64,000 bases of DNA from Candidatus Bathyarchaeota archaeon (GTDB taxonomy: Archaea > Thermoproteota > Bathyarchaeia > Bathyarchaeales > Bathycorpusculaceae). Of the stretch, positions 1-64,000 are shown in pieces. How positions within the stretch are numbered: the stretch's first letter is position 1; every line of letters begins with the position of its first letter. A program made the translations under genes and the position numbers. The DNA is taken from contig CAVYES010000008.1 of assembly GCA_963767735.1 (NCBI GenBank), forward strand, positions 128,001 through 192,000, written 5' to 3'. The notes beneath the pieces were generated by a model. That model saw only the letters and a list, made by a program, of their open reading frames with translations, searched no databases and was not told the DNA's origin.

Positions 1-1095
1 GGCGACTTTTTCGGCGTCAAACTCCAGCACACCTTTTTCACTGTAAACAAAGGGTGAAGTCTTCAGTTTCTGCAAGACCTCATTTACTTGGGCGCTCCAC
101 ACGAAGTCGCTTTCCCAATCCCACGAGTCATAAGTAACCTCAACCCTCTTCATGGTTTCCCTGAAACCTTCAAGGCACAAGTCGCTGACTTCACGAATAA
201 GCTGTTTAGCGAGGGGTTCTCCATCCTCGTAAGCTCGGTTCAGCCTGTTTATTTCTTCCTCTGGATTTTGGTCTTCACCGATTTTAGTCATCAACGCTTC
301 AAAGAGCACTGGGTATTTTTCTTTAAGCTCCGCGGCAATTGACATCCACTCGTCAATTTCCTTATTTGCTTTAACTAAATCGTCACTTGAATGGATCGCA
401 ATGGCTAGTTCACGCATTTTTTTTAAACGATTAATTTCAACAAGACAACTGGTAACAGTGTAAATTTTGCCAATGAAAAGGTCTGGTTTCTCTGTTGGTT
501 TTGGTCTGCCGAGCTTTTCGTAACCATAAGAAACAACAGATGATTGCCTGCCAACATCATCAATGTAGTAATGGCGTGAAACCTTATTTCCCCTGCACTC
601 CAAAATGCGCGCTAAAGCGTCACCTAACATAGGATTTCTGGCTTGCCCAATATGGATTGGATGAAGCGGATTAACACTTGTGTGTTCCAAGATAATTTTA
701 GTCGGCTCAGCAGTCTTAACAAAGCCATAATCAAACTTTAACTGCTTAACCGATCCCAAGGTTAAAGCTGAAAACTTGGGGAAGTTAACGTGAAAATTTA
801 TGTACCCTGCACCTGCACATGAAACCTTCTCAATCAGTTTAAAGCTGGATTTATCAATTGCAGCAACAAGATGCGCCGCAAGGTCTAGCGGTTTTTGGTT
901 TAGCTTCTTTGCCAACTCGAAACATAACGATGAAGCCAACTGACCATATTCAATGTTCGGTGTTTTACTGAGCGTTATATTTGGCGTTTTTACCTCTGGC
1001 AAAGCCTTCTTCAGCGCTTTCGCTAAAGCTGTTTGGCATTCTTGGCGAAATTGATCGAATGGATTTTCCGAAATCACTGAACTTCTCCCTGCCAT
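1..1095 (-). CDS. argS: Arginyl-tRNA synthetase, 5' part (runs off window start)
   Basis: Manual translation from ATG at 1095: ...PNIEYGQLASSLCFELAK...GAGYINF...ILEHTSVNPLHPIHIGQARNPMLGDALARIL...HYYIDDVGRQ; class I HIGH-like motif in ArgRS context. Confidence 0.95.
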   Translation of the reverse strand, partial: MAGRSSVISENPFDQFRQECQTALAKALKKALPEVKTPNITLSKTPNIEYGQLASSLCFELAKKLNQKPLDLAAHLVAAIDKSSFKLIEKVSCAGAGYINFHVNFPKFSALTLGSVKQLKFDYGFVKTAEPTKIILEHTSVNPLHPIHIGQARNPMLGDALARILECRGNKVSRHYYIDDVGRQSSVVSYGYEKLGRPKPTEKPDLFIGKIYTVTSCLVEINRLKKMRELAIAIHSSDDLVKANKEIDEWMSIAAELKEKYPVLFEALMTKIGEDQNPEEEINRLNRAYEDGEPLAKQLIREVSDLCLEGFRETMKRVEVTYDSWDWESDFVWSAQVNEVLQKLKTSPFVYSEKGVLEFDAEKVA

Positions 1096-1163
1096 TTTCC
1101 TGGAGTCTAACTTTGTTGAGGTTATGTTTTTTAAATATGTAAGCGTACTTATCTGTCTAATGG

Positions 1164-2021
1164 ATGCAGCAGGCGATGAAAACAAAGGTAATTTATTCAG
1201 AAAAATGTTTAGGCTACGGTACATGGCACATTGAAGGACCACAACGAGTAAAAATTGCATCTGAAATCCTGAAAGCAAAAGGTTATGAGTTTTTGGAGCC
1301 AACGCCTGCAAGTGAAGAAGACTTGTTAACTGTTCATGATGCGGATTACCTTTGGAACCTAAAGAAAGGTTTGGTTGAAGATTCAGATACACCTGCATAC
1401 GACAAAATCTACGAGTTTGCCAAGCTTTCGGTTGGCGGTGCACTTTTAGCCTCAAGAATTAACGGTTTTTCGCTTATGCGTCCGCCAGGACATCATGTTG
1501 GCAGAAATGGCGCTGCTTTGGGCGTTTACACGCGTGGGTTTTGCTATCTCAACAACATTGCGATAGCTGTTAAAAAGTTGGGCAAAAGAACCCTGATTCT
1601 GGATATTGACGGACACCACGGCAACGGAACTCAGGAGATTTTTCAAGGTGACAAGAAAATCCTTTACGTTTCTCTGCATCAATCGCCAAATTATCCTGGA
1701 ACCGGCTCTTTCGCTGAAGGTAATACTGTTAATTTTGCGTTGCCAGCAAATTGTGGTGGAAAACTGTATTTGGAGACGCTTGAAAAAGCCTTAGGAACGG
1801 TTGATTTGGGCAGGTTTGAGGTGATTGCAGTTTCTGCTGGTTTCGATACGCATCTAGGTGATTTAGCATCTTTAGGCTTAATTGAACAAGATTATTTTGA
1901 AATTGGCAAAAGGGTTGCTTTGCTCGGGAAGCCCACGTTTTTTGTTTTGGAAGGAGGTTACATAGGTGAAAAGGTTGGGGTGGATATTGATTTGTTTTTG
2001 AAAGGTTACGAAGAAACATAA
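1164..2021 (+). CDS. Histone deacetylase family protein
   Basis: RPPGHH, GFCYLNN, DIDGHHGNGTQ, SAGFD, LEGGY motifs. Confidence 0.95.
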   Translation: MQQAMKTKVIYSEKCLGYGTWHIEGPQRVKIASEILKAKGYEFLEPTPASEEDLLTVHDADYLWNLKKGLVEDSDTPAYDKIYEFAKLSVGGALLASRINGFSLMRPPGHHVGRNGAALGVYTRGFCYLNNIAIAVKKLGKRTLILDIDGHHGNGTQEIFQGDKKILYVSLHQSPNYPGTGSFAEGNTVNFALPANCGGKLYLETLEKALGTVDLGRFEVIAVSAGFDTHLGDLASLGLIEQDYFEIGKRVALLGKPTFFVLEGGYIGEKVGVDIDLFLKGYEET

Positions 2022-2033
2022 TTTAGGAAAAAG

Positions 2034-2654
2034 TTATTTTTGTCTTTTCGCCATTGCCTTCTTATTTAACGTTTCAAGTGTCTGTGTGACTTTTTCAGAG
2101 CGTTTCTCTGCAACTGCTAACAAGGGCTTCCAGTCTTTATTTTTGACCGTAATTGTTAGTTGGTCGCATTGACCAGGTAGTTTTTCTAGTGCGCCGTTGA
2201 AGAGTTTTTCTGCAGCTTCATCTGAATCCACTATTTCCAGTGCTTCTTCTGGGCAGGCCTCTTTGCATTTTGGTTCGCCTTGGCAGAGGTCGCATGCAAT
2301 GGCTTTTCCTGTGTCACAGTTGATGGTGATTCCGCCATGCTCACAGGCTTGTACGCACCAGTCGCAACCTTTACATTTTTTTTCATCTATGAGCAGTAAG
2401 CCCGTTTCTTCTGATTGTGATAGTGCATTTTCCGGACATGCTTTGACACATCGGGCATCTTTGCAGGCTCGACATGAAAGTGCAAAGTTGAAGAGCGGCG
2501 CCATGCGGACAACTCGGATTCTGGATTTCATTGGGTTCCAGATGCCTTCGCCTTTTTCCAGCGTGCAAGCATATTCGCAGATCCCACAGCCAATGCACTT
2601 GCCTGGGTCAACGGCTACGAATTTTCTTTTTTGTTCGGTTTTAGCGGATTGCAT
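2034..2654 (-). CDS. 4Fe-4S dicluster protein (DmsB/HycB-like electron transfer subunit)
   Basis: Four CxxCxx(x)CxxxC ferredoxin motifs. Confidence 0.9.
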   Translation of the reverse strand: MQSAKTEQKRKFVAVDPGKCIGCGICEYACTLEKGEGIWNPMKSRIRVVRMAPLFNFALSCRACKDARCVKACPENALSQSEETGLLLIDEKKCKGCDWCVQACEHGGITINCDTGKAIACDLCQGEPKCKEACPEEALEIVDSDEAAEKLFNGALEKLPGQCDQLTITVKNKDWKPLLAVAEKRSEKVTQTLETLNKKAMAKRQK

Positions 2655-2805
2655 TTTGAATCAGCCTTTTGATGTTTGAATATTGTGCGCGCCATTAGCT
2701 TTTAACCGTTACTTATAAAAAATGATTTTTTGATGAAAAACTTGCTCTGCAAATAATTTGCATCTTATCGGCGATAAGCGTTTGAAATAAAAAAAGGGAA
2801 AGATG

Positions 2806-3516
2806 CTATAGCTGTTTTCCGCATTGGGGGCAATAAGTTGCATCTGGCTTTACTTGTGCGCCGCAGTAGGAGCAGTATCGCGCTGTTTGAGATGGCTGTG
2901 ATGTAGTTTCTGTAGTGGAAGGCTGAGTGTAACTGTAGGGTTGAGAGGTTTGTTGTTTCTGTTGCGGAGATTTCATAGCAAAAAAGCCAATTACTGCAAA
3001 TATCCAAGCGATGAATATCAGTATTAGGCCGATGCCAAACAATATTGTCAGTAATGAGCCCCACCAAAGTAGGGTGCTCGCAGTTGTAAACGAGTGTTCT
3101 CCTGATTTCTGCGCAAGCGCGTTGAAGGTTTGTTTTAGGTGCACTGCTGCAAGTACATAGAATATGAAGGCAATGATAATCCCGCCAAGGAAAACTGCTA
3201 ATCCTATTCCGAATCCTGCCGTGAGTGTAAAGCTTGAATTAAATTTAAAGCCTGTTGCGGTTCCAACGCCGATTAATATTCCTGTAATGGCTACTGCCAC
3301 AGCTATCAAAGCGATTATGTAGTATTTGACGCCTGTCAATGCGTTCTGATAGAGTTCGTTGTCTTGATAATAATTTGCAAGTTCCTTGAGTCCTCTTAGA
3401 AGCAATATTACACCGATGATTCCCAATACCCATCCGACGTAAGGAACTATACCGAGTATAAGCAGTATCGATCCTTCGCCACACAATGTTTTGCTGTATT
3501 CGAAACTTGTACCCAT
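2806..3516 (-). CDS. DUF996-like membrane protein with C-terminal zinc ribbon
   Basis: Several TM segments, GSILLILGIVPYVGWVLGIIG, C-terminal YCSYCG...YCPQCG; start at ATG 3516 inferred. Confidence 0.8.
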   Translation of the reverse strand: MGTSFEYSKTLCGEGSILLILGIVPYVGWVLGIIGVILLLRGLKELANYYQDNELYQNALTGVKYYIIALIAVAVAITGILIGVGTATGFKFNSSFTLTAGFGIGLAVFLGGIIIAFIFYVLAAVHLKQTFNALAQKSGEHSFTTASTLLWWGSLLTILFGIGLILIFIAWIFAVIGFFAMKSPQQKQQTSQPYSYTQPSTTETTSQPSQTARYCSYCGAQVKPDATYCPQCGKQL

Positions 3517-3577
3517 TTGTTTTTTTCCTCCTAATTTTTGATTCCTGAAAACCATACAAGTCATAGGCGGGTTATAG

Positions 3578-3634
3578 CCCTAACAGTTAGAGTTACAGAT
3601 CCAATGTTTAGAGCTGCACCTCTAAGAGTTAGAG
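3578..3634. promoter_or_regulatory. Three operator-like imperfect palindromes at 21-bp spacing
   Basis: CCCTAA-cag-TTAGAG (3578), ATCCAA-tgt-TTAGAG (3599), CTCTAA-gag-TTAGAG (3620), between divergent genes. Confidence 0.65.
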
Positions 3635-3737
3635 TCATAAGTAAACCAGCGAATTATAGTGAAAACATGGAAAGAAAATTTAGCTGCAGAGCTTTGTTTA
3701 TCTTATCGTTGTTGGTTAGCCGGAGCAGTGGATGTAA

Positions 3738-4214
3738 GTGTCTAAGCCGCGTGGAATAAGCGCTGATATTCAATCGCCTAGAACGAAGCTGCTATACTTC
3801 ATCTATTCTGCCCCAAATAGCAGAATTAGGGCTGAACCAGGCGTTAAATCAAGCGTCTCCTCTGCATTAGGCTACAAGTCAGATGGACATTTTCATTATG
3901 ACTGGAATTACTTAATGAATGCCGGTATGATAGAGGAAAAACAAGGCTATTACCTTGTGACCGATGAGGGAAAAAAGGAGTTTGCTTTGCATTCAACAGC
4001 TTCGAGAAGTAACTCGGTGATGATTTTTCTTGGAATTGCCATTGTTGCTTTTACTTTTGGGCTTGAACTGGGAATTCTTCCCATAATAAGTGTAACATTC
4101 TTCGGGATAGCGCTAATCGCTATAGGTTCCGTGTTTCTGATTATTGACCGAAAAAAGAGACCGCAATTAACGCCTGAAGCCAAAGTTTTACTCAAAGAGT
4201 TAAATCACCACTAG
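3738..4214 (+). CDS. Hypothetical protein: N-terminal winged-helix-like region plus two TM helices
   Basis: YLMNAGMIEEKQGYYLVTDEGK resembles a wHTH wing; two hydrophobic segments follow. Confidence 0.6.
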   Translation: MSKPRGISADIQSPRTKLLYFIYSAPNSRIRAEPGVKSSVSSALGYKSDGHFHYDWNYLMNAGMIEEKQGYYLVTDEGKKEFALHSTASRSNSVMIFLGIAIVAFTFGLELGILPIISVTFFGIALIAIGSVFLIIDRKKRPQLTPEAKVLLKELNHH

Positions 4215-4240
4215 AACCAACACTCAGTGAAAAGAACCTT

Positions 4241-4284
4241 TGGTGCGGAGGGTGGGACATCCACCTTATTTTACTGGTAAAAAA
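4241..4284 (-). repeat. att-like site A: tRNA-Leu 3'-end copy with CCA plus type-1 palindromic arm
   Basis: gtgcggagggtggga identical to 7457-7471; 4250-4284 matches 63320-63354 at 34/35. Confidence 0.85.
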
Positions 4285-4533
4285 TATACCTGTATGCCGT
4301 ACGAGAGTTCCAATTTCGCTCAGGCTGCAGTCAACAGTAGTAGACATGGCTTTCAAGCTTTCGAACCAATTCTTTTTGACTTGCCCCTTAAAGGTGATAG
4401 TAGTTAGAGACTCAATGCGGTACCTTTGAATTCATGGTAGTTTGGCTGACAAAAACGCAGTACAGTTATGCAATTAGCGTGGGCTGTAACTCAGCTTATA
4501 CCTCAATTTTTACTCTGAACCGAGCACAAATAG

Positions 4534-5010
4534 TTAGGTTCGTTTCAGAAAGGCTTTGGCGACTTCATGCGCCCAGTTTTTTGTTTTCTCCAGTTCTCCG
4601 TCTTTCAGTTGCATTTGATTTATCTTGCCCTCCACGTAAGCCGTTAGGGGGGGCGAAACAATCTCGAACCCCAGTTTCCGAAGTTTGCTTTCCATTGTTT
4701 TAGTAGCACTTCCAATGCCTCCTATCCTGGATTTCACTTCTGTGTCAAAAACGGCTGCGAACTTGCCAGAAAATTCTTTATCTTTGAAACTACCAAGGAA
4801 TTCCATTATTCCTTTCGTTGCTCTAAAATACATTTTGGGCGCTCCAACGACCAGACGATCATAACTGCTGACTGTTGTCCGATTAACATTCTCAATGGAT
4901 ATAGACTCAGCCTCAATTCCTTCACCCTTCAGGATATCGCCGATAGCTTCAGCGACCTTCGCTGTTAACTTCATAGGGGAAACCGAGTCGTATACAACTA
5001 AAACTTTCAT
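4534..5010 (-). CDS. Flavodoxin-family protein
   Basis: MKVLVVYDS...TAKVAEAI, YDRLVVGAP, GKFAAVFDT. Confidence 0.85.
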   Translation of the reverse strand: MKVLVVYDSVSPMKLTAKVAEAIGDILKGEGIEAESISIENVNRTTVSSYDRLVVGAPKMYFRATKGIMEFLGSFKDKEFSGKFAAVFDTEVKSRIGGIGSATKTMESKLRKLGFEIVSPPLTAYVEGKINQMQLKDGELEKTKNWAHEVAKAFLKRT

Positions 5011-5139
5011 TCAACAACACCTTCCAACAATCTAGTCACTTCTCCCTTAAGAGAGTAACTAAAGCAGACCAAAGTTTCGAGCCGATCGTAAAAATCGAGT
5101 TTACTTTGCCAGATTAAGCCTGGAATAACCCTGAAATCG

Positions 5140-5182
5140 TGGTGCGGAGGGATAGGTTTACATTCACGTTTAAATTTCACAC
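5140..5182 (-). repeat. att-like site B: tRNA-Leu 3'-end copy with CCA plus type-2 arm
   Basis: tggtgcggagggataggtttacattcacgtttaaatttc; 34/37 identical to 6279-6315. Confidence 0.85.
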
Positions 5183-5257
5183 AAGAAAAGCCAATGAAAT
5201 CTAATCATCACGCCATTCTCTAAACATTGGGCAAGCTGGACCGGACTTCTCCCAAAC

Positions 5258-5497
5258 ATAGAAAACTCCGCAGCTTCAAGCTGAAATTGCTGCTGGAAAC
5301 AAGAAAGTCAGCGTTTTAGGAGAAGCGGTTGATCAACAATGTTTCCAGTTGAATCTAGTGATCTTGCACCAATAATCCTCGGAGAGGACATAAGATTATT
5401 TGAAAAGTTGAGTTCAAGACCAATTGAGTTGGAAAGATTTGAGGTTACCTCAATCGCTGGTGTTACAAGTCTTCAATTCAAGGTAGTAAACAGTTAG
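5258..5497 (+). pseudogene. Degraded C-terminal fragment of a DHFR/RibD-C family gene
   Basis: Manual translation across shifts: IENS..LQAEIAAGNKKVSVLGEAVDQQCFQLNLV / DLAPIILGEDIRLFEKLSSRPIELERFEVTSIAGVTSLQFKVVNS*. Confidence 0.7.
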
Positions 5498-5584
5498 TGC
5501 GCCGTGAAAAAAGTTTAAACGCTTGGCTAAAGCTAGTAAAGTAATAAGGCAAACAATATTTTTCAAGCGCGGAAGAATGATACT

Positions 5585-6193
5585 ATGAGAAAAATTATTG
5601 TCTTATCTTTTATAACACTCGACGGCATCATGCAGGCTCCTGGTGGACCCAAAGAGGATATAAGCGGCGGCTTCAAATACGGTGGATGGGCAGTTCCGTA
5701 TTTTGACGATTTTGCGGGCAAAGTCATGAGCGAGCAGATGGGACATCCGTTTGATCTCTTGCTCGGTCGAAAGACCTACGACATCTTCGTCAACTATTGG
5801 CCTGATCATAATGACCCAAAGGACCCTGTCGGCTCCGGGATCAACAAAGCAACAAAATTTGTGGCTTCCCGCTCACTCTTCAAATCAGACTGGGCAGGCA
5901 CTGTAATGTTACAAGGTGATGTTGCTGAAGCAATAAAGAAGTTAAAACAGCAATATGGGCCGGAGCTTCAAGTTCATGGAAGCGGCAATCTCATTCAGAC
6001 GCTCCTGAAACAGGATTTGGTTGATGAATTGTGGCTCAAAATCTTCCCAATAACGCTCGGCTCTGGGAAGCGGCTATTTGCCGACGGAACAGTATCGTCT
6101 GCATTTACGCTCATAGAGTCCAAAACCTCCCCGAAGGGAGTGATTATCGCATCCTACAAGCGAGTTGGAAAGGTCGAAACAGGATCGTTTTGA
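5585..6193 (+). CDS. Dihydrofolate reductase / RibD C-terminal domain family protein
   Basis: ITLDGIMQAPGGP, LLLGRKTY, VHGSGNLIQTLL...DLVDEL...PITLGSGKRLF. Confidence 0.92.
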   Translation: MRKIIVLSFITLDGIMQAPGGPKEDISGGFKYGGWAVPYFDDFAGKVMSEQMGHPFDLLLGRKTYDIFVNYWPDHNDPKDPVGSGINKATKFVASRSLFKSDWAGTVMLQGDVAEAIKKLKQQYGPELQVHGSGNLIQTLLKQDLVDELWLKIFPITLGSGKRLFADGTVSSAFTLIESKTSPKGVIIASYKRVGKVETGSF

Positions 6194-6278
6194 ACGAATT
6201 TAAAGTGGCAAATTTGCAATCGTGACCTATTTTTCTGAAATAGCCCATAATCAAACTCTATTTGGCGAAATGGGCAAA

Positions 6279-6315
6279 GTGCGGAGGGTGAGGTTTACAT
6301 TCACGTGTAAATTTC
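6279..6315 (-). repeat. att-like site C: tRNA-Leu 3'-end copy plus type-2 arm
   Basis: gtgcggagggtg identical to the tRNA end; TTTACA-ttcacg-TGTAAA inverted repeat. Confidence 0.85.
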
Positions 6316-6365
6316 GCCCAACGAGCCGCGAGCAATTTGTCATTAATCGGAATTAATCGAAGGCA

Positions 6366-7164
6366 TCAGGAGATGCTCTTTGACTTACGTTTCCTGTTAC
6401 GAATATACAAAACCGATGCGCCAGCTGCCACAACTGCTACCACGGCTGCAACGACAACGTACATGGCAAGAGTTGTGGTTGAAAGAGTGGAAGATGGAGC
6501 AAGAGTGGCAATTGGCCCGATGGAACTTTCCTCCCACCATGCGACAGTCGAATTGACTGTTTCGACTGCCTGAGACATATCTTGTTGACTGAGTCCTCCA
6601 GAATCAGTAATCGTCTGGTTTGCCTGCAGCAAGGCGGTGCTGTTACTTGCGAGGTCTTGAACCTCAACCAAGCCCTCAATTACCATCACATTAGCGGTGC
6701 CATTCTCATATGCTGCCGCAGTAAATTCAGTTCCCCGAACCCCAACAACAGCTGTCACACCAATATCAGCATCCCAATTATCGGATCCACCAGTTGCGCT
6801 TTCGATGTATGCCCAAAACCTACCTAACCAGGAGATAAAGGAGGTGGTGAAGGCCGTGAGGGTCATTATAAGCGACAGTTGTATTCTGATCAAATACGAT
6901 TTCACCGCCTGAGAATTGGATTAACAGTACACTATTCGGTCCTGTCATAATAGTGTCCCCTAAACTTATAGTGTCAGAGGGAACTAAAGGTGCCCATTCA
7001 ATGCCTCCATTGGAGCTTATCTGGACTGTCCCAGACACCCTTTGAACGGTAATAGGTTGCTCTGTGGACCCATTAACTGCGGGTGCAAGTGCTGGAATTG
7101 ATGTGAATGCCGCCGCTACTATGATAGCCGCCATGATTAATGCCATACTATAACTGTAGCCCAC
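6366..7164 (-). CDS. FecR-like domain surface protein with C-terminal TM anchor (frameshift near 6870)
   Basis: Two ORFs join: signal peptide, GDTIMTGPNS, then AVVGVRGTEF...VMVIEGLVEV, TM and basic tail. Confidence 0.75.
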
Positions 7165-7457
7165 ACTTGCCCCTCCGCAAAGTTCTTCCAAGTAAAAACT
7201 TTCAATCTCTAATTTAAAACCTTTGCAAATATGCCTAAAAAGTCGGTTAGATACAAAGTTGCACAAATCAAGCAACTCAAGGTTAGCTGAGTTGCATCTA
7301 GCGTATTCAAAGCATGCTGTATCCCATTGATCAGGCGCTTGTTAGAATAAGCACATGACCCCTTGAAATCATGTCTAAACTCAGCGCGATTCGCGAAAAG
7401 GCTTTACTTTCAAAATAGGTAGCATTCAGGCTTTATTTTGCAAAATGGGGGCAAAAG

Positions 7458-7542
7458 TGCGGAGGGTGGGATTTGAACCCACGAACCCCTGCGGGATAGG
7501 AGCCTCAGTCCTACGCCTTTGACCATGCTGGGCGACCTCCGC
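7458..7542 (-). tRNA. tRNA-Leu(GAG), no intron, CCA not encoded
   Basis: GCGGAGG/CCTCCGC acceptor stem, TAGGA-CTGAGGC-TCCTA anticodon arm, long variable arm, GGTTCAAATCC T arm. Confidence 0.97.
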
Positions 7543-7826
7543 AAACATATTTTTTGCTGATTGAGGTTGGTGCGAAATATAGAATTAGTCATGACATTTA
7601 AAGACTTTACTTTGCAGGTTGACTGTTAAGTGTTAAATGTGTTTATTACTGAAAAGGTTCCATGGGCAAGCTGATATTTGTAATTTTCCTGATTACATGC
7701 GAACGCTTAACTTGGCACAGTCTTGTTAAGAACCTCAATAAGCACAAACGTTAACATTTAAGTTCGATGTTTGCAAGACGCTTCTCTTATATTCTCCGTT
7801 TTCCCATATTTGGGGAAGGGAAGAAA

Positions 7827-8885
7827 ATGACCGCAAAAGTTGACCAGTCCCGCCCGAAAGATTGCAAGGAATGTGCAGAGAAAAATCTGGAAGTTGACTG
7901 CTGGAACCCGGATAGAATGCTTGATGCATTAATGCACAATCACGATAAGGTTGAGCAGGATTGGATGGATAAAGGCTTACCGAAACTAGTAGACGAAATG
8001 ATGGCTAATTACCAAATCTTCGGTGGCATGGATCACCTTGAAGGGCGAGACTTGCCGTCAAAAAAAATAGTTACTGAAGTGTTAGAAGATTTATTCAGAA
8101 TTCTTTTCCCGGGCTATTTGGGTAAGGAAGAGATTACCAAGGCCAACGTAAAATATCATCTTGGCACGACTTTAACCTCGGTTAACACACGGCTCACCGA
8201 AGAAGTCAAGAAAAGTCTAAAGTATATTTGCCGGAAAATAAGCGGGTGCCCACAAGATGTGTGCCAAAGGAGAGCCGACGTCGTTGTTAAAGAGCTTCTC
8301 GAAAAGCTGCCTGAAATTAGGTCAATGTTAAGCGGAGACATCCAAGCCGCTTATGCAGGAGATCCAGCAGCGATAAGTATAGAAGAAGTCATTCTAAGCT
8401 ACCCATGTGTATTGGCGATAACGACTAACAGGATAGCCCACGAACTTTACCTTCAAGGCGTCCCATTGATTCCGAGGATAATGAGCGAGCATGTGCATTC
8501 CTTAACCGGCATAGATATTCATCCGGGCGCAAAAATAGGCAAAAACTTCTTTATCGACCACGGCACCGGAGTAGTCATCGGGGAAACCACAGAAATAGGC
8601 GACAACGTCAAGCTTTACCAAGGGGTAACCTTAGGCGCGCTGAGTTTTCCAAAAGATGAGAAAGGAAATATTATCAAAGGAAGAAAGAGACATCCAACGG
8701 TTGGAAGTAATGTGGTTATCTATTCAGGCGCAACTCTTCTTGGACCAGATGCAATAATCGGTGATAACGTGGTCATAGGCGGAAATGTCTGGATAACCTC
8801 ACCAGTTGCTTCAGGAACAACAATTACCATTGCTGCACCAGAACAAAACTATAAAAAAGAAAAACACTCGGAAAAATCAAACTAG
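7827..8885 (+). CDS. cysE: Serine O-acetyltransferase
   Basis: [42 protein letters not shown]. Confidence 0.92.
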
Positions 8886-9331
8886 AGAAGGCGGAAGTTT
8901 TCTTTCACCGTAGTCAAAACTACATGCGTGTTTGTTCGCTCAATAAATGGCAAAGATAACAATCGCTTAGTGAACTGCCCAAGGTCTTCTCGACTTTTAA
9001 ACTTGGCGACAATGATGGCATCCGTCAAGCCTGTCACGTCGTAGACGCAGCATACATTGGATATTTTAGCTATTTCATTTTCAGTTTCTACAAGCCTGCC
9101 CTTTGAAACCGTGATTTCAGTTACAACTGTTAATTGGTAACCAAGTTTTTCATGATCCAGCAGAACAGAGTAGCCTTTGATGAGACCTTCATCTTCCATC
9201 TTTTTAATTCTGGACAAAACTGTTCCAACAGATACGCCGACGTTTTTGGCTATTTGCCTGCTTGAAAACCTTGCATCCTCCAAAAGACTTTTGAGGATTT
9301 TTAAATCAGTTTCATTTAAATCCGTAGCCAT
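8882..9331 (-). CDS. Lrp/AsnC family transcriptional regulator
   Basis: N-terminal HTH ([13 protein letters not shown]...[14 protein letters not shown]) and VYDVTG RAM domain. Confidence 0.95.
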
Positions 9332-9551
9332 ACCCTCACCCTGCACGTTCTTTCAATTAAACCCGCTTTTTTGAAACATTATTTTAATTATCACATGATT
9401 ATATTAATAAAAGTTTAGTTTCCTCATTTGAACAATCGATATTAAAGTTGAAGAAAAATCGTTTAAAGGTTCAAAAACCTCGGCTTTGACGTGAAACTGA
9501 CAGCAATCTTAAATTACCAGCAGCTTAAACTCAATAATTTGAGCCACTGCA

Positions 9552-11103
9552 ATGCAAGCAAAATACGACACGATACTTGTACTGGATTTTGGGGGGCAAT
9601 ACTGCCATCTCATAGGCAGAAGAATCAGAGAAAACGGCGTTTACTCAGAAATTGTTCCCCACGACATCTCACCCGAAGAGATTAAGGCTCTAAACGAAAA
9701 ATTAAATGTTAAAGGCTTAATTCTTTCAGGCGGACCCTCAAGCGTCTACGAACCAAACGCGCCCAAGCTTAACCCCCGCATTTTAGAGGTAAATTTGCCG
9801 ATTCTGGGTTTATGCTATGGACATCAGCTGTTAGCACAGTTAACCAATGGCAAAGTTGAGCCGGCAGTCTGCAAAGAATATGGAACCGCACAAGTATCCA
9901 TTGACAAGCCAGTAGGCGTGCTGGAAGGCTTAAACGAGAAAGAAAAAGTTTGGATGAGCCACGGCGACACAGTTTTTGCGCTGACCCAAGAGTTTGAAGC
10001 GTTAGCTCACACGGAAAATTGCCCTGTTGCAGCGTTTAGGCATAAGCAAAAACCAATTTACGGTCTGCAATGGCATCCTGAAGTTATTCACACCGAAAAC
10101 GGCATGCGCATGCTCCGCAACTTTATATTTCAAGTATGCAAGTGCCAAGCTAACTGGCAAATGGAAGACCTGATAGGAAAAATGGTTTCAGAATTAAAAA
10201 CAGAAACTGGCGGAAGCAGAGCCATAATAGGCTTAAGCGGAGGCATAGATTCAAGCGTAGCCACCGCACTTGCAGCTAAAGCGCTTGGCGATAAGTTAAC
10301 AGCGGTTTTTGTTGACCATGGATTCATGCGGGAAGGCGAACCCGAAGCAATCCGAGAAGCGTTCCAAAAGTTCCCAATAAACTTCATAGTAGCTAATGCC
10401 CAAGAGCGTTTTATGCAGAAACTAATAGGCGTAGCAGATCCAGAGACGAAGCGGAAAATAATCGGGGAAGAGTTCATTCGAGTTTTCGAGGAAATCGCTA
10501 ATGAATCAGGCGCCGAATACCTAATCCAAGGAACCATCTATCCTGACAGGATTGAATCAGGGTTCAGAAAAAACTCTAACAAAATAAAAAGCCACCACAA
10601 CGTTGCAGGGCTCCCGGAAAAAATAAAGTTCAAGAAAATTCTGGAACCTCTGCGAGATTTATACAAAGACGAGGTGCGCAAAGTAGCCAGAATGCTTGAT
10701 TTACCCAAAGAAATAGTTACAAGGCAACCGTTCCCTGGACCTGGCTTAGCAGTTAGGATAATTGGCGAATTAACTCCTGAAAAAGTTGCAATAGCCAAAA
10801 AAGCAGATAAAATTGTCCGCGAAGAGATAGAGAGAAACAGCTTAGCTGAGAATCTCTGGCAGTACTTTGCCGTATTAACAGACACTAAGGCAACAGGCGT
10901 AAAAGGTGATGCTCAGAGCATACGGCTACGTAGTTGCAGTTAGAGCTGCAGAGAGCCGAGAAGCCATGACTGCAAGCTTCGCCAAAATTCCTTATCCCGT
11001 TTTTGAGAAAATCTCAACAAGAATCACAAATGAGATACCCCAAGTTACCCGCGTAGTTTACGATATCACCCATAAACCGCCTGCAACAATAGAGTGGGAA
11101 TAA
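9552..11103 (+). CDS. guaA: GMP synthase, fused GATase and ATPPase (frameshift near 10915)
   Basis: LDFGGQY, GLCYGHQ, SGGIDS, PFPGPGL; second frame ends KPPATIEWE. Confidence 0.95.
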
Positions 11104-11159
11104 AACATTTCCATAAGTGTTTAAATAAAAACAAGCCAATACATTACTTCTCAATAAAG

Positions 11160-12259
11160 GTGACACTCCTGAAGGCGTTGATTTTAGCAGGTGGCTTCGC
11201 AACAAGGCTACGACCACTAAGTTGCTCTAGGCCTAAAACTCTTTTTCCAATAGTTAACAAACCATTACTTGAATGGATTTTTGAAAGATTAGCCAACAAC
11301 GGCGTTGAAGAAGCCATACTGGCAGTTAACGCGTTAACACAATTTTATATTAAACAGCAGCGACCGCATAGACATGGTTTGAAAATAAAGTTTTCAATTG
11401 ACCCGCCGAAAATGCCTTTGGGAACCGCAGGACCAGTAAAAAAAGCCGAAAAACTCTTAGGCCATGATGAGCCGTTTATTGTTTTGAACGGTGACATTTT
11501 TGCGGATTTAAGCTACAGAGAACTGCTGGATACACACATTAAAACGAAGGCTTTAGCAACAATTGCACTTTGCAAAGTAGAAGACCCATGCAGGTACGGC
11601 GTGGCGGAAATAGCAAATGGCAACTGCATAAAAAGGTTCATTGAAAAGCCCCCCAAAGATAAAGCTCCGAGCAACCTCATAAACGCAGGAGTCTACGTTC
11701 TAAGCCCCAAAGTCTTCGAGTATATTCCCCGAGGAAGAGCAGTTTCCATGGAGCGAGAGGTTTTCCCCAAACTAGCGGAAGAAGGAAAACTTTACGGTCA
11801 TTTGGTTAATGGCTTATGGATGGATATAGGCAAACCAGAAGAGTACTTGGAAACAAACAAAATAATACTTGATTCACTTATCTAAAAATTTCAAACAGAG
11901 AAAGCGCAAAAAACTTTGAGTTAAAGAATCCTGTTGCCTTCGACAAGGGCGTCTCAATAGCAGAAAAGTCAGTTATCGGTCCATACGCCATTTTGGGAAA
12001 AAATGTTACAGTCGGCAAAAACGCGCAAATAAGCAATTCGGTAATTTTTCCTAATGTTGAAATCGGCGAATTTGTGTCGATAGATGGAGCATTAATCGGC
12101 GAAGGAGCACGAATCGGAAAAAATGTTAAAATCACCAGCGGTTGCATAATCGGCGACCACGCAAAAGTCAAAGATAACCTACACCTATCAGATGTGCATA
12201 CTGTCTGTCCAGCAAAAGAAGTCTCTGAAAACATTTTAAAACCCAAGACTAACTGTTAA
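11160..12259 (+). CDS. NDP-sugar synthase / mannose-1-phosphate guanylyltransferase-like (frameshift near 11880)
   Basis: LAGGFATRLRPL, EKP, WMDIGKP; hexapeptide repeats in ORF 11993-12259. Confidence 0.88.
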
Positions 12260-12281
12260 GTAAGCAATGAGATGAAAATTT

Positions 12282-13651
12282 ATGAGCGAAAGAAAACTTT
12301 TTGGAACAAACGGTATCAGAGGCCTAGTCAACGTTGAATTGACGCCTGAAATGGCCATAAAAGTTGGCTGCGCAATCGGAACTTTTTTTGGAAGAAAAAA
12401 TTTACTTTTAGGATATGATGCTAGAACCAGCGGACCCATGCTTGCTAAAGCAGTGATTTCTGGTTTAACCGCTACTGGATGCAACGTGTTTTTCGCTGGG
12501 ATGGCTCCAACGCCTGCGCTGCAATACGCTGTTAAAAACCATAAGATGGATGGCGGCGTAATAATTACTGCTTCACATAATCCGCCTGAATATAACGGTA
12601 TTAAAGTAATTTGGAGCGACGGCATAGAAACGTCACATGAGCAAGAAGTCGAAATAGAGAACATTTACTTTGACAACAAAATAGTATTCGCAGAATGGGA
12701 CAAACTGGGAACGTTGCAGGAGCTGCCTGGAATTAACGATGAATACGTCCAAGCCATAAAAAATCACGTTGACCCTCAAAAAATAGCGCAAAAGCACTTT
12801 CACGTTGTGGTAGACGCGGCTAACAGCGTGGGTGGCCTCACAGCACCGCCAATTGTTAAGGGAACTTGGCTGCAAAGTAACCACTATCAACGCTAACATT
12901 GACGGCACTTTCCCAGGACGATTACCAGAACCGAGACCTGAGAGACCTCACCGATTTATCTTCAACTGTTAAAGCAATTGGCGCAGACTTAGGCGTAGCT
13001 TTTGACGGCGATGCTGACCGATCCATTTTCGTTGACGAGAATGGCGTGATTTACTGGGGAGACAAAACCTTTGCAGTAATAATAAAACAGTTCCTAATCA
13101 AAAACCCAGGCGCAAAAATAGTTACGCCTGTAAGCTCCTCTACATTAATCAAAGATACAGTAGAAGCTTACAAGGGAGAGTTAATCTGGACTAAAGTTGG
13201 AAGCGTCACGGTTTCCCAGAAAATGAAAGAGTTAAACGCTAAACTGGGTGGAGAAGAAAACGGCGGAGTTTTCTATGGTCCACACCAAGCAGTCCGAGAT
13301 GGTGCAATGACAACTGCTCTGATACTTAACATAATGGCTGAAACTGGAGAGAAACTTTCTAAACTTGTGGCTGAGCAACCGCAATACTTTATCGAGAAAG
13401 GAAAAATCGATTGCCCAGACGAGAAAAAAGAAATATTGCTGCAAAAACTGTACGAGCAAGTAAAAGGCGAAAACATCAGCACAATTGATGGCGTGAAAAT
13501 TTGGTTCAGCGACAACAGCGCCATCCTGATTAGACCAAGCGGAACAGAACCCGTGTTCAGGTTATATGCTGAGGCGAAAAACCAAGAAAAAGCATTAAAG
13601 CTAGTTGAAGACTACAGTTCACGGCTTAAAAAAATCCTCGAAACCATATAG
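12282..13651 (+). CDS. glmM: Phosphoglucosamine mutase / phosphohexomutase (two frameshifts near 12850 and 12940)
   Basis: FGTNGIRG, TASHNP, FDGDADR, GGEENG, RPSGTEP. Confidence 0.85.
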
Positions 13652-13683
13652 CAAACCTATGGCGCTTTGGAGAAACCCAGCTA

Positions 13684-15018
13684 ATGCCCAATGTTCTAAA
13701 CCTAAAACCAGACGAAATTGATACAAAAGAAAAACGCTCAAAATATCTGGTTAGCGTTGTAGGATGCGGGCAAAAAGGAATCCTTTACGCTAACGCCTTC
13801 GCTGACGCCGGCTTTAAAGTTGCATGCTCAGACTCTGACCCAAGCGTGATAAAAAAATTAGCAAAAGGAAAAACACCCTTCGCCGAACAAGAAATTGAAG
13901 CTAAACTAAAAGGCTTGATCAACGCAGGTCAATTAAGCGTTACCAGCGAGCTGAAAAAAGCTGTTTCTCGAAGCGATATAATCATTATAACTGTACCGGC
14001 AAAAGTTGATGATAAGAAAAAAATTGATAACTCAGAAGCATTAAACGCTTGCAAGCAAGTTGGATCAGCACTCCATTCTGGCACGCTGGTTATTTATGGT
14101 GATGTTGCGGGTTTGGGTTTTACTGAAGGAATAATGAAGGAAACATTGGAGAACACATCAGGGCTAAAGGTTGGGCAGGATTTCGGTTTAGCCTACATTC
14201 CGATCCATAACTCAGGTGCCAAGCCCATTGAGCCGATAGCCAACTTGGAGTTAAAGGTTGCTGCAATTGGTAAACCCAGCCAAGATGCGGCTATAAACGT
14301 TCTAAAAACTATAACAAAAAACGTTAAACAAATAAGCGACGTGAAAACAGCAGAAATAGCGACGCTTTTTGAGGCGGCAAAACAGGAGGCAAACACGGCG
14401 TTAGCAAGTGAGTTGGCGGTTTTCTGTGAAAGCGCAAACATAGACTACTTTGAAGTTTTAAAATTGTTGGAGTTTAATGACCCGAGTTTTTGGCCTACAA
14501 CTGTTGAGGAAGAAAACAAAAACGAAGCATATCTTCTGCTTGAAAGCGCAGAAAACTTGAATGTTAAACTTAGGCTCCCAACGTTGGCTAGGCAAATAAA
14601 CGAAGACATGGTTAAACACGCGGTTAATTTAACCCAAGATGCTCTGCGAAGATGCGGCAAAACGTTGAGAAGAGCAAGGATTGCCGTTTTAGGCACAGTT
14701 AACCCAAGTACTGCTACGGTCGTTTTTGTTAAAATGTTAGAGTTGAAAGGCGCTAAAGCCAGCCTTTATGACCCCGCATCAAAAAGAGATGCAATAGATT
14801 TGGGAGTAGTAAAGACCAGCTTAAATGAGGCAGTGGAAGGCGCAGACTGCATAGTAATACTCACTGGAGAGGAGCAGTTTAAACACTTAAACCTACGGAA
14901 ACTTAAACCATTAACGAAGACGCCCTCAGTAATCGTAGATTTGGCAGGTGCCTTTGAGCCTCAAAAAGTGGAAACAGAAGGCTTCATATACCGTGGACTT
15001 GGAAGAGGAAACGAATAA
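13684..15018 (+). CDS. UDP-glucose/GDP-mannose dehydrogenase family protein, divergent
   Basis: Rossmann N-terminus, LENTSGLKVGQDFGLAY, ARQINEDM, C-terminal YRGLGR; catalytic motifs not recognisable. Confidence 0.8.
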   Translation: MPNVLNLKPDEIDTKEKRSKYLVSVVGCGQKGILYANAFADAGFKVACSDSDPSVIKKLAKGKTPFAEQEIEAKLKGLINAGQLSVTSELKKAVSRSDIIIITVPAKVDDKKKIDNSEALNACKQVGSALHSGTLVIYGDVAGLGFTEGIMKETLENTSGLKVGQDFGLAYIPIHNSGAKPIEPIANLELKVAAIGKPSQDAAINVLKTITKNVKQISDVKTAEIATLFEAAKQEANTALASELAVFCESANIDYFEVLKLLEFNDPSFWPTTVEEENKNEAYLLLESAENLNVKLRLPTLARQINEDMVKHAVNLTQDALRRCGKTLRRARIAVLGTVNPSTATVVFVKMLELKGAKASLYDPASKRDAIDLGVVKTSLNEAVEGADCIVILTGEEQFKHLNLRKLKPLTKTPSVIVDLAGAFEPQKVETEGFIYRGLGRGNE

Positions 15019-15020
15019 AA

Positions 15021-15972
15021 ATGAAGAAACTTGGAGTAGCAGTAATCGGCACAGGCTCTTGGGGAAAAAACCATGCAAGAGTCTACAAAGAATTGCCCTC
15101 AACTGAGCTAATTGCAATTTGCGATGTGAATCCTGAAAGAGCCAAAGCCATGGCTAACCAATACGGCGTAAAAGCGTACACTAACAGCTCGCGAATGCTG
15201 AAAAACAAAGAAATAGAAGCCGTAAGCGTTTGCACATGGTCAACACACCTTGCAAAAGAAGCGCTCAAAGCACTCAGAGCAGGAAAGCATGTTCTGGTTG
15301 AGAAGCCTATGGCCACCAACACAAAGCAAGCGGAGAAGCTTTGTGAAACTGCAGAGCAAAACGGTCTTGTCTTAACCGTTGGTTTTTTGATGAGGTTTAT
15401 TCCTGGATTACAGAGCATCCGTGAGGCGGTTGAGAGCAAAAAAATCGGCGAGTTAGTCTGCGCAACCGCAAAACGCGTTTCCCAATGGCCTGAAAGAATA
15501 GGCGATGTTGGAGTAGTTAAAGACACAGCGATACATGACATAGATGTTATGCGGTTCATATCCAAACAAGACCCTATTACTGTTTACGCGAAAATGGGAA
15601 GCATGAAACACCGAAAATTCGAAGACTACGCGCAAATAATGCTAACATACAAGAGTGGAGAAAGCGCGTTCATAGAATCCAACTGGCTAACACCCTACAA
15701 AACAAGAACGTTAACGGTCACGGGAAGCGACGCCATAATGAGACTGGATTACATAACGCAAGACTTATGGATTGAACAGCAAAAAGAGACGGTGCAACCA
15801 AGATACCCATTCCAAGAACCACTTAAAATGTGAACTTCAACACTTTGCAGAATGCGTGCTTGAAAAGAAAAAGCCGCTAATAACGGGAGAGGACGGCGTA
15901 AAAGCCCTGGAAATCGCTCAAGCCGCAATGCAATCCTCAGCGAAAAACAGAGCGATACAACTTAAAAAATAA
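15021..15972 (+). CDS. Gfo/Idh/MocA oxidoreductase (frameshift near 15830)
   Basis: IGTGSWG, HVLVEKP, DTAIHDID; second frame ELQHFAECV...GEDGVKAL. Confidence 0.9.
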
Positions 15973-15977
15973 AAAGC

Positions 15978-16247
15978 TTATTTTAAATTGAAGGGTTTTC
16001 CTTCAGAAACTATTTTTTCAGGGATTTTTTCCTTCCATTTCTTCATGAAAGGCAGATCTTCAGATTCTTTCCGTAATTCGTCAGGCAACATTTCTGGAAT
16101 TTCATCGCGTATGGGATACCAGCGTAAACATTTAGGGCAGACGATTAAGCCTTCAACTATCTCGTCTTTTTCTTCGAAAACGTGAAGTTCAAGTGGATGA
16201 TACTTGTCTATGGGGCAGGCCAAGATTTCCATTAATTTTCGCTTCAT
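15978..16247 (-). CDS. Trm112 family methyltransferase activator
   Basis: LMEILACPIDK...EGLIVCPKCLRWYPIRDEIPEMLP. Confidence 0.92.
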   Translation of the reverse strand: MKRKLMEILACPIDKYHPLELHVFEEKDEIVEGLIVCPKCLRWYPIRDEIPEMLPDELRKESEDLPFMKKWKEKIPEKIVSEGKPFNLK

Positions 16248-16283
16248 TTTTCTTCACGGAATAGATAGTTAACGGTTAAGCTA

Positions 16284-17151
16284 TTAAAACTTGCTTGGCA
16301 ACGAAGTTACCTGTATATCGAGAGCGGTTTGGTACCAGTTAGGGCCCGTGCTTCGAACTACTCGTGAAAAAGCAAAAATGTAACCTACGCCGAGGCTGTC
16401 AAGTTTTTGGGCTACCTTCAACTTGGTTTTTTCAACTGGTTTTTCGTTGCCCATTGCATGTTGGAAATCATAGTAGTGGATCCAACCGCCATGTTTTTTG
16501 AGCGCTGAAACTGCATAGGGCAAGTATTCAAGGGCTTTTTCAGGCAAAGGCATCAAGACACGATCAGCCGTCCCTTGCAGTTGAGCGTTAATTATGTCTT
16601 TTGAGTCGCCAAGCAAAGGAATTACTTTACCGTAAACCCTGTTGATTCTAACGTTTTCCTCCATGTATTGAACTGCAGTGGGGTTAACGTCAATCGAGAA
16701 CACTTTAGTTTGGCTCACGGCTTTAGCGATTATTATGCTAAAGCAGCCTACGCCTGAAAACATGTTAACAACCGTCTCGCCGCCCTCAACGAGACTGGCA
16801 ATCCGCGATCGCTCATACAAAAGCCTAGGTGAAAAATAACATTTTTCAAGATCAACTGCAAACACGCAACCTGATTCTTTACATTTGGTGCTTGTTTTGT
16901 CTTCACCTGCCAACAACCTTAACTCTCTAACCCTAAAATCTCCCCTGATGGGACTAGTTTGGGCAAAAACTGTTTTCACGTTCCTGTGGAGGGCCATTAT
17001 TTGGTTTGCTACTTTTTCAGCATCAACGATATTGCCGTTTGGCATTTTAATGATTGCTATGTCGCCTATTATGTCAAAAGAGCTGGTAAATTAGGTTTAA
17101 CTCTGCTGAAGAGAAGACGGCAGAAAGTTTTTTGCGAAGCCTTTTTCTCAA
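16284..17151 (-). CDS. Trm5/Tyw2 (Met-10+) family tRNA methyltransferase (frameshift near 17085)
   Basis: SFDIIGDIAII upstream, YFSPRL, NMFSGVG, DRVLMPLP. Confidence 0.88.
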
Positions 17152-17230
17152 CTTTATATCCTCATTAATAGCAAGGTATTGGAAACGTTTAAAAGCAAAA
17201 TACTTTTCTTTGTAGGAAGAGGCGTTTCTA

Positions 17231-17392
17231 ATGGAAAAATCAGGAATTGTTTATGAATGCATGAGATGCGGGGCAAGAGTGCCATCCGAAGAATTAGAAC
17301 TGCGCGGCGGAGAAACCAAATGCATCATCTGTGGCTATAGAATTCTGAAAAAAGTTAAACCTCCAGTAGTTAAACGCGTTCAATCAAAATAA
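17231..17392 (+). CDS. rpoP: RNA polymerase subunit P (Rpo12)
   Basis: Manual translation MEKSGIVYECMRCG...KCIICGYRILKKVKPPVVKRVQSK. Confidence 0.93.
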   Translation: MEKSGIVYECMRCGARVPSEELELRGGETKCIICGYRILKKVKPPVVKRVQSK

Positions 17393-17448
17393 GAAGGGAA
17401 TACTCGTATTTTTAGACGAGTAATTCAGTTTTTAGTTTTTAATTTATC

Positions 17449-17760
17449 CTAATAGATTTCTTTGTCTCCGAGTTTGCGCAAAGCTTTTCCTTTAAGTCTT
17501 ATTGATTCAGCCAAGAAATCGTCATCAAGGTCTTTTTCAACAGTTTGGCGTTTGACGGTTTCGCCGCATACTCCTTCGGGCAACAACCGCCTTTTTAAGC
17601 ACATAGAATAGGTGCAGTTTGCGACATTGCACATTTCTTCGGTCTGTTTGCACCAAATGGAGTCTCGTCTATAGAAGACAGAGTTTTGACTGCACTTAAA
17701 AGAAGGGCATGTTGGAGAACAAGCTTTTGATTGAGCCAATAGATACACCTCAATTGTCAA
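17449..17760 (-). CDS. Cys-rich hypothetical protein
   Basis: Eight Cys in a compact ORF; no family recognised. Confidence 0.6.
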   Translation of the reverse strand: MTIEVYLLAQSKACSPTCPSFKCSQNSVFYRRDSIWCKQTEEMCNVANCTYSMCLKRRLLPEGVCGETVKRQTVEKDLDDDFLAESIRLKGKALRKLGDKEIY

Positions 17761-17853
17761 ATCAAAATATTTTTGTGATGTTTTGTTTTTTTAGTTTCTT
17801 AATGTTATTTGGATGCCATATAAACTTTTTTCTTATCAAGGATAAAATGATAG

Positions 17854-19983
17854 TTAGGTTTTAGGGGATTGTTTAGTTTTTCTTCGCCTGTAAACTTCCA
17901 CGGTAACGAGCAGAACTAAAGCTATCAATATTATGATTAGGGTTATGAAGGAACTTACTGGAATCAAGATTGATCCAAGAACAATATATCGATCAATTTG
18001 TATCGTAACCGAAGTTGGCTTATTAACGGTTAGAGTTACAGCTTGATAACTGCTCTGTGCCCCTTGAGCATATGCCACTATCTGTACGTCGCCACCAATT
18101 ACATTATTGAAAGTTGCAGTTCCGTCGCCTTTAGTCATAGCTGAAAGCTGCTCTGTCGCCGGCCCATTCAACGTGACATTAGCATTTGAAATAGGAGTAC
18201 CGAAGAAGTCAACAACTGATACAGATACTGGAATGCCGTAGAGATTGCAAATTATTTGCAGTTGGCTTGCACCGAACGCTTCGATGGTTGTTTCGTTGAT
18301 TAGAATGTTGTCCTTATAAATTTGTAATCTGTACTTTCCAAAAGTAACTTGACTCGTGACTGAGCCCGAGCTACCGGTTGTAGCAGTATAGAATAAGCCA
18401 TTTGTTAATTCAACGAGGCTTATGCTGGCGCCAGGGATTGCAGCTTCATTATAACCGACTATATTGAAGGTTAATGTTTCGTTTGGGCAGGTTATCACGA
18501 AGTCTGAGAGCGCCTGTGCCGGAAGATTGGGGGTAGTATCATTACCAGAGTTGAAAACTTGATTGTATAATGAAGCGTTTATTGTGTAGCTAATTCCTGT
18601 CAGTGTGGAGTTTAGTTGGTAGGTTCCTGAAAGGTCTGTTTGGCCTGAAACATTTCCTGTTTGAGAAGCCCCACCGTTGGTCGGTTGATATTTATATGTA
18701 ATGGCTAAATTCACAAACGGCAGTACAATTCCATTTTCGTTTTGAACTGTTATTTTAAGGTCGGTTAATTGGCATGTAAGGGTGAAAGTGCCGTTGCCGA
18801 TGATAGTTACGTTGCTTTCTCCAACGTTAACCCCGTTCCAAAACCCGGTCAAAGAACAAGCACCTGTTTCAAGATGGAAGTCGGCTATGCCAGTTACTCC
18901 GCTTGTAGCGCTATAAGTTGTGCCGCTTGCAACATCCAAAGCTTGAACCTTTATACTAGAAACAATTTGACCGCCCAGATTTACTGTTTCAACTTGAATA
19001 GAGTATCCTGAAATCGAAAAGGTCTCTACATCTTGTATCGCTTTCTGGACGCCTGTGGGAGCTATTGTTACGGTATAGTCTCCAATCGCCGTGTTTGACT
19101 GAACTTGCCACGTTGCATCGATTACGCCTTCAGACGAAGCGGTTAGTGATTGAGTGTCGACAGTTGTGCTGGTTGAATTGTTGGCGATGCTCAGTGTTGC
19201 CGCCTGATTTGGTTGGTAACCTGTTGCGGCTATTGCTACTGTGTCGCCTCTATGATATGTGGTTGCATTAAGGAAGCCAACGGAAAATTGGGTGTCCGCC
19301 AAGGAGGTAGACTGGTTAAAGTAAACGTTGTAGGTGCCTACATAATCAGTGGTGTTTCCATCCGGTTGGAAGCTACTGTTTGGATAAGTGACTTGTGCAG
19401 TTGCAGTTCCACCTGAGTTAGAGGTCCCCATCGACACTGCTTGTGTAAATGTTGAGTTATCCGGTGTAACAACTGAAACGTTCGCAGCGTAGGCTGCGTT
19501 AGCAGATCCACCAGTTACGCTGACAGTTAATGCAACGCTGCTTCCTTCCTGTATTTGTGAAGGAACAGCAGTTACAATATAATTAGTTAAGACCAGGAAT
19601 GTTTCTGGCGTGGTACCAGTGGAGTTTACGTTAAGCTTGACGTCTCTCAGAGTTAGAGGATAACTGCCGGCTGGAGTGTAGGGTACTGTAAAGTTTGCGC
19701 TAACGTAATATCCCGCTGAGGTTCCGCTTGCGACAACAGTTTGGCCGAATATTAATTGGTAAGAACTATTAGAGTAGTAAATTGTTCCATCAAGATGAAA
19801 CGCTTGACCTGCAGTCCCGTTATATTGGCTTTGTCCGTTAACGATGTTTGATGTGGTTATCGGAGTTACCTGTAGAATTTCTACACCAAGACTGTTTTGC
19901 CCAAATACTGCAACAAAAGGTGATAGCGCAACGGCTAAAGACATTAAAACTAAGAGGGTAACTGCACCAATTTTTTTATTCAA
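17854..19983 (-). CDS. Secreted membrane-anchored protein with repeated beta-sandwich (carboxypeptidase-regulatory-like) domains
   Basis: Signal peptide, S/T/N-rich repeats, many NxS/T sequons, C-terminal TM and RRRK tail. Confidence 0.8.
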   Translation of the reverse strand: MNKKIGAVTLLVLMSLAVALSPFVAVFGQNSLGVEILQVTPITTSNIVNGQSQYNGTAGQAFHLDGTIYYSNSSYQLIFGQTVVASGTSAGYYVSANFTVPYTPAGSYPLTLRDVKLNVNSTGTTPETFLVLTNYIVTAVPSQIQEGSSVALTVSVTGGSANAAYAANVSVVTPDNSTFTQAVSMGTSNSGGTATAQVTYPNSSFQPDGNTTDYVGTYNVYFNQSTSLADTQFSVGFLNATTYHRGDTVAIAATGYQPNQAATLSIANNSTSTTVDTQSLTASSEGVIDATWQVQSNTAIGDYTVTIAPTGVQKAIQDVETFSISGYSIQVETVNLGGQIVSSIKVQALDVASGTTYSATSGVTGIADFHLETGACSLTGFWNGVNVGESNVTIIGNGTFTLTCQLTDLKITVQNENGIVLPFVNLAITYKYQPTNGGASQTGNVSGQTDLSGTYQLNSTLTGISYTINASLYNQVFNSGNDTTPNLPAQALSDFVITCPNETLTFNIVGYNEAAIPGASISLVELTNGLFYTATTGSSGSVTSQVTFGKYRLQIYKDNILINETTIEAFGASQLQIICNLYGIPVSVSVVDFFGTPISNANVTLNGPATEQLSAMTKGDGTATFNNVIGGDVQIVAYAQGAQSSYQAVTLTVNKPTSVTIQIDRYIVLGSILIPVSSFITLIIILIALVLLVTVEVYRRRKTKQSPKT

Positions 19984-20200
19984 ACTGCTCTGCGCTCCAG
20001 ACTGATATTGCCATCCAGACGTTTAATGACTGATGATTTGACTAAGTTGATTTTAAACTTTGCCCATAAATCTTTGGGTAAAAAGCCTGAGCCAGTGATA
20101 CAACTTGAAAAAATCTGATTTCAAACCAAAAATTTCATTTAAGCAAGGGGATTTTTAAGGGACATAAGACTCACACTATGAATAAATTCGGTGAAAAACC

Positions 20201-21163
20201 TTGGAGAAAAACGCTGCCACCGTGCTTTCAGGCGCTTTAAAGAAGCAAAAATACCATTTGGTTGGCAGTCACTCTGCGGTTAAAAGGTGTAAATGGCTCT
20301 ATGAATCTATAGTTAATGATAGACACTGTTATAAACAGAAGTTTTACGGCATAAAATCGCACAGATGCATCCAAATGTCGCCCTCCCTTTACTATTGCAC
20401 TCAACAATGTTTGTTTTGTTGGAGAGCCCAAAGCGGAGATTTGCAGGTTACTTGGGACGAGATGAAAATTCCAATGCAAGACTCGCCGGAAGAAATTATT
20501 CAGGGAAGCCTTAAGGCGCAAGAAAAAATTTTAACTGGATACAAAGGAAACCCCAAAACAAACTGGCGCAAATTTCAAGAAGCTCTAACGCCTAAGCACG
20601 TTGCGATAAGTTTAACCGGTGAACCGACGCTCTACGAGCCGCTTGGAGACTTGATTGAGGCATTTCATCAAAAAGGTTTCACCACCTTTCTTGTTTCCAA
20701 TGGCACTTTGCCAAGTAAACTTTCAAATCTAAGCCAAGAACCCACCCAACTCTACATTTCAGTATGCGCGCCAAACGAGCCGATATACAAGCAGGTTTGC
20801 CGCCCACAATTTCCCAGCGCTTGGACAAAACTGAACGAAACGCTTGGCTTATTGCAGAGTTTCAATTGTCCCTCAGTAATCCGCATGACACTTGTAAAAG
20901 AGCGCAACATGAACAATGTGGATGAATACGCTAAAATTGTTGAAAAAGCCAATCCAACGTACATCGAAGCAAAAGCGTACATGCATATTGGTTTTTCAAG
21001 CCTCCGCTTGGGCTTTGAGAGCATGCCCCGGCATAGCGAAGTGAAGGATTTTGCTGAGCAGTTAGCTGAGAAGACCGGGTACAAAATTATTAATGAAGCC
21101 TCAGAAAGCAGAGTTGTGCTATTAAGCAGATTAGAGAAGCCTATTCAGGTTGCAACCAACTAG
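20201..21163 (+). CDS. taw1: 4-demethylwyosine synthase (radical SAM)
   Basis: CYKQKFYGIKSHRC, CTQQCLFCWR, ISLTGEPTLY, IEAKAYMHIG. Confidence 0.95.
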   Translation: MEKNAATVLSGALKKQKYHLVGSHSAVKRCKWLYESIVNDRHCYKQKFYGIKSHRCIQMSPSLYYCTQQCLFCWRAQSGDLQVTWDEMKIPMQDSPEEIIQGSLKAQEKILTGYKGNPKTNWRKFQEALTPKHVAISLTGEPTLYEPLGDLIEAFHQKGFTTFLVSNGTLPSKLSNLSQEPTQLYISVCAPNEPIYKQVCRPQFPSAWTKLNETLGLLQSFNCPSVIRMTLVKERNMNNVDEYAKIVEKANPTYIEAKAYMHIGFSSLRLGFESMPRHSEVKDFAEQLAEKTGYKIINEASESRVVLLSRLEKPIQVATN

Positions 21164-21375
21164 CTGCATTAAGTAGATGAGTTTTTTTAGCTGGTTTTTT
21201 AGTTTAGGGCTTGAATTAGAGTTAGGATGTAGCTATTTCGGTAAATTTGGGTATATAAAGGGAAAGAGTCGCTGAGGAGCGTTTGTTTGTGAGCCTGCTA
21301 TTTAGTTATCAATTAGTATACTACGCAAATTTTTGGGAAATTGAAATAAATGACCCAGCAATTCATTCTAATCAG

Positions 21376-22050
21376 ATGATAAGTTTGTCCTCTTTAGAGA
21401 CTATTCTTGGAGAAGTAAAAAACGAGCTCATGCAAAAAAACAAAATTCGCGAGGAAACACATGAAAGCATGCGGAAAGCAACTAGCCTATCCAAACAAGC
21501 AATACTGCTGATTCACCAGAAAAAATATGCTGAAGCTGAAGAATATATTGGGAACGCTAAAGAGAAAATTTCAAGCCTTCAGGCGTTATCTAAGGAGTAC
21601 CCTGAGATCATTTATGGTGGCATGTTTAGTGCAGCGCTTCAGGAGTATTCAGAAGCACGCATATTTTTGATTCTAGTCAAGGAATCGCGTTTTGTTACGC
21701 CAGCTGAGATTTGCGTGCCTTCGGTTGATTATGCGCTTGGTTTAGCGGATGTTATAGGTGAATACAGGCGCTTGGCACTTGACGATTTACGGGAAGGCGA
21801 AGTTAAAAAAGCGGAAGAATGCCTAGAAATTATGGATCAAGTTTTCATCCAAATGTTAGCGCTTGATGAGGCTTATATGCTTGTTCCAGGACTCAGGCAT
21901 AAATCTGACATTGCCAGAAGAATAATCGAGGCTACACGCGGCGACGTAACGTTGGAAATTCGCAGAAAATCTCTTGAAGATTACTTAAAAAAATTTCAGC
22001 CCCTAAAACGCAGCACTGCCAAACCCAAAACCAAAAAGGCTAACATTTGA
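21376..22050 (+). CDS. Translin/Trax family protein
   Basis: ALQEYSEA, DYALGLADVIGEYRR. Confidence 0.88.
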   Translation: MISLSSLETILGEVKNELMQKNKIREETHESMRKATSLSKQAILLIHQKKYAEAEEYIGNAKEKISSLQALSKEYPEIIYGGMFSAALQEYSEARIFLILVKESRFVTPAEICVPSVDYALGLADVIGEYRRLALDDLREGEVKKAEECLEIMDQVFIQMLALDEAYMLVPGLRHKSDIARRIIEATRGDVTLEIRRKSLEDYLKKFQPLKRSTAKPKTKKANI

Positions 22051-22736
22051 GTAAACCCCGCAAGTTAATGAAGAATTTTTCAGTACAAAAAGCGCACAAA
22101 ACTCAACTTTGTTTGTCACAAAAGATTATTTTAAAGGATAGATTACCGCCTAAAATTAGAACCATTGCAGGCGTTGATGTTTCATACATTGGCGAGGTTG
22201 GCGTCGGCGCGATAGCAGTCTTAGATTATGAATCGTTGAAGATTTTGGAAACCCAAGTCGCAACCTGCGAAGTTAGGATTCCCTACATTCCCACTTTGCT
22301 GTCTTTTAGAGAACTCCCTCCCGCTATGGCAGCAATAAACAAGTTGAAGGTTCAGCCCGATGTATTCTTTGTTGATGCACAGGGAATAGCTCATCCCTAT
22401 AGGTGCGGATTTGCCAGCCACCTTGGACTTGCAATTGGAAAACCAACTATTGGCGCTGCAAAAAGCAGGTTGACTGGTCAGCCGTTGGAGAGGGATGGGG
22501 GAACCTTTTTGGTTGATAAGGGCGAAGTCATCGGTGCTGTCGTGACTACAAAGCAGGGTGCCAAGCCCATTTACGTGAGCATTGGTCACATGGTGTCTCT
22601 TGAAACAGCCGTCAATATGGTTAAACACTGTGCAAAAAGCCGAATTCCTGAGCCACTGCTGCAAGCTCACAAGTTAGCGACCCAAGAGCGAATCAGGCTT
22701 ACGCAGGAAAGCAAAGTAAATATCGCTGAAAACTAA
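22047..22736 (+). CDS. nfi: Endonuclease V
   Basis: AGVDVSY, YIPTLLSFRE, DAQGIAHP, PTIGAAKS, RIPEPL. Confidence 0.95.
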   Translation: MSKPRKLMKNFSVQKAHKTQLCLSQKIILKDRLPPKIRTIAGVDVSYIGEVGVGAIAVLDYESLKILETQVATCEVRIPYIPTLLSFRELPPAMAAINKLKVQPDVFFVDAQGIAHPYRCGFASHLGLAIGKPTIGAAKSRLTGQPLERDGGTFLVDKGEVIGAVVTTKQGAKPIYVSIGHMVSLETAVNMVKHCAKSRIPEPLLQAHKLATQERIRLTQESKVNIAEN

Positions 22737-22750
22737 ACTATCGATAGAGT

Positions 22751-23092
22751 GTGAATTATTTGGCTGAAGAAATTTCGTTCGCTGAATTCCAAAAACTCGA
22801 CTTGCGCATAGGGAAAATAATTGAGGCAACCCCGATTCCCAACTCAAAAAAGCTAATCAAGGTAACTGTTGACTTCGGGTCGGAGAAAAGGCAGGCGGTT
22901 GCAGGTCTGCTAAAGTATTATACGCCTGAGCAGTTGGTTGGCAAAAAATGTGTTTTTCTCTTGAACCTGCAGAGGCGCATGTTGGCGGGTGTGGAGTCGC
23001 AATGTATGGTTTTAGCCGCTGAAGATAGCGAAGGAAACGTTGTGGTGCTTGTGCCAGAGAAAGATATTGCTGAAGGAAGCAAAATCGGGTAA
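22751..23092 (+). CDS. Stand-alone tRNA-binding domain (Trbp111/CsaA/MetRS C-terminal)
   Basis: FQKLDLRIGKI, GVESQCMVLAA. Confidence 0.9.
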   Translation: MNYLAEEISFAEFQKLDLRIGKIIEATPIPNSKKLIKVTVDFGSEKRQAVAGLLKYYTPEQLVGKKCVFLLNLQRRMLAGVESQCMVLAAEDSEGNVVVLVPEKDIAEGSKIG

Positions 23093-23199
23093 AAACAAGG
23101 ATTTATTTATTCCTCCAGATTCTTTTTATGCAGCTGGGGAAAAGTTAAATTAGTAAATTAAAGCAGGTTATTGTATAATTTATTGGGAAGGTTACTTTA

Positions 23200-24198
23200 A
23201 TGGCAGTTAATGAAGAAGCGCTTATGTGGGTCGAAAAGTATCGACCGAAAAACCTAAACGAAGTCGTAGATTTACACGACATCGTTGAAAGCCTCAAAGC
23301 TTTCATGAAAAACCCCAAAACGATGCCTCACCTCATGTTCGCGGGGATACCGGGCACTGGAAAAACGACCCTTGCAATCTGCATCGCGCATGAACTTTTT
23401 GGTCCAAGCTGGAAAAGCTTCACACTTGAACTCAACGCATCCGACGAAAGAGGCATCGACACCGTACGTGAAAGAATAAAAGATTTCTCGCGTTACAGTC
23501 GGACAGGTTTTGGAGATGCCCCGTTTGGGCTCATTATTCTGGATGAATGTGACCAGATGACTGGTCCTGCTCAGACTGCGCTGAGAAGAATAATGGAAAC
23601 CAGCAGCCGCACATCCAGGTTTATTCTGATATGTAACCAATCAAGCAAGATAATTGAGCCCATACAAAGCCGTTGCGCCATATTCCGTTTTTCAAGACTA
23701 GACAAGCAAGCGATGAAGGAGCAGTTGCAGTGCATAGCTAAAGCAGAAAACGTTAACCTGTCGCCTGAAGCAGCCGAAAGAATAGTGGACTATTCCGAAG
23801 GGGACCTAAGACACGCGATAAACGCGTTGCAGACAGCCTCAGCCTACAAGGAAGGATGTGTGGACGAGAAAACAGTTTTGCTGGTCGTCGGAGAAGCTAG
23901 CCCAATGCAAGTTCAAAAAATGATAAGGAAAGCGTTATTCGGCGACTTTATTGAAGCAAGGAAAACAATGTATGAGATAATGGGGTCCTACGGTTTTTCA
24001 GGCTCCGAAATAATACGCCAAGTGCAACGGGAAATCTTCAAAATGTCTGACCTTACGCCCGAACAAAAAGCAGAAATATCAAGCGTAATCGGCGAATACG
24101 ATTTCCGCTTAACACAGGGCGCAAACAGCGACATCCAGCTAAGCGCTTTGCTTGCTCAATTCGCAAAATTCGGTAAAGCCATAGGGGAAACCTATTGA
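23200..24198 (+). CDS. rfcS: Replication factor C small subunit
   Basis: WVEKYRP, GIPGTGKTT, ELNASDERG, IQSRC. Confidence 0.96.
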   Translation: MAVNEEALMWVEKYRPKNLNEVVDLHDIVESLKAFMKNPKTMPHLMFAGIPGTGKTTLAICIAHELFGPSWKSFTLELNASDERGIDTVRERIKDFSRYSRTGFGDAPFGLIILDECDQMTGPAQTALRRIMETSSRTSRFILICNQSSKIIEPIQSRCAIFRFSRLDKQAMKEQLQCIAKAENVNLSPEAAERIVDYSEGDLRHAINALQTASAYKEGCVDEKTVLLVVGEASPMQVQKMIRKALFGDFIEARKTMYEIMGSYGFSGSEIIRQVQREIFKMSDLTPEQKAEISSVIGEYDFRLTQGANSDIQLSALLAQFAKFGKAIGETY

Positions 24199-25433
24199 GC
24201 AACAATCTTTTATGGGTTGAAAAGTATCGCCCGAAAAAGATTGAAGACGTAGTGGGCAACGAAGAAGCGAAAGTCGCCTTCGTAGAGTGGCTGAAAAGCA
24301 AGCGACGAAGCAAAAAAGCAGTTTTACTTTACGGACCGCCCGGCGTTGGAAAAACAGCGTTGGTTAACGCTGCCGCTAAAGAATTCGGGTTCACCATTAT
24401 CGAGATGAACGCAAGCGATACCCGCTCAGAAAAAGCAATTAACGAAGTTGCCAAACCAGCCACCTCCTACATTGCATTAGACAATTTCTCAGTTGCAAAC
24501 AAAGGCAAAGGCAACCTTCTGTTCCTCGACGAAGTTGACGGCATCGCAGGCAACGAGGACAGAGGCGGAGTAGGCGCAATAATAAAAATCGTTGAAGAAT
24601 CCCGAGTGCCAGTTATAATGGCGGCAAACGACCCGGACATAGACAAACTAAGACCATTAAAGAAAGTCTGTTTGCTTATACGTTTTCAGCAAACCAGAAT
24701 TCCTCTCATCATTGCGATTTTGCAGAAAATTTGTTTGCTGGAGCATGTGAAGGCAGATTTTGAGGCGCTTGAGCATATCGCCCAAAATAGCAGAGGTGAC
24801 GTCCGGTCAGCCATAAATGACCTCCAAAGTCTCAGCGAAGAAAACAAGACCTTAACGCTTCAGGACACGATGGCGTTGACATATAGAAACAAAGACATTA
24901 GCATGGATGAAACCCTCAGAGGCTTTTTCTCAGCTAAATCGGTTGCTGAAGCATCAGCTTTACTTAGCCGCTCAAGCGTCGACTATGACGAATTTATAAT
25001 GTCAGTAGCCGACAATCTGCCCAAACGATACACTGATGCTCATGAGCTTGCAGCCGCCTACGATTTTGTTTCGCAGGCTGATGTTTTTCGGGGAAGAATC
25101 GGGACAGAGCATTGGTTTCTTTTAAAATATTTCTTTAATGCGTTGTCGCGTGCAGCCGCGGTTGCGCCGCCTGAATCATATAAGCCTTTTGAGTTGATTT
25201 CGCCGCCGATTAGGATTATTACTTTGTTTTGGACGAAGGGCAAAAGAACAATGTTGGATTCGATTTGCGGAAAAATCGGTGCCCAATGCCATGTTTCTCA
25301 TTCGATTGCTAAGCATGATTTTGTTCCATTCGTCAAGGTTATGCTGCAAAACCAAAAGTCAAGCCCGCTCATTTCATGGTTCAAGTTTACGCCTGAAGAG
25401 GTTGATTTCCTAACGAAAATGAATAGGTACTAG
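24195..25433 (+). CDS. rfcL: Replication factor C large subunit
   Basis: WVEKYRP, GPPGVGKT, EMNASD, LDEVDG; follows rfcS. Confidence 0.95.
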   Translation: MSNNLLWVEKYRPKKIEDVVGNEEAKVAFVEWLKSKRRSKKAVLLYGPPGVGKTALVNAAAKEFGFTIIEMNASDTRSEKAINEVAKPATSYIALDNFSVANKGKGNLLFLDEVDGIAGNEDRGGVGAIIKIVEESRVPVIMAANDPDIDKLRPLKKVCLLIRFQQTRIPLIIAILQKICLLEHVKADFEALEHIAQNSRGDVRSAINDLQSLSEENKTLTLQDTMALTYRNKDISMDETLRGFFSAKSVAEASALLSRSSVDYDEFIMSVADNLPKRYTDAHELAAAYDFVSQADVFRGRIGTEHWFLLKYFFNALSRAAAVAPPESYKPFELISPPIRIITLFWTKGKRTMLDSICGKIGAQCHVSHSIAKHDFVPFVKVMLQNQKSSPLISWFKFTPEEVDFLTKMNRY

Positions 25434-25446
25434 GAAGAAAGGAAAT

Positions 25447-25785
25447 ATGGTAATAGCTTTAAATCCTAAGGGTTTCAAGCTTCCAAGGGTTGAAAAGGAA
25501 AAGTTTGTTCTCCTAATACGTCTCGGGTTAGATTACAATCAAGGGTTGGGATTGTTCTCAATTAAAAACTGCAACAACACCGAAAAACTCATAGAGACCA
25601 TCGGCGGAATTTTAAACACTGAAGTGGTTTTTCTCCAAAGCTGCACGCGCTGCGGCAAAGACTTTCCATGTTCAGACTGCAAGTACAGTGAGTTATGCAC
25701 CACCAAAGATCTTCCGTTCAGTTGCGTTTGCCCTCAATGTTTGAGAGATAAAAAGCAGTTTGAAGAATACCTCGAAAAAATCTAG
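25447..25785 (+). CDS. Cys-rich hypothetical zinc-binding protein
   Basis: CTRC...CSDC...C...CVCPQC. Confidence 0.7.
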   Translation: MVIALNPKGFKLPRVEKEKFVLLIRLGLDYNQGLGLFSIKNCNNTEKLIETIGGILNTEVVFLQSCTRCGKDFPCSDCKYSELCTTKDLPFSCVCPQCLRDKKQFEEYLEKI

Positions 25786-26201
25786 TGCTAACCTTGTTAG
25801 CCAAAGAGAGAAGATATTCAAGCTTCATAAGAAGCGGAATGCTGATGGAGGATCAACCAAATAGCGAAAAAATCAAATTACTCTTGCCTTGAACAGTTTT
25901 CGAAGCTAAACCGTTTGCAGTTATTTAATTTTAAATTGGTTTTCGAATCCTTTCCTTTTTCTTGGGACGACTTGAAAAGATTAAGCTTCGTTTTCTAAAA
26001 AAGACAATGATCGATTGGCGATATTAGAGCATTTAGAGTTTGCTAAGGTCTTGGACTGCTTTAGTAGATAAGAAGCGCAAAAGCTGGCTGAAGGCTATTG
26101 CTTTTCGTGAATTTGACTAGACCTTCTCAGCTCTATTTTAATCGATGCTTTTAAAAAATAAAAAAAGAAAGAGAGATTTTGGTTGTTTTATCGTTTTTGT
26201 T

Positions 26202-29200
26202 TTATGGCTTTTTCCTTAGCAAGAGCAAACCTACTATGGCTACTGCGATGATTATTACAATTATTACAGCAACAATTCCATAGGTTAGGTCTGATGCTGT
26301 TGCAAGGCCTGATACTGGTGCAGCTGTAGGCGCTGAAGTAGCTGAAGGTGCTTGTACGATCATGGCGGTTTGTGCGCTTGAGCCCCAGTAACCGTTGGTG
26401 CCTGCGAATGTTGCAGTGACTGTGTATTTGCCTGGGACATTTGGAGCTGTCCACTGTAAGCTGTATAAGCCTTTTGAATCGGTTGTAGCGCTGCCGAGGG
26501 TGACGAAGTTGCCGTTTGGATCAATAGCGGTCAATGTCACTGTTACGCCTGTGAAGTTGGTTGGTTCTGCCTGCTGCTGGTAAACGTATTCCATCCAAGA
26601 TGTCATGCTTGCGTCAGACGCGCATGGAACGCCGCTTGGGAAGTCAGCTTTCACTGTTGATTGCTGTGTGCCTGCGGAAGTATCCATAACTGTGCCCTGC
26701 AAAAGTGCGCTGTTGCCTGCTGTTACAATTGGCTGTGGTGCCTGTACTGTAGTAGCGCTGGGTCCTTGACCTAGACTGTAAATTTGGTCGTCATACCCGT
26801 TAAAGACTGTTGAATAGCCGTCTGCGATAGCGAAGCTCTGGCTTCTGAACTCGCCGGTGTAATCTAAAAGAACCGTGCCTAGTATTTCTTGTCCTGTGGT
26901 GGCGTTAAGATCCTCTAATGTTGCTCCCTTGTAAATCGGGTCAGTGATTGTGTGCTCTGAAGTAACCAAGTATACTACTCCGTTTCCGATAGCGTTTATG
27001 AAAGTTGGGTAAACACCATAAGGCGTGGTAGTGCCAGCGAAGGTACTGTTGTCTGAGCCTGGTGCGCCGTTGCCCCAAGTCCATTCTATAGCTCCGGTTA
27101 AATCGTTATAGCAATAGCATACTCCTCCGAATGAACTAACGTACAGTTTGCCGTATGCAATCTGACCGCTGAGGTATGGATAGATTTGGTTGCCGTAGTA
27201 GTCGAAGGCTGTTTCAGTTGGAGTTGGTCCCCATATTTGAGCTCCTGACGTTAAACTGTATCCTACCCATTGCATAGTTTCCGCATAGCTTAAAACGAAG
27301 ATGCCGGTAACTGGGTCAACATCGCCTTGTACGACAGTGAGGTTGCCTGCTGGTGGGTTATATGTTTGCATCCATAGTATCGAACCGAGTGCCCCCCTAG
27401 ATGCGTTAAGGTTAACAGCGAAGTATGTGAATGGAAGTTGTGGGTAGCCGGCCTGAGTGTTCGCGAAACCTACAGGAAGAGAACCGTTTCTGCAAAGCAT
27501 CAGATCACCAGTGATAGCTGCAACAATTGTTACTGGATTAGTTCCGCCTGCCGCGAGGAAGCCAGTATTGGTTCCTTGTTCAGCGGGTAGTGCTAATTTT
27601 CCTGTGACGCTGTTAAGAGTGGCCTGCAGTGGCATAGTGTTGAGCCAGGGTACCGAAACGTTCCAGTCATAAGTATATGTCGGATTAGCGCTAGATGCGA
27701 GAAGACCTTCCGCGATGCCGACGCTTCCACTAACTGTCAATGTGGAACCATAAGGAACAAAGACACTTCCGCCAGCGGGTGTGGTACCAGTTTCACCTGT
27801 GATTGGAATTGGCAGAATCGGAACGAGAACGCCGTTTGTAGCGTTTATGATTGATGGTGACAGACTTCCTCCGCCAGTGTATGGATTAATGTCGTATATC
27901 CACAGTTTAGACATGTTCCACTCAGATAAGTACCAGTTTGGAGCCGCGGCTGTGCCTGCGTTAGCGAGGACATACCTCAACTGTTCGCCAGCTGGACCAG
28001 CTGCAACTCCGTTTGTGAGAGCTACGGCTGGCTGGCCATTTACGGTTTGGCCTGTTTGTGCTGCAAATCCTGGAACGCCTGTTACGTTGAACAGTGAGTC
28101 TCCTGTGTATGCATCAAACAACTCCCATGTTGCTGGGATACCTGTAAGTCCGCCTCCTGCAGTTGCAACTAGCACTGGTGGGTATACTCCGTGCTGGTCG
28201 GGGTCCCAAAGGTCATAGATGTAGCCGAATGATAGCGCTGGTACAGTAGTGCTGCTCCAAAGAACTTGTCCTGTTTGTAGGTTAACGGCGACTGTTGGTC
28301 CACTAGTGGGACCCGTGAATGATGATGGTGCTGTGTAGTATAGGTATCCGCCAATTATTATTGGGTTAATGAATCTTTGCTGGTATGCAGAGCCTTCGAA
28401 GTAGCCGACTCCTGTATCACTGGGGAACATGTTTCCGCCGACGATTCCTCCGCTTTCAATTGGCATTGTCCACATGACGTGGCTGGTTATAGGTCCAACG
28501 GCATCTCCTGGAGCTAACTCCAAAACGGAGTTGCTGGAGAAGCTGCTAATGTAACCGGCACCTCCTGATGAAAGAACAGCTGCACCTGAGCCTAGCCAGT
28601 TTGACGAAATCGTGTACCAGTTGGTGTTCTCTCCGAATATTGGGCGTGACCAGTAATTCGTTGGTAAAGGTTCGCTAGTTACGGGCGCAGTGATTGGTGT
28701 TGACTGCACTGTGAGTGTTGTTGATGCGCTGCTTGGCAAATAAGTATCGTTAACCAATATTGATCCAGAGTAGCCATTGCCATTCGCTCCATAGGCTTGT
28801 CCTCCGTAACTAAAGGTAAGATTGTATGTGCCGACGGTTGTAGGAGTAAAGTCATAAGACTGGTCTGATGTTGAGTCTTCGCAAATAGCCCAAGTTACTG
28901 TATTTACTGTACCGTTAGGCGATGTGATGATAAGGTTGTAGTTGTGGAATCTATAATCGTTTGCAAGCAATGCTGCGCTGGCGGTGTACCCGTTCGTACC
29001 TACAGCGGCGGTTGCTCCACCGGCTGCTCCATAAACGGGGTCAAGCCACATGTAAACGATCAGTGTCTGGCCGACACCAACAGGGTTAGGTGTCGCGTTA
29101 ATGTAAGCGTAGGTTGGAATTTGCCACGCAGGTGTATGTGCACTAGCATTTGGCATAAGCAATGCAGTTCCTGACAACGAAAGGGTTAAAATTATCGCAA

Positions 29201-29237
29201 TCGCAATAGTTCCAATTTTATTTTTACTAATTTGCAT
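26202..29237 (-). CDS. Large secreted PQQ-like beta-propeller surface protein
   Basis: Signal peptide, AVNLQTGQVLW-type propeller repeats, C-terminal TM and RKKP. Confidence 0.85.
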   Translation of the reverse strand: MQISKNKIGTIAIAIILTLSLSGTALLMPNASAHTPAWQIPTYAYINATPNPVGVGQTLIVYMWLDPVYGAAGGATAAVGTNGYTASAALLANDYRFHNYNLIITSPNGTVNTVTWAICEDSTSDQSYDFTPTTVGTYNLTFSYGGQAYGANGNGYSGSILVNDTYLPSSASTTLTVQSTPITAPVTSEPLPTNYWSRPIFGENTNWYTISSNWLGSGAAVLSSGGAGYISSFSSNSVLELAPGDAVGPITSHVMWTMPIESGGIVGGNMFPSDTGVGYFEGSAYQQRFINPIIIGGYLYYTAPSSFTGPTSGPTVAVNLQTGQVLWSSTTVPALSFGYIYDLWDPDQHGVYPPVLVATAGGGLTGIPATWELFDAYTGDSLFNVTGVPGFAAQTGQTVNGQPAVALTNGVAAGPAGEQLRYVLANAGTAAAPNWYLSEWNMSKLWIYDINPYTGGGSLSPSIINATNGVLVPILPIPITGETGTTPAGGSVFVPYGSTLTVSGSVGIAEGLLASSANPTYTYDWNVSVPWLNTMPLQATLNSVTGKLALPAEQGTNTGFLAAGGTNPVTIVAAITGDLMLCRNGSLPVGFANTQAGYPQLPFTYFAVNLNASRGALGSILWMQTYNPPAGNLTVVQGDVDPVTGIFVLSYAETMQWVGYSLTSGAQIWGPTPTETAFDYYGNQIYPYLSGQIAYGKLYVSSFGGVCYCYNDLTGAIEWTWGNGAPGSDNSTFAGTTTPYGVYPTFINAIGNGVVYLVTSEHTITDPIYKGATLEDLNATTGQEILGTVLLDYTGEFRSQSFAIADGYSTVFNGYDDQIYSLGQGPSATTVQAPQPIVTAGNSALLQGTVMDTSAGTQQSTVKADFPSGVPCASDASMTSWMEYVYQQQAEPTNFTGVTVTLTAIDPNGNFVTLGSATTDSKGLYSLQWTAPNVPGKYTVTATFAGTNGYWGSSAQTAMIVQAPSATSAPTAAPVSGLATASDLTYGIVAVIIVIIIAVAIVGLLLLRKKP

Positions 29238-29593
29238 TTTTCTTTTCCTTCTTTTTTCTGTGAGCCAACCAATGGGTCAAAACTATTTATAAATGTGTCG
29301 TAGCAAGTTACCTGACCACCAACTTCGACCAAGAACCAGAAAACTTTAGGAAAAACATTTGTGAACGTACTGACAAAAAGCAAATACTTTTCGACCGGGC
29401 AGTTCGCTTTGTACGTACAACAATTAGCGGGTAAAAAACGAACTAAACAACCATGTAACAAAGATGACCCTCTCAGGGTGGCTGGAGACAAAGGGGCGGT
29501 ATACAAAAGCATCAACCAAACACACAAAAACGCGCGAAGGCAAATCTTATCTAGCCATTCTTAATTAACAATTATTGTCAGAAGGACTCGTTT

Positions 29594-30844
29594 ATGGCTG
29601 AAGAACATACACCATTAACCGTTGCACTTTCCCAACTTAAACTGGCTTGCAAAAAATTACAGTTGGATTCTGGCATGCATAAGATGCTCAGCCAGCCAAA
29701 ACGCTCCATCAGCGTCAGCATCGACATCCGAATGGACAACGGAACCGTCGGCGTATTCAACGGCGTCCGAGTGCAACATTGGGATGCGCGCGGACCATTC
29801 AAAGGCGGAATCCGCTACTACCCAAACATTACCCTTGATGAAGTCACCGCGCTGGCAATGTTGATGACTTGGAAATGCGCCATCGCCGACATACCATTTG
29901 GCGGAGCAAAAGGCGGCGTTTGCGTTGACACTAAAAAAATGAGCAAACATGAGCTTGAAAGATTAACAAGAAGATACGTCAGCTTAATCTTCGAATATTT
30001 GGGACCACACCGTGACATTCCTGCGCCAGACATGTACACTGACGCGCAAACCATGGCTTGGATAATGGACACCTACAGCCAACTGAAAGGCTACAGCATA
30101 CCCGAAAGCGTCACCGGCAAACCCGTTGAAATCGGAGGCTCATGGGGCAGAACCGAAGCCACAGGCAGAGGAGTAATCCACTGCGTAAAACAAGCGGCAG
30201 AAAACAACAGCCTAAAACTCAAAAACGCCACCGTAGCCATCCAAGGCTTCGGCAACGTCGGCTACCACGCAGCAGTGGCAGCGCAAGAAGTAGGCTGCAA
30301 AATAATAGCCGTAAGCGACTCCACAGGAGGAATCTACTGCCCAGACGGCTTAAACCCACCTGATGTTCTTGCGCATAAAGAAAAAACCCAATCTGTCCAG
30401 AACTACAAGGACTGCAAAAACATAACCAACGAGGAACTACTTGAATTGCCCTGCGACGTGCTGATTCCTGCAGCGCTGGAGAACCAAATCACCTGCAAAA
30501 ACGCCGACAAAATCAAAGCAAAAATGGTTGCTGAAGCAGCAAACGGACCAACAACACCTGAAGCTGATAAGGTATTGTATGAAAAAGAAATCTGCCTAAT
30601 CCCAGACATCCTTGCCAACAGCGGCGGAGTAACAGTGAGCTATTTTGAATGGGTACAAAACTTAACCCGCGAGCAATGGCCACTGGAAAAAGTCAACAGC
30701 AAACTTGAAGACAAAATGACCAAAGCATTCAACGACGTAGTCGCTATTGCGGAGAAGGAAGAGAGCGACATGCGCACAGGCGCGTTAATGCTGGGTGTAG
30801 GAAGAGTGGCTAACGCCATAAAAACACTAGGACTTTGGCCATAA
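29594..30844 (+). CDS. gdhA: Glutamate dehydrogenase
   Basis: GPFKGGIRY, GGAKGG, DIPAPD, QGFGNVG, EAANGP. Confidence 0.96.
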   Translation: MAEEHTPLTVALSQLKLACKKLQLDSGMHKMLSQPKRSISVSIDIRMDNGTVGVFNGVRVQHWDARGPFKGGIRYYPNITLDEVTALAMLMTWKCAIADIPFGGAKGGVCVDTKKMSKHELERLTRRYVSLIFEYLGPHRDIPAPDMYTDAQTMAWIMDTYSQLKGYSIPESVTGKPVEIGGSWGRTEATGRGVIHCVKQAAENNSLKLKNATVAIQGFGNVGYHAAVAAQEVGCKIIAVSDSTGGIYCPDGLNPPDVLAHKEKTQSVQNYKDCKNITNEELLELPCDVLIPAALENQITCKNADKIKAKMVAEAANGPTTPEADKVLYEKEICLIPDILANSGGVTVSYFEWVQNLTREQWPLEKVNSKLEDKMTKAFNDVVAIAEKEESDMRTGALMLGVGRVANAIKTLGLWP

Positions 30845-31000
30845 ACACGAAACAAAGCATGAAGATGAGTTAAAGAAAGGCAGAGGATCTCTCCGAGCAG
30901 TAGAGGCAAGCTTTCTTTAGCATTATTTGTTTCTAGTGCAAACGCTTAAAACTGTTCTTGCTATATCTGTTGAACCCCACAAAGGGGAAAATAATCGGAC

Positions 31001-31574
31001 TTGGAAGGGAAAAGGGAGTTGGCAGCGAAAATTGGCACGTTAGATTTCTGTTATGAGAACTCGCTGGTTAAAATTGTGGCAAACAGGAACTGCCCTGAAA
31101 TTAAGCTTGCTGGATTAACTGTTGGTCCCTTTGATGAAGGAAATGAGTATGAAGTTTATTTTTGGGTGGCAAAAGAGTTAGCGAATGCAGGAATGGTTCA
31201 TTTCCGAGAAGACGACGTTTTCGATGCAACCAAACTGTTTCAAGGTGCAATGGAAAGAAGGCGTACAAATCCCAGGACAAATATCCGAGCTTTCAGATGA
31301 TTTTTATCCTAAACTTCGCAGGTTTATCTCCGACTTGAAAGATCAAGCCTCAAAGCAATCGGAAAAATACCAAGAATACGATAGAGCAAAGCAATTAGCA
31401 CGCGACATCGTAAATTCTAGGCTAAAAAAAATAGTTGCCCTATCTTCTGCTCCAACCCAAAGTGAGCAGGTTCTAAAAAAGTTTACAAGCGAGGAAAAAA
31501 TTCTCTATGAACAACTAGTCAAAATAATCTCTGAGTGGAAAACAAAGATTCTAGAAAGTGAAGGAGAAAAGTAA
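31001..31574 (+). CDS. GINS23 (Psf2/Psf3-like) subunit (frameshift near 31240)
   Basis: EVYFWVAKEL, ELSDDFY, RLKKIV, TSEEKILY; directly upstream of mcm. Confidence 0.82.
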
Positions 31575-31576
31575 AG

Positions 31577-33613
31577 ATGACTAACGAACAGGTAACAGTG
31601 GATCCGCAGCAGCGTTTTCAAGAGTTCTTTAAGAAAGAGAAGTACCGCCAAAGAATCGCGCAGTTAGCCATCACTGGAAAAGGATCAGTAACAATCGATT
31701 TTGAAGAACTTTATGGATTTGACCAAGCACTCGCTGAACAATTACTCAACAAACCAGAAGAATACTTGCAGCATGCAGGAAAAGGAGCCTACGAACAACT
31801 CCGCATAGAAGATGCAGAATACGCTGAAAAAATAGAAAAAATTAATGCCAGAATCGTGAAGCTTCTTGGAAAAGAACAGCTAAGAAAACTCGGCTCAAGA
31901 CAAATGGCAAAACTAGTCATGGTTGAAGGCATAGTAGTCAGAGCCACACCAGTCCGACCGATGGTCTTGCAAGCAGCCTTCAAATGCAAACGCTGTGGAA
32001 CCATGAACATGGAAGAACAAACAGGACAATTCCTAAAAGCACCAGCCATATGCCAAGCTCCTGACTGCGGAAGAGATGGACCATTCGAGTTTGTCCAAGA
32101 AGAATCAACCTTTATAGATTCCCAAGATCTTCGGCTGCAGGAAAAGCCTGAAGATTTACCTCCAGGACAATTACCACGTACATTAGCCGTGAAACTTGTC
32201 GGCGACGACATAGTTGATGTTGCAAGACCAGGAGACCACATTGCCATAGTCGGAATCGTCCGCGCTTTTGCGCCTTCACTGATGGGAATGGGAAAACTCC
32301 GAACATTCATCCTTCAACTTGACGCTAACTCAGTAGAAGTGCTCGGAAAAGAGCCAGAAACATCACCGCCCACACCTGAAGAAGAAGAAAAAATGCATGC
32401 ACTCGCAAAAGACCCATGGGTGCACAGGAAAATCATGAGTTCAATAGCTCCATCAATCTTCGGCTACGAGCACATCAAAGAAGCAATAATGTACTTGCTC
32501 TTCGGCGGAGTCTCCAAAAGCCTGCCAGACATAAACATAAGAGGAGAAATGAACGCTCTTTTAATCGGAGATCCTGGCACCGCAAAATCACAACTTCTCC
32601 AGTACGTAGCCAGAATAGCGCCAAGAGGACTATACACTTCAGGAAGAGGAACAACCGCCGCAGGCTTAACCGCTGCAGTAGTAAGAGAAAAAGGCGGAAG
32701 CATGAGCCTGGAAGCAGGCGCACTCGTGCTAGCCGACAAAGGAATTGCATGCATCGACGAAATGGACAAAATGCGTCCAGAAGACCGAGTTGCCATTCAC
32801 GAAGCGATGGAGCAGCATACGGTTTCAGTTGCAAAAGGCGGAATTGTCGCCACACTAAACGCCAGAACAGCAGTGCTAGCAGCGGCCAACCCGTCTTTAG
32901 GCAGGTATGAACCAAACAGAACGGTTGCCGAAAACGTTCCGCTGCCAGTAACTATTCTTTCGCGTTTTGACTTAATTTTCGTGCTGCGAGATGTGCCCAA
33001 CAAGGAAGCAGATGGAAAAATGTCTCAGCACATCTTAGAAATTCATCGTAGAGGAGTAAGCCCTGTAGAAGCACCGGTAGATGCGGAATTGCTGCGGAAA
33101 TACGTTAGCTATGCTAAAGGGATTAAGCCTGTACTTGGTACTGAAGCATTAAAGCGGCTAAGCGACTTTTACTTAGCCATGCGCGCGGCAAGCGAAACTG
33201 AAGGTTCACCAGTGGCAATAACCGCACGCCAGTTGGAATCGCTTGTTCGTATCTCAGAAGCCAGGGCACGCGTTGCATTACGAAAGGAAGTGACAGGTGA
33301 AGATGCAGAGGCAGCTATAGTCATTATGAAGAGGTCTCTGGAAGAAGTGGGAATCGACTTGTCCTCATACAAAGTGGATATTGACTTGATAATGACTGGA
33401 AGATCCAAAAGCATCCGGGACAGATTGCATGTTATCCTTTCAGTGCTGATGGACATGGAGAAAGTAACAGGCATAGTTGAGAAAGACGCACTTGTCAACG
33501 AACTGGAAACAAAGCATAAGATACCCAGAGCCGAAGTTGAACGCATGATAAGCCAATTGCTGCGTGAAGGAACAATTTATGAACCCAGAGAAGGATGCCT
33601 AAAGAAAACCTAA
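31577..33613 (+). CDS. mcm: MCM replicative helicase
   Basis: GDPGTAKSQ, IDEMDKM, SRFD; no intein. Confidence 0.98.
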   Translation: MTNEQVTVDPQQRFQEFFKKEKYRQRIAQLAITGKGSVTIDFEELYGFDQALAEQLLNKPEEYLQHAGKGAYEQLRIEDAEYAEKIEKINARIVKLLGKEQLRKLGSRQMAKLVMVEGIVVRATPVRPMVLQAAFKCKRCGTMNMEEQTGQFLKAPAICQAPDCGRDGPFEFVQEESTFIDSQDLRLQEKPEDLPPGQLPRTLAVKLVGDDIVDVARPGDHIAIVGIVRAFAPSLMGMGKLRTFILQLDANSVEVLGKEPETSPPTPEEEEKMHALAKDPWVHRKIMSSIAPSIFGYEHIKEAIMYLLFGGVSKSLPDINIRGEMNALLIGDPGTAKSQLLQYVARIAPRGLYTSGRGTTAAGLTAAVVREKGGSMSLEAGALVLADKGIACIDEMDKMRPEDRVAIHEAMEQHTVSVAKGGIVATLNARTAVLAAANPSLGRYEPNRTVAENVPLPVTILSRFDLIFVLRDVPNKEADGKMSQHILEIHRRGVSPVEAPVDAELLRKYVSYAKGIKPVLGTEALKRLSDFYLAMRAASETEGSPVAITARQLESLVRISEARARVALRKEVTGEDAEAAIVIMKRSLEEVGIDLSSYKVDIDLIMTGRSKSIRDRLHVILSVLMDMEKVTGIVEKDALVNELETKHKIPRAEVERMISQLLREGTIYEPREGCLKKT

Positions 33614-33631
33614 ACAAAAGCGAGACAAACG

Positions 33632-34721
33632 ATGAAGCCAGTAGTAGTTGTTGCTGGAACCAGACCTGAAATAATCAAGATGGCTCCAATAATCAGAGCC
33701 TTAAACAAAACCAAAATTCCATCAGTATTTGTCCATTGCGGCCAACACTACGACTACAATATGGCTCAGCAATTCATTGAAAACCTCGAGTTGCCAACAC
33801 CTGACTACTCCTTTAAAATTGAAGCTTCTTCGCCTGGAACGCAAACAGCAGAAATAATGATGAAGATGGATCAGTTGCTGGAGAAAATTGAGTCTTCAAT
33901 TGTTTTGGTTGAAGGTGACACGAACAGCGTTTTGGCAGCAGCTTTAGCAGCTAATAAACGAGTGATTCCTGTTGGGCATGTGGAAGCAGGTTTGAGAAGT
34001 TTTGACCTGCGCATGCCTGAAGAACATAACCGGCGTTTAACCGACCACATATCAGAATACTTGTTCACACCAACAGAAAGAGCAAAAGCAAATCTCTTGA
34101 AAGAAAATGTTTGGGGCAAAATTTACCTGACAGGGAACACAGCTATAGACGCGGTAATCCAGCATTTGCCTATTGCCGAAAAAAAATCATCCATAATGGA
34201 AAAAATTCCCTTTTGAAACGTTCGCTTTAGCAACGGCTCACAGGGCAGAAAATGTTGATAACGTTTCAGTTCTTGAGTCCTTTATGAATGTTTTCTCAAA
34301 ATCCCCAATTCCAATCGTTTATCCGATGCATCCACGCACAAAAAAGAGACTTCAAGAAAATAAGATGCTTGCTCAAATAGAAGCATTGAAGAACATGTTG
34401 ATTCTTCCGCCTTTGGGATACTTGGACTTTTTGATTTTAATGAAAAACTGCAAATTGATAATTACTGATTCAGGCGGTATTCAAGAGGAAGCCACTGCCC
34501 CGGGCATAAGGAAACCAGTGCTGGTGATGCGTTTATCGACTGAGAGGCAGGAAGCAGTGGAAGCAGGATTCGCCAAAGTAGTTGGAACAGACAGGAAAAA
34601 TATTTTGGCAGCTATGCAAGAAGCAGTTAAAAATGAAGTTGAGTTGCCCTATGCTTCACCTTTCGGCGACGGCACAGCAGCCCAGAAAATCGTTGAAATA
34701 TTGAAGAAAAGTTTTGCTTAA
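33632..34721 (+). CDS. wecB: UDP-N-acetylglucosamine 2-epimerase (frameshift near 34215)
   Basis: GTRPEIIK, HVEAGLRS, PEEHNR, TDSGGIQEE. Confidence 0.93.
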
Positions 34722-35491
34722 GAGATGTAAGTGGTTTTTTTATCTTCTTCTTTACGTGTTTGTTCAGCTTGCAAGGCTCGTTTTTCTTCAATTTGCTGCA
34801 GGCGAGTCACCATTGTTTCTGCACGGGCAATTTCCTCGTTTAATCCTGTCAGGTCTAAGTCGAAGTTGAAAGTCGATTTTAAAACTTCCAAAACGCTTTT
34901 TGCCGCAAGAGGATCAGGCAGATAACCGCGTGTTTCACCCAGCAGGCAGAGAGCATTTATTTTTTTGAATTTTGCTAAGCCAAGTATTAATCCTGCTGTT
35001 CCAACAATTGGGCTTCCTGAAGTGCTAAGCGTTGCGCCTGCTTGCAGTGCTTTGTCTAAGATATCCTGTGAAGTTGCAGCTATGAAGACTTTAGGTTTTT
35101 CTTTCGGCTCCATTCGGTAACCGCCGATTGTTGCGATTGTTTTAACTTTGTACTTTTCTGAGAAGTCAAGCATTCTGTCAGCGATTTCGTATTGCCCTTC
35201 GATTGTTTGCGATTGGCTATCGCCGGTAAATAGGATTAGATCGTTTGGTCCGTTTGGATTTTGGTAGTAGTAGAATGCGCCTCTTAAAAGGCGAACGTTG
35301 CCTTTTTTGTTGACGAGGACAAAATATGGGAAATGAGGAGAGTAGAGATAGGCAATTTTTTTGGCTTTTAACTGTTTGATCATGTAGCGAAGAGCGATTT
35401 TACCGACAAGCCCTAAACCTGGAAGACCTTCGATGAGAACAGGATTGTTCGGTTCAATTTGGATGAATTCTTTGATGTATGTTTCTTTCAT
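34718..35491 (-). CDS. PAC2 family proteasome assembly chaperone
   Basis: EGLPGLGLVGKI, CLLGET, PDPLAA; conserved position after nop10. Confidence 0.9.
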   Translation of the reverse strand: MKETYIKEFIQIEPNNPVLIEGLPGLGLVGKIALRYMIKQLKAKKIAYLYSPHFPYFVLVNKKGNVRLLRGAFYYYQNPNGPNDLILFTGDSQSQTIEGQYEIADRMLDFSEKYKVKTIATIGGYRMEPKEKPKVFIAATSQDILDKALQAGATLSTSGSPIVGTAGLILGLAKFKKINALCLLGETRGYLPDPLAAKSVLEVLKSTFNFDLDLTGLNEEIARAETMVTRLQQIEEKRALQAEQTRKEEDKKTTYIS

Positions 35492-35658
35492 TATTTTGTG
35501 CTGCTCCTTTTCATTGCCATTCGGTATTTTAGGTATTTATCATCAGGCGAGAATTTGGGAGGATGCGGAATTCTGACAGGCCCACCACAGTAAGGGCAAC
35601 TTGTTTTGTTTAGTGTATATTTTTCGCAGTTTACGCATTTGCGTAATTGCCAAACCAA
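35491..35658 (-). CDS. nop10: H/ACA RNP protein Nop10
   Basis: Manual translation RKCVNCEKYTL...CPYCGG...PHPPKFSPDDKY. Confidence 0.95.
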   Translation of the reverse strand: MVWQLRKCVNCEKYTLNKTSCPYCGGPVRIPHPPKFSPDDKYLKYRMAMKRSSTK

Positions 35659-35763
35659 CTATTTTTCCCTTCTAAAAGCATAAGCGCCATGCGCCGTAAC
35701 GGTTTCAAAGGTGGCGATTAAAAGGTCGCCGCAGGTGGAACATTCGGGCTTACGCTCAGCCAT
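35659..35763 (-). pseudogene. eif2a: Translation initiation factor 2 alpha remnant (34 codons, internal deletion)
   Basis: MAERKPECSTCGDLLIATFETVTAHGAYA-FRREK*; S1-domain start joined to a C-terminus-like end, in the syntenic slot between rps27e and nop10. Confidence 0.75.
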
Positions 35764-35778
35764 TCATTACTTCATCCC

Positions 35779-35975
35779 TTATTCAAGAACCGCTTGTACT
35801 TCGCCTTTAATTTTTGCTCTTCCGCCAGATGGTTCAGCTAATGTTTCTCCGCATACATTGCAGGTTATCTTGTTGACACGTTGCTGAAGACTAATTGTTC
35901 ATTGCCGCATTTTGGGCATTTAACTCTAAGGAAGACGCTTTTTGGCTTTGGGATAAGTTTGCTCCATTCAGACAT
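35779..35975 (-). CDS. rps27e: 30S ribosomal protein S27e (1-nt frameshift near 35880)
   Basis: [21 protein letters not shown] / [20 protein letters not shown]. Confidence 0.93.
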
Positions 35976-35993
35976 GACTTTTTTTCTCCATTA

Positions 35994-36278
35994 TTATTGT
36001 ATTTCTAGTTTTCTGAGGCGAATCCCGTCTTTATGCCTCATGTAATTGCAAACTTTGCATTTTAAACGCAGAGTTTGTTTTTTCGTTGTTTTCGCGAATT
36101 CTCTTTGAAGCGGATATTTTTGTCCACCATAACCATGCTTTTCTCTTTCGTGGTGACGTTCGCCATGAGCTAAGGCTCTGCGCTTTCCAGGCTTATAGAG
36201 AGTTACACTGTGAATTTGATGAATTTTACATTTCGGACAGTAGGTTTTAACTTCTTTAGGAACGTGCACCTTATTCAC
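35994..36278 (-). CDS. rpl44e: 50S ribosomal protein L44e
   Basis: TYCPKCKIH, GYGGQ, KTTKK..LRLKC. Confidence 0.96.
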   Translation of the reverse strand: MNKVHVPKEVKTYCPKCKIHQIHSVTLYKPGKRRALAHGERHHEREKHGYGGQKYPLQREFAKTTKKQTLRLKCKVCNYMRHKDGIRLRKLEIQ

Positions 36279-36543
36279 GACCAGCTTTGCATAAGAGAAA
36301 CATACGCATTCTTATACTTTTTTACCTATCGCCCAAAAAGTGAGGGCCTTCAGCAAATAGAAGTAGCATTGAGCAGAATTCTACAGCAGTCTTATTTGAT
36401 CCTTAAGCCTATGCCCAAATTAACGGAATGTTTGTAATTTACTGCTATGCCATTTTGTCAAACTGTCAACTGGCAGAAAGGCGCATTCTTTTATAAACGG
36501 AAGCCAATTTTAACTCTATACATAGTCTGCAGGTAATGCGCTG

Positions 36544-37611
36544 ATGCAAATTCTTTCAAAACTTAAAGAGAACTCGGATATCATAATTAAGCTGTTGCCA
36601 TTGTTTGCTTTCGTCGTTCCGCTGGCTCTGCTATATGGGCTGAACCCAGCCGATCCGTATCTTAATCTTAGTCCTCAAAATTCTTTCCAGTTAATGTGGA
36701 AGGGCAGAACCTTCGAGCTGTTTTTTATTTGGTTAATAGCGTTGGAGTTTATTCTCAACTGGGAAATCTTCAAGTCAAAAATAATCAAACAAAACAAAGC
36801 AAAGCTCGCCGCCGTTGCAATATCCTTGTCACTTCCTACAATATTTGTAATTTCTGAGTATTATTTCGGGTTAAACGGCGCAATTGCCAACTTATCACTG
36901 CAAAACGGCGTTGCTTTTTACGATTCGATGCCTCTCGCAATTGAATACCTTGTTTTCGCGGTTCTTTTCTGCTTAACTATTTTTCTGTCTTTTGGGAAAA
37001 AGGGTTTAGCAGGTTTTGCTTTACCCGCTTTGTTTGTCGCTTTAGTCGGCGTTCTGTATACTATTGATAACGTGTTTCCTAACGGGGGGTTTACTCCATT
37101 CCAAATGTTTGTTCCAACAACCGCCACGCTTGCTGCTCGAGTCTTAAACTTCATGGGATGCACAACGTCGATGGTAATGCAAAATGGCATGCCTACCCTT
37201 CAAGCTACGGGACCTTTAGGAACAGCCAAATTCGCTATAGCTTGGCCTTGTGCAGGTATCGAAAGCTTTCTTATTTACACAGCTGTTGTTTTGGTGTTTT
37301 TGCAGCAGATACCAATCTCTTGGAAAGCTAAAACGGGATACTTTATCGTTGGCGCTACTGTCACATATTTCATAAATGTTATGCGGATAGTCACCATCTT
37401 CACTATCGGCATGCAGTATGGCGTAAACTCAAACCAAGTGCAAACGTTCCACTTCTACTACGGTCCACTATACGCGATAGCATGGATTGTTTCTTATCCA
37501 TTAATCATTCTTGTAAGCCAAGGTTTATGGCGAAAAATTAAAAGAGGAAAATCAAGCGCTAACCAAGGAACCCCTATGAAACCGCAACCACCACAGCCAA
37601 GCCCTGTTTAA
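36544..37611 (+). CDS. Exosortase/archaeosortase family protein
   Basis: Multi-TM protein with WPCAG (Cys), NVMRI (Arg) and FH (His) motifs. Confidence 0.85.
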   Translation: MQILSKLKENSDIIIKLLPLFAFVVPLALLYGLNPADPYLNLSPQNSFQLMWKGRTFELFFIWLIALEFILNWEIFKSKIIKQNKAKLAAVAISLSLPTIFVISEYYFGLNGAIANLSLQNGVAFYDSMPLAIEYLVFAVLFCLTIFLSFGKKGLAGFALPALFVALVGVLYTIDNVFPNGGFTPFQMFVPTTATLAARVLNFMGCTTSMVMQNGMPTLQATGPLGTAKFAIAWPCAGIESFLIYTAVVLVFLQQIPISWKAKTGYFIVGATVTYFINVMRIVTIFTIGMQYGVNSNQVQTFHFYYGPLYAIAWIVSYPLIILVSQGLWRKIKRGKSSANQGTPMKPQPPQPSPV

Positions 37612-38125
37612 CCAGCATCTTTGCATTATCGACAGGCAAAGAAGCAACATCCTCAGCCTTAAATGGCCCGTAAGTTTTCATGTCTAAACCAATAATGGCT
37701 GGAGTGTTTTTTGCAAATCTTAAAGTCAATCGTTTATGACTAACCACTTCATCTTCAGCTTTAACAGTTTGCCCTTGCATTAGATCTTTAGCGAATTTTT
37801 GGTATGCGCAAGCAAAAGTGACAAAACTTTCACACATCTTGGCTTCTTCAACAGTTAACAACTCTGAGGGCAACTGTGGGTTTTGCGTTATTGTTTTTAC
37901 TAATTTTTTGTATCTTGCCCGAAGCAGCTCATCCAGCATCCGGGTTACGTTCTGCGCTTCACAATCCAGCAGGTCTAATTTAACTGATTTTTTGTCAAGC
38001 ATCTTGCTCTCTTCGCAGATAAGCCTCAGGTAATCTGCTATTCTAGAGTAGAAGTCAGGCGGTAAACCTCCAAGAGAAGCCTCTTCAATTTCTCTTCGCC
38101 ATGCCACGTAAAGTTCATTGTACAT
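37574..38125 (-). CDS. GINS15 (Sld5/Psf1-like) subunit
   Basis: LPPDFY, RYKK, LTVEE, C-terminal YGPFKAEDVASLP; after priS. Confidence 0.88.
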   Translation of the reverse strand: MYNELYVAWRREIEEASLGGLPPDFYSRIADYLRLICEESKMLDKKSVKLDLLDCEAQNVTRMLDELLRARYKKLVKTITQNPQLPSELLTVEEAKMCESFVTFACAYQKFAKDLMQGQTVKAEDEVVSHKRLTLRFAKNTPAIIGLDMKTYGPFKAEDVASLPVDNAKMLVKQGLAVVVAVS

Positions 38126-39351
38126 TAGTTCGCCACCTTAGCCCTTCCCTTACAGATAAGCATAACTGCCGCCGCAACAGGCAACTCTTTAGTCTCATTC
38201 TTGTATGGACCCAACGTTTCCCCGCCCAACTTAAACTCCGGAGCATCAGAGACCATCACTTTTACCTCGCCCTTTTTAAAAGCTACCGCTTCAGTGAACG
38301 GATCAAAATCCTGCAGGTTTTCAGCCGGAAACTCGACTTTTTTTAAGCCTGTTTTGCCATGCAAAGTGCCGTTCATCCTGATTAAACGGTGAATATCAGT
38401 TGTGACAACCGTATCAATCTTTGACGATTGCAAATCTCTCACATGCTCAGCCAGTTTTAACCAGGTTTGAACGCTGACTCCGTTAATGCTGTCCCATCGA
38501 CCGTCATTTATACAACGTTTAATGATGGCTTCCTTGTTTTTAAAAAGTGCATTATTCTTTAAACCAACCTCTTTCAAATCTTCCGAGGTTGCGTTGACGA
38601 GAAAATTTTGCATTCCTAATTTTAGTCGCTTGTTCCAGCCAAAGTTGTGTAGATTAAATTTTTTAGTTGCGCGTTTTCCCCGTTTTTCTTTCACGTCTTT
38701 ATCTAGTACAGTTAAGCCTAATCCGGTAACGTAATCAACAATTTCCTTCCGCGCCATGGAGTCTAATGAACGCACCGATTCATTCTCTACATGCACGTGA
38801 TATCCTCGATGACCGGAAAAAAACACATGCAACTCATCTAAAGAAAAACCCAAATCATCACTTAACATGTCAATCAGCTTGGCGGCTTCTTGTCGAGCGG
38901 AATCTATGCAAAGCTCGCAGGCCCAGGTTTTTGTTTCAAATTTTGTTGCTTCGCAGGCTGGGCAGATCTCGGGAGTTATTCCTCTACCGCTGAAGCCGCA
39001 TTTGGTGCAGGTGAATTCATCGTGGATTTTGTTGCAGGATGTCGGAATGTGATCGGCGTCTATGTCGAAGACTAAGTCAGCGCCTATCCAACCTTTTTTG
39101 TCCATGTCAAAATCTGGGTTTTCATAGTAAGCGCAAGAATGATAAACATCTGATGGAACAGTCTGGTTCAGCACTGCCCTCAGGTTGCTAATTTTTTCAA
39201 ACCTCTTGTGCCTAACCATAAACCGTTCCTTGAAGAGCAGATAGCCAAATTCTCTTTGGCTGAGAAGAATCGGGGCAGGAATAATGGTTGTAGGGTCTCG
39301 GTAGTATTCGCAGAATTTTTGATAAACGAAGTCTCGAGAAGCCTCATCCAT
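38125..39351 (-). CDS. priS: DNA primase small subunit
   Basis: REFG, DLVFDIDAD, FSGHRGYH, IDTVVTTDIHRLIR. Confidence 0.96.
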   Translation of the reverse strand: MDEASRDFVYQKFCEYYRDPTTIIPAPILLSQREFGYLLFKERFMVRHKRFEKISNLRAVLNQTVPSDVYHSCAYYENPDFDMDKKGWIGADLVFDIDADHIPTSCNKIHDEFTCTKCGFSGRGITPEICPACEATKFETKTWACELCIDSARQEAAKLIDMLSDDLGFSLDELHVFFSGHRGYHVHVENESVRSLDSMARKEIVDYVTGLGLTVLDKDVKEKRGKRATKKFNLHNFGWNKRLKLGMQNFLVNATSEDLKEVGLKNNALFKNKEAIIKRCINDGRWDSINGVSVQTWLKLAEHVRDLQSSKIDTVVTTDIHRLIRMNGTLHGKTGLKKVEFPAENLQDFDPFTEAVAFKKGEVKVMVSDAPEFKLGGETLGPYKNETKELPVAAAVMLICKGRAKVAN

Positions 39352-39466
39352 GTTCCCTTGCCCCTTTGAAAGTGATTGTAATGATTACGCTTCCCAAATT
39401 TATCTATATACCGCCCGCCTAGCCAAATCGTATATTGTTTCGGTGAGTATCAAAACTTCAGGCAAT

Positions 39467-41155
39467 TTAAATACCGAGCAGTAAATTAAAGAAGGACGCA
39501 GCGAAAGCAAGCATGAAAATGATAAACATTAGCCAAAGCGCGGTGATCTCTAATTCTTTTTTCTGTTGAGGAATCAGAACGTATACAAAAATGAAGGGCA
39601 GGTACCAATTTTGGAAGTAAGGCAGCATAAAACTTGGCAAGAGAAGAAAAAGCGCTGAAAGGGAAAGCAAAGTGTTCTTGTTTAGCATATAAAATGCGTA
39701 AGCCAAAGTAACCGCCAGTATCAGCAAAACCAAGAAGGATTGAAGCCCCCAAGGAATTTGCGTGTTGGATGAAAAAGCGTTGATGCCGTTCATTATCAAC
39801 TGTGGTGCGTTTGCCAGAAAGTATGGAACGCTTAAATACGCAGTGAAGATGCTTGCAACCCCGAAGATAACGCCAGCGATTACAGCTTTATTTCTTAGTA
39901 AATTGCTTAACTTGTTTTTTTGGAAAAGTTTGATTAAACCCACAATAATTAGTGGGAAAAGGAAAATGCCTGCTTCATATTTAAAAAATATAGAAACGGC
40001 AATAAGCAAAAAGAAATAATCGTAACGCTCCGTCATAAACATGTATATTGCAAATAAAGAAAAAAGGAAAGCAACTGAATCAAACATTCCGTCTGCAGCG
40101 TAAACTACCAAACTAACATAAATAATGTAAACTCCCAAAAGTTTGAGGATCAAAGTCATGTCCTTTTGCAAATAACTTTTAAGGAAAAAATAAGCGCAAA
40201 CGGTCGCAAATACTAGAAATATAACTATCTCAGCTTTGTAAATTAAAGAGGGGTCAAAACCCTTTTGGAGAAGAACACCAAAGGGCAAGAACAAGAAAAT
40301 GCTGCCCAATGGGTACAGCTGCGGCATTTCTGGCCATGTTACAAACTTGTAGTGTGAATTATCAAGGTTTGCTAGCTTGCCTAAGGGTTGATTAAAAACT
40401 GAAAACCCATCTTTAAGAAACAAACTGGAAACATAGGAGTCTCGGGCATTATCAGTATACCAGTTTTCGAATGCCCCAAGCGGATTAGAATTTATTGCTA
40501 TTAGGAAAAGCCAAATCATCAGCGACAATAAAAGTAAAATTAAGAGGTATCGGCGGTTTTTCTTGCTAAGAGACGGTAAACTGAGCGTATTTGACTTGAA
40601 TTTGGTTGAGAAAGACACCATTTTTAACATTATGAGTATTGTTAGGGCTAAACTTAAGAGGAACACTATTTTTGAGGGCTCGTTAAGCCACGAATATGGA
40701 AGGGTACTTTGTGGTTCTTGTGCAGATACTTGAAAATGAACCGTGCCGACGTTAGGTGAATCGGAGACGAAAGAGGCTTCATAGTAGTTGGCTTGTGCAA
40801 CAAATGAGTAAGTGATGTTTGATTGTGTTAAAACAGAGTAATCCACGTTGCTAGTAATTATAAAAAAATAGGGTCTGGTGGGGAAAATAATGGAAAAGTT
40901 TTTTTCGAAAGCGGTTGGGCATTGTACTGAAAGTGAAACGTTTTCTCCGCCGCGAAAAGATCCTAAGCCTTCCATGTATGTTTCGTTTGGGCCTAATTGG
41001 AAAGTATCGTTAAGCAAAACAGTTGATTGGTTTCCACCTGATTCTTTTGGAAATAAGCTGACGGTTGCAAGGACTACGCTCATCACCAGGACTGTAATGG
41101 CTATAAGCAAAAGAACCTTAGTGCTGTGGGGTTTCATAAACGCGGCGTCCTTCAA
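39467..41155 (-). CDS. Polytopic membrane protein, possible GT-C glycosyltransferase
   Basis: Extracellular N-terminal domain then about 10 TM segments; WYTD, YPLG, GMFD, FFK motifs; next to a GT2 gene. Confidence 0.55.
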   Translation of the reverse strand: MKDAAFMKPHSTKVLLLIAITVLVMSVVLATVSLFPKESGGNQSTVLLNDTFQLGPNETYMEGLGSFRGGENVSLSVQCPTAFEKNFSIIFPTRPYFFIITSNVDYSVLTQSNITYSFVAQANYYEASFVSDSPNVGTVHFQVSAQEPQSTLPYSWLNEPSKIVFLLSLALTILIMLKMVSFSTKFKSNTLSLPSLSKKNRRYLLILLLLSLMIWLFLIAINSNPLGAFENWYTDNARDSYVSSLFLKDGFSVFNQPLGKLANLDNSHYKFVTWPEMPQLYPLGSIFLFLPFGVLLQKGFDPSLIYKAEIVIFLVFATVCAYFFLKSYLQKDMTLILKLLGVYIIYVSLVVYAADGMFDSVAFLFSLFAIYMFMTERYDYFFLLIAVSIFFKYEAGIFLFPLIIVGLIKLFQKNKLSNLLRNKAVIAGVIFGVASIFTAYLSVPYFLANAPQLIMNGINAFSSNTQIPWGLQSFLVLLILAVTLAYAFYMLNKNTLLSLSALFLLLPSFMLPYFQNWYLPFIFVYVLIPQQKKELEITALWLMFIIFMLAFAASFFNLLLGI

Positions 41156-41218
41156 ATAAAGCAGCCAAAGAGGTATTTAATTCTGCTATCAACTAAAATA
41201 AGTGTTGGCTAACTAAGC

Positions 41219-41965
41219 TTACGAGCGGGAGATTGCTTTTAATGTATAGGTTATGTAGCTTTCGATTTCAGTCCAAGAGAGTTTAGATTTTCCTCTTTTT
41301 CGGTTAACAAATAAAATGGGAGTTTCTTTCACGTTAAAATTCCTCAAAGCGGCTTGCCTTATTGTTTCTATTTGAATCTCATACGTGTGACTGTGCAAGT
41401 TGCCAATTGTTGCTCTTAGAAACTTTGTGGAGTAGCAGCGAAAGCCGCTGGTGCAGTCATGCGGTTTTAGTCCAAGGGATACCTTGGCGATGAAGTTAGC
41501 AGTTTTACTAATTACTTTTCTGGTGAAAGGCCAACCTGTTATGTTGCCGCCCTTGATATATCTGCTACCGATTACTATTCCGTAATCAGACTTATACATG
41601 GCTGAAATGAGTTGTGGGATATCTTTGGGGTTGTGGGAGTAGTCAGCATCCATTGTAATGATATATTTTGGTGTTTGTTTTGAAGACAAAAAGAATTTGA
41701 ATCCGACGGTTATTGCTGTGCCTAATCCGCTTTTTTTAGGTCTAACGCATAATAGAACATTATTGTATTTGTTCTGTTTTTCTTGCACAATTTTTGCAGT
41801 TTCATCGGGACTTGAATCATCAATGACAAGTATTGAAGCATTTAATTTTAAATCTTCAATGTCTTCAATTAATTTAGAAATATTGTCCGCTTCTCGATAA
41901 GTAGGAAGAATTATCCCAATTTCGGAGCCGACCACGTTACTATTTCCAATTAATTGATAAGGCAT
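41219..41965 (-). CDS. Polyprenol-monophosphomannose synthase-like glycosyltransferase (GT2)
   Basis: PTYRE, IDDSSPD, MDADYSH, GSRY, DCTSGFR. Confidence 0.92.
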   Translation of the reverse strand: MPYQLIGNSNVVGSEIGIILPTYREADNISKLIEDIEDLKLNASILVIDDSSPDETAKIVQEKQNKYNNVLLCVRPKKSGLGTAITVGFKFFLSSKQTPKYIITMDADYSHNPKDIPQLISAMYKSDYGIVIGSRYIKGGNITGWPFTRKVISKTANFIAKVSLGLKPHDCTSGFRCYSTKFLRATIGNLHSHTYEIQIETIRQAALRNFNVKETPILFVNRKRGKSKLSWTEIESYITYTLKAISRS

Positions 41966-42022
41966 AAGGACTCTACCCTATTTTACCTTAGTGACCTAAT
42001 AAATCTTAGCTAAAAACGAGTT

Positions 42023-43045
42023 TTAAGCATGCTTTAGTTTCCGCTTATAATAGGCAAGAGGATGATAAATTCGGCTGCACAAATCATCTTTGCTTCTGCA
42101 TACACCATGCGTCTGCAACACTGAGCATTGAGGACAAGTGTAATGAGTCGCTGAACCTCTTTCTCCAGCGATATGCTCGATTTGATAGCGCGTTAACCTT
42201 TCATTGTAGTCTGAAAAAGTCTTGAACAACTCATTAAGAGCTTCAGGTGACATTCCTATGTTGATAAGGAAAGAAGTTAGAGTGAACCTACCGATGTGCG
42301 AAAGATGATGACTTTTTGCGGCATCCTCATAAAGCATGTTTATACACGGCGGAAAAGCTCCTTGAACAACAGTTTTAGGCATTTCCTCAATTTCTTGTCC
42401 CATTATGTCTTGAGCTAATTTTGTTAGATTGTTAGCGATAATAGTAATGTCTTCAGGTAGGTTCTTGAGATCCGGAATATCGAGCCTTTTTTCTATTCTT
42501 CTTTTTACTTCCTCTTGAAGAAGGCGAGCTACCTTATCTTTATTTAAATAAACCATGCCCTTGTCTATAATTTGATTAATGAGCTTCCATTCATAACCAT
42601 GTAAATGGGCGGCGTTTCTTAAATAAAAGGTAAACCCTAAGCGAAAATCTTTGTAGGGTTTTCCCTCGTTAATCTCCCAATCAAAATCTTGAGCTATTGT
42701 CAGTATCTTTTCATTACTTTTCTCTTGAAGCATTTCTACATAGGCATTTTTTGCTTCAGCTAGGGCATATCTTTTCTTAATCCAAGAATTTTTTGTAGCG
42801 ATAACAAGGACAAGTGCACCTGGAAAAGAAGGAATCTCGATATTGTCTTTTTTTCTTTTGCCAGGTTCAAGCGTCAGTATTGCATTTTCTACCCTTTCTT
42901 TAGCTCTATCAAAAACTTGTGGGTTTTGCGAGCTTACTAGTTCTTCAATTGTTATCTGAGTTTCTTTAACTCGCTCAGCTGTTTTTTTTAAAAAAGGATA
43001 TTTTGAGCAATCGGTATCTTCAAACCGCACGTTTGCTCTTTGCAT
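42023..43045 (-). CDS. priL: DNA primase large subunit
   Basis: KYPFL, FPPCI, LSHIGRF, TRYQIEHI, YTCPQC...C. Confidence 0.95.
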   Translation of the reverse strand: MQRANVRFEDTDCSKYPFLKKTAERVKETQITIEELVSSQNPQVFDRAKERVENAILTLEPGKRKKDNIEIPSFPGALVLVIATKNSWIKKRYALAEAKNAYVEMLQEKSNEKILTIAQDFDWEINEGKPYKDFRLGFTFYLRNAAHLHGYEWKLINQIIDKGMVYLNKDKVARLLQEEVKRRIEKRLDIPDLKNLPEDITIIANNLTKLAQDIMGQEIEEMPKTVVQGAFPPCINMLYEDAAKSHHLSHIGRFTLTSFLINIGMSPEALNELFKTFSDYNERLTRYQIEHIAGERGSATHYTCPQCSVLQTHGVCRSKDDLCSRIYHPLAYYKRKLKHA

Positions 43046-43057
43046 TTAATTATCTCG

Positions 43058-43813
43058 TTATTCCGTTTCGATTCTTGGTGCCAAAAAGAAGGTTAGTTTT
43101 CCCTCTTTTGTTTGTTGAAAGTCTATTTTCACAGGCATGTCGGTTGAGAATTCAAGTGTCGCAATGTCTGAGGTTGCGGACGCGGCTTTAATTATTTCAG
43201 ACAGGTAGCTTAAGCTAAATGTTGCTTTGGCGTTTTCTTTCACGTCCAAATCAAGCAACGCATCGCTGCCTTTCTGCAGAGTTATGGTTGCACCCATTAA
43301 GTCTCCAGAAGCGGTCAGGGTTAGTTTTTCTGGTTCAGCTTCAATTCGAACGTGGTCACTTACTAGTTGGGCGTCTTCGATTGCTTGGCTTAAACCTTGG
43401 GTTGTTGTTTTAGCTTTTACGTTGAAGGTTATTTTTGGAGTAGGCACTTCTTCTTCCGAGGCTTCAAGGGTGGGCATCGTGAAGTTTCGGCTATACTTTC
43501 CAGTTATCGTTATCTGCAATCGTCCAGTTTTGTCATCTAGGGATAGCTCAACTGCCTCGTCTCTTCCTGCACGTTTAAGTAATTTTAGCAGTTCACTTAT
43601 GTTAATGCATATTTTCGTTGGATCTGTTGCGACGTACTCTTGAAAAATAGATTTTGGCCATTCAAAATCAATCATAGCCACCCGGGAGGGATCCATGGCG
43701 CGGAGTTTTAAGCCTTCAGGGTCAATTTTGAATGTTGCTTCATCCACTAGGATTGAGATGGCTGTAGCCATGTCTCTTAAGAGTTTAGCGTCAGATACTT
43801 TGAGCTTGAACAT
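43058..43813 (-). CDS. pcn: PCNA sliding clamp
   Basis: AMDPSRVAM, FFLAPRIE. Confidence 0.97.
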   Translation of the reverse strand: MFKLKVSDAKLLRDMATAISILVDEATFKIDPEGLKLRAMDPSRVAMIDFEWPKSIFQEYVATDPTKICINISELLKLLKRAGRDEAVELSLDDKTGRLQITITGKYSRNFTMPTLEASEEEVPTPKITFNVKAKTTTQGLSQAIEDAQLVSDHVRIEAEPEKLTLTASGDLMGATITLQKGSDALLDLDVKENAKATFSLSYLSEIIKAASATSDIATLEFSTDMPVKIDFQQTKEGKLTFFLAPRIETE

Positions 43814-44261
43814 GTTATTCTCATCCTCGCTAATGCATATTACTGTAAAGTTATATAGCTTATGATTACACTTTTAGCTAATAAATAAATTGTTTCAGCA
43901 AACCAAAAATACTCTCACAAAACAGATTATTGTAATTATTTGGTTCTTGCCTTTTCTTTTTCCATCCTTTTTTTAAATCCAAAAAGCACATTTTAACATA
44001 GAAAAAGCATTGTTTAATGTTGAAAGTGCGGGACGTTGGCTCTATATTGCAGTATGTTGAATCATATTTGGCGTCTAATAGGCCTCATCTAGTAGACCGG
44101 AGGGTAGACTGTAGCGCACACAAACGCTATAGGCAAAAAAAGACAGGGCTAAATAATATTGAGTTATTTGGAGATTGGATAGTTAAGAATAAATCACGTT
44201 AGATGAATAAGATATTGCTTAACAATACGGTTCCTATAGGAATTAAATAGAAAAAATGTTC

Positions 44262-44618
44262 TTAGCTGTATTCTCTGAACGTGTAATTGCATTTTGTGCA
44301 GCGGAGAAACTGGGTTGAAGATTCATCTGCGCCCCTCGTCTGGACCTGCCAAACATAAGCTGTGTTGTTCCCGCATCTTGTGCACTCAATGTGTACAGTT
44401 GGCAATGTATTTAATTTTTGCTCTTCTTTACCAATAACGGCTACAAACTGTTGGGGGGTATGCTGAATAACTTTAGATGCTAATTTTGGCTCGACTTTTT
44501 CGCCAGCCTCAGGCTTCTTATACCCACATTTTGGGCACGCAAGAACTAAAGAAGCGTCTTTACCAGCCTTTGATTTCTTTGGCTCAAGACGCGAACCACA
44601 TTTAGGGCAAAATTCCAT
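44262..44618 (-). CDS. tfs: Transcription factor S
   Basis: FCPKCG; QTRGADE acidic hairpin; CTKC. Confidence 0.95.
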   Translation of the reverse strand: MEFCPKCGSRLEPKKSKAGKDASLVLACPKCGYKKPEAGEKVEPKLASKVIQHTPQQFVAVIGKEEQKLNTLPTVHIECTRCGNNTAYVWQVQTRGADESSTQFLRCTKCNYTFREYS

Positions 44619-44690
44619 AGTCGTTATCCCTACCCGTTTGCGAATCCCTTAGCACTGTAACATTTAAACCTTTTCCAAATCTGTGCCAAA

Positions 44691-45269
44691 TCAAGGAGTG
44701 ATGCCAGAGGCAATAAGATGTGCAACGCGCAAAGGCTCAGGAAAACTGCTTCTTGTAGAAGTCAATTCAACAATCTTTCGGGCATCAACCAATGAAATTC
44801 CAGATAGCTCCATGTAAATCTGCTTACCGTGGCAACAGACTTCATGGATCGTTCCTGCCTCAAGAATCATGTTCCAACGCTCTTCAGTTTTTGGCAAATT
44901 ATTAACCGCGTTGCGAATGGCTTCTAAATCAGGTTTATCACGCGTTAAGGCAATAACAGGAAGCTTTGTTGCCAAATTTAGCCTTTTGATATCCACCACG
45001 TTAAAACCAGCAAACGTTATCCCGTTTAACATTACTAAACGCAACTGTTTACAATGAGGCGAACTATTAATCATGGAAGCTATCTGTTCAGTGGCATCAA
45101 AGCCATCAAGTTCAACTCGAGTATGCATCACTCCCTCAAGCCAGCATCCTCCTCTAAACACAACGCCAACAACAATCACAGCTCCTTTAGTATGTGGAAC
45201 AAATTTTCCATCGTCCACACCAAGCACGCGGATTTCAGATTTTATGACTCGAAAGTCTTTAACTTCCAA
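44691..45269 (-). CDS. DUF99 family protein (RNase H-like, EndoV-related)
   Basis: LGVDDG, DGFDAT, GITFAGFNVVD, PEPLRVAHLIA. Confidence 0.9.
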   Translation of the reverse strand: MEVKDFRVIKSEIRVLGVDDGKFVPHTKGAVIVVGVVFRGGCWLEGVMHTRVELDGFDATEQIASMINSSPHCKQLRLVMLNGITFAGFNVVDIKRLNLATKLPVIALTRDKPDLEAIRNAVNNLPKTEERWNMILEAGTIHEVCCHGKQIYMELSGISLVDARKIVELTSTRSSFPEPLRVAHLIASGITP

Positions 45270-45394
45270 ACCTTTCCCCTGAAGCTATAAGGATATTTTC
45301 AGCTTTTAAATAAAACTCAGCAAACAGCTTCTTGACTTTTATGAAGGGATATTAAAACCAAGAACTAAGGCTAAAAGTTAGAACAAAAAAAGAG

Positions 45395-45692
45395 TTAAGC
45401 TTTTAGAACGTAAGCTTTTAGAACGTGATCTAACTCTTTGCTGAAAGCGTCATTTGTTTCTCGAACTTTCTCAACAGCCTTAATCAACGCGTCTTCGGGT
45501 TTAGCGGTCCCCTTCATTATAATGTAAATAACGGGGTTCGATGCCAAAGGATGTGGAACATCGTAACCTGCAAAATCTACTGTTTTATCTTCTAAAAGCC
45601 TCTTTTGTAGCAAGTTGCATAGGCCGTGAGTGCCGCCTTCAATTTCAATTTTAAGCTCGTTACCCTGATTTTTTTAGCACATTAATTTTCAC
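45395..45692 (-). CDS. rpoL: RNA polymerase subunit L (Rpo11), frameshift in A-run near 45670
   Basis: ELKIEIEGGTHGLCNLLQKRL...FAGYDVPHPL. Confidence 0.92.
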
Positions 45693-45713
45693 TTGTCATT
45701 TCCTCTTTTTTTG

Positions 45714-46295
45714 CTAAATCGGTTCTTTTCCATAATCTGGCGCGATTTTACGATTTTCTGTATTGCCGCATTTTGGACAATGCAGTTCATACCGTTGAGG
45801 TTCCAGCAAAGTGCCGCATCGAGAACAGAAAGCATACACTATGCCTAAGTTCTTGTCGTTGGTTGATAGATGGAAGATGCGGTTTTTTCCACTGATTACT
45901 TTAGCTCTGACAATGTCACCAGGCTTGCATACATCATTCATTGAATCGATATACCTGTCTGAAACATCGGAAATGTGCAAGATGCCGCCAAATTCGCCTG
46001 AGAGCCTTTTGTTTTCTATTTTAAAGATTTTTACCAAAACATTATCAGATTGGGCATTACCAATTTGCCCCACAACCGTGCTTGAAACTTTCGGGACGAG
46101 TTCACCGTTGACTAGTGGGTAAACAGAAACACGTTTGTTTAGCAAGTCAAGCAATGCACGACCAACAATTTTGGAGTAGATAACGCCGTCTTTAACGTAT
46201 GTTCCGGAGTCTGGAATAAACTCTTCAATAACACCTAAGCGTTCTCCAGGCACCACTAAATGACCGCTTTTTTGTTCAGGTGATTTTAGACTCAT
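45714..46295 (-). CDS. csl4: Exosome RNA-binding protein Csl4
   Basis: VVPGERLG, S1 domain GDIVRAKVI, Zn ribbon CSRC...CPKC. Confidence 0.95.
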   Translation of the reverse strand: MSLKSPEQKSGHLVVPGERLGVIEEFIPDSGTYVKDGVIYSKIVGRALLDLLNKRVSVYPLVNGELVPKVSSTVVGQIGNAQSDNVLVKIFKIENKRLSGEFGGILHISDVSDRYIDSMNDVCKPGDIVRAKVISGKNRIFHLSTNDKNLGIVYAFCSRCGTLLEPQRYELHCPKCGNTENRKIAPDYGKEPI

Positions 46296-46428
46296 GATAG
46301 TTTCCCTTTTATGTTAAATAAGCTAAACATTAGCTGATTGATAAATGCATATGCTTAGTTTCCAGTCGCATCAATAAACCTTTTGATTAATAAACAAAAT
46401 TAATTCCAGCCCCAAAGGGCCTAAAAAT

Positions 46429-47133
46429 TTATTCAACGCTTACCTTTTTGATAACATATAAGTCAACGACAAATTCATGCTTAATTTTTGTGTGAAAATC
46501 AAACATTCTGGGAATAGTCATGAGCATAGCATAAACTGCTTTAACAACGCCATTATGTTGCGCCACTAACCTTTCTAAAAAGGGAGAAGGCGAAACCTGC
46601 AAAAACCCATTGCTTGCTTTAAGCTGCTTGATTAATTGCTTATCGGTTTCTGGATGGTTATGAAGAGAGTAAACGCAATTCCCAACTTCCAACGCCTTTA
46701 CTAAAAACGCTCTGTCAGCCTCCCGTGTTTGCACTCCAAAAGGCGGATTCTGCAAAACAGTATCAAACCTGCCCGTGATAGCGTTGATGTCGCCAATAAT
46801 CCACTGAACGTTACCAGCTAAACCAACTTTCAAAGAGTTTTCAACGGCAGTTTTAATGGCTAACCTATCAACGTCAACTCCCACAACGTTGTCGGCGCCA
46901 AGGTAAGAGGCGCCTAAAGCGAGCCTGCCTGTTCCGCAGCCTAAATCCAGCACTGTTTTGCCAATAATGTCGTTGTTCGCATAGGTAGCGATGTACAGCA
47001 TGGTTGATGCAATCGATGGGGAAATAGTGTACTGTTCAAGTTGCGCCTGAGGAGAAGGCTGAAGAGCAATTTTTGAGAGAAACAGCTCTAAATCTAATTT
47101 TCGAATAATCCTTTTTTGAGCATGTTCTCCCAT
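46429..47133 (-). CDS. METTL5-like RNA methyltransferase
   Basis: LEQY, DLGCGTG, QNPPFG. Confidence 0.9.
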
Positions 47134-48096
47134 GAAGATTCGCCAGAAGCCACCATGAACTCGTTAATAGTTAACACAGGCTTTGAAAACTTTTCCGAAG
47201 CATCAAGAGAAATGCGGGGGCATGCCGTGTTGACATATGCATCGATAGATGGAAACTCCAGGAGTGTTTCAGGAGTAATTTCCCTAGACAGCTAACAGAT
47301 AAGCTGCTTTCCCATGTTTCTCGGCTAACGCCTTGACGCTTAAGGCTTGGTCAAACCGTTTTTGTCCCGGTTTCAAACCGACAAGAACTCCGAAAGCTTT
47401 AGCGTCTTGCGCTTCTTCAATGCATGCCCAACGTTTCTTGAGTATTTTTTGGGCTTCATCATTAATTGCGAAAGCCCTGTTATCGTAGGGGTCAGCTATG
47501 AAGGTTGGTTTAGAAGTGCTTAAAGCAATGCCTAAAGCATGGAACATTCCGCCGCCAACAAAAAGGAAAGCGTCTACCTCCTCGGCGATTGATTTTACGT
47601 TGCTGTAATTGCAGCCGCTGACTTGCCCAGCATAACTCATTTGTCCACTGTCGCCGATTATTACTGTTTTTCCAGCCCTGATTAAAATTTCTCTTGCCTG
47701 ATTTAGCGCTTGCAAATGCTGCACTGAAGTGGCTAAACCAATCTTACTGTACTTGCTCAAGAGCGGTAAAGATTTTTTGACAGCTTCCTCAACCGTTACT
47801 GTTGCTCTTGCTTCAACATAGATTGTTGGAATCTGCTCATGCTTTACAAGTTTTGAGTGCCCAAAATGCACTATCAAATCTACGCCTAAACTTTCTGCTT
47901 CATTAACCGCTATGTCGCAGGCACCGTAGCATGGGTCAGCGGAAATTATTGGAAGCGCACCGCTCTTTTCAACAATTTTGGCTAAGCGTGGACCTTCAGG
48001 TTTTAATCCTTCTGGCAGTTGCAGTAGAACACGTTTGGCGCCAAGTTTGGTTATCTCTTGCTTTATTCTTTCTTCTTCAAAATCAAACCCTTTCAT
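47094..48096 (-). CDS. dph2: Diphthamide biosynthesis enzyme Dph2 (frameshift near 47285)
   Basis: QLPEGLK, CYGACD, HFGH, GQVSGC; distal frame VNTACPRI. Confidence 0.93.
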
Positions 48097-48178
48097 ACTT
48101 TACCTCGACCACTAATGGAAAAAAATAAATTAAAGAAAAGAAAAAAGAGGCTAAACTGTTGCATAATGATTCTTAGTG

Positions 48179-50615
48179 CTATTGTGGCCATTCCCAGTCT
48201 TGAGTTGGTTTTTTAAGTGGTTGCCCACGAGCTAAAGCAGCTTGTTCAGCTAGGCGTTCAAGAATTATTTTTTGTTCTATGCTGGCAACATTTTTTCTTG
48301 TAGTTACTACAGCGTCGTTGTTTACGGATATGCTGTCGATTCCAACGCGAACGAGGAATTCAGCGAAGTCTGGAAGGTTTGATGGTCCTTCACCGCAGAT
48401 TGAGACGGTGCATCCGTTTTCATGTGCGGCTTTGATGAGGTGTGCAATGATTCTTTTTACTGCTGGATCTCTTTCGTCGAAGTAGCCCATTTGACCTAAG
48501 CGTTCAGAGTCGCGGTCAATCATTAGTACGCCTTGGGTCATGTCGTTTGAGCCTATTGAGAAGCCGTCGACAAGCTTAGAGAATTCGTCAGCCATTATTC
48601 CTATAGATGGGGTTTCAGCCATAAACCAAACTTTGAAGTCGCGAGAGCGCTCTAAGCCTTCTTCCTTCATAATTTCAAGAGCTTTTTTGGCTTCCCAAAG
48701 AGTGCGAACCATTGGAAGCATGACATAGACGTTTTTGAGGCCCCATTCTGTGCGGCATTTTTTGATGGCTTGGCATTCAAGTCGGAAGGCTTGGATATAC
48801 CATTTGCTTATGTAGCGGCTGCAGCCTCTCCAACCCAACATTGGGTTTTCTTCAATGATTTCGTATTTTTCTCCGCCTTTCAAGCCTCGGTATTCGTTAG
48901 TTTTGAAGTCGCTTAAACGTACTACAACTGGTTCGGGCTGAATTGCTCGAGCAACGGTTGCTATGCCGTCGGCAAGTTTGTCAACGAATTTTTGGCTTTC
49001 ACCTGTTTCGACAAACACCATTGGGTGCTGTCCTATGGCGCTGGCTAAGATGAATTCGATTCGCATTAAGCCGATGCCTTCAAACGGCAGATTTTTGTAA
49101 TGTTCAATCATCTCTGGAGTACCCAAATTCATATAGATTTTTGTGCCTGTTACTGGAGCGTCAATCTGCTGCTTGCATAACCATAGCTGGTCCGTTTGAT
49201 GTACTGCTGGTTGAACGGCTTGGGCCATTATGCCTTCGTAAATTACGCCGTTTCTTGAATCAACAGTGTATTCTTTGCCTGTTTTCATTACTTGAGTAGC
49301 TGTTTCTGTTCCTACGACACAGGGAATGTTAAGTTCTCGGCTTACAATTGCTGCGTGAGATGTGATTCCGCCTTTGTCGGTGACTATGGCACTTGCCATT
49401 TTCATGAATGGCACAAAGTCAGGGTCAGTCATACCTGTTACGAGAATATCTCCTTTTTTCATGTCTCTGTGTGCATCGTCAGGGTTTAGGACAACTGTGG
49501 CTTTTCCTATGCCGTAACCTCTTCTTCCAGCCGAAATGCCTCTCACTACTACTTTTAATGTTTCTTCAGCTTTATTTTCTTCAGTTCTTAATGGTGTTTC
49601 CATGTTTTTTGTGCTCCAAACTGTTTCTGGCCGAGCTTGAACTATGAACATGTTTTCTGGGAAAGATAGGTCTTGGTCAATTGCCCATTCAATATCCATG
49701 GGTTTGCCATAATGCTTTTCAATTCGTTTGGCAAGTTCTGCAAGCGTAAAAATTTCTTGATCACTTATGCAGGTTACTTTCTGCTTATCCGTCTGGCACG
49801 TCCAAGTGCACTGTTTTGCCTGTTTTTGGGTCGCGAAGATACATTATTGTTTTACGCGAAATTCTTCTTTCCTTAATCTTAACTGTGTTCTTGTCAACGA
49901 CAAAATCATCAGGGTTAACAGCGCCTGAAACGACAGTTTCTCCTAAGCCGTAGTTGCCTTCGATCACAATTTCATCCGAGTTACCTGTCACAGGGTTAAT
50001 GGTAAACATGACTCCAGCACATCCGGAGTTCACCATTTTTTGGACCCCGACGCTTATGAAGACTTTGTCATGTGCAAAGCCTTTTTCGGTTCGATAAAAG
50101 ATTGCACGTGGCGTAAATAGGCTTGACCAGCATTTTCTTACTTTATCAATGAGGTCATCCGCGCCTTTAACGTTTAAGAAAGTTTCTTGTTGACCTGCAA
50201 AGGACGCGTCAGGTAAATCTTCGGCTGTTGCGCTTGACCGTACAGCAACAAAAATGTCCTTTAACTCAAGCCGTTGGTTTAGTTCTTTGTAAGCTGTTCT
50301 TATGGCGGTTTCAATTTCTTTAGGCATCGGAGTTTTTTCGATAAGTTCACGTATTTTCTTAGACGCTGTATCATACTGTTTAGGGTCATTTGGGTTTGTG
50401 ACTGTTTCCTTAATTATTTTATAGATTTGCTCAGCTATTCGTTTTTCTTGAAGATATTTTTCATAAGAATAAGCAGTTACCGCAAAACCTGGTGGAACAG
50501 GTAATCCGGCATTAATCATTTCGCCTAGGCTGGCGTTTTTGCCGCCAACAACAGGAATATCTTCTTTTCTTACATCATCAAACCATAAAACCAGTTCTTT
50601 CTCTTTAACTCTCAA
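48179..50615 (-). CDS. ppsA: Phosphoenolpyruvate synthase (frameshift near 49790)
   Basis: [44 protein letters not shown]. Confidence 0.95.
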
Positions 50616-51153
50616 GTGTCTCCGTCTCCGGTTCGGACTTCTCAGCTACATCTAGAGAAGGTGGAATCTTGGAGATAACTATTTTGCAGGGTATTGGAAG
50701 TTTTGCGCTTCCTCTTTTGAGCGATTCTTTGGCTGTTTCAGCAGCTCCTGCTTTAACTTTGACCGTTATGATGGTTTGTCCTACCTCTACTTTTGCTGCA
50801 GTGCCGATCGCTGTTCCGAAGGAACGTCTCATTCCCTGTTGAAGTCGGTCAGCGTGAGCGCCGAAAATCATTTTGTTTTCTCTTAGGATAATGTGAGGGT
50901 ATGGATGAACAACCATAAGATAATCATTTATGAGTTTATCAATTAAGACACGGTTTGTAGCTACACGTACTGCTTCTAAGGCACTGTGACGTATTTGAGC
51001 CCGTTCTAAAGCTATAATTTTGCCTTCGACCTCAAAGGTACCTTTAGTATCACCCATAGTGAACTTTACTATTTTTGGTGGTGGAAAACCTCTAGCATAT
51101 TCTTTTCTTGTGTAGGCTCGATTTTTCACGTGCCTGTAATTTCTTGCGTGCAT
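50605..51153 (-). CDS. rpl10e: 50S ribosomal protein L10e (uL16)
   Basis: YTRKEY, HIILRENK, GAHADRLQQGMR. Confidence 0.96.
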   Translation of the reverse strand: MHARNYRHVKNRAYTRKEYARGFPPPKIVKFTMGDTKGTFEVEGKIIALERAQIRHSALEAVRVATNRVLIDKLINDYLMVVHPYPHIILRENKMIFGAHADRLQQGMRRSFGTAIGTAAKVEVGQTIITVKVKAGAAETAKESLKRGSAKLPIPCKIVISKIPPSLDVAEKSEPETETLES

Positions 51154-51320
51154 ACAAACGTCCCTTTTTAGCATACTCATTTAGCGGTATTTAAACGATT
51201 TGTAACTTCACGGTGAAGCTTCGCGTGAATTTTTCAATTTCTAATTGTCTACTTTAAACATTTGTTCAGTTAAACGGCGGCGTTATTTCTTATATACTTA
51301 GTTTAACTTTTCTTTTCCAG

Positions 51321-52622
51321 ATGCCAACAGAGTTGTTTATTTCAGGGAAAAACTGGAAGCTTTCATTAGCGGAGCTAACTTCTTACTTGAAAGCATAGAG
51401 AAATCAAATTTGAAGTGCAATTTTTTTCGAAAGAATTCTTTGCGGTTAACATTGAAGAAGAGCTTTGGCGCTTCTGTTATTGAGGATTTAGGCGGAACAA
51501 TAAAAATTGGCGAAGTAAAAGCAAAGTTTCCAACCCAAATTGTTAAGGAAGCATTTCTTGAAAGAAACAAGCAAGCCCAGTCACAAATAACTGAATCGTT
51601 AGCATCAAGCGGTTTAGTTGATGATATGGATAAGTCGGCTGAGAAAGTGCTTTTTGGAGTAAGCGTTTATTGTGCTGAGAAAACACTGCGTCCATTATCA
51701 GGGGTTATTCAGCGGTTTGTCGGAAGCGCTGTAAAGGATGAGTTGGCAGGTTATGGCAAGAAATCAAAGTTTATGGGTTTTTCTAAAGATAGAAGGCTCG
51801 CTCAGCTAAGCCATGTTGAAGTTTTAAAGAAGAATTTAGTTGAAAACAAAGCGGAAGTGTTGTTATGTATCGGCAAAGGAAGAAACATGGGTTGCCACAA
51901 CAGTTGCTGTGCATAACCCGTTTGAATTTCAAAAAAGAGACATTTACAAGCCTAATCAACGCAAAATTTTTGCTATACCTCCAAGGTTAGCTAGGATAAT
52001 GGTTAATTTATCCGCTTGTACGCCTGGAAAGGTTTTGCTTGACCCATTCTGCGGTGTTGGCACAATTCTTCAAGAAGCACTCCTTGAGAAAGCAAAGGTT
52101 GTTGGCGTAGATGTTAATCCTTGGTGTGTTAAAGCAGCAAATGAAAATCTTGAATGGATCAAAAGAGAGTATAGCCTTGAAGATGCGGAGTTTAGGGTTG
52201 TGCAAGGAGACGTGGGCAGGTTGGCAGAGAAAGTTGGGCAAGAAACAGTTGATTGCATCGTGACTGAGCCTGATTTGGGTCCAGCATTACGACAAGTGCC
52301 AACGGGACCATATGCATTAAAGATTATCCAGAAGCTTGAGCCCTTGTATTTCACTTTTGTTGAAGAAGCATATAGAGTGCTGCAAAAGGGTGGACGATTG
52401 GTTCTTGTGACACCTTACATCATAACGCGTTCAGGGCAATCAGTAACTATGCCTATTGGTGAGAAACTTGAGAATTTAGGCTTTAAGAGAATTCAGCCTT
52501 TCTCAGAAGACATGTTTTCAGAAGATGCAAAAGGTCTTGAAGAATTAATCAATGCTTCCTCTTTGGTTGAAGTTGATGAGCGACACAAAATTTGCAGAGA
52601 AATTCACATTTACCAAAAATAA
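51321..52622 (+). CDS. Trm11/TrmG10-like tRNA methyltransferase (frameshifts near 51400 and 51870)
   Basis: LGGTIKIG; IPPRLARIMVNL, LDPFCGVGT, IVTEPDLG. Confidence 0.8.
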
Positions 52623-52691
52623 GCCGTTTGTTTTCAGATATGATTTATTAATTTGTTATTAACGAACTAAACGGGTTGAGGCATGAGACTG

Positions 52692-53178
52692 TTGGATAAA
52701 TAATTCAAGGCCTGATTGGGATAGATACTTCTTAGATTTATGTGAAGCAGTGGCTAGGCGCGCTACCTGTGACCGTGGAAGAAGCGGCTGTGTAATTGTT
52801 AAAGACAAACGAATTATGACCACTGGGTATGTTGGTGCTCCTGCTGGTTTGCCACACTGCGACGAAGTTGGGCATGACATCCGCAAAGTATTTGACAACA
52901 ACGGCAACGTAACCCAACATTGCGTGCGCACTCTTCATGCAGAACAAAACGCCATTATTCAAGCAGCTAGGTTTGGAATACCACTTGAAGGAGCAACACT
53001 TTTCTGCAAAATGACTCCGTGCCGAACTTGCGCCATGATGATAATTAACGCTGGCATAAAACGAGTAGTTTGCGAAAAGCGCTATCATGCTGACGCTGAC
53101 ACTATAGAGATGTTCAAGCAAGCATGTATTGAATTAGCCATAATGAATGATGAAGTCGAAAAATACGACAAGCAATGA
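52692..53178 (+). CDS. dCMP deaminase family protein (start uncertain)
   Basis: RPDWDRYF upstream in frame, RATC, HAEQNA, PCRTC. Confidence 0.92.
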
Positions 53179-53260
53179 ACCGCTGCAATTTGGTTTAAGT
53201 TTTATTTAGAAGAAAATAAATGAGAGTCAGCTCCCTTCCTCTGGCGCCTAATTTTAGTTT

Positions 53261-53590
53261 TTATTTTATTTTCGGAACAACTACCCATTTAACGTTATCA
53301 AACCCATACTTTGTAATTAATGGATCGAGGAAGTCCGGGGCTAAGTCATCATCTATCTCTGAAAAAACCACGGTGTCGCCTATCCTGTAAACGTCACATA
53401 TTTCTGAAAGGTCTTTTAGGGCAGCGTATTTGCCTTTGATTTCCCAGTAGCCAGGCTCATCTTGCCCAACTTCCATAATCCAAGAGTACTGATCCTCAGG
53501 ATGCTTGCCTTGTGTAAAGTTGAAACTGCAAACAACATCTCCAACAATCTTTGGATCATCGTTTGTTTTAACATAAACCCAAAGAGTCAT
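53261..53590 (-). CDS. Hypothetical protein
   Basis: 109-aa ORF with plausible composition; no family recognised. Confidence 0.6.
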   Translation of the reverse strand: MTLWVYVKTNDDPKIVGDVVCSFNFTQGKHPEDQYSWIMEVGQDEPGYWEIKGKYAALKDLSEICDVYRIGDTVVFSEIDDDLAPDFLDPLITKYGFDNVKWVVVPKIK

Positions 53591-53670
53591 TTTTCAATCA
53601 CTGACAATAACCAATGCATTATACCTTTATTTGCTTTTCAGCGCAATCAGATAGCACTTGCTTAGTCAGG

Positions 53671-54286
53671 CTATGTTTTAGCTTCTATAAGCGTTAAAGT
53701 TTCAAAGAAAGGCAGCTTACGTTCGGCTTTGATGCTTGCTTTAAGATTGTTCTCGGCAAATTTGCTAATCGTTTCTTCAACATTTGCAAGTGTAGACTGC
53801 ATTAAGAGGATTCGACCGTCGAGTTTCAAGTGCTGTGGTGCTGTGGCGATGAAGCGGTCGATAACTTGCCGTCCATTAATGCCTCCTGCCCATGAGCGGC
53901 CAATCCAAGATTCCGTTTCACACTCAGCGGCGGGAAGATACGGTGCATTAAAGAGGATTAAATCAAATATTGCGCTTTCGTTAAAAGCGGTCAATAGGTC
54001 AGTTTGGATGAAAGCCATTTTACAACTGCAGATTATTAAGCGCCGCATTCTCCCTTGCGCAGCAAACAGCATACGGATTTAAGTCAACCGCAACCACGTT
54101 GTCTGCTTTTTCCGCTGCCAATATGCCAAGCAACCCGCAGCCAGTTCCAATATCCAATACCTGTGCGCCTTTTTCTACGGCGAGGTTTTCGGCGAAAAGA
54201 AATGAATCCTCTGCAGGCTCGTAAACATTCTCCCAAACATTAAAAACGTATTTGCCAAAATGTACTCTTTTAACTGGAGATGGCAT
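53671..54286 (-). CDS. HemK2/PrmC-like methyltransferase (frameshift near 54030)
   Basis: VYEPAEDSFL, DIGTGCG; FNAPYLP...WAGGINGR. Confidence 0.9.
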
Positions 54287-55088
54287 TTGCTAATACTCCG
54301 AAATTTTCAGGAGATAACTCTCTTGCACGTTTTTCCTGAAATGGCATGTTGAGGACTATTTTTTCGGCGTCTGTTTTGCTTATCTTTAAGGTACTCTTTA
54401 TGAATGGCACAAGTGCTTTGCCTATTTTTTTGTTTCGCTGGGTAAAAAGCCATTTAACCATTTGCTTGAAAAACACTTCATCTTTCACTTCAAACGAGGT
54501 TTTAATCCAAGGCTTTATCCGAACGATTAGCGAATCCACTTCTGGTTGAGGATAAAACATTTCTTTTGGAACTGCATCCAAAAGCTCAACCTCTACATGT
54601 AGAAAAGTAAAAACTGTTAACCAACTATAATCCTCACTGCCTACCGCCGCTATTAGTCGACGGGCAAATTCTTTCTGTAAAATCATCACTGCACAATCGA
54701 TTCTGCCTTCTACAAGCCACGTAACGAGATGAGAAGACAAATAGTAGGGGGGAATTGCTATGACCTTGTTAAACTCTGGCAAAGCTGCCTTCAACACGTC
54801 GCCCTCGATTACAATCACATTGCCAGCGCATTTGACTTGTTCACGAAGCGCATCTGCAACCTGCGGATCCTTCTCAACTGCAATAACAGCCTTACACTTA
54901 TCGGCCAAGAAACGACTCAGAAAACCGAAACCTGCGCCAGCATCCAACACCACGTCTGAATCGTCAAGCATGGCATAAGTGCACAACTTACCGTAAAGTG
55001 AAGGCTGAACCATGAAATTCTGTCCCGAAAGCTTATTCGGGGTAATTCGATAAGTTCGAAGCAGCTGCTTCGTTTCCTCAAGACTCAT
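54270..55088 (-). CDS. rsmA: 16S rRNA adenine dimethyltransferase
   Basis: GQNF, DAGAGFG, LQKEFA, FYPQPEVDS. Confidence 0.93.
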   Translation of the reverse strand: MSLEETKQLLRTYRITPNKLSGQNFMVQPSLYGKLCTYAMLDDSDVVLDAGAGFGFLSRFLADKCKAVIAVEKDPQVADALREQVKCAGNVIVIEGDVLKAALPEFNKVIAIPPYYLSSHLVTWLVEGRIDCAVMILQKEFARRLIAAVGSEDYSWLTVFTFLHVEVELLDAVPKEMFYPQPEVDSLIVRIKPWIKTSFEVKDEVFFKQMVKWLFTQRNKKIGKALVPFIKSTLKISKTDAEKIVLNMPFQEKRARELSPENFGVLANAISS

Positions 55089-55099
55089 CGCTTTATGCC

Positions 55100-55675
55100 T
55101 TACTGTGCTCTAGTGAACAATCGGTACTTGCTTTCGCTATCAAGTTCTTCCATAACTCGTTTAGTAATCAACTTTACAGGATTAGGTAACTCTGTACGCT
55201 TCTGCAAATCCTCAAAACTCTCAAACGGCTTACGGTCACGCTCATTGAGTACCTGCCACATATACTTCTTGCCGATACCTGGAACAAGCTCTAAAGCATG
55301 CATACGAGGGGTAATTGCTCGCGCGGTGTTGAAAAAGTTCACAAACGATTTTTCACGATTCTTCACTATAAGGCTAATCGTGCTTGGAAGCTCCGCTTTG
55401 GCGGATGCAGTTAACTCTTCATAACCGATGCGGCCAATAATGTAAGTAACCTCTTCGCGAGAGTCTTTTCCCACGTACACGCGGTCGCCTGGCTTAAGCA
55501 TTAAACCCTCTTTCACCAAAGCCTCCAAGAGCGTAAAAAACTCTTCACCCACGCATTGAATTAAAGCTCCAGCTCGATAACCCGCCCGTCCAGTTGGTCG
55601 GAACCCAGGCTTGCCATGTGATAAGAAATCTAACACGTAAGCGTACTCTTCATACCTTTTTTCCATACCAGTCAC
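55100..55675 (-). CDS. DUF655 family protein
   Basis: EEYAYVLDF, FTLLE, RMHALELVPGIGKK. Confidence 0.93.
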   Translation of the reverse strand: MTGMEKRYEEYAYVLDFLSHGKPGFRPTGRAGYRAGALIQCVGEEFFTLLEALVKEGLMLKPGDRVYVGKDSREEVTYIIGRIGYEELTASAKAELPSTISLIVKNREKSFVNFFNTARAITPRMHALELVPGIGKKYMWQVLNERDRKPFESFEDLQKRTELPNPVKLITKRVMEELDSESKYRLFTRAQ

Positions 55676-55728
55676 TAAGCCCTCTAGTCTATTGCGCTTA
55701 CTGCTTAAAAATACTTAGCCGTTTCCCG

Positions 55729-56067
55729 CTACTTCAGAGTTTTATTTTCATTCAAAAGCTCAACTATAGCGTGCAATTTTGCAGTCTCGATAATCTTGCG
55801 ACCACCCGCCAAGAAAACCCTCAGTTCATCAACAGTTTCAGGCATACAATTTATAATCTGAATCGCTTCAGCTTCGTCAATTTCGTATTCTTTAACTATA
55901 GTTTGCAAGAGCACTTCGGCCTTCTCAGGATCAACTTTGGAGAATTTGCTGACATAATCTAATGTTCGACGTTGGAACTGGTCAAGATTTTCCTCGCCAA
56001 TGTCCCCTAAGAGCTTCTTAACCTGTGGTAATGTCAAGCGGCTTTCGCTTATTTCCCTCTTACTCAT
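55729..56067 (-). CDS. rpoF: RNA polymerase subunit F (Rpo4)
   Basis: TLDYVSKFSK, IINCMPETVDELR; between rpl21e and DUF655. Confidence 0.93.
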   Translation of the reverse strand: MSKREISESRLTLPQVKKLLGDIGEENLDQFQRRTLDYVSKFSKVDPEKAEVLLQTIVKEYEIDEAEAIQIINCMPETVDELRVFLAGGRKIIETAKLHAIVELLNENKTLK

Positions 56068-56369
56068 TTTTCTCCACTGCCCATGTACGACTCTATATGT
56101 TCAGAGCGAACAATGATTGCTTTAATGGAATTACCTTGAGGGACACTGATTACGTAGCCTCGACCCCGCTTTTCAATTATGGTGCCTATTTTACCGTGGA
56201 ACCGTTTATGAGGCATACTTTTCTGTACGCTAGAATCCATCCTTATTATCACTTGAGACCCAGGCTGGTATTCTTGGAGTATTTTGCCAATGTGTGGTTT
56301 ACCTTTTTCTCGGGTTGGCTTTCGAAGTAAACTGCGAGTTCCCGTGTAATATCCTTTTGAACCTCTCAT
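56064..56369 (-). CDS. rpl21e: 50S ribosomal protein L21e
   Basis: MPHKRFHGKIG, VRSEHI. Confidence 0.96.
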   Translation of the reverse strand: MRGSKGYYTGTRSLLRKPTREKGKPHIGKILQEYQPGSQVIIRMDSSVQKSMPHKRFHGKIGTIIEKRGRGYVISVPQGNSIKAIIVRSEHIESYMGSGEK

Positions 56370-56384
56370 CCAATTTCACCTTTT

Positions 56385-57719
56385 TTAATCATCCATTATA
56401 ACTTTTAGAACGTCAAGCTTAAGCGTCTTCGCTCTGTTTCCAAGCAAATCTGAAACGTTCGGGTTTGTTCTTCCTTCATCTCCAGACACCAATTCTTTGA
56501 CGTAGAGGCCGCCTTGGCAACGAATTTCCATAAGAGCCCTCTTAAGCGACACCTTCCTAACTTTAAACTGATATATGTACCTTTCCCGGATTAAATCTGC
56601 CCGTCGATGCAAAACACGAAGGGGCGTCTGTTGTTTTATTGTGACGCCAGTTAACGTGTCTTCCAACGTGTGCAAGCCTTCTTCGGAGACTTCGTTCTCA
56701 AATTCGGCTAGTAACCTATACTCCTTCTGTGCGCCTTCACCCTTCTTGAGCCGTCTCACCACGTCCTTAGTAGTAAAACGCAGCCGCGAAACCTCAACTT
56801 TATCCACTGCTCCAGCGTTGATTTTGGCTTCAATTTCCTTTAAATCAACAAACCGCTTCTTAGGTTTAGAAACCTCAATAACAAAAGGTCGACCTGTCCC
56901 CAGCATTCGAGCATCGATGTCTTCTCGTCCAGAGGCGTGAAATGATGTTTTTTCACCTTTAGTTGCTTCCAACAGGGGCTTTGAAGAGAGCTCTTCAACT
57001 GATTCAGGATACAGTTGTCCTGTTCCGCCGCATTTTTCGCAGCCTCGTCCACGGCAGTTTGAGCAGAACCATTTTGACTGTGGAATGTCGCGCACCAGCT
57101 TGCGATATCTGCCTCCGACGAAAAGTGGGTTTACCTGAAGTCTAACTTTCTCTTGGAAAGGGTTGATCACTATCACCATGTCAGGCGCTAAGTAATCCAC
57201 CTCTTTACCAGTTCGTTCAGCAAGAGCTTTACCAAACAACCTGCCAAATTCATGCTTTATGCTTTCGCCATAGCTAAGGTTCAGAGTAGCCTTAAACTCG
57301 TCTTCACGCTCTTCAACCTTAACGGGCAATTCAATGCCTACTAGAAATGTAGTAAACTCGTAACCTTCAAGGGCGCTTAAAGATCTCTCAGTTAAGCTAC
57401 CAAGATGCTCAAACTTACCTTCACAAAGAAAACACTTATCGTCCAACCCTTTTTTGGGAACACGTTTCTTGAGGTGTTTTAGGGTTTCTTGAGCTTCTCT
57501 TGAAAAACCATTAGTAGCCAAAATTTTAAGTTGCTTAATTCCGTCGAGGTTTTTTTCTTTGGCAAGGTCGTTTGCTTGCAGGGTTAAACTGACTTTTAAT
57601 GCCGATCCGCGAACGTCATTTTCCATGCTGTAACCGAGCGATGCGAATTGTCTTCCAAGGCAGTGGTCGCAGAGGGGATGTTTGCTGAGAAGTTCAAGCG
57701 TTTTTTCGAGTATATCCAT
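56385..57719 (-). CDS. pus10: tRNA pseudouridine(54/55) synthase
   Basis: LCDHCLGR, GRYRKL, SGREDIDARMLG, GGLYVKEL. Confidence 0.96.
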   Translation of the reverse strand: MDILEKTLELLSKHPLCDHCLGRQFASLGYSMENDVRGSALKVSLTLQANDLAKEKNLDGIKQLKILATNGFSREAQETLKHLKKRVPKKGLDDKCFLCEGKFEHLGSLTERSLSALEGYEFTTFLVGIELPVKVEEREDEFKATLNLSYGESIKHEFGRLFGKALAERTGKEVDYLAPDMVIVINPFQEKVRLQVNPLFVGGRYRKLVRDIPQSKWFCSNCRGRGCEKCGGTGQLYPESVEELSSKPLLEATKGEKTSFHASGREDIDARMLGTGRPFVIEVSKPKKRFVDLKEIEAKINAGAVDKVEVSRLRFTTKDVVRRLKKGEGAQKEYRLLAEFENEVSEEGLHTLEDTLTGVTIKQQTPLRVLHRRADLIRERYIYQFKVRKVSLKRALMEIRCQGGLYVKELVSGDEGRTNPNVSDLLGNRAKTLKLDVLKVIMDD

Positions 57720-57728
57720 TTCATGAGC

Positions 57729-59075
57729 CTACTTGCCGAAAGCCGCTGGCAGCCCTTGTCCGCCAAGTCCGAAGGGCAGTTTCTTTTTACGCTTAAACGT
57801 CTTTAGCATTTTACGCATCATAATGTACTGCTTGAGGAGTTCTTTAACTTCTTTTTCAGTTGTGCCTGAACCTCGTGCCACACGTCTTGCCCTAGAAGAG
57901 TTCAGTACTTTGGGGTTTTCTCTTTCTTTAGGTGTCATGGATTGAATTATTACGCCCCATTTATCCAAGCGACCCTCGGCTGAATTGAGCATATCTTGTG
58001 GAATATCAGAAGAAGCCATTCCGGGGATCATCTTTAGCACTTTACTGAATGGACCCATTTTTTTGACGGCTTGGAACTGCTCGTACATATCTGTTAGGGT
58101 GAAGTTTCCGCTAAGTATTTCCCTGGCTTTCTTTGGCGGAACCTTAATTTCGGCGTCATGCACCTTTTCCAAGAGCGTTTCTAAATCGCCCATGCCGAGG
58201 AGTCGACCGACAAAACGTGAGGGAATAAAAGACTCAATGTCTTCGATTTTTTCGCCTGTCCCAATAAACTTTATGGGAGCCCCCGTTGCTGCAACTGCCG
58301 AAAGCGCACCTCCTCCACGCGAGGAACCGTCAAGTTTTGTCACTATAATTGCGCCTATGGGAGTTGCTTCATGGAAAGTTTTGGCTTGAATAAGGGCTTG
58401 CTGACCGATGGTGCCGTCGATAACCATTATGACTTCGTCAGGTTTGACGTGTTTTTCAAGATCCTTCATTTCTTTAATTAAATCTTTTTCTTCTTTGTGC
58501 CTACCTGAAGTGTCAACAATTACCAGGTCCTTATCATTGAACTGTTTTAACCCTTCTTTAACGACTTTAATTGGGTCTTTAGCCTTCAAGTCGCCGTAAA
58601 TTGGAATATTTATTCTAGCGGCCAATTGCTGAAGTTGAGCAAATGCGCCTGGGCGAAAAGTATCAGCGCAAATCAACGCGGGTTTTAAACCTCTTTTCTG
58701 GAAATAACGCGCCAGTTTCGCCGCCTGAGTGGTTTTTCCTGAGCCCTGAATTCCAACAAGCATTATAATTTCCCTTTTTCCAGGCTCCATCTTAATTGGA
58801 ACAGGCTTATCGCCGACAAAGCGCGTTAGTTCCTCGTAAACGACTTTGATTACATGTTCGCGTCTTGAAATGCCCGGAGGAACTTTCTCTTTCAGCGCAC
58901 GCTCCTCTATGCGTTTGGATATTTCGAGGACAAGCTGGACGTTAACGTCTGCCTGGAGTAGCGCCCTTTGGATGTCGCGGACAAGTTCCTTCACTGTCGC
59001 TTCGTCCACTACGGTAGCCTTAAACAGTTTTTTTATGGCGTCGGTTAGGGAAGAACTTAGTTTGTCTAGAGCCAT
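57729..59075 (-). CDS. srp54: Signal recognition particle 54 kDa protein
   Basis: GIQGSGKTT, DTSGR, TKLD, GMGD, M domain. Confidence 0.98.
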   Translation of the reverse strand: MALDKLSSSLTDAIKKLFKATVVDEATVKELVRDIQRALLQADVNVQLVLEISKRIEERALKEKVPPGISRREHVIKVVYEELTRFVGDKPVPIKMEPGKREIIMLVGIQGSGKTTQAAKLARYFQKRGLKPALICADTFRPGAFAQLQQLAARINIPIYGDLKAKDPIKVVKEGLKQFNDKDLVIVDTSGRHKEEKDLIKEMKDLEKHVKPDEVIMVIDGTIGQQALIQAKTFHEATPIGAIIVTKLDGSSRGGGALSAVAATGAPIKFIGTGEKIEDIESFIPSRFVGRLLGMGDLETLLEKVHDAEIKVPPKKAREILSGNFTLTDMYEQFQAVKKMGPFSKVLKMIPGMASSDIPQDMLNSAEGRLDKWGVIIQSMTPKERENPKVLNSSRARRVARGSGTTEKEVKELLKQYIMMRKMLKTFKRKKKLPFGLGGQGLPAAFGK

Positions 59076-59364
59076 CAGAGTCTCCAGCCTTATTATGCTA
59101 TAATTCTTTTAAATAAAGATTACAGCCAAAAACTAAAGAATTAACCTGATTTTTTCCGTTTATGCTTGCCATTAGCTTTTTCTAACCTGAGAATTATGGC
59201 TGCTGACTTGAAGCCTCAGTTCCCCATTATAGCTATCTTCACAATTCAGACGGCTCTTCATGCATCATTGGCTTCAACATCAAAAGGTTCCAAGCTAGAA
59301 CATAAACGTTAATGGAAAATCTTTTAACAACATCGAAACAATCTAATAACAACTGGTGTAATAG

Positions 59365-59580
59365 TTGACGGCAGAACGAGTAATCCACGCGAGCATTTTC
59401 GTTTTGTTACTTGTAGGATTAACGGTTTTAAGCGCGTGAGCAAGTTACACGTACCTGCAAGCTAACCTTATTCTTTTTATCTCAAGTGTTCCGTTGGGCT
59501 GGGGAATAATTCTTTTAGCAATGTACCTTAGCTTCAAAAGCTCGGTTGGAAATGGTGGAGCTAAAAAAACTCTTAGGTAA
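59365..59580 (+). pseudogene. Small two-TM protein gene with in-frame TGA at 59437
   Basis: MTAERVIHASIFVLLLVGLTVLSA*ASYTYLQANLILFISSVPLGWGIILLAMYLSFK...; GGTG upstream of the start. Confidence 0.45.
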
Positions 59581-59614
59581 GTAAGAAGAGAAATATTAGT
59601 AACTTGCTAACTAA

Positions 59615-60007
59615 TTATTTTACTCTGACGATTTTTACTCTTCCAAGTATTTTCCAGTATTCGATTTCCGCGCCTGCGGCAATCTTGGCTTTGAGTTCTG
59701 GCTCTTCAGGATATGGAGCGTCTAAGTACTCGTAGGTTTCCAGATCCATTATTTGGACGCCTGTGGGGTTAATGGCGAAAACTTGTCCCGGTCTCTTGTC
59801 AATTATCGGAATTTCAGCGCCTAAATCAACGGGTTTAACGAACTGTCTTTTTTGACCATCAAATACGCCGATAGCAATTATTCTAAATTTGGCGGATCCG
59901 TGTTTTCCAGGCTTTGACTTTGCAATGTCTACTATTTTGCAGGGTTCGCCATCAATCATCATGTAACCGCCGACGCGTAACTCTCCGACATCAACTGGTC
60001 TGCTCAT
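59615..60007 (-). CDS. eif5a: Translation factor aIF5A
   Basis: SKPGKHGSAK hypusine motif. Confidence 0.97.
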   Translation of the reverse strand: MSRPVDVGELRVGGYMMIDGEPCKIVDIAKSKPGKHGSAKFRIIAIGVFDGQKRQFVKPVDLGAEIPIIDKRPGQVFAINPTGVQIMDLETYEYLDAPYPEEPELKAKIAAGAEIEYWKILGRVKIVRVK

Positions 60008-60320
60008 ACACTCACCAACAGCACTATTTCTACCCAAAACATTCTGAACAACAACCATATATAGATATTTATTTAGTTTCTAAAAAATAAGTAAACTACT
60101 AGATATTCGCTAGTCATTCGCGTCGAGTAGAAAAACTCAAGGTCATCTGTTTTTTGAGGCATGCAGGGAAGGATAAAGGAAGCGAGCTTAGAAATTCTAA
60201 AATTGAAGCTAAAACTTCAAAAAACGCTAAATTTCAAGTTAAAATAGGCTTAAATTGAGGTTAGAAACGCTTAACCACGTTAGAAAGGGGTCAGAGTGCC
60301 TTGATTTTGTGAAGCTCCCA

Positions 60321-60395
60321 GACGTGGTTTATACGTGTTTTTGCGCTTTTATACGTGATTTTACGTGGATTTGACGCTCTGTGCCGACCGCACCA
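60321..60395 (+). repeat. 10-11-bp-phased ACGTG repeats ending in a tRNA-3'-like sequence
   Basis: ACGTG/RCGCT at 60322, 60333, 60343, 60353, 60363, 60374; then CCGACCGCACCA ending at 60395. Confidence 0.6.
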
Positions 60396-60457
60396 AACCA
60401 ACCTCATTTTCAACTTTAAAAAAATTAGAGAATAGCCTACTTGAAGCGGAAGTAGCT

Positions 60458-60748
60458 TTACCCGAATTTTGCGAGCACTTCCCGTCCGAAATCATTTATT
60501 TCGACGGCGTAGAACTCGTAGGGCCCCATTCTTTTTGGCGTTTCAAGTATGTCGATGAGCTTGGATTTTGACAGGTGCCTCACTGCGTCGTTAAGGCCTT
60601 CAGGCATCAAACCTGTCTTTCTATGTAAGACATCAACTTTCACCAACATACCTTTCTCAAATTGAGATAGGACTACAAGTACCCGTTTAGCTGACTGGTC
60701 AAGCATGTCGAAATCGTCTTGTTCAAAATCTTCAACCATACAAAACAC
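60458..60748 (-). CDS. Small winged-helix-like protein
   Basis: LHRKTGLMPEGLNDAVRHL...INDFGREVL. Confidence 0.65.
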   Translation of the reverse strand: MFCMVEDFEQDDFDMLDQSAKRVLVVLSQFEKGMLVKVDVLHRKTGLMPEGLNDAVRHLSKSKLIDILETPKRMGPYEFYAVEINDFGREVLAKFG

Positions 60749-60754
60749 CTACCC

Positions 60755-60943
60755 CTAACTATTGCAGTCTTTACATAAAAACCATTTGAAAATTCTAGCG
60801 GTTGAGTTGCTTGCACTAAAGCGCCCGTCGGTTCCCAAGGGTTCGAGAAACTCCAACCACCGCCCGTTAGGCAAATTGAAGGGCGCAATAACGCAGGGCA
60901 TGTAATACTTCCTCTTTCCAGTTAAGAGGTTCGGGATGGCCAT
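60755..60943 (-). CDS. Small hypothetical protein
   Basis: 62-aa ORF packed between co-oriented genes; C-terminal CxxC. Confidence 0.4.
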   Translation of the reverse strand: MAIPNLLTGKRKYYMPCVIAPFNLPNGRWLEFLEPLGTDGRFSASNSTARIFKWFLCKDCNS

Positions 60944-61176
60944 AACCTCGCAGCCAGGAAAACGTTCGAGCCCGCGATCAGAAAGGAAACACCGAAGAAA
61001 CCGGCGATGATTGGTCCATAAAAACCTAATCCGATGGAAATTGAACCTCCGTTGAATCTCATCACTGCCTGACCCGACCCGATAAGCAAGATTGTCAGGA
61101 CAAGCAGAATTGCCGCAAAAGTGAGCCTCACTACGCTTCCAGGCCTTCCGACCTGCGCGGTTTTCGGGGCATTCAA
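60922..61176 (-). CDS. Small two-TM hypothetical protein
   Basis: Two hydrophobic segments; TTG start preceded by GGTG. Confidence 0.55.
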   Translation of the reverse strand: MNAPKTAQVGRPGSVVRLTFAAILLVLTILLIGSGQAVMRFNGGSISIGLGFYGPIIAGFFGVSFLIAGSNVFLAARLWPSRTS

Positions 61177-61346
61177 CCGCACCGGCGGACAGCAGTTAGC
61201 TTTGCATGATAGGTCTACGGATATTCTATTGTACCCCTGTTTCTTGAAACACCCCTGAGTATATAAAACGCGCAAAAAAAAAGCGTTTGAGTAAAATTTA
61301 TTAAAAAAGACTGATCATCGTTGAAAGTAGCAGAAAGCTCATACGC

Positions 61347-61901
61347 CTATGCTGGCTTCAACTTGTAGACTGATTGTGAGAAGCTTGTTGCAAGAGCGTT
61401 TGTATTTGAAGTGCCAAGTACCAGGTATTTTTCGCTTGTAAGCTGAATTATAAGGTCGGTAGAGTTATTGGAGATAACGTAAGCTGTAGCGCCGTTTCCA
61501 AGTGTGAATACTCCTACGTTAACGTGGTCATAGTTAGTTCCGTGCTGTTTTGACAAGGCAAGGTTTCCTGAACCGATTTGTCCCACATAAGCAGACACTA
61601 TCTGGTTAGAAGTGACTTTGAGGTTTCCTGCGCCGTTAAAGCTAGGCGAATGAATGCTCACATACCCCGAGCCGACTGTTATTGTTGAGGGAGTACTTGT
61701 GGCATAAAACAGTCCCACGCCAAGTCCGATAACCGCTATTCCTATAGCCAACAGCGCGATAAAAGTGGGTCTAACGGTTTTGGCTCGTCTTCCAGTTGTT
61801 AGGGCCAAAATCAAAAGGGCCACACCTGTAACAACCAGAATGATCAATGCAACGGTTCCTATACTTGAGGAGGGCTGAATTGTAAATTGCTCAACAGACA
61901 T
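61347..61901 (-). CDS. Membrane protein: two N-terminal TMs plus soluble beta-rich (PH-like) domain
   Basis: Hydropathy pattern; GTNY...VGVFTLGNG resembles bacterial PH domains (inference). Confidence 0.65.
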   Translation of the reverse strand: MSVEQFTIQPSSSIGTVALIILVVTGVALLILALTTGRRAKTVRPTFIALLAIGIAVIGLGVGLFYATSTPSTITVGSGYVSIHSPSFNGAGNLKVTSNQIVSAYVGQIGSGNLALSKQHGTNYDHVNVGVFTLGNGATAYVISNNSTDLIIQLTSEKYLVLGTSNTNALATSFSQSVYKLKPA

Positions 61902-62315
61902 CTATTTCGCCCCGTTTACGGTACCATTTGTGTAACGGGTTGCTTTTCTATAGAGATATGCAATATAAGCCAATATCCATATAATCCCAATTACTGAAGG
62001 AATAAGGACAACAAGAGCGCTGTGGAATGTTCCTGTGGCGACCAATAAAATGCCTATGGCGACAAGAACTATCAGGGGGCCAGCCGCTAACGCAATGTTT
62101 TTTCCGCCGATTGAGGTCTCCGCGTTGTCTCCGTGTGTTGGCAGTGAAGGATCTGTACCGAAGTGGTTGATGTAGAACTTGTGGAGTTCTTTGCAGTTAG
62201 GGCACTTGAATATTCTTGCCGGACCCAAACGTATAGACGTGAATGAGGCTCCTGGGATAAACTCGTAATTGAACCTGTAATGGCAATGCGGACATTCCAC
62301 AATTGAAGTCGTCAA
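61902..62315 (-). CDS. Zinc-ribbon membrane protein
   Basis: CPHC...SIRLG...FKCPNC followed by two TMs. Confidence 0.7.
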   Translation of the reverse strand: MTTSIVECPHCHYRFNYEFIPGASFTSIRLGPARIFKCPNCKELHKFYINHFGTDPSLPTHGDNAETSIGGKNIALAAGPLIVLVAIGILLVATGTFHSALVVLIPSVIGIIWILAYIAYLYRKATRYTNGTVNGAK

Positions 62316-62478
62316 TAACTTGCCTCGCGCATAAAGTCTTTAGTCCAGTGACTATCAGCAAACATTAAAAATTTTGCGGTTATCCAACCTTGTCACCGGT
62401 TTTTGCCATTTCATGGTCTTATCAAGCCGCCCCGAACCTTGGCATCTGTATAGAGCGCAGAAAGACTAAACTTTGGTC

Positions 62479-62817
62479 CTAAGGTGTTAGGTCCAATGCC
62501 TCGATGATCATTTCCTTAACGAGCGGCCTTTTGCTTACTTTCTTAAATTCCTCAGGAGTATACATTAGCAGATCCAACTCTTCAAGAAATGACCAATCTT
62601 CAAGAAGCATCTTTCCACGCTCAAGACTGGTCAGACCCATGAAATTTTTCGAAACAACTATCAAATCGATGTCGCTGCCTATTTTTCTCTTTTGTTTCGC
62701 TGTTGAGCCGAAAAGAAGGACTTTTTCAAGTCCTATTTTTGCATCCACAACTTTCAAAAATTCGTCCAGTTTATCCATTAAGGGCCTGTTATCGTCAAGC
62801 ACCAAAGCCTTCGTCAA
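62479..62817 (-). CDS. Minimal nucleotidyltransferase (MNT)
   Basis: LLFGS...SDIDLIVVS, DLLMYTPEEF. Confidence 0.92.
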   Translation of the reverse strand: MTKALVLDDNRPLMDKLDEFLKVVDAKIGLEKVLLFGSTAKQKRKIGSDIDLIVVSKNFMGLTSLERGKMLLEDWSFLEELDLLMYTPEEFKKVSKRPLVKEMIIEALDLTP

Positions 62818-63242
62818 GTCGTTTCCTCCTCAATCCTTTCCTTAATAACTTTGATGATGGGCAAAGCTTTTGTCATGAATTCATCCACTACGGTTTTAGT
62901 GTATATTTCACTAGGTAATTCAAGAGTAGCATCAAAATATCTTGTTTCTCGAACAGCCAAAGATAGTTGTCTGAGAAAACGAATTTGCTCTTCGGTAAGT
63001 TCGACCTCATCAGCTATTTTCGAATGTAATTCAACCAAATTATGCACCTTAGGAGGAGCCGCTTTTTTTAAGACAACGATAGCTGCCTTCAAGGATTTTT
63101 CGACTGTCAAATGAAGCTAGAAAGCTACTACAGGATATGCCTCGCAGCTAATAACCTTCTCCAGCATTCTTAAAGAATCATCTATATCCTTAAGCCACAA
63201 TTGAATGTATTCATCCGAGACTGAGCCATTTTTTTTAGTCAC
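62814..63242 (-). pseudogene. HEPN domain protein with in-frame TAG at 63117-63119
   Basis: WLKDIDDSL...YPVVAF*LHLTVEKSLKA...PPKVHNLVEL...TRY; overlaps the MNT start. Confidence 0.85.
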
Positions 63243-63306
63243 TTGACACTCTGAGTAGTACATGAGCGCTTTCTAACTATTTTGATTTTTCTATCTTCCA
63301 AAATTA

Positions 63307-63354
63307 TGGTGACGTCGGGGGGTGGGACATCCACCTTATTTTACCGGTAAAAAA
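63307..63354 (-). repeat. att-like site D: tRNA-like 3' end plus type-1 arm
   Basis: 63320-63354 is 34/35 identical to 4250-4284. Confidence 0.85.
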
Positions 63355-63494
63355 CTCCCAAAATGTGCTCACATTCGAGTGGTGAATCCAGGTAAGCATA
63401 GCCGCCCAACGGCATACTAAAAAAAGATTAACCGAGGCTCCACGGAAGAAAAGGTCAAGAAACGATTATTTGGAAAAACAGCCGAATTTTGAAA

Positions 63495-63537
63495 TGGCGC
63501 GGGATGTTAAGTTTAAACCCAAGTTTAAATTCCACAC
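63495..63537 (-). repeat. att-like site E: degenerate tRNA-like 3' end plus type-2 arm
   Basis: 32/43 ungapped identity to 5140-5182; TTTAAA-cccaag-TTTAAA. Confidence 0.7.
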
Positions 63538-63707
63538 GAAAATCCAACGATAAAAAATCAAACCTAATAGGTTTCAACGTTCAAACTCTCGGTTCGGACA
63601 CCGCGCACAAAACTACTCTAAGCAAACTCTTTTCAGGTCTCAAAAAATCAAAATTTACATATTCTTCTCTCTCACATAATGTACCAAGTAATTGTTAGGT
63701 GATTAAT

Positions 63708-64000
63708 GTGGAAGCAAAAGCCAATTTTAGGCTAATAGATGAAGAGTCCAATTTAAAGTTTGAAGGAGAAGCAAAGGTCGTTCTTGATGATCAATATGTA
63801 ACCTTAGTTTTTGGATTCGGCGAGCCCAGACTTTTTTCTTACACAGACATCATCGGAATTTCAGAACAAGAATATAGAATTGAGCTATTCTTAACCTCCA
63901 AAGAAACACTGGAACTTTCGGGATTGGGGTACCAGTACGAAGACTTTCTTTCCGAACTCTACAGACTGCGAAATGAAATTTTGCTCAAATACATGTTGAT
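63708..64000 (+). CDS. Hypothetical protein, partial (runs off window end)
   Basis: GGTGA then GTG; open frame MEAKANFRLIDEES...LGYQYEDFLSELYRLRNEILLKYML. Confidence 0.7.
   Translation, partial: MEAKANFRLIDEESNLKFEGEAKVVLDDQYVTLVFGFGEPRLFSYTDIIGISEQEYRIELFLTSKETLELSGLGYQYEDFLSELYRLRNEILLKYML

What the first reader, a model, noticed from the sequence alone, without database searches (positions are those of the whole stretch)
4241..7542. Integron-like array of integrase-free mini-cassettes anchored on tRNA-Leu(GAG)
Seen: the tRNA 3' end (gtgcggaggg..., 7457) recurs in direct orientation at 6279, 5142 and 4243, with spacings of 1178, 1137 and 899 bp. Each interval holds essentially one accessory gene (FecR-like surface protein; DHFR/RibD-C protein; flavodoxin), in either orientation, and no recombinase. 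Each repeat is fused to a conserved non-tRNA arm. The flank before site C (aaatgggcaaagtgcgg) resembles the flank before the tRNA (aaatgggggcaaaagtgcgg), so both unit ends look conserved. Known: tyrosine integrases target tRNA 3' ends and displace the old 3' end outward, and tandem islands exist but are usually much larger and integrase-bearing. Inference: serial capture of about 1-kb non-autonomous circles by an integrase acting in trans, i.e. a gene-cassette system using a tRNA as its primary site.
Basis: partly seen in the sequence, partly recalled or inferred. Interest (0 to 1): 0.88.

Follow-up and report, generated by a model that had tools for sequence, protein, structure and literature searches.

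The report
Integrase-free gene cassettes stacked behind tRNA-Leu
Behind a leucine tRNA gene of a soil Bathyarchaeia genome sit three small one-gene units, each bounded by a copy of the tRNA's end and by conserved arms found genus-wide, so they look like mobile gene cassettes that lack their own recombinase.

Summary
GTGCGGAGGG, the 3' end of tRNA-Leu(GAG), occurs four times in direct orientation at 4243, 5142, 6279 and 7457, and nowhere else in the 3.04-Mb genome. The three intervals hold a flavodoxin, a RibD_C protein and a frameshifted FecR-like gene. None holds an integrase.

The arms are not local oddities. An "X" arm (sites B, C) and a "Y" arm (site A) recur in 40 of 101 genomes of the genus. 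They form arrays on tRNA-Leu(GAG) and tRNA-Ser(GCT). Of 69 units (median 1,986 bp), one holds a full integrase and two hold fragments.

Arm types pair across a unit, not across a junction, as expected for integrated circles. Whole integrase-less units are shared between species at higher identity than housekeeping DNA (94.6% against 79.6%). The RibD_C unit has three different neighbourhoods. One metagenome contig skips unit 3 exactly.

Best reading (about 0.5): non-autonomous integrative cassettes, inserted serially at the tRNA by a tyrosine integrase supplied in trans. Main rival (about 0.3): eroded remnants reshuffled by homologous recombination.

It is not an integron: there is no adjacent integrase, the sites do not fold like attC, and gene orientation is mixed. 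No circular form and no recombinase were shown.

The parts
7457..7542 (-). tRNA-Leu(GAG), the anchor (attB-derived site). Its last 10-15 nt form the repeated core. The gene here is followed by the P1 arm and not by an encoded CCA.
   Evidence: (52.5 bits, full model)
7432..7456 (+). P1 arm (tttattttgcaaaatgggggcaaaa): the tRNA-proximal end of unit 3
   Evidence: (D3)
6366..7275 (-). Cargo of unit 3: a membrane-anchored FecR-domain gene, broken by one extra base near 6829-6831
   Evidence: The intact G091 homologue scores 30 bits on FecR (cut-off 24). table 4 shows a metagenome variant lacking that base.
6279..6321 (+). Site C: core GTGCGGAGGGTG plus the X arm (AGGTTTACATTCACGTGTAAATTTCGCCC). 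This is the distal end of unit 3.
6254..6278 (+). P1 arm (aactctatttggcgaaatgggcaaa): the proximal end of unit 2
5585..6193 (+). Cargo of unit 2: RibD_C (dihydrofolate-reductase-like) protein, 202 aa
   Evidence: E 1e-22. Homologous units in L135, L137 and G093.
5142..5184 (+). Site B: core GTGCGGAGGG plus the X arm (ATAGGTTTACATTCACGTTTAAATTTCACAC). This is the distal end of unit 2.
5109..5141 (+). P2-type arm (..attaagcctggaataaccctgaaatcgtg): the proximal end of unit 1
4534..5010 (-). Cargo of unit 1: flavodoxin-like protein, 158 aa
   Evidence: Flavodoxin_1, 27.8 bits, cut-off 25
4243..4282 (+). Site A: core GTGCGGAGGGTGGGA plus the Y arm (hairpin GGTGGGACATCCACC, then the palindrome TTTTACTGGTAAAA). 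This is the distal end of unit 1.
   Evidence: 95% to window 63316-63354
2755..4242 (.). Older inserted DNA without a recognisable outer core: DUF996 membrane protein at 2806-3564 (-) and a 158-aa membrane protein at 3738-4214 (+). It is absent from empty-site relatives.
   Evidence: Homologues of the 158-aa gene lie just distal to X sites in L134, L139 and G004.
63308..63539 (+). A second array of the same system. A Y site (hairpin 63321-63335, palindrome 63339-63352) is followed by an 'empty' 188-bp unit ending in a P2 arm (63479-63496). Then comes an X site with a tRNA-Ser(GCT)-type core (63497-63506) and its arm (63507-63539). The array runs on beyond the window.

Best explanation
The 3' end of tRNA-Leu(GAG) is the chromosomal attachment site of a family of small integrative elements of soil and peat Bathyarchaeia. 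Each unit entered as a circle whose attP was P arm - core - X or Y arm, about 70-85 bp. The core copies the last 10-15 nt of the tRNA (acceptor 3' strand), so the tRNA is regenerated and the old end is pushed outward. Repeated insertion at the tRNA stacked three units: oldest flavodoxin (Y/P2 ends), then RibD_C (X/P1), and newest FecR-like (X/P1). The units carry no recombinase. They are non-autonomous derivatives of integrase-bearing relatives with the same X arm. They are, or recently were, moved by a Zn-ribbon tyrosine integrase supplied in trans, either from a resident paralogue or from a transient element. SHOWN: the repeats, the arm families, their genus-wide arrays on class-II tRNAs, arm pairing across units, variable content, unit-bounded homology that exceeds backbone identity, and one exact skip. 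INFERRED: the circular intermediate, the crossover inside CCCTCCGCAC, the trans-acting integrase, and present-day activity.
For: (1) The core occurs 4 times against 0.01 expected, and these are the only copies in the genome.
(2) The X arm pattern is found in 40 of 101 genus genomes, with 0 hits to the reversed control. In the species-representative collection, 35 of 37 stretches come from records titled Bathyarchaeota or Bathyarchaeia.
(3) In 81 loci (1.02 Mb) there are 86 X and 13 Y sites forming 69 units. Median length is 1,986 bp (IQR 1,178-2,947), and 24 of 69 are 1.5 kb or less. The tRNA-proximal ends are Ser(GCT) 16, Leu(GAG) 11, Leu(TAG) 2 and Ser(GGA) 1. Only 1 of 69 units has a full integrase and 2 of 69 have fragments.
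(4) Arms pair across a unit. Xa goes with P1 in 15 and P2 in 4; Y goes with P1 in 1 and P2 in 5 (Fisher p=0.012; 0.039 after dropping 6 homologous units). At junctions there is no association (p=0.23).
(5) Whole integrase-less units are shared with homology ending at the sites and above backbone identity. G001/G111 share 94.6% over 2,035 nt against 79.6% backbone. G018/G062 share 90.9% against 83.1%.
(6) The RibD_C unit has three contexts: G000 (Y unit | RibD_C | X unit | tRNA), L135 (RibD_C | tRNA) and L137 (X unit | RibD_C | Y site).
(7) One contig of run X2 joins 6275 to 7454, skipping exactly 1,178 bp. The shared stretch is 15 nt, shorter than the 31-mer used for those contigs.
(8) G003 and G071 have 93% identical backbones but unrelated tRNA-proximal cassettes.
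(9) An autonomous relative exists. In G093:C34, tRNA-Leu(TAG) is followed by a 436-aa integrase, two genes and an X site, 2.8 kb in all. G000 has a 63%-identical paralogue on contig C9.
(10) Genes followed by P1 arms lack the encoded CCA that relatives without a P1 arm have, a footprint of replacement just past the core.
Against: No circular junction or go-back joint was seen. Only contigs, not reads, were available, and they drop rare forms.
The skip contig was laid at 90% or more likeness. It may come from an L135-like relative (89.5% to the window) rather than a near-identical strain, so it does not date the event.
The integrase clade of the one autonomous X unit is no commoner in genomes with X arms (25 of 40) than without (34 of 61). 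Several near-complete genomes with arrays lack it at E<=1e-80, namely G018, G012, G046 and G052.
Integrase remnants occur next to P arms: 58 aa in L131, about 90 aa in G080, and 35 aa beside G000 C6. Unit 3 holds a broken gene, and the outermost core is missing. All of these show erosion.
Cargo and arms can separate. The FecR-like gene is 91% identical to one inside a 3-gene unit with other arms in G091, with no internal sites there.
Units from related genomes are not independent, and my arm classifier is crude.
Confidence: 0.5

Rival explanations
1. Fossil islands. Each unit is what is left of an ordinary integrase-bearing element that integrated at the tRNA and then lost its integrase and most genes by deletion. 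The integrase-less units never moved again. Differences between genomes come from new autonomous insertions at the tRNA, from deletions, and from vertical descent.
For: A full integrase sits in 1 of 69 related units and fragments in 2 of 69, each on the P-arm side facing the tRNA. The FecR-like gene is frameshifted. The outer core at about 2755 is lost. Cores are degenerate at some sites, for example G004 GTGCAGAGTG. 'Empty' 181-188-bp units look like internal deletions. The archaeal literature attributes integrase-less integrated elements to gene loss (PMC8371274, passage seen). Prochlorococcus islands hold degenerated elements and scattered partial tRNAs (10.1101/2020.12.28.424599, passages seen).
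Against: 66 of 69 units show no integrase trace. The same integrase-less 2.0-kb unit is collinear end to end in two species at 94.6% against 79.6% backbone, so it was already integrase-less when it spread. The X arm is kept almost letter-perfect across species whose housekeeping DNA is 70-90% identical, which dead DNA would not do. No P1- or P2-ended unit with a full integrase was found.
Confidence: 0.3
2. Recombination anchors. The conserved arms plus core (about 60 nt) act as portable homology. DNA taken up from relatives replaces or adds units by homologous recombination or slippage between these repeats, without any site-specific recombinase acting on the small units.
For: Homology blocks end at the sites. 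Arrays hold foreign cores, such as a Ser-type core inside Leu arrays in G104 and G098, and a Ser-type core in the Arg(CCT) array of G000. Cargo and arms can be separated. There is no co-distribution with an integrase clade. The exact skip could be a deletion between 15-nt repeats with similar P1 flanks.
Against: This does not explain why arm types pair across a unit. It does not explain why all sites keep one orientation next to tRNAs with matching cores. It does not explain why the arms have the look of protein-binding sites: two direct GTTTAMA..CAC repeats, and a 14-nt palindrome, which is my reading. It also needs the first arms to have come from integrative elements anyway.
Confidence: 0.12
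3. Chance repeats or an assembly artefact of a metagenome-assembled genome.
For: The genome is a 10-contig assembly. X sites often lie near contig ends in other assemblies.
Against: 0 of 100 shuffles reach 4 copies. The same architecture is seen in many independent assemblies, including single-contig genomes (G003) and separate metagenome contigs.
Confidence: 0.01

Closest known systems
Tandem tRNA-targeted genomic islands built by tyrosine integrases (Islander-type islands; Prochlorococcus tycheposon islands)
   Same: Integration is at a tRNA 3' end. The tRNA is regenerated and the displaced fragment marks the far end. Newer elements push older ones outward, and partial tRNAs are scattered through the island (passages of 10.1101/2020.12.28.424599; abstract of PMC4383910 in the listing).
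   Different: Those elements are defined by their own integrase: 937 integrase-carrying elements, with cargo-carrying ones holding about 1 kb for integration, 2-4 kb for replication and up to 10 kb or more of cargo. Here 66 of 69 units have no integrase trace and the median is 2 kb. Both unit ends are conserved arm families shared by units with unrelated cargo.
CIMEs (cis-mobilizable elements of streptococci): att-flanked elements without recombination genes, related to ICEs
   Same: They are non-autonomous, flanked by the att sites of an autonomous relative, sit in tandem ('accretion') at one site, and depend on another element's integrase. This is recalled; the review PMC5704250 was seen only in the listings.
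   Different: CIMEs are bacterial, sit at a protein-gene 3' end, occur as one or a few copies, are usually larger, and move in cis with an ICE. Here the units are in archaea, anchored on tRNA genes, in arrays of up to 5 or more units of 0.2-3 kb, with two or more arm families. No partner element is in the array.
dif modules of Acinetobacter plasmids and IMEX elements (Xer-dependent)
   Same: Small one- or two-gene modules (toxin-antitoxin and adaptive genes) without a recombinase, bounded by short recombination sites, shuffled between replicons, and moved by a recombinase encoded elsewhere (abstracts of PMC6449649 and PMC13141974).
   Different: Their sites are XerC/D-binding dif-like sites in alternating orientation on plasmids. 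Here the sites are direct copies of a tRNA 3' end with X/Y and P arms on the chromosome.
Integrons and CALINs, including archaeal integrons
   Same: An array of mostly single-gene cassettes, each with a recombination site. There is a primary site where new cassettes enter. Cargo is adaptive and of unknown origin. Arrays without integrase (CALINs) exist (term seen in the abstract of PMC7923331; archaeal integrons: abstract of 10.1101/2022.02.06.479319).
   Different: There is no IntI next to the array. The sites do not fold better than shuffles and are tRNA-derived. Genes lie in either orientation. The archaeal integron preprint has 0 occurrences of 'Bathyarchae' in its text.
Archaeal integrated plasmids and viruses with lost or split integrases (SSV-type 'suicidal' integrases)
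   Same: They are archaeal, target tRNA genes, and may integrate in tandem. Integrase loss after integration has been reported (PMC8371274 passages; PMC7253208 abstract).
   Different: No int(N)/int(C) halves flank the units. By my reading, reading the X arm through the core into P1 gives only about 19 codons. The one autonomous relative has an intact, oppositely oriented integrase.

Membership tests
Integron | Integron-type tyrosine integrase (IntI) encoded next to the primary site | tested here: not met
   No PF00589 match on contig C8. tblastn with 7 integrases finds nothing in 2600-7600 at E<0.05. The gene on the tRNA's 5' side is a conserved hexapeptide transferase.
Integron | attC sites: imperfect inverted repeats that fold as single strands | tested here: not met
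   Seven folds were run: both strands of sites A, B and C, and one strand of the tRNA junction. Z-scores ran from -1.77 to +1.06, none beyond shuffles. The arms are direct repeats or a short palindrome.
Integron | Promoterless cassettes in one orientation behind a common promoter | tested here: not met
   Cargo strands are -, +, -. Orientations are mixed in 69 related units.
tRNA-targeted integrative element / genomic island | Direct copy of the tRNA 3' end at the far boundary, with the intact tRNA regenerated | tested here: met
   There are four direct copies and the tRNA scores 52.5 bits over the full model.
tRNA-targeted integrative element / genomic island | Own integrase inside the element, usually next to the tRNA | tested here: not met
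   None in the three units. Present in 1 of 69 related units.
Non-autonomous, att-flanked element (CIME-like) | Carries the att arms of an autonomous relative but no recombination genes | tested here: met
   The X arm is shared with the integrase-bearing unit of G093:C34. However, that unit's P arm is neither P1 nor P2.
Non-autonomous, att-flanked element (CIME-like) | Excision and integration driven by another element's integrase | not testable with these tools
   Needs an experiment or read-level population data. There is only indirect support and no co-distribution.
Xer-dependent dif module / IMEX | Flanking sites are dif-like XerC/D (XerA) binding sites | not tested
   The sites are tRNA acceptor and T-arm copies by direct reading. 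No archaeal dif model was run.
SSV-type partitioned integrase element | attP inside the integrase gene, so that int(N) and int(C) halves flank the integrated element | tested here: not met
   No integrase similarity beside any of the four sites. Frames across the core do not continue into an integrase (my reading).

The most novel reading that the evidence does not exclude
Soil and peat Bathyarchaeia have a tRNA-anchored gene-capture system that works like an integron but is built from different parts. Non-autonomous cassettes of 0.2-3 kb have a 70-85-bp attP (P1 or P2 arm, tRNA-end core, X or Y arm). They are inserted, excised, shuffled between arrays on class-II tRNA genes (Leu-GAG, Ser-GCT, Ser-GGA, Leu-TAG) and exchanged between species. 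The recombinases are Zn-ribbon tyrosine integrases that act in trans, with the tRNA playing the part of attI.
Probability: 0.4. Interest if true: 0.85.

Novelty: new variant of a known kind. Interest (0 to 1): 0.72.

Why it matters
If the small units are mobilised in trans, this would be a recombinase-free cassette system in archaea, and one that uses tRNA genes as its docking site. It would explain how uncultivated soil Bathyarchaeia trade small adaptive genes. Among 99 cargo ORFs these include flavoproteins, ABC transporters, dehydrogenases and toxin-antitoxin pairs. It would offer short, defined attachment sites (about 70-85 bp) and candidate integrases as tools for archaeal genetics. It would also bear on how non-autonomous integrative elements arise from autonomous ones. 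Even under the fossil reading, the arm families give a ready marker for mapping island boundaries and tRNA-fragment annotations in these genomes.

Tried and rejected
SSV-type split integrase. The X arm begins with GTG and reads through the core (ORF 5007-5180). But through P1 it stops after about 19 codons (my reading). At the Arg(CCT) site the frames differ by one, and no integrase similarity flanks the sites. Rejected.

attC-like folding. Not supported.

The 52-aa ORF at 5339-5497 as a second RibD_C fragment. No Pfam hit and no BLASTP alignment to the neighbouring RibD_C. Dropped.

Outer core near 2755. None was found; the flank simply diverges from relatives.

The 295-aa integrase at tRNA-Arg(CCT) (G000 C6) as the X-arm enzyme. 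Its 5.4-kb element ends in a true tRNA copy, not an X arm. Not supported.

Co-distribution of the G093-type integrase clade with X arms: 25 of 40 against 34 of 61. No association (hand count).

Viral contigs: 0 stretches with the X arm.

Reads. Only Logan contigs were on offer. The best run held 0.33 of the sampled words. No go-back (circle) joint was reported, and many bins had no cover. Neither result says anything about absence.

Literature. My searches found no description of such arrays. This covers only the held library, and supplements were not opened.

My first arm classifier mislabelled many arms. The second still mislabels a few. Window unit 2 was called P2, and G104 and G004 were called 'other'. 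I report its raw counts.

For the cargo Pfam profile I gave 99 of the 126 ORFs of 100 aa or more, leaving out 27 from the two longest units.

G015 was left out of the locus comparison because its best match (85%) is another tRNA.

Full report
OBSERVATION.
The window holds one tRNA, tRNA-Leu(GAG), at 7457-7542 on the minus strand. Its 3'-terminal ten bases, read on the plus strand as GTGCGGAGGG, occur four times in direct orientation. They lie at 4243 (site A), 5142 (B), 6279 (C) and 7457 (the tRNA). The expectation is 0.01. These are the only copies in the 3.04-Mb assembly.

B and C continue into a shared 43-nt arm (88% identical). The flanks left of C and left of the tRNA are alike (family D3). 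A continues into a different arm: a hairpin followed by the palindrome TTTTACTGGTAAAA.

The three intervals (899, 1137 and 1178 bp) hold one gene each:
- a flavodoxin (4534-5010, minus strand);
- a RibD_C protein (5585-6193, plus strand);
- a FecR-like gene (6366-7275, minus strand).

The FecR-like gene is broken by one extra base near 6829-6831 relative to an intact 288-aa homologue. A metagenome variant lacks that base (table 4). No integrase lies on the contig or near the sites.

THE LOCUS IN RELATIVES.
I compared the tRNA-Leu(GAG) locus in 23 genomes of the genus. The conserved backbone is window 5-2750 on one side and 7775 onward on the other.

In G002 and G021 the backbone reaches to within 75 and 89 bp of the tRNA, which is the empty state. 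So about 2755-7456 of the window is inserted DNA. It has no core copy at its outer edge.

Seven of the 23 relatives carry extra core copies behind the tRNA. The units are 629 bp (G018), 702 bp (G005), 891 bp (G007), 739 bp plus 6,959 bp (G003), 2,084 bp (G004), 4.8 kb, 44 bp and 1.9 kb (G009), and 1,408 bp (G013). Their contents are unrelated to those of the window.

None of the five relatives' loci checked holds a PF00589 match: G001, G003, G004, G005 and G009. G004 is the closest relative (backbone 87-92%). It shares only the site-B region and a remnant of the 158-aa gene.

ARM FAMILIES.
Right of a core there is one of three things:
- the X arm, NNAGGTTTACAYYCACGTTTAAATTYCAC, which reads as two direct GTTTAMA..CAC repeats;
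- the Y arm, a hairpin plus TTTTACCGGTAAAA;
- true tRNA sequence.

Left of a core there is a P1 arm (ctaattggcaaaaggNgNaaa) or a P2 arm (gctgaatttggaaatg).

The X pattern is present in 40 of 101 genomes of the genus, and the reversed control gives 0. In the species-representative collection, 35 of 37 stretches come from records titled Bathyarchaeota or Bathyarchaeia. There are none in viral contigs.

In G000 itself there are ten X sites and eight more Y sites matching a stricter pattern that does not pick up site A or the window's second Y site. The X sites include one at 63497 in this window. The Y sites include six over 50 kb beside tRNA-Ser(GGA).

ARRAYS.
In 81 loci (1.02 Mb) I counted 86 X sites and 13 Y sites forming 69 units.
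- Median length is 1,986 bp and the IQR is 1,178-2,947.
- 24 units are 1.5 kb or less.
- Three are only 181-188 bp, consisting of arms alone.
- The arrays end on tRNA-Ser(GCT) (16), tRNA-Leu(GAG) (11), tRNA-Leu(TAG) (2) and tRNA-Ser(GGA) (1). All are class-II tRNAs.
- Sites always lie in the orientation expected for displaced 3' ends, mostly with the matching core.

One of the 69 units holds a full integrase and two hold fragments. Some loci are the same region seen in two collections, and related genomes are not independent.

Cargo of 99 ORFs is typical accessory material: ABC transporters, PNPOx and FMN-reductase or flavodoxin proteins, dehydrogenases, methyltransferases and PIN toxins.

WHY UNITS LOOK LIKE INTEGRATED CIRCLES.
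If a circle with attP = P-core-X (or P-core-Y) integrates, its two arms end up at opposite ends of the unit. Each junction is then a hybrid of two units.

That is what is seen. Across units, Xa goes with P1 (15 against 4) and Y with P2 (5 against 1), with Fisher p=0.012, or 0.039 after removing six homologous units. At junctions, arm types are unassociated (p=0.23).

In the window, unit 1 is Y...P2 and units 2 and 3 are X...P1.

Genes followed by a P1 arm lack the encoded CCA that relatives without a P1 arm have. So DNA immediately after position 74 is element-derived. The crossover must therefore lie within the shared CCCTCCGCAC. This is an inference.

EVIDENCE THAT INTEGRASE-LESS UNITS MOVE, OR MOVED.
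(a) A 2.0-kb single-gene unit is collinear from site to site in G001 and G111 at 94.6%, while their housekeeping DNA is 79.6% identical. The units nearer the tRNA differ. G018/G062 share a unit at 90.9% against 83.1% backbone.
(b) The window's RibD_C unit occurs next to the tRNA in metagenome contig L135. In L137 it lies between an X unit and a Y site. In G093 its gene and 3' flank lie in a tRNA-Leu(TAG) array.
(c) A contig of run X2 joins 6275 to 7454, skipping unit 3 exactly.
(d) G003 and G071 (93% backbone) have unrelated tRNA-proximal cassettes.
(e) The FecR-like cargo is 91% identical to a gene in a tRNA-Ser(GCT) array of G091, whose backbone is 76% identical.
(f) Arrays contain foreign cores. 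A Ser-type core sits in the Leu arrays of G104 and G098. A Ser-type core sits in the Arg(CCT) array of G000. These are as expected if a cassette carries one core with it, or if arms recombine.

EVIDENCE FOR EROSION, AND AGAINST A SIMPLE TRANS MODEL.
- G093:C34 shows an autonomous X-type unit: tRNA-Leu(TAG), a 436-aa Zn-ribbon tyrosine integrase facing it, two genes, then an X site.
- Fragments of such integrases lie on the P-arm side in L131 (58 aa) and G080 (about 90 aa), and beside the G000 C6 array (35 aa).
- The integrase clade is not co-distributed with X arms: 25 of 40 against 34 of 61.
- The FecR-like gene sits inside a three-gene unit with other arms in G091, with no internal sites, so cargo and arms can part.
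- The skip contig may come from an L135-like relative, so it does not prove recent excision.
- No circular form was seen, but only contigs were available.

CONCLUSION.
The array is real. It is built by serial site-specific integration at the tRNA, and it belongs to a genus-wide system of arm-defined units.

The most likely account (about 0.5) is that the units are non-autonomous cassettes moved in trans by tRNA-targeting tyrosine integrases. Autonomous, non-autonomous and decayed members would then coexist.

The main rival (about 0.3) is that they are immobile remnants. A further rival (about 0.12) is exchange by homologous recombination at the conserved arms.

It works somewhat like an integron but is not one. 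The nearest known kinds are CIMEs, Xer-dependent dif modules and tRNA-island systems such as tycheposons.

PAPERS.
- 10.1101/2020.12.28.424599, PMC8371274 and PMC6563490: passages.
- PMC6449649, PMC13141974, 10.1101/2022.02.06.479319, PMC7253208, PMC4383910 and PMC7923331: abstract starts in listings.
- PMC5704250: listing only. What I say of CIMEs is recalled.
- No supplements were opened. Tycheposon supplementary examples could bear on how small integrase-less island units are there.

Noticed in passing
window 63308-63539 (continues to G000:C8:194344, outside the window): A second array of the same system. A Y site is followed by a 188-bp 'empty' unit made only of the Y leader and a P2 arm. 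Then comes an X site with a tRNA-Ser(GCT)-type core. About 2.8 kb further on lie a P1 arm and a degenerate tRNA 3' fragment. The 188-bp unit is 80-84% identical to ones in G098 and G009; G104 holds a similar short Y-to-X interval.
   Followed up: partly
G000:C6:523685-573130: At least six Y-type sites carry tRNA-Ser(GGA)-type cores, all in one orientation, spread over about 50 kb beside tRNA-Ser(GGA). This would be a very long array.
   Followed up: partly
whole genome G000: Of 42 ARAGORN tRNAs, 11 have 14 direct copies of their 3'-terminal 12-mer (1 mismatch or fewer) within 30 kb, all on the 3' side. Only one 5'-end copy was found. Several lie just 0.8-1.7 kb away: Arg-TCT, Pro-CGG, Ser-CGA and Gly-CCC.
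   Followed up: partly
G000:C6:581955-587440 (L071 about 1955-7440): A 5.4-kb integrated element at tRNA-Arg(CCT). A 295-aa integrase starts right after the tRNA, followed by a 444-aa protein and CBS/wHTH proteins. The element is bounded by a true copy of the tRNA end. Two X sites lie beyond it, one with a Ser-type core.
   Followed up: partly
L042 (G005), L024 (G007), L033 (G003), L040 (G023): VapB/VapC-like (PIN) pairs sit next to tRNA-Leu(GAG). In G005, G007 and G003 they form units of 702-891 bp bounded by 35-64-nt copies of the tRNA; in G023 the pair lies beside the tRNA without a detected copy. In G003 the pair is inverted relative to the others.
   Followed up: partly
window 2806-3564 and G000:C5:51512-51855: The DUF996 membrane-protein gene in the older part of the island has a paralogue (68-76% DNA identity) lying directly 3' of tRNA-Glu(TTC). 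This is possibly another island.
   Followed up: no
G000:C4:1-5821: Three X sites with tRNA-Ser(GCT)-type cores lie at the very start of contig C4. No intact tRNA-Ser(GCT) is in the assembly. The tRNA probably sits in the assembly gap.
   Followed up: partly
G000:C5:3748-4248 and C6:3746-4246: Two ORFs of 481 aa with weak PF00589 matches lie at the same offset from the starts of two contigs. This suggests a repeated element at contig ends. Paralogues of 505-508 aa lie elsewhere.
   Followed up: no
G000:C4:206549-207345 and C7:305904-306680: Integrase genes end about 250 bp upstream of the 5' end of tRNA-Arg genes, co-oriented with them. At C7, the tRNA-end copy lies 18 kb away on the tRNA's 3' side. 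I did not explain this arrangement.
   Followed up: no
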